Part shown: positions 1 to 13,248 of the stretch, piece after piece
Position numbering within the stretch: position 1 is the stretch's first letter
Layout: the number at the start of each line of letters is the position of its first letter
From: Pseudomonadota bacterium
Lineage (GTDB): Bacteria > Desulfobacterota > Desulfarculia > Adiutricales > JAGVGV01
Length of the DNA stretch: 13,248 nucleotides
Assembly (NCBI GenBank): GCA_018830135.1
Contig: JAHJTB010000007.1
Span: 1 to 13,248, forward strand
Reading direction: 5' to 3'
Position numbers and translations under genes: made by a program
The notes under the pieces: generated by a model
The model's input: only the letters and a program-made list of their open reading frames with translations
What the model was told of the DNA's origin: nothing
The model's database searches: none

Positions 1-88
1 CACCTCGTAGTCGTCCCCCAGGGTTTCCACGAGGATGTCCACATTGGCCTCCGTGTCATCCACGACCATGACAATGCATTCGGAAAAA

Positions 89-96
<8 letters not shown>
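1..96 (-). CDS. Response regulator, N-terminal fragment of the receiver domain (continues beyond the left edge)
   Basis: Not in the ORF track because it is truncated. The minus-strand frame from ATG at 96-94 reads [32 protein letters not shown] with no stop down to position 1. A hydrophobic beta-1 strand followed by a DD acidic pair and the N-x3-L helix is the classical REC N-terminus (PleD/RpfG-like flavour). The start overlaps the HK1 stop (89-91) by 8 nt, and GAAAGG lies about 8 nt upstream. An alternative start is ATG 69-67. Only 32 codons are visible, so the output domain is unknown. Confidence 0.6.
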
Positions 97-2931
<2,835 letters not shown>

Positions 2932-2935
<4 letters not shown>

Positions 2936-3531
2936 TTTCGGTACCTCACGACGATACAGGAGGCGTCATCGTCGCCCTTGCTCAATTGATCCATGATTTT
3001 CGCGGCGATCTGACGGGCTGAGCCTTTCAGGAGGTCTGGGAAAAAGTTCATGTCAAAATGTTCCCTTATGCCGTCGGAAGTGGCGACCAGAATGTCCCCG
3101 GAATTCAGTTCAACCTCATGTTCCACCGGGTTTGGGATGACATATCCGATAATGCCGTCCCGGGAAAGGAACTGGTGAGGTTTGGCGCCGTACAGGCGGG
3201 TCATGATATTCCCTATGCCTGAAAAAAGCATTTTTCCAGTCTCTTTATGCAAACAACCCAGCGCGGCCACGGCGCCCCGGGTGCCGCGCAGATGCTCATG
3301 CAGGCCTTTCATGACCTCGGCCAGACTCTGCCGATAATTTTCAACCAGGTATCCCTCCGCCCGGACGGCCACGGCATGAGCATCCCGTCCGTGCCCGAGC
3401 ACGTCGATCAGGGCCCAAAACAGTTCGTCTGAGGATTCCAGGATCAGGCCCGCGTCGCCGCAGGCGTCCGGCGAGCCTTCCAGGGCCCTTTTAATAAAAT
3501 GGCAGTCCAGGCCGGGCATCATGCTCTCCAC
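2932..3531 (-). CDS. rsbX: RsbX-like PP2C/SpoIIE-family serine phosphatase (stressosome feedback phosphatase homologue)
   Basis: ORF of up to 199 aa. Metal-binding and PP2C-like motifs fall in the same order as in B. subtilis RsbX: CGDAG, DVLGHG, RGAVAA, GIGNI, TSDGI, DDDAS. The start is ambiguous: GTG 3531, or ATG 3522 (forming ATGA with the rsbT-like stop at 3519-3521), or ATG 3519. GGAGAG lies just upstream of the ATGs. Confidence 0.85.
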
Positions 3532-3935
3532 TTGCGGCCGACAATCAGGGTCCCCCGCCCCGGCTCGGATTGAATCTCAAACTCGTCCATGATTCGTTTG
3601 ACACTCGGAAGTCCCAGCCCCAGGCTGTCCCCGCTGCTGAAATGGTCCGTCATGGCCGCTTCGACGTTCTCGATGCCCGGCCCCGAGTCCTGGGCCGCGA
3701 CTTCCAGCCCCACATTCTCGAGGTTGTGTAAAATCCTGAGCGTGACCCGCCCCCCCCGGCCGGCATACCGAACGATATTGGTGGCCAACTCGGATACGGC
3801 CGTGGCAAAAAAGACCTGATCGGCCGTATTGAATCCGGCCTGACCGGCCATACTCCGGGCGGCGCTGACCGCCAGGGCGCAGTCCGATGGTTCTTCCAAA
3901 TCGATGCAGGTCTCATCGACCACACGTGTTGTCAC
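3519..3935 (-). CDS. rsbT: RsbT-like anti-sigma-type serine protein kinase (GHKL ATPase fold)
   Basis: 138-aa ORF with GTG start at 3935 and GGAG 8 nt upstream. It is collinear with B. subtilis RsbT. The N-box SELATNIVRYAG, G1 AQDSGPGI and G2 SLGLGLPSVKRIMDEF are all intact. The size and its position after two STAS genes are canonical. Confidence 0.9.
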   Translation of the reverse strand: MTTRVVDETCIDLEEPSDCALAVSAARSMAGQAGFNTADQVFFATAVSELATNIVRYAGRGGRVTLRILHNLENVGLEVAAQDSGPGIENVEAAMTDHFSSGDSLGLGLPSVKRIMDEFEIQSEPGRGTLIVGRKWRA

Positions 3936-3959
3936 CCGTTTAGCTCCAATTCAATTCCG

Positions 3960-4376
3960 TTACTCCGAATCCGACTCTTCAATATCTTGCTCAAGGTCTT
4001 CCTCGAACCGGACGGGGTTGATTAATTCCATCGCATCATTCAAGGTCACGGCCGTGTCGATGCTATCAAGATCGACATCCAGGTCCACCAGGGCGGAGGC
4101 CAAACCTGCCCCAAAACCGGTGAATATGACCTTGGGCCCTAACAGCCTTACCATTTTCGAGATGCCGGCCAAAAGGCCGAAAAGAGCCGCATCGATGATT
4201 TTTACGCTGGAAACATCGATCAGCACACCCTTGACCGGAGCGGTCTCAATTTTCTCCAGCATTTCTTTTTGCAGCAGCCGCAAGGAAGCTTCATCCGGCT
4301 CTGCGTTGAGCGTGACAACGAGGTTCCGATGAACCACGTTCATCCCGGCCCCGGAATTGGAGTAATCTTCAGACAT
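3960..4376 (-). CDS. rsbS: RsbS-like single-domain STAS protein (stressosome scaffold/antagonist), with an acidic C-terminal tail
   Basis: The STAS core NLVVTLNAEPDEASLRLLQKEMLEKIETAPVKGVLIDVSSVKIIDAALFGLLAGISKMVRLLGPKVIFTGFGAGLASALVDLD aligns without gaps to B. subtilis RsbS (...[51 protein letters not shown]). The start is uncertain. ATG 4376 (GGAAGG 11 nt upstream) is chosen here. The ORF is open up to GTG 4436 (no SD), and ATG 4343 would give a 127-aa product closest to RsbS in length. Confidence 0.85.
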   Translation of the reverse strand: MSEDYSNSGAGMNVVHRNLVVTLNAEPDEASLRLLQKEMLEKIETAPVKGVLIDVSSVKIIDAALFGLLAGISKMVRLLGPKVIFTGFGAGLASALVDLDVDLDSIDTAVTLNDAMELINPVRFEEDLEQDIEESDSE

Positions 4377-4443
4377 TATCGAAGGGACCTTCCAGGATAT
4401 GGAACCAACATTTACCTTTATCCTTTCATGGACCACCGGGTCG

Positions 4444-5253
4444 CTATTTTTTCTGCTTCACTTCATAGTTCAGCAAAGCGAACGCGTCGATCAGGGCGTC
4501 TTCAAGGGTGGAATTTGTGGTCACGGTCCCCAGATCGATACCCAGTTGGACCAGGGTCTGGGCCACGGCGGACGAGATGCCGGAAATGATGCAGCGGCAG
4601 CCCATCAGTTTGGTCGCTTTGGTGATCTTTATCAGATGATTGGCCACGGCCGTATCCACGGCCGCGACGCCCTGGATATCCATGATGATGACCTTGGAGG
4701 ACGTTTCCGTTATCTTTTCCAGCATGGCGTTCATCATTTGTTGGGCGCGCAGGGAATCGACAACGCCGACGACCGGGAGCACGATGATCCTGTCCCAAAG
4801 CTTGATGGCCGGTGTGGATATCTCCATAATGGTCCGACTCTGATCCCTCAGCTTCTGCTCGTAGCGAACCCGTTCCGAAATATCGATGACGTACTCCAGC
4901 CCGCCGATAATCTCCCCCGTTTTGCCCATCAGCGGGGCCGCCGTATATTCAATGGGAATTGTTCTGCCGTCAATGTTCAATTCATTACGCCCGGTGTACC
5001 CCTGACCGGTGTCCATGGCCTGCACCATCAAGCATTCCGGTGTCTGACAATGTGCTGAATTCAGAAGCGAGTGACAGGTCCGGCCTTCAATTTTATCCCA
5101 CGTTTTCCCCAGGACTTCACGACCCGCGGCGTTCATGAAAATGATTTCGAAATCGCGGTTCACAGCCATGACCGGTGTTGGAATCTGCTCGAGAACAGAC
5201 AGCGCGATCTCATGGTCAACATGGAACATGTTTTTGCCTTCTTGATCAATCAC
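4444..5253 (-). CDS. rsbR: RsbR-like stressosome sensor: N-terminal PAS domain (Cys/His-rich) plus C-terminal STAS domain
   Basis: 269-aa ORF with GTG start at 5253, preceded by a strong SD AAGGGGGA 6 nt upstream. The C-terminal half (ISTPAIKLWDRIIVLPVVGVVDSLRAQQ...IQGVAAVDTAVANHLIK...CIISGISSAVAQTLVQLGIDL) is collinear with the B. subtilis RsbRA STAS domain. It includes the two phospho-acceptor positions (Ser167 corresponding to T171, Thr201 corresponding to T205). The N-terminal ~125 aa read as a PAS fold (IPTPVMAVNRDFEIIFMNAAGREVLG...IPIEYTAAPL...GEIIGGLEYVIDISER), not the globin-like domain of RsbRA. Confidence 0.9.
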   Translation of the reverse strand: MIDQEGKNMFHVDHEIALSVLEQIPTPVMAVNRDFEIIFMNAAGREVLGKTWDKIEGRTCHSLLNSAHCQTPECLMVQAMDTGQGYTGRNELNIDGRTIPIEYTAAPLMGKTGEIIGGLEYVIDISERVRYEQKLRDQSRTIMEISTPAIKLWDRIIVLPVVGVVDSLRAQQMMNAMLEKITETSSKVIIMDIQGVAAVDTAVANHLIKITKATKLMGCRCIISGISSAVAQTLVQLGIDLGTVTTNSTLEDALIDAFALLNYEVKQKK

Positions 5254-5290
5254 TTTATTCCCCCTTGTTCGATAATGTATCTCAAAGTCG

Positions 5291-5323
5291 ACTATATGAA
5301 GTCTGCCGGCAAATCAATTTCCA
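5291..5323 (-). promoter_or_regulatory. Candidate promoter for the rsbR-like operon (sigma-54 -24/-12-like element, overlapping a weak sigma-70-like -35/-10)
   Basis: The minus strand reads TGGAAATTGATTTGC (5323->5309). GG and GC have exactly the spacing of the TGGCAC-N5-TTGC consensus, and the TTGC is intact, but the CAC of the -24 box is AAA. It sits about 56 nt upstream of the GTG at 5253. Overlapping it is TTGATT-N15-TATAGT (5317->5291), whose spacer is short for sigma-70. Neither is strong and no enhancer-binding protein gene is in the window. Confidence 0.3.
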
Positions 5324-5443
5324 AGAGCAAAATTTCCAGCGCGCCTTCCAGAAAAGGTAACATAACCAAATCCATGCCCTATCACCCGATGATCCGATAC
5401 CCTATTCTTATGCCCCGAACACGCCGGCTTGTCTCTGACTTCC

Positions 5444-5465
5444 TTTTTCAGATCATTCTGAAAAA
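5444..5465. promoter_or_regulatory. Perfect 9-bp inverted repeat TTTTTCAGA-tcat-TCTGAAAAA in the intergenic region (possible operator/UAS)
   Basis: Read directly: 5444-5452 is the reverse complement of 5457-5465, with a 4-nt spacer. It lies about 135 bp upstream (in transcription sense) of the sigma-54-like element, and is immediately followed by a tandem AGTATA-AGTATA (5466-5477). The function is unproven. Confidence 0.3.
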
Positions 5466-5665
5466 AGTATAAGTATAGAAAACGAATTTTATATATGGCA
5501 GCACATTGTTTCCGGAAATAGGTCATATTCTGTCACATACCGCCAGATGGCTTGATCCATCCTTGGTTTCGCTCATCCCGGCCGGTTGAGCGTTCAAGCA
5601 CGGCGCTGGTTTCGACCGCCGCCCCAGCGATCGAAAAAGCCATCCGATATGATCAATATAACACA

Positions 5666-7960
5666 TTAATTGCCGCTTTTCAGTTTCTCTTTCAAGGTCT
5701 CCAGGACGGCCTGGGCCTCCTTGAACTTGTACTTGCCGATGAATTTATTCAAATCGCCCGCCTCGTCCCGCAGGCCCTCCGGCCAGCCCGAAGCAGCGAT
5801 CCGGTCCATGACCGGCTGGCACAACTTGGGCTTGCGCTTCAGAATATGGGGTTCCAACTCGTCGAGCAGGGCCAGCAGGGCTTCCGGGTCCGCCGGCCCG
5901 GCGGCCGGCGCTACCTCGGCCGCGGGACCGCCGGCCGGCTCCAGGGCGGCCAATGAGGCCATGACCCGGCCCAGGGCCTCGGTTAGGGAAGGCAAGGCGG
6001 CCCGGGCTCCGGCCTCGTCGCCATGCTTGACGGCCGTTTCCACCTCCGCCGCCGACGCCTGAACCTCCAGGGCGCCGATGTTTCCGGCCACGCCCTTGAC
6101 CGTGTGGGCCAGACGCTGGGCCAGCTCCCGGTCGCCCGCATCCAGGGCCTCGCTAATTTTCACGGTCGACTCCGGGTAGTCCGTGTAAAACTTGAGCAGC
6201 AGTTTGCGGAACAGCGTCCTGTTCCCACCCACCCGCTTCAGGCCGTCCGCGGCATCGATGCCGGGCAGGTCCGGAATATCGGCCTCATCCGCCTTCTCTT
6301 CAACCAGCGCCGGCGGAGTCCTGTCTTCCGGCATCTCCCGTTCGCCGGGCTCGATCCACTTGAGCAACGACTGAAAGAGCTCAGCCATGTCGATAGGCTT
6401 GCTGACGTGGTCGTTCATCCCCGCCTCGATCGCCTCTTCCTTGTCCCGGGTCATGGCGCTGGCGGTCATGGCGATGATCGGCAGGCCGGCGAACCTCGGG
6501 TCTTTCCGGATTTCCTTCGTGGCCTGGTACCCGTCCATGACCGGCATCTGCACGTCCATGAGCACGGCATCGAATTTCCGGCGGTTGACCGCCTCCACCC
6601 CTTCGAGGCCATTGTTGGCGATAGTCACCAGCAGCCCGGCCCCTTCCAGAATCTCCCGGGCCACCTGCTGGTTGATCTCGTTGTCCTCGACCAGCAGGAT
6701 TTGGGCGCCCCGGATCGGACGGGCCATGTCCGCTTCCCGGTCCTTCTTCGGCCTGACCAGCTTTTCGGCATCAACCTTCCCGAAAGCCCGCATGACCGCG
6801 TCCAGCAGGCTGGAGCGGGAAGCCGGCTTGACGAGCACTCCGTCCAGTTCGGTTCCTTGCGCCGCATCCAAGGCCTCGTCCTGAGCGTACGCGGTGACCA
6901 GAATGATTTTGGGTTGTTTCGGCAGACCCGCCAGGCCCCGGATTCGGCGGCTTGTTTCGATGCCGTCCAGTTCCGGCATCTGCCAGTCCGTCAGAACCAG
7001 GTCATAGGAACGATCCGGCGGCGCGTTTTCAAGCAGGGCCAGCCCGTCCGTTCCGGACGGGGCCTGATCCACCTCGAACGAAAAGGACTCGAGCATCTCC
7101 TGCAATATCTCCCGGGCCGTCCGGCTGTCGTCTATCACCAGCACCCGCAGCCGGAGCAGGTCTTCGGACAACGTCGGCTTTTCCATCTCCCGGCCCTCGG
7201 CCACACCCAGCCTGGCCGTAAAGATGAACTCGCTGCCCACGCCGGGCTCGCTTTCCACCCATATTTCCCCGCCCATCATTTCCACCAGGCGCTTGCTGAT
7301 GGTCAGCCCGAGTCCGGTCCCGCCGTACTTGCGGGTCGTCGAGGTATCGGCCTGTGAAAAGGCCTGAAACAGCTTGCCCCGCTGCTCCTCGGTCATGCCG
7401 ATCCCGGAGTCCCGGACGGAAAACCGGATCGAGACATCATCAGCGGACCGTTCCATCATTCTGGCCGTGACCACGATCTCGCCCCGGGCCGTGAATTTGA
7501 CCGCGTTATTGCCCAGGTTGACCAGGACCTGGCTCAGGCGCAACGGATCGCCCACCAGAAAGCGCGGAACCCGGGGGTCGATATGGAACAGCACTTCCAG
7601 GTTCTCTTTTTCCTGGGCCTTGACCGTGATCATGTTGGCCACGTTGTCCAGGGTTTCCGCCAGATCGAAGTCCACCTTTTCCATATCCAGCTTGCCGGCC
7701 TCGATCTTGGAAAAGTCCAGAATGTCGTTGATGATGCCCAGCAGGGACTTGGCGGATACGTCGATCTTTCTCAGATAGTCGTGCTGCTTGGGATCGAGGT
7801 CGGTCTTGAGGGCCAGGTGGGACATGCCGATGATGGCGTTCATGGGCGTCCGGATCTCGTGGCTCATGTTGGCCAGGAACTCGCTCTTGGCCCGGGTGGC
7901 GGATTCCGCCTCCTTCCTGGCCACCTCGAGGTCTTCCATGATGTTGAGCATGGCCCGGCG
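5666..7960. repeat. Copy 2 of the ~2.3-kb diverged direct duplication (transmitter module of HK2)
   Basis: See copy 1. A hand count over HK1 aa 183-439 against HK2 aa 151-407 gives 28 differences in 257 residues (about 89% identity). The last 57 residues of that stretch are identical. Confidence 0.9.
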
Positions 7961-8410
7961 CGCCTGGGCCAGGTCGGCCACCCGGGCTTCCATGGCCTTG
8001 GCGGCCTCCGCCCGCTCGTTGAAGCTTTTCTCCAATTGTTGGGTCATGCTGTTGAAGGCCTCGGAGAACTCCCCCATGAAGTCCACCTGGTGGCTGAAAT
8101 CGCCCTGGGCGATCTGTTGGGTGGTCCAGGTAAGATGTCGCAGACTGCTTTGCAGGTTCTTCATCGAGGCCAGCAGCACGCTGTTCCCCCGGGGCGCCTG
8201 AAAGTCGATGTCGCCCCTGGACAGCGCCTGGAGCAGATCGGCGGTGGCATGGTATTCACCGAGGAACTTGTTGATGTACCCCACCGCCTGCCGTATCTCG
8301 TTGTCGGGAAAATCAGAGGGCAGAACGATGGCCTCCGGCTTTTTACCCTTGACGAGCAGATAAAAAACCTCGCTGATTTTGTCTATGATCTCTTCCTGGA
8401 CCTCGATCAT
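5666..8410 (-). CDS. Hybrid sensor histidine kinase HK2: soluble HAMP-like array, coiled coil, HisKA, HATPase_c, REC, REC, HPt, C-terminal tail (paralogue of HK1)
   Basis: 914-aa ORF with ATG at 8410, 5 nt after the V4R gene stop. The N-terminal 130 aa have no TM segment and contain HAMP-like units ([23 protein letters not shown]; [11 protein letters not shown]...[15 protein letters not shown]; [30 protein letters not shown]). H-box His184 (nt 7859-7861), REC1 Asp475 (6986-6988), REC2 Asp619 (6554-6556), HPt His769 (6104-6106). From aa 151 onward it is collinear with HK1 aa 183-948. Confidence 0.95.
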
Positions 8411-8415
8411 TTGTC

Positions 8416-8943
8416 TTACGCCTTTGGTTTGACTTCAAACCGGCAGATCCGGTCGCCGGTGCACCAGCAGTCAATCTCCTTGACGTCGAATTCCTGGCCG
8501 GTGAATTCCAGGAACAGGCCGTTGATGAATCCCTCGTCATAGGTGCAGATGCTCTCGTCGCTCATAGGCAGGCCCGAGCAGTCCAGGTCCTCGGCCACCG
8601 TCAGGATGAAGTTCATGTTCTGCATGTCGGCCTTTTCCACGCGCAGAATGCCGATGCTCAAGTCGCTGAGAAGCTGCTGAACCTCGACCACGAAATCATT
8701 GAAATCGGTCTTTTTCGTGACCAGGTTCTTGAAGAACTGGCGGCCGGCCGACCGGCCGGCATCGTAATAGACCCGGTCGGCCACCTCCGGGCCGAACTCC
8801 CTGATCAGCACGTCGCGCAGGGTAAACTGCATCAGCCGGTATACTGCTACATTCATGACGCTGCCCAGATTGGGTCTGCCCGCGGCGATGTCGCCCAGCA
8901 TGCTCCACTCGAACTGCAACTCGTCTCTCTCTTCTTTGAACAT
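8416..8943 (-). CDS. Stand-alone V4R-domain protein (4-vinyl reductase / hydrocarbon-binding family, COG1719-like)
   Basis: 175-aa ORF with ATG 8943 and SD GGGGGGA 7 nt upstream, 15 nt after the giant-sensor stop. The C-terminal half, [55 protein letters not shown], matches the V4R pattern as I remember it: C...C.[FY].G...G.....G......E..C...GD..C.F. The call is from recalled family features, not a search. Confidence 0.75.
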
Positions 8944-8958
8944 AACGATTCCCCCCTT

Positions 8959-11900
8959 TTATTGTTCCACGATTTTGTACTTTTGGCCCCGGCCCAGCTC
9001 CACCATGAGGCCGTTTATTTCTACCTTGAGCTGGATCATCTTCTCCTCGCGGCCCAGAGTCAAGCGGTTGAACCGCTCGAGGTCATCCATGTACTGCCTC
9101 ATTTCCTCCTCCACCCGCTTGCGTTCGCTGACATCCCGGAAGCTGACGACCGCACCGACCACGCGCCCGTCCTTGCGTATGGCCGTGCTGGTATACTCCA
9201 CGGGGAAGCATTGCCCGTCTTTGCGCCAGAGGACCTCGTCGTCCACGTGGTGCGTGGCGCCATCGGTGAAGGAAGCGTGCATGGGGCATTGTTCCAGCGG
9301 ATATTCGCTGCCGTCGGCCCGCGAATGGTGGAAGAGGGCATGCACCGCCTGGCCTACGACCTCGCCCTCGGGAAATCCCAGCATCTTCAAGGCGGCGGGG
9401 TTGATGAAGGTCAGGGCGCCCCGGTCGTCCACACCGAATATGCCTTCCCCGGCGGATTCCAGCAGCAGCCGGCTGCGTTCCTCGCTGCTCTTGAGTTCCT
9501 CGGTCCGCTCTTCGACCAACAGTTCCAGGCGTCCCTTGTAACGCTCGATTTCGGCCCGGGCCTGCTCGGCGTCCTCGGCCAGGCTCAATGCGGCTGCACG
9601 CTCGCGCAGGGACTCCTCGGCCCGCCTGGCCATGGCGGCTTCGGCCCGTTGGGCCCGGAGGCGTTCCACGGTGTTGGAGACCACCGTCTGGGCCAGGCTC
9701 AGCAGAAAGCTCAGGATGGCGGGCAGCCGTTCCTCGGAGACGATGGGGGCCTCGGTGACGGCCTCCAGATAGGGCCCGACTTCGAGCCCGACCTCCCTGG
9801 CCTGGCGCCTGAAAAACTCCAGATCGGGCGGCTCGGTGAAAAACTGGCCCACGAAAGCATTGGCCACGTGTTTGCCGCCGATGATGACCGGGGAGGCGCA
9901 GTCGGTCAGCCCGTTCTTGCAACGGTACATGGAAAACGGCTGGCCCTCGTTGAGCTTGAGAGCCAGAACGGTGTCGCTTTCGATGCACCGCTCGCAAGTC
10001 ATGTCATTGGCCCGGTGGAAATCGGTGCAGGCCCGCTGCCAGGGAGACGCGGCCAGCACCTCGCCTTCCATGTCTATGATGGCGGCGGAGATGCCCACCG
10101 TCTGCCAGAAGGCGCTCATCAGGTCGGCGAACTGGGACCCGGTCAGTATCTCGCCCAGTTGGGCGGAATCGATCGCGACGAGTCCTCCGTCCCGCGCCTC
10201 ATCATCCCCGGCATCCGGCTCCGGATCGCCGGCAGGTTCCTCCGTGCGGCCTTTAAAGGGCGGTTCCATGCCGGCCTGGACAGCCAGGGCGTTGATTCGG
10301 CTCTTCAGTTCGATGACGCGCTGTTCGCGTCCCATGGCCAGTCGGTTGAAGCGCTCGATCTCCTCGAGTTTGGCCTGGAGTTCCGTCCGGGCCGCCTCCA
10401 CATCCTGTCTGGCCCGCTCGGCCCGGGCCGCCGCCTCCTCGGCCACCTCCTTCTCCACCATCAGGGCCTCGGCCTGTTTGCGCTGGCTGATGTCGCGGAC
10501 CGTGCCCACCGCAAACCACTCATCGTCCACCTGGAAGGAGGACAGCGTCACCTCTACGGGAAAAATCCTCCCCTGCCGGTCCTGGGCCTCGATCTCGGTG
10601 GTCTTGCCCAAAACCGGACCCTGACCGGTCCGGGCGAATGTCTCCAGCCCCTGGCGCACCTTGTCCCGATAGGGTTCCGGCGCGGCCATGGCGTGGAAGT
10701 CCATGGCCATGGCCTCATCGGCCGTGTACCCGAAAAGGCGCTCGGCTGCCGGGTTGAAGAACATCACCGCACCCCGGCTGTCCAGCATGACCAGGGCGTC
10801 GTCCACCGCCTGGCTCATGGCTCGCGTTTTCTTTTCCGATTCCAGAAGTTGTCCTTCAGCCCGCTTGCGTTCGGCGACCTCCCGGCCGAGCCTCCGGTTC
10901 CACAGGACGATGACGAGCAGAATCAGCACAAAGGCGCCGGCGATGGGGATGGCCCATTTGAGCAAGGTCCGCAGTTCCAGGCCCTGGACGTACTGGACGG
11001 ACACCCAGCGGTTTTTGATCCCGGCCTTTTCGCTCTCGGTCATCGAAGCTAGGCCCTTGTCAAGGATCAAGACCAGTTCCGGCCAGTCTTTGCGGACGCC
11101 CATGCAGAGGTCGTATTTGAATGGGGTGGGCGCGGCGATCTTGAGGTTGGCCAGCCCGTCGGCGTCTATCCCGTAGGTCACCGCCGCGAGATTTCCTATG
11201 ATGGCGTCCAATTCGCCCTCGGAAACGGACCGAAGGAGTTCGGTCATGTCCCGCCGCGGGTCCAACCGGATATCCGGGAAAGAACGCTTGAGGTATTCCT
11301 GGACCGCATATCCTTCTATCACTCCGACTTTTTTCCCCGTCAAATCACCCACCCCGCCGATAAACGGGGCGTCCTTGCGAGTGACGATCACCGCCGGAAA
11401 AGAGGCATATGGCTTGGTGAAAAGGAGATACGCCTCGCGATCCGGAGTGGGGGCCACCGCGGCCAACATGTCCAAATTCTTGTCCTTAAGACCTTGTACG
11501 ACCTGCAGCCAGGCGAGCCCCTCAGCCGAAGCGAGGGTCAGCCCCAAGCGCTTTTCCAGGGCTCTTACAAAGCCCGCGGATATCCCGCTGTATTCTTTTT
11601 TCTTGTTCAAAAACTCAATCGGCGGCCAGTTCGGGTCGATGCCGAGACGGATTTTGGGATGGTCTTTCAGCCAACGGCGCTCTTCCGCGGCCAACACCAA
11701 TTTCTGCGATTCCTTTTCTGGTCCCATCACGGAAGGCAACCATCGGCGGCGAAGCTCCCGCAACTCGTCTTTGGTGATGGCATCCAGTCCTTTTTGAAGG
11801 ATGTCTCGCAGGATGATGTTGTCCTTCAGCACCCCCATGTGGAGTTCGGTCTCCTGCTGCGTCTTGAGCCAGACCTCGCCGGAAATTTTAATATCCGGAA

Positions 11901-13248
11901 TGACGGCTGTGTCTAAAATATGCGAGATTACCCCCAAACTACCGATGAAGGCATCGACGCGCCCGAGCGAGACCGCCTTTAATCCTGCCAGGACGTTTTC
12001 CACCGGTACCTGCTTGATTTTAGGATACCGATCACGCATGACATCGGCAGTAGCAAACCCGGACACAATGGCAACCTTCATGCCCTCCAGGTCCGCCGCT
12101 TTTTCGATATTGCCGCGTTCCTTGCCTACCACAACAACGGAAGGGTTGGCGGCGTAAACCGTCGTAAACGCCATGAACTCCTGGCGCTCCGGGGTCAGGT
12201 AAACCGCCGGTAACACGTCTATTTCGCCAGCCTTGAACTTGGCGGCCAACTCGGCCCAGGCGTAACCGTTGACAAACCGCAGGCTTATCCCGATTTTTTC
12301 AGCCGCTGCGCGGATCAGGTCGATGGTCAGACCTCTGGGTTCGCCGTTTACAACAAAATCGAACGGAGGCCAATCCATTTCATTGGCCACTGTTACCTCC
12401 GGATGGGCGTGAAGCCAGACCTTTTCCTCAGGCTTCAGCTTCAGACCAAACCCGGGTCGTTCCTTCAATTCGTATATTTCCTTGGCCACCTGGGCCAGGT
12501 CCAGGGTGTATTCCGTACGCGTGGGGTTGCATTTTTTGGAATAGTGCCGGAAGTCCACCTCGTTCGGGTCCAGGGCCAGAAAATACGTGAACGTTGATAG
12601 GTTATCCTTGATGATGGCCGGCATCCTGGTGGTGAAGCTGAGGCCTTCCGAAGCGAAATCAACGCCCTTCAAGTAGTCGTACAACATCAGCACGGCCCAG
12701 GCCCCTTCGATGAAATGGCCTCCCACGCTCGCCTGAAGACGGCCCTCGCCGATGGCCTCGAGTGCTCGCGGGTCCCAGTCGACTCCGCCAATAAACATCG
12801 GATGGTCGATGCCCATTGCATTCACGGCGTCGGCAACGGCCAGGGCCATGTTGTCATTCGCGCACCAGACCACGTTGATGGCAGGATTCTTGGCATAGTA
12901 TTGCTTGAACACGCTAACGGCCGCAGCCGGGTCCCAGTTGCCCGGGGCCTCGCTGAAAGATTCGACCCGAAGAGCGTACTTCAAATAATCTTCCAACCCC
13001 CTGCGCCGCTGGATGGAAGCCTCCTGGTCGGGCTGTCCCTCGATACCCAGAACGTGGCACCCAGGCGCCCCGGCCTTCTCGGCCAGGCTCAGGAGCTGCT
13101 GTATGAGCGTGGTTCCGGCCGCACGGTCGTCGGGCGTCATCTTGCCCACCCAATAACGGTACTTGGTCCGAGGCAGGAAATCAGCGCCCTCGATCTCGGT
13201 GTTGATCATGAAAGCAGGGGTGTGGTACTTTTCCGCGATCTGCAGGAC
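8959..13248 (-). CDS. Giant multi-domain membrane sensor with no recognisable output domain (5' end outside the window)
   Basis: The 1,416-aa ORF in the track starts at ATG 13209, but the frame stays open to 13248 (VLQIAEKYHTPAF upstream of that Met). The first domain is also incomplete, so the true start lies beyond the window. Numbering from Met at 13209: aa 1-225 is a type-I periplasmic-binding (sugar-SBP-like) domain (VVWCANDNMALAVADAVNAMG...GGVDWDP). aa ~263-490 and ~508-738 are two type-II SBP_bac_3-like domains (EMDWPPFDF..., IDPNWPPIEF...). The TM helix is aa 749-770 (nt 10900-10965). PAS is ~790-908, followed by a coiled coil and an acidic linker at 985-1008. The PocR-like domain is ~1015-1175 (ACTDFHRANDMTCERCIESD...YRCKNGLTDCASPV). 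A coiled coil with an ERT-type signalling helix follows, then PAS ~1245-1362 and a terminal helix to stop TAA 8959-8961. No HisKA, GGDEF, EAL, HD, MCP or DNA-binding motif was seen. Confidence 0.9.
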   Translation of the reverse strand, partial: VLQIAEKYHTPAFMINTEIEGADFLPRTKYRYWVGKMTPDDRAAGTTLIQQLLSLAEKAGAPGCHVLGIEGQPDQEASIQRRRGLEDYLKYALRVESFSEAPGNWDPAAAVSVFKQYYAKNPAINVVWCANDNMALAVADAVNAMGIDHPMFIGGVDWDPRALEAIGEGRLQASVGGHFIEGAWAVLMLYDYLKGVDFASEGLSFTTRMPAIIKDNLSTFTYFLALDPNEVDFRHYSKKCNPTRTEYTLDLAQVAKEIYELKERPGFGLKLKPEEKVWLHAHPEVTVANEMDWPPFDFVVNGEPRGLTIDLIRAAAEKIGISLRFVNGYAWAELAAKFKAGEIDVLPAVYLTPERQEFMAFTTVYAANPSVVVVGKERGNIEKAADLEGMKVAIVSGFATADVMRDRYPKIKQVPVENVLAGLKAVSLGRVDAFIGSLGVISHILDTAVIPDIKISGEVWLKTQQETELHMGVLKDNIILRDILQKGLDAITKDELRELRRRWLPSVMGPEKESQKLVLAAEERRWLKDHPKIRLGIDPNWPPIEFLNKKKEYSGISAGFVRALEKRLGLTLASAEGLAWLQVVQGLKDKNLDMLAAVAPTPDREAYLLFTKPYASFPAVIVTRKDAPFIGGVGDLTGKKVGVIEGYAVQEYLKRSFPDIRLDPRRDMTELLRSVSEGELDAIIGNLAAVTYGIDADGLANLKIAAPTPFKYDLCMGVRKDWPELVLILDKGLASMTESEKAGIKNRWVSVQYVQGLELRTLLKWAIPIAGAFVLILLVIVLWNRRLGREVAERKRAEGQLLESEKKTRAMSQAVDDALVMLDSRGAVMFFNPAAERLFGYTADEAMAMDFHAMAAPEPYRDKVRQGLETFARTGQGPVLGKTTEIEAQDRQGRIFPVEVTLSSFQVDDEWFAVGTVRDISQRKQAEALMVEKEVAEEAAARAERARQDVEAARTELQAKLEEIERFNRLAMGREQRVIELKSRINALAVQAGMEPPFKGRTEEPAGDPEPDAGDDEARDGGLVAIDSAQLGEILTGSQFADLMSAFWQTVGISAAIIDMEGEVLAASPWQRACTDFHRANDMTCERCIESDTVLALKLNEGQPFSMYRCKNGLTDCASPVIIGGKHVANAFVGQFFTEPPDLEFFRRQAREVGLEVGPYLEAVTEAPIVSEERLPAILSFLLSLAQTVVSNTVERLRAQRAEAAMARRAEESLRERAAALSLAEDAEQARAEIERYKGRLELLVEERTEELKSSEERSRLLLESAGEGIFGVDDRGALTFINPAALKMLGFPEGEVVGQAVHALFHHSRADGSEYPLEQCPMHASFTDGATHHVDDEVLWRKDGQCFPVEYTSTAIRKDGRVVGAVVSFRDVSERKRVEEEMRQYMDDLERFNRLTLGREEKMIQLKVEINGLMVELGRGQKYKIVEQ

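Follow-up and report, generated by a model that had tools for sequence, protein, structure and literature searches.

The window analyzed here, a stretch of 13,248 nucleotides that makes up one whole contig (C373) of a 6.8-Mb, 562-contig metagenome-assembled genome, encodes a stressosome in which the RsbS protein carries an alanine at the conserved phospho-serine position. Phosphorylation of RsbS is, in the canonical model, the event that frees the kinase RsbT, and in this locus the acceptor is missing from RsbS and the genes for the kinase and the phosphatase are both still present beside it.

The minus strand carries every gene of interest in the window. A large sensor with a periplasmic domain and PAS (8959-13209), a V4R protein (8416-8943) and a hybrid kinase, HK2 (5666-8410), are followed after a gap of 412 nt by the rsbR-like gene (4444-5253), which codes for a PAS-STAS protein of 269 amino acids (Pfam PAS_4 and STAS). 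The rsbS-like gene (3960-4376) codes for a single STAS domain (Pfam STAS) with an acidic C-terminal tail (138 amino acids), the rsbT-like gene (3519-3935) for a serine kinase of 138 amino acids (Pfam HATPase_c_2), and the rsbX-like gene (2932-3531) for a single-domain PP2C phosphatase of 199 amino acids that is matched by Pfam SpoIIE over positions 3-191 of 192. The output is a hybrid histidine kinase, HK1 (89-2935), which overlaps the end of the RsbX gene by 4 nt and has an N-terminal RsbT-like domain in addition to Pfam HisKA, HATPase_c, two Response_reg and Hpt domains. The HK1N HMM matches HK1 residues 1-133 and the corresponding domain of the outputs in related loci. A Pfam search of the window and of a longer contig found none of rsbU, rsbV, rsbW or sigB in the locus, with sigma and anti-sigma genes likewise absent, and the arrangement of RsbR, RsbS, RsbT and single-domain RsbX followed by a signaling output is that of a minimal rsbRSTX module with a non-sigma-B output. 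The RsbS gene lies between rsbR and rsbT with rsbX nearby, and about 75 related loci share this placement, as does G048, a genome of the same family but of a different genus. The locus is a complete rsbR-rsbS-rsbT-rsbX module holding a genuine RsbS orthologue.

The longer contig L006 carries the same locus and extends beyond window base 1 (L006:13153-18269). In this extension HK1 is followed by an RR-HD-GYP protein, likely a c-di-GMP phosphodiesterase, and then by a hybrid kinase, a response regulator of a single domain and one more hybrid kinase. From these genes placed after HK1, the stressosome probably feeds a multi-step phosphorelay ending in c-di-GMP turnover.

The start of RsbS is taken as ATG 4376, which is the start picked by gene callers on two other assemblies and gives an N-terminal length equal to that of Bacillus subtilis RsbS in the alignment. 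The minus-strand codons GAT (4193-4191), GCG (4190-4188) and GCT (4187-4185) encode Asp, Ala63 and a second Ala within the motif stretch VKIIDAALFGL (4173-4205, minus strand), which runs from the β3-α2 loop into the beginning of helix α2. In the numbering of the long ORF from GTG 4436 this alanine is residue 83, and two serines preceding it are residues 76 and 77. The best matches of the protein in a phmmer search of all PDB sequences are RsbS from B. subtilis (PDB code 6jhk, E = 2e-13), then Listeria (PDB code 6qcm) and Moorella (PDB code 2vy9), with the Listeria S56A protein (PDB code 9o4r) also among the matches. The phmmer alignments are gap-free across the motif and place Ala63 opposite B. 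subtilis Ser59, Listeria Ser56 and Moorella Ser58. An identity as SpoIIAA/RsbV was rejected, the protein having no acceptor, the NCBIfam models spore_II_AA and ant_ant_sig lying far below cut-off and the locus having no sigma or anti-sigma gene.

The phospho-serine of RsbS and SpoIIAA is the first position of helix α2. In the AlphaFold2 model of the window RsbS, calculated from a 60-sequence alignment (mean pLDDT 86.6, core above 94), a strand (residues 50-54) leads through a loop (residues 55-62) into a helix (residues 63-78), so that helix α2 begins with Ala63. The top Foldseek match of the model is B. subtilis RsbS with a target-normalized TM-score of 0.86 and an rmsd of about 2 Å. The codon, the gap-free alignments and the position in helix α2 bear out the sequence-only reading that alanine occupies the phospho-serine position, and the structural comparison places this alanine, not the two serines of the long ORF, at the acceptor site. 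The protein has a single STAS domain, a length within the range of about 115-140 amino acids and RsbS proteins as its closest relatives; the family feature that it lacks is a phosphorylatable serine or threonine at the N terminus of helix α2. The C terminus of the protein, residues ~118-138 (window 3963-4025), is an acidic and disordered tail with a pLDDT of about 50. B. subtilis RsbS has no such tail, and similar or longer acidic tails occur in many homologues of the RsbS subfamily, Ser-type and acceptor-less alike.

The classic switch could be preserved if RsbS were phosphorylated on a shifted residue; the β3-α2 loop offers Ser56 and Ser57 as candidates, and neighboring helices offer Ser73 and Ser94. 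The Bacillus phosphorylation site is "not conserved" in Vibrio brasiliensis RsbS (Jia et al. 2016, PMC4976288), and this protein is nevertheless phosphorylated in vitro, weakly and in an RsbR-dependent manner, at a site that the authors did not identify (PMC4976288); some other acceptor-less RsbS proteins have a serine one or two residues further on (DAS, DLS and Vibrio DGES). The window RsbS, however, has no serine or threonine at positions +1 to +9 after Ala63 (AALFGLLAGI), the next serine being residue 73, and in the AlphaFold2 model Ser56 and Ser57 lie where the loop leaves β3 and do not occupy the place of the acceptor. Ser-type homologues nearly always have Ser56 as well, so that it is no compensating novelty, and Ser57 is replaced by lysine in the G048 orthologue. 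A shifted acceptor is thus considered unlikely.

The window is a short contig of a metagenome-assembled genome in 562 contigs, which is the one point in favor of a sequencing or assembly error at the alanine codon. The identical 138-residue RsbS is, however, also encoded on the Logan contig L007 of run SRR6514730 and on the ENA assembly ERZ27247117, which differs from the window at 3 of 13,248 nt, and the G048 orthologue also has Ala-Ala at this position, written GCC GCC in place of the GCG GCT of the window. The probability of an error is regarded as negligible. L007 was rejected as an independent strain and is counted only as an independent assembly, as all 10 SNPs cluster at the contig end. 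These 10 differences from the window (2141-2222) fall in the last ~80 nt, inside a stretch of HK1 about 87% identical to HK2, and probably represent assembly cross-talk between the near-identical HK1 and HK2 transmitter modules and not strain variation.

The G048 genome (99% complete) contains the orthologous locus in the order sensor, PAS-STAS RsbR, RsbS, RsbT, RsbX and HK1-type kinase. Its RsbS is only 53-59% identical to the window RsbS, yet the motif VKIIDAALFG is unchanged. The acceptor codon in the nearest Ser-type relative, locus L008, is TCG, one transversion from GCG. The acceptor-less module is the only one with a stressosome-type RsbT in G048, and the Ala-type module in that genome is therefore not a redundant copy. 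The identities between the window and G048 are 77% for RsbR, 63% for RsbT, 61% for RsbX, 56% for the first 252 residues of HK1 and 53% for RsbS. Relaxed selection on RsbS was considered and rejected: RsbS is the least conserved protein of the module in all three comparisons made, including the sole Ser-type one (L008), and there is therefore no sign of extra relaxation after the loss of the serine.

The partners of RsbS retain the residues required for a phosphorylation cycle, as the sequence-only reading had claimed for kinase, phosphatase and RsbR alike. The RsbT nucleotide-binding boxes N (ELATNIVRYA), G1 (DSGPGI) and G2 (GLGLGLP) are intact and are also kept in Ser-type loci and in five other acceptor-less loci. 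RsbX has intact CGDA, DxxGHG, SDG and DDD motifs, with the metal motifs also intact in five other acceptor-less loci, and its best PDB match, aligned end to end, is 3zt9 (E = 3e-17), an entry that we regard as MtX because it fits the Moorella set of PDB entries. RsbR keeps both acceptors, Ser167 (TCC, 4755-4753) and Thr201 (ACG, 4653-4651), the columns being read from an HMM alignment in which they are equivalent to Thr171 and Thr205 of B. subtilis RsbRA.

A similar combination is present in the minimal stressosome of Vibrio vulnificus and V. brasiliensis (PDB code 7o0i; PMC9237108, PMC4976288), which shares with the window the gene order rsbR-rsbS-rsbT-rsbX followed by a two-component-type output, the absence of a sigma-B cascade, an RsbS without the Bacillus acceptor and an RsbR with its acceptors kept. 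V. vulnificus RsbS in the cryo-EM stressosome (PDB code 7o0i) has glycine at the acceptor position in the motif TLDGES. The two systems differ in the RsbR sensor, a PAS domain in the window and a heme globin in Vibrio, in their outputs, and in the surroundings of the lost acceptor, as the window has Ala-Ala without a nearby serine or threonine whereas Vibrio has glycine and then serine at +2. The Moorella thermoacetica set MtR/MtS/MtT/MtX (PDB codes 2vy9, 3ztb, and 3zt9) is likewise a sigma-B-free rsbRSTX system, and the window RsbS aligns to MtS, but MtS retains the acceptor Ser58 where the window has Ala63.

B. subtilis S59A and Listeria S56A are engineered counterparts that carry the identical substitution at the equivalent site of the structure. 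These are laboratory mutants in sigma-B pathways, whereas the change in the window occurs naturally, is conserved between genera and belongs to a module whose output is a hybrid histidine kinase. The statement in the sequence-only reading that S59A locks the B. subtilis system off is too strong, as the mutation lowers signaling without abolishing it: the mild-stress response is blocked, the response to strong ethanol stays at about 60% of the wild-type level (Gaidenko & Price 2014, PMC3944199), and signaling persists in the T171A S59A double mutant (PMC3944199). Listeria RsbS S56A forms a normal 2:1 RsbR:RsbS core together with RsbT, but signaling is blocked in the engineered mutant (PMC12154155). 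This difference between the two species is summarized in PMC11821858, and the phosphorylation-independent route is not universal.

The distribution of the alanine was examined in 50 genomes from the order and in a phylum-wide sample of 401 genomes. Stressosome modules occur in about 30 genomes and in two architectures. In type A, to which the window belongs, R-S-T is followed by a single-domain RsbX and then by an output with an RsbT-like domain at its head; type B has R-S-T, an RsbT-like::PP2C fusion and an RsbT-like::kinase. Every RsbS in this sample has serine or threonine at the acceptor position except those of the window and G048. Among the loci with serine or threonine are L008 and L013-L017 of type A, whose output is of the same kind as in the window. 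Judged from these sequences, the alanine is fixed only in a small clade, here two genera of one family. The fixation in the lineage that the sequence-only reading had asked about holds for this clade but does not extend across loci with HK1-type outputs, and the link to such outputs that it had implied is not upheld, as most loci with a pseudo-RsbT-headed output have serine or threonine in RsbS. A tie between the alanine and HK1-type output was also rejected on the occurrence of acceptor-less RsbS with guanylate-cyclase-type and PP2C-type outputs.

The window genome contains a second stressosome on contig C186 (loci L002, L004, and L005; L005:2-3273), of type B, with two RsbR paralogues, an RsbS with serine (TLDSFF) and RsbT. 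An RsbT-like domain opens the gene after RsbT at this locus (a PP2C fusion in relatives), and G048 has no such second module. Three type-B loci of the phylum sample (L030, L040, and L041) have alanine at the second RsbR acceptor (VDADVA or VDAEVA), and their RsbS keeps serine or threonine.

The loss of the RsbS acceptor recurs well beyond this clade. A word-based homologue search with the window RsbS gave 3 matches, and an exhaustive HMMER search found 1,667 hits among 1.84 billion cluster representatives. In the alignment of 151 proteins (150 hits and P0003) the acceptor column contains S 99, T 14, A 13, R 9, G 5, L 4, D 3, V 2, I 1 and P 1, so that a hydroxyl residue is missing from about a quarter of these RsbS-type proteins. 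The genomic context of four acceptor-less proteins shows a complete R-S-T-X module in each case: a Desulfobacterales MAG with alanine, a PAS-RsbR and a hybrid-kinase output; a JGI metagenome contig with alanine, a protoglobin-RsbR and a PP2C-HATPase output; a Logan contig with alanine, a protoglobin-RsbR and a nucleotide-cyclase output; and an alphaproteobacterial MAG with proline and the same layout of protoglobin-RsbR and nucleotide-cyclase output as the Logan contig. The locus L045:7161-16369 of the Desulfobacterales MAG GCA_015231595.1 has an Ala-type RsbS with a PAS-RsbR and a hybrid-kinase output. A pair of V4R protein and hybrid kinase lies downstream of the stressosome genes in L045 and upstream of them in the window, and the pair and the stressosome module therefore travel together with the order differing.

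A second sample was drawn by a scan anchored on RsbT and is therefore independent of the acceptor residue of RsbS. One genome was used per GTDB species, and among the best 80 of 241 confirmed loci, 75 have a readable RsbS, with the acceptor being S in 57, T in 8, A in 4, L in 2, P in 2, V in 1 and R in 1. Within these loci drawn from the best 80 of 241, the acceptor-less RsbS accounts for 10 of 75 (13%) and comes from Thermodesulfobacteriota, Bacillota, Spirochaetota and Pseudomonadota; RsbX is retained in all ten loci, as is a serine or threonine at each of the two RsbR sites. At the second of these sites all 75 of the 75 loci have serine or threonine, against the 10 in which the RsbS site is lost. 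The singularity that the sequence-only reading had implied is contradicted by these ten loci from the best 80 of 241 and by the glycine of V. vulnificus RsbS. Because the acceptor is missing in both, a serine or threonine at this position is treated here as the mark of a subclass and not of the RsbS family. A literature search, not covering every journal, found no published survey of natural RsbS acceptor loss.

Events were counted on a tree of RsbT and RsbX from 81 loci, a 60-row RsbS tree being set aside for its few columns and weak support. This tree requires at least 10 independent changes between the Ser/Thr and the non-Ser/Thr state of RsbS. The window and G048 form a well supported pair (SH-aLRT 96), and opposite states are seen in the close sister pairs L116 (Leu) and L128 (Ser), L090 (Arg) and L085 (Ser), and L045 (Ala) and L082 (Thr).

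These results bear on the reading that the module is locked off or decaying, with its genes persisting by inertia and the canonical C186 stressosome doing the work. The serine in the RsbS of that second module and the signal-dead phenotype of the engineered Listeria S56A mutant (PMC12154155) speak in its favor. All five genes in the window are, however, intact with their catalytic motifs preserved, and the Ala-Ala pair and the surrounding 10 residues are kept by different codons across two genera in which RsbS is 53-59% identical. G048 maintains the same module without a second one, and the same loss with RsbT and RsbX retained has recurred at least 10 times, as seen in the state changes on the RsbT and RsbX tree. 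An inactive module is very improbable, and the alanine at the acceptor position is real and under selection.

The explanation we favor, and hold to be reasonably probable, is that RsbS acts as a permanently unphosphorylated scaffold and that RsbT and RsbX cycle phosphate only on RsbR, at Ser167 and Thr201. Alanine took the place of the acceptor serine in an ancestor shared by at least two genera; one T-to-G change would have sufficed if the codon before it was TCG, the acceptor codon of L008. RsbS would still build the STAS core with RsbR and still offer a docking surface to RsbT, but could no longer be switched by phosphorylation; the docking surface around the acceptor position is highly conserved. 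RsbT and RsbX would be retained because phosphate is still cycled on the two RsbR residues, and the output would be governed by the conformation and phosphorylation of RsbR alone, through release of RsbT toward, or its exchange with, the RsbT-like N-terminal domain of HK1. Loss of the RsbS switch may then be a tuning step that gives a higher threshold or altered response dynamics.

This explanation is supported by the gap-free alignment of Ala63, its position at the start of helix α2, its conservation in G048, the intact partners and the recurrence of the loss. Published support comes from the signaling of B. subtilis S59A under strong stress, the assembly of Listeria S56A and the glycine of V. 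vulnificus RsbS. The weak in vitro labeling of V. brasiliensis RsbS, which lacks the Bacillus site, counts against it, as the window RsbS may be phosphorylated at another residue, and so does the fact that the phosphorylation-independent route is not universal. The sequence-only reading had proposed that phospho-control works through RsbR alone or that release of RsbT is governed differently, and with the RsbR sites, RsbT and RsbX intact this is still the most economical interpretation.

The acceptor-less stressosome is not a new kind of system. It is already exemplified in Vibrio and is common, at about 13% of the modules sampled from the best 80 of 241 loci, and the main value of the analysis is this survey result, which backs RsbR as the obligatory phospho-substrate. 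A natural and conserved acceptor-less RsbS whose module keeps the kinase, the reset phosphatase and a phosphorylatable RsbR, together with the recurrent losses elsewhere, argues that the RsbS switch is optional and that RsbR is the obligatory phospho-substrate in many non-Bacillus stressosomes. A broader generalization, which is possible but rather doubtful, is that RsbS phosphorylation is generally dispensable in sigma-B-free rsbRSTX systems and that RsbR phosphorylation and conformation alone gate either the release of RsbT or the docking of the pseudo-RsbT-headed output. If this were true, the repeated replacement of the RsbS acceptor by A, L, P, V, R or G would have served in evolution to tune the threshold or the dynamics of the response.

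Six rsbRSTX loci (L097, L111, L117, L124, L125, and L126) belonging to MAGs of Rokuibacteriota, Acidobacteriota and Gammaproteobacteria show acceptor loss the other way round: the first RsbR acceptor, equivalent to B. subtilis Thr171, is proline, the second is serine and RsbS has its serine.

Follow-up and report, generated by a model that had tools for sequence, protein, structure and literature searches.

Known systems related to the locus

Several described signalling systems resemble parts of the locus analysed here. In sensor kinases of the BvgS/EvgS type, SBP_bac_3 domains, a transmembrane helix, a PAS domain and then a transmitter made of HisKA, HATPase, REC and Hpt modules follow each other in a single polypeptide. 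V4R domains are found in one-component regulators such as XylR, DmpR, MopR, PoxR and MsvR, where they control an attached output domain; in MsvR, a redox-sensitive archaeal regulator, cysteines of the V4R domain modulate the activity of the protein (PMC3729527). Fusions of PAS(PYP) with V4R, described as 'lacking an apparent relay domain', have also been reported (PMC12826048). In the H-NOX/HnoK and NosP/NahK pairs, a small stand-alone protein with a sensor fold is coupled translationally to a hybrid kinase that lacks transmembrane segments and whose activity it controls in trans. Chemoreceptors, for their part, are output-less transmembrane sensors with a conserved cytoplasmic end that act, several receptors per kinase, with the small adaptor CheW and the soluble histidine kinase CheA.

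Organization of the locus

The stretch of DNA analysed as a whole (the window, 13,248 nt) carries three genes that were originally predicted to encode a sensor kinase made of three separate polypeptides. All three are on the minus strand of the window, and their features are as follows.

5666-8410, minus strand: HK2, a hybrid kinase of 914 aa
5666-8020, minus strand: HK2 transmitter (Pfam), with a signalling helix, HisKA (aa 174-239), HATPase_c (aa 287-401), two REC (the second at aa 571-681) and Hpt (aa 737-816)
8021-8161, minus strand: HK2 head part 2, a putative HAMP, aa 84-130
8171-8410, minus strand: first part of the HK2 head (aa 1-80), a conserved helix-loop-helix with its helices at 6-20 and 38-64 (alignments A7 and A8)
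8416-8943, minus strand: stand-alone V4R protein, 175 aa (Pfam PF02830)
8959-13248, minus strand: giant output-less sensor, cut off on its 5' side where the contig ends (ORF and translation, Pfam and NCBIfam domains)
8965-9132, minus strand: putative C-terminal docking tail, aa 1373-1428, SERKRVEEEMRQYMDDLERFNRLTLGREEKMIQLKVEINGLMVELGRGQKYKIVE, followed by Q and the stop
9124-9447, minus strand: PAS domain 2, aa 1268-1375 (Pfam PAS_9)
9673-10149, minus strand: PocR sensory domain, aa 1034-1192 (Pfam, E 2.1e-42)
10261-10395, minus strand: internal degenerate copy of the tail, aa 952-996 (tail HMM, i-E 2.1e-12; 56.8 bits)
10489-10827, minus strand: PAS domain 1, aa 808-920 (Pfam)
10885-10974, minus strand: sole transmembrane helix of the sensor, aa 759-788 (Kyte-Doolittle 19-aa mean 2.64)
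11002-12399, minus strand: two SBP_bac_3 (Venus-flytrap) domains, about aa 284-505 and 533-749 (Pfam, E 1.6e-51, two stretches)
12664-13137, minus strand: Peripla_BP_4, a periplasmic binding domain of type I, aa 38-195 (Pfam, E 2.7e-23)

The predicted spacing of the genes is exact: the V4R gene starts 15 nt past the sensor stop and the HK2 gene 5 nt past the V4R stop. Ribosome-binding sites lie in or just before the spacers, that of V4R within the 15 nt AAGGGGGGAATCGTT, and the minus strand has no terminator-like site between one gene and the next.

The sensor protein and its C-terminal tail

The sensor ORF is visible over 1429 aa, stops with a TAA at 8959-8961 and is still open at the end of the window. 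Its 5' end is carried by another contig of the same assembly, C295; the 3' end of C295 and the end of the window share 5 nt, and the reading frame continues from one to the other. The join is confirmed by P0244, an independent record of 1495 aa that spans it. The features originally predicted for this protein hold and its extent is amended, the full-length sensor being about 1535 aa long with a start that resembles a signal peptide.

The succession of three periplasmic binding domains, a transmembrane helix, PAS, PocR and PAS is borne out by the Pfam and NCBIfam matches and by hydropathy. The Peripla_BP_4 match covers positions 100-256 of the 258 of the profile, the first 100 or so falling on C295. 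The best Pfam stretch of SBP_bac_3 corresponds to aa 533-749; NCBIfam sets the first domain at about aa 284-505, with ArtJ/ArtI-type matches at aa 286-505 and 532-700. In pairwise comparison, PAS domain 1 shares 80% identity with a PAS domain of sensor A, the neighbour encoded on C295. The protein had been predicted to lack any output, and Pfam and NCBIfam scans for a cryptic one indeed found no kinase, cyclase, phosphodiesterase or DNA-binding domain at E<=0.01.

The sensor ends with a tail of about 56 aa (consensus ELERFxRLxxGREEKMIxLKEEIN…KYKIV-stop) in which a long helix leads through a glycine turn to a C-terminal KYKIV (tail HMM, i-E 1.1e-25, aa 1373-1428 of 1429). The same 56-aa tail terminates 40 other output-less sensors that were scanned together with the giant sensor. 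Ten residues (E, F, R, E, M, L, K, E, N, Y) are invariant across these 41 proteins, and all ten are found in the giant sensor. The 41 sensors combine PAS with SBP_bac_3, dCache, Phosphonate-bd, NMT1, GAF or PocR; no output domain occurs among the 25 families listed of the 29 matched, nor in any of 15 further tail proteins tested (0/15). For the proposed family of units, the tail is defined by the motif E-x-F-x7-RE-x2-M-x2-LK-xE-x-N … Y on an output-less protein, with the Y about 10 aa or less from the stop, as in the giant sensor. In 37/46 loci, 37-38 aa separate the start of the motif from the C-terminus. The tail family comprises 14,745 cluster representatives; of the 150 best, 139 have the tail at the C-terminus.

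The internal copy of the tail is devoid of KYKIV, and an acidic linker comes after it. The resulting tail-PocR-PAS-tail layout is also found in loci L008, L031, L032, L041, L050 and L051. More than one tail is present in 13/80 loci; the locus studied here has two tandem sensors and three tails (sensor A on C295 and the two-tailed giant sensor).

The V4R protein

The protein encoded in the middle belongs to the V4R family, as its match to PF02830 (57.9 bits, aa 114-173) is above the gathering score of 31. It has 7,882 homologues and is 64-85% identical to relatives in Desulfobacterota, Nitrospirota, Acidobacteriota, Planctomycetota, Lentisphaerota, Chloroflexota and other phyla, with 59 of its 175 columns invariant across phyla (alignment A6; V4R HMM, 328 bits). 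A fold model of a close relative (L004, 82% identical) matches in Foldseek the sensor domains of MopR, PoxR and DmpR (5kbe, 7vqf, 5fru, 5frz and 6iy8; probability 1.00, TM about 0.56-0.62 normalised to the target). The top NCBIfam match is MsvR (NF053755), at 63 bits against a cut-off of 220; it covers MsvR positions 106-236, i.e. the V4R part, and no HTH is present. The cysteine-containing motif at the C-terminal end of V4R is common to this protein, the XylR-type activators and MsvR. In view of the conserved cysteine cluster (C122, C133, C159, C161 and C167) and of the pocket fold, which is MopR-like, V4R itself may contribute an input that depends on redox state, a metal or a small ligand.

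The kinase and its head

HK2 carries HisKA, HATPase_c, receiver and Hpt domains above the Pfam cut-offs in one chain, as do hybrid kinases of the BarA/TorS/ArcB type; it is neither BarA nor TorS itself, since its NCBIfam scores are below each equivalog cut-off. The H-box SHEIRTP, the receiver Asp motifs LTDWQMP and LMDVQMP and the Hpt motif HTVKG are present in the translation.

The kinase was originally predicted to carry HAMP-like modules without any membrane segment. The highest 19-aa Kyte-Doolittle mean of HK2 is 1.15, which leaves no hydrophobic segment. The Pfam HAMP match at aa 84-127 reaches 20.3 bits, under the 25-bit cut-off of PF00672. Among homologous heads, HAMP is detected in 24/54 at E<=1e-3 (best 3.4e-9), and the HAMP of BarA aligns to HK2 from aa 82. 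AF2 gives four confident helices for the head (head HMM, 223 bits), including helices at 78-101 and from 114 onward, separated by a connector with the invariant G103 and G113. Part 1 of the head matches no Pfam family and is modelled with a pLDDT of about 90; it is probably a divergent HAMP.

Conservation of the unit

In a survey of 160 related loci from genome and metagenome collections, in which counts refer to the assessable loci, the protein encoded directly after V4R begins with the head (about 130 aa, read as a divergent HAMP plus a HAMP) in 133/143 cases (73/79 in genomes and 60/64 in metagenomes). At the present locus too, such a HAMP-headed output follows V4R, the arrangement by which the proposed family is defined. 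Behind the head, 54 proteins carry HisKA (40), SpoIIE (7), Guanylate_cyc (3) or GGDEF (2), so that outputs as well as sensors are exchanged as modules. Directly before V4R, an output-less PAS sensor ending in the tail is encoded in 84/155 loci (49/78 and 35/77 in the two collections). The median distance to V4R is then about 23 nt, and neither the strand nor the gene order ever differs. The full order of tail sensor, V4R and HAMP-headed output is found in 45/77 genome and 29/61 metagenome loci from many phyla, a strong synteny; the absence of synteny had been named as an outcome that would speak against the prediction.

Among 301 genomes of the phylum, 24 have V4R and 22 have the head; the head is present, and adjacent to V4R, in 20 of the 24 genomes with V4R versus 2 of the 277 without. 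V4R-head pairs devoid of any tail exist in Chloroflexota and Planctomycetota (genomes G301-G303). V4R and the HAMP-headed output are the core pair, to which the tail sensors are an add-on.

Fused homologues, whose existence had been proposed as a check, are of two kinds. In one lineage, the sensor, its tail and V4R form a single protein, with 12 aa between tail and V4R (L039, L057, G008, G050, G087 and G121). Kinases of the EvgS/BvgS type hold both halves in one chain: the giant sensor aligns with EvgS 173-748 and HK2 with EvgS 693-1060, so that together they cover the fused protein.

Proposed mechanism and alternative explanations

The missing output domain, the synteny and the fusions all support the three-polypeptide reading. 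We consider, with a probability of about 0.6, that the three genes encode one signalling unit of separate polypeptides in which the tail of the sensor docks on the V4R/di-HAMP pair and V4R controls the kinase in trans. In the following scheme, all contacts between the proteins are inferred, as are the direction of regulation and any V4R ligand. The sensor would use its three binding-protein domains to read periplasmic ligands, and PAS, PocR and PAS to read cues from the cytoplasm, with no enzymatic output of its own. V4R would form a conserved pair with the di-HAMP head at the N-terminus of soluble HK2 and would control this HAMP-gated kinase in trans. In this subfamily, the sensor tail or tails would dock on this pair, most probably on V4R, and the state of the sensor would pass non-covalently to HK2. 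The kinase would then autophosphorylate and relay the phosphate via REC and Hpt to downstream regulators. As two tandem sensors with three tails precede one V4R and one kinase, several inputs probably converge. An AF2 model of a read-through pseudo-fusion (PAS-tail, V4R and head in a single chain) had a pTM of 0.41, with low confidence at the KYRIV end and at the conserved N-terminus of V4R, and gave no confident packing between domains.

V4R could instead itself be the sensor of HK2, a protein that binds a metal or a small ligand or responds to redox state and regulates the di-HAMP kinase in trans, much as H-NOX and NosP do with the kinases next to them, with the tails serving stressosomes or other kinases or merely dimerising the sensor. 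The V4R-head pairs of genomes without any tail agree with this, as do the resemblance to the redox-sensitive MsvR and the ligand-binding MopR/PoxR-like fold. Strong tails are also found in complete genomes without V4R (G116 and G296), directly upstream of rsbR-S-T-X-kinase operons, and the trio of the window is itself closely followed by such an operon; weaker tail-like ends are also found ahead of other kinases. The tail may therefore have another or more general partner. No residue of V4R or of the head was found to separate tail-linked from tail-less loci, and the extreme conservation of V4R is thus not explained by tail binding. However, where a tail sensor is present it is encoded immediately upstream of V4R at the short spacing given above, the tail is fused to V4R in one lineage, and most or all strong tails of the genomes with V4R sit at the V4R locus, which makes this explanation rather unlikely. 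It is more doubtful still that the three genes are mere neighbours without functional coupling, in which case the sensor would serve on its own for binding or as a scaffold, and V4R would bind small molecules for some unrelated purpose. The evidence for coupling is purely genomic and the pseudo-fusion model brought the domains into no confident contact; against this, two independent collections show a conserved order and spacing of the genes in many phyla, genomes with V4R mostly have the head as well, and three short elements are conserved while their surroundings vary.

The sensor and HK2 together resemble a fused EvgS, which could suggest a BvgS/EvgS-type gene broken by a nonsense mutation or a frameshift. 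Alternatively, unrelated pieces could have been joined during assembly through a repeat, given that the assembly is fragmented (562 contigs) and that the HK2 transmitter is 86.9% identical in DNA (84.7% in aa) to that of HK1 (101-2389) on the same contig. Such an origin is refuted in practice. In 46 independent loci the distance from the tail motif to the stop is fixed, which excludes a frameshift, as originally argued from the V4R ORF; this very highly conserved ORF is intact. The junction between head and transmitter of HK2 is identical in relatives from other genomes, and an independent 31-kb ENA contig shows the same gene order.

The docking of a separate sensor on the V4R/di-HAMP pair remains the preferred reading. 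No paper on a tail sensor/V4R/di-HAMP-output unit was found in the literature searched, and the presence of the trio in many phyla, with interchangeable sensors and outputs, points to an undescribed wiring from sensor to enzyme via separate, docking proteins.

Comparison with known systems

The unit shares with chemoreceptors, CheW and CheA the combination of an output-less transmembrane sensor with a conserved cytoplasmic end, a small adaptor and a soluble histidine kinase. However, no part is homologous, as neither the MCP signalling domain, the CheW fold nor CheA P1-P5 has a Pfam or NCBIfam match in the three proteins. There are 1-4 tail sensors in a genome, sharing an operon with the rest of the unit, as opposed to dozens of chemoreceptors; the outputs also include PP2C phosphatases and cyclases, and no array formation is implied.

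Unlike the H-NOX and NosP systems, the small protein has a V4R fold, the kinase (180 bits with the NahK/ErcS family model, under the cut-off of 400) has a dedicated and conserved di-HAMP head, and a membrane partner with a tail is usually present. In XylR-type regulators and MsvR, V4R is fused to AAA+ or HTH domains, whereas here it stands alone, is far more conserved and is associated with a HAMP-headed enzyme. The closest fold to the HK2 head in the PDB is the poly-HAMP of Aer2, in which an N-terminal HAMP also stands at the very start of a soluble protein with a second one next to it, but the match is weak (E 0.02, TM about 0.3) and the first unit of HK2 has a longer loop and its own conserved signature.

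The stressosome (RsbR-RsbS-RsbT) is likewise a multi-protein sensory module; in the same gene string as the trio it feeds the near-identical hybrid kinase HK1, and in the two V4R-less genomes it is immediately preceded by a tail sensor. It is built from STAS and RsbT-type kinase proteins, whereas the V4R unit is devoid of STAS domains. Compared with BvgS and EvgS, finally, the order of the modules is the same, but the chain is cut after PAS: the transmitter is a separate gene, the two halves bear a tail and a di-HAMP head with V4R between them, and the EvgS family scores of 128 bits (sensor) and 220 bits (HK2) are far below the cut-off of 1995.

Organization of the locus

The window, a whole contig of 13,248 bp (C373), carries an intact example of a widespread gene unit. 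It belongs to a fragmented 6.8 Mb assembly (62% GC), and all genes of interest are carried by the minus strand of the window:

13248→8959, minus strand: giant sensor ORF, open at the window end, TAA stop; Peripla_BP_4, two SBP_bac_3, one TM helix (aa 759-788), PAS, PocR and PAS domains
8416-8943, minus strand: V4R gene, 175-aa product; ATG 15 nt (AAGGGGGGAATCGTT) past the sensor TAA
5666-8410, minus strand: hybrid kinase HK2, 914 aa; ATG 5 nt past the V4R TAA; HisKA, HATPase_c, two REC and Hpt domains

Pfam and NCBIfam scans found no output domain in the giant sensor. HK2 gives a weak HAMP match at aa 84-127 and is devoid of any hydrophobic segment. The original prediction of a three-polypeptide sensor kinase (membrane receptor, V4R protein as a possible bridge or modulator, and soluble HAMP kinase) thus described the ORFs, the domains, the 15-nt and 5-nt gaps and the lack of a TM segment in HK2 correctly in every detail. 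No terminator-like site was found between the three genes. Two segments, the conserved ~56-aa C-terminus of the sensors and the first ~130 aa of HK2 (probably a divergent HAMP followed by a HAMP, or di-HAMP), are called below the tail and the head, respectively.

A 412-nt gap 3' of HK2 is followed by rsbR-S-T-X-like genes and a second hybrid kinase, HK1. The transmitters of HK1 and HK2 share 84.7% protein identity and 86.9% DNA identity (over 2,291 nt), and the two kinases probably feed a common downstream relay. In HK1 (89-2935) and HK2 (5666-8410), these transmitters sit behind unrelated heads, a pseudo-RsbT and a di-HAMP. On a longer ENA contig, a REC-HD-GYP gene directly follows HK1 (L081, 13153-14274).

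Conservation of the gene unit

A word-indexed collection contains 7,882 homologues of the V4R protein, which shares 64-85% identity with relatives of Desulfobacterota, Nitrospirota, Acidobacteriota, Planctomycetota, Lentisphaerota, Chloroflexota, KSB1 and other origin; 59 of the 175 alignment columns are invariant. Three profile HMMs (tail, V4R and HK2 head) were mapped on 80 genome and 80 metagenome loci.

Arrangement of the three profiles at the mapped loci
Arrangement; genome loci; metagenome loci
Head directly after V4R; 73/79; 60/64
Tail directly before V4R; 49/78; 35/77
Tail, V4R and head all present; 45/77; 29/61

Throughout the 80 genome loci, all features are on the strand of V4R and in one order, with median profile-to-profile distances of ~23 nt on the upstream side of V4R and 17 nt on its downstream side. 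The order sensor, V4R and HAMP-headed output protein, whose conservation in related genomes was in question, is kept at 45 and 29 of the assessed loci, which come from many phyla. Among 301 sampled genomes of the phylum, 24 carry V4R and 22 the head; of the 24 with V4R, 20 have the head as well, compared with 2 of the 277 that lack V4R. V4R and head are adjacent in these genomes, also in a second, more divergent V4R subfamily. As the genomes are related, the counts are descriptive and do not amount to a statistical test. The readings of the split between sensor and kinase as a frameshift or an assembly artefact were rejected.

Some loci depart from the usual arrangement. L021 (1580-2668) carries two tandem V4R genes between the tail sensor and the head-bearing protein, an arrangement that hints at a V4R dimer or heterodimer. 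In the cultured strain Holophaga foetida DSM 6591 (L010, 7512-11036), the tail is found in a 108-aa open frame, out of frame with an upstream 715-aa PAS sensor, because of a frameshift or of an error in the sequence. The protein with the head has only 182 aa at this locus and no output domain; similar short forms are found in L052, L062 and L080.

The tail and its sensors

The 41 upstream proteins scanned (417 to 1649 aa) combine PAS with SBP_bac_3 (15), dCache (12), Phosphonate-bd (11), NMT1 (8), GAF (6) or PocR (5) domains; 29 families were matched, and the 25 of them that were listed include no output domain. Their last ~56 aa follow the consensus ITERKxxEEELxQxVEELERFxRLTxGREEKMIQLKEEINxLLEQxGxxxKYKIV, with E, F, R, E, M, L, K, E, N and Y as invariant residues. 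At 37 of 46 loci, the distance from the start of the motif to the stop is 37-38 aa. Neither the tail nor head aa 1-77 belongs to a Pfam family: even at E<=10, only insignificant coiled-coil and His_kinase (PF06580) matches were obtained.

With 14,745 cluster representatives at E<=1e-3, the tail family exceeds the V4R family in size. Of the best 150 tail proteins, 139 have the tail 10 aa or less from the C-terminus, and all 15 family members scanned are output-less PAS, GAF or PocR proteins. What comes after an internal tail is a PocR or PAS domain, not an output. No kinase-fused tail was found among 10 matches of the word-indexed search or among the exceptions within the best 150. As each genome carries only 1-4 strong tails, located mostly in the V4R locus, a model in which many sensors serve one kinase at genome scale, as do chemoreceptors (MCPs), is ruled out.

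The giant sensor and related genes of the same genome

The 5' end of the giant sensor lies on another contig, C295, the end of which carries an ORF that begins like a signal peptide and encodes ~100 positions, the first ones, of a type-I periplasmic binding domain. The last 5 nt of this contig overlap the window end, in frame, and an independent protein record (P0244, 1495 aa) has exactly the joined sequence. The full-length giant sensor thus has ~1535 aa.

C295, which joins the window at 13248, encodes a second output-less tail sensor:

C295:2681-6113: region with sensor A, 921 aa; NMT1-like domain, TM and four PAS

Its C-terminus is the same tail as that of the giant sensor, and one of its PAS domains shares 80% identity with PAS1 of that sensor, as might result from domain shuffling or gene conversion. 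A third hybrid kinase paralogue, 59% identical to HK2, is encoded upstream of sensor A. Therefore, one V4R and one HK2 are preceded by two tandem sensors with three tail copies. An acidic low-complexity linker (window 10150-10260, aa 997-1033 of the visible sensor) parts the two halves of the giant sensor (binding domains-TM-PAS-tail and PocR-PAS-tail), and tails with about 423-435 aa beyond them are found in at least six other loci. Judging from this linker and from the recurrence of internal tails elsewhere, two tail sensors that were once separate seem to have fused into the giant sensor.

Two other related genes were found in this genome. An orphan divergent V4R paralogue (C495:1759-2286, 237 bits), carrying CWAS in place of CWCS, is followed by a 433-aa protein of unknown family rather than by a HAMP-headed one. 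A third tail-ending sensor (C547:1191-2882), with SBP_bac_3, TM and PAS domains and the tail end …KYKIH, is followed by a membrane protein and not by V4R. Among the PAS domains of this third sensor, one is similar to PAS2 of the giant sensor.

The V4R protein, the head and the output proteins

A sequence-only search of V4R against the PDB gave only marginal matches to MopR and MJ1460, and among curated families it matches best the V4R half of MsvR, at 63 bits, a score well short of the cut-off for that family. The conserved cysteines of the MsvR V4R domain modulate redox-dependent DNA binding (PMC3729527). In its predicted fold, V4R is like the sensor domains of MopR, PoxR and DmpR, which bind phenol, and five cysteines (C122, C133, C159, C161 and C167) are invariant. 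We infer from these features that V4R may plausibly provide an input of its own, from redox state, a metal or a small ligand.

The 54 downstream proteins examined carry HisKA (40), SpoIIE/PP2C (7), class III cyclase (3) or GGDEF (2) domains, and a few carry nothing further; their common part is the head. Its AF2 model has a pLDDT of about 90, with helices at 6-20, 38-64, 78-101 and from 114 onward. The second helix pair, whose connector contains the invariant residues G103 and G113, is probably a HAMP. The closest PDB fold match of the whole head, albeit weak, is the poly-HAMP of Aer2, and a sequence-only search against the PDB retrieved only designed coiled coils.

Genomes G301-G303 carry V4R and head pairs without any tail, and comparison of tail-linked with tail-less loci found no residue of V4R or of the head specific to the former. 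V4R and the HAMP-headed output protein are therefore the core pair, and the extreme conservation of V4R must come from its partnership with the HAMP-headed protein or from a cofactor. The core pair is also present in Victivallis vadensis.

Fusions and structural modelling

Fused homologues were sought as Rosetta-stone evidence. Sensor, tail and V4R form a single ORF in one lineage (L039, L057, G008, G050, G087 and G121), with a 12-aa linker from KY(K)IV to the V4R start. Neither tail-kinase nor V4R-HAMP fusions were found. In a 2025 survey, 20 PYP(PAS)-V4R fusions were reported to "lack an apparent signal relay domain" (PMC12826048). As regards the order of domains, the unit has a fully fused counterpart in the EvgS/BvgS kinases: the sensor aligns to EvgS 173-748 and HK2 to EvgS 693-1060.

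The three genes of L004, which lie in one frame, were modelled by AF2 as a single chain (PAS-tail, V4R, head and signalling helix), the two stops being read as Gly, using a staggered alignment of 122 rows from the examined loci only. The domains are folded (mean pLDDT 80.9, pTM 0.41), and no interface is claimed. Confidence is low at the KYRIV end and, to a lesser degree, at the highly conserved V4R N-terminus; speculatively, low confidence in such strongly conserved segments would fit with their ordering upon partner binding.

A proposed model for signalling

The reading of sensor and transmitter as separate proteins is supported, the two being presumably joined by the conserved tail, V4R and the di-HAMP head. 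The most likely mechanism (probability of about 0.6) is that one or several tail sensors are coupled non-covalently to the V4R/di-HAMP pair, which gates the hybrid kinase. According to the main rival explanation, V4R alone would be the sensor and the tails would serve another partner. It bears on this rival that V4R and head form a pair in tail-less genomes and that, in two complete genomes devoid of V4R, a full-strength tail sensor lies directly 5' of an rsbR-S-T-X-kinase operon. Weaker tail-like ends (…RExRMxELKxEVNxL…PPRY) are also found upstream of other kinases, of a CheR-like gene or of a KaiC-like gene. Owing to these tails, the tail may have partners besides V4R, the neighbouring stressosome of the window being a candidate from gene order. 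On the other side stand the tails found directly before V4R in both sets of loci and the ORF in which sensor, tail and V4R are fused, and the rival is considered unlikely.

The two genomes devoid of V4R (L082, G116:C31; L083, G296:C41) also lack the head, and their tails end in …KYKIVE-stop. The tail sensor lies 30-37 nt upstream of a PAS-STAS rsbR; rsbS, rsbT, rsbX and a hybrid kinase gene come next, as in the operon found 3' of HK2 in the window. PAS proteins with a weaker tail-like C-terminus precede a KaiC-like ATPase gene in L093 (G023:C58) and a CheR-like methyltransferase gene and a membrane kinase gene in L085 (G268:C126).

Non-covalent coupling of tail sensors to the V4R/di-HAMP pair can be extended, more tentatively, to a widespread plug-and-socket system. 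The universal C-terminal docking tails of output-less PAS sensors would plug into a near-invariant V4R coupler sitting on the di-HAMP head; V4R would itself be redox- or ligand-gated, so that output would occur only if sensor and V4R agree. The outputs (kinase, PP2C phosphatase, adenylate or diguanylate cyclase) would be interchangeable. This possibility, still doubtful as a whole, would involve two new domains (tail and head) and a new role for V4R.

Sensor kinases are usually read as single chains, and output-less sensor proteins, including short LOV and PYP-V4R proteins, routinely go without an explanation. With at least 14,745 protein clusters in the tail family and ~7,900 V4R homologues, the unit provides thousands of "orphan" PAS sensors, from anaerobes of many phyla, with a partner and a route that can be tested. 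It would also give a signalling role to V4R, which ranks in these genomes among the best-conserved small proteins of unknown function. If the model holds true, HAMP domains would be driven by a soluble protein partner rather than by a membrane helix. As sensors and outputs exchange freely around three short conserved elements, the tail, V4R and head could be used as natural connectors in synthetic signalling pathways.

No description of the tail sensor-V4R-head unit was found in the open-access literature searched, and the V4R pairs of bilin gene clusters belong to a different context (PMC10151467). The plug-and-socket arrangement would follow the same principle as the receptor-CheW-CheA system, in a soluble and modular form built from unrelated parts.
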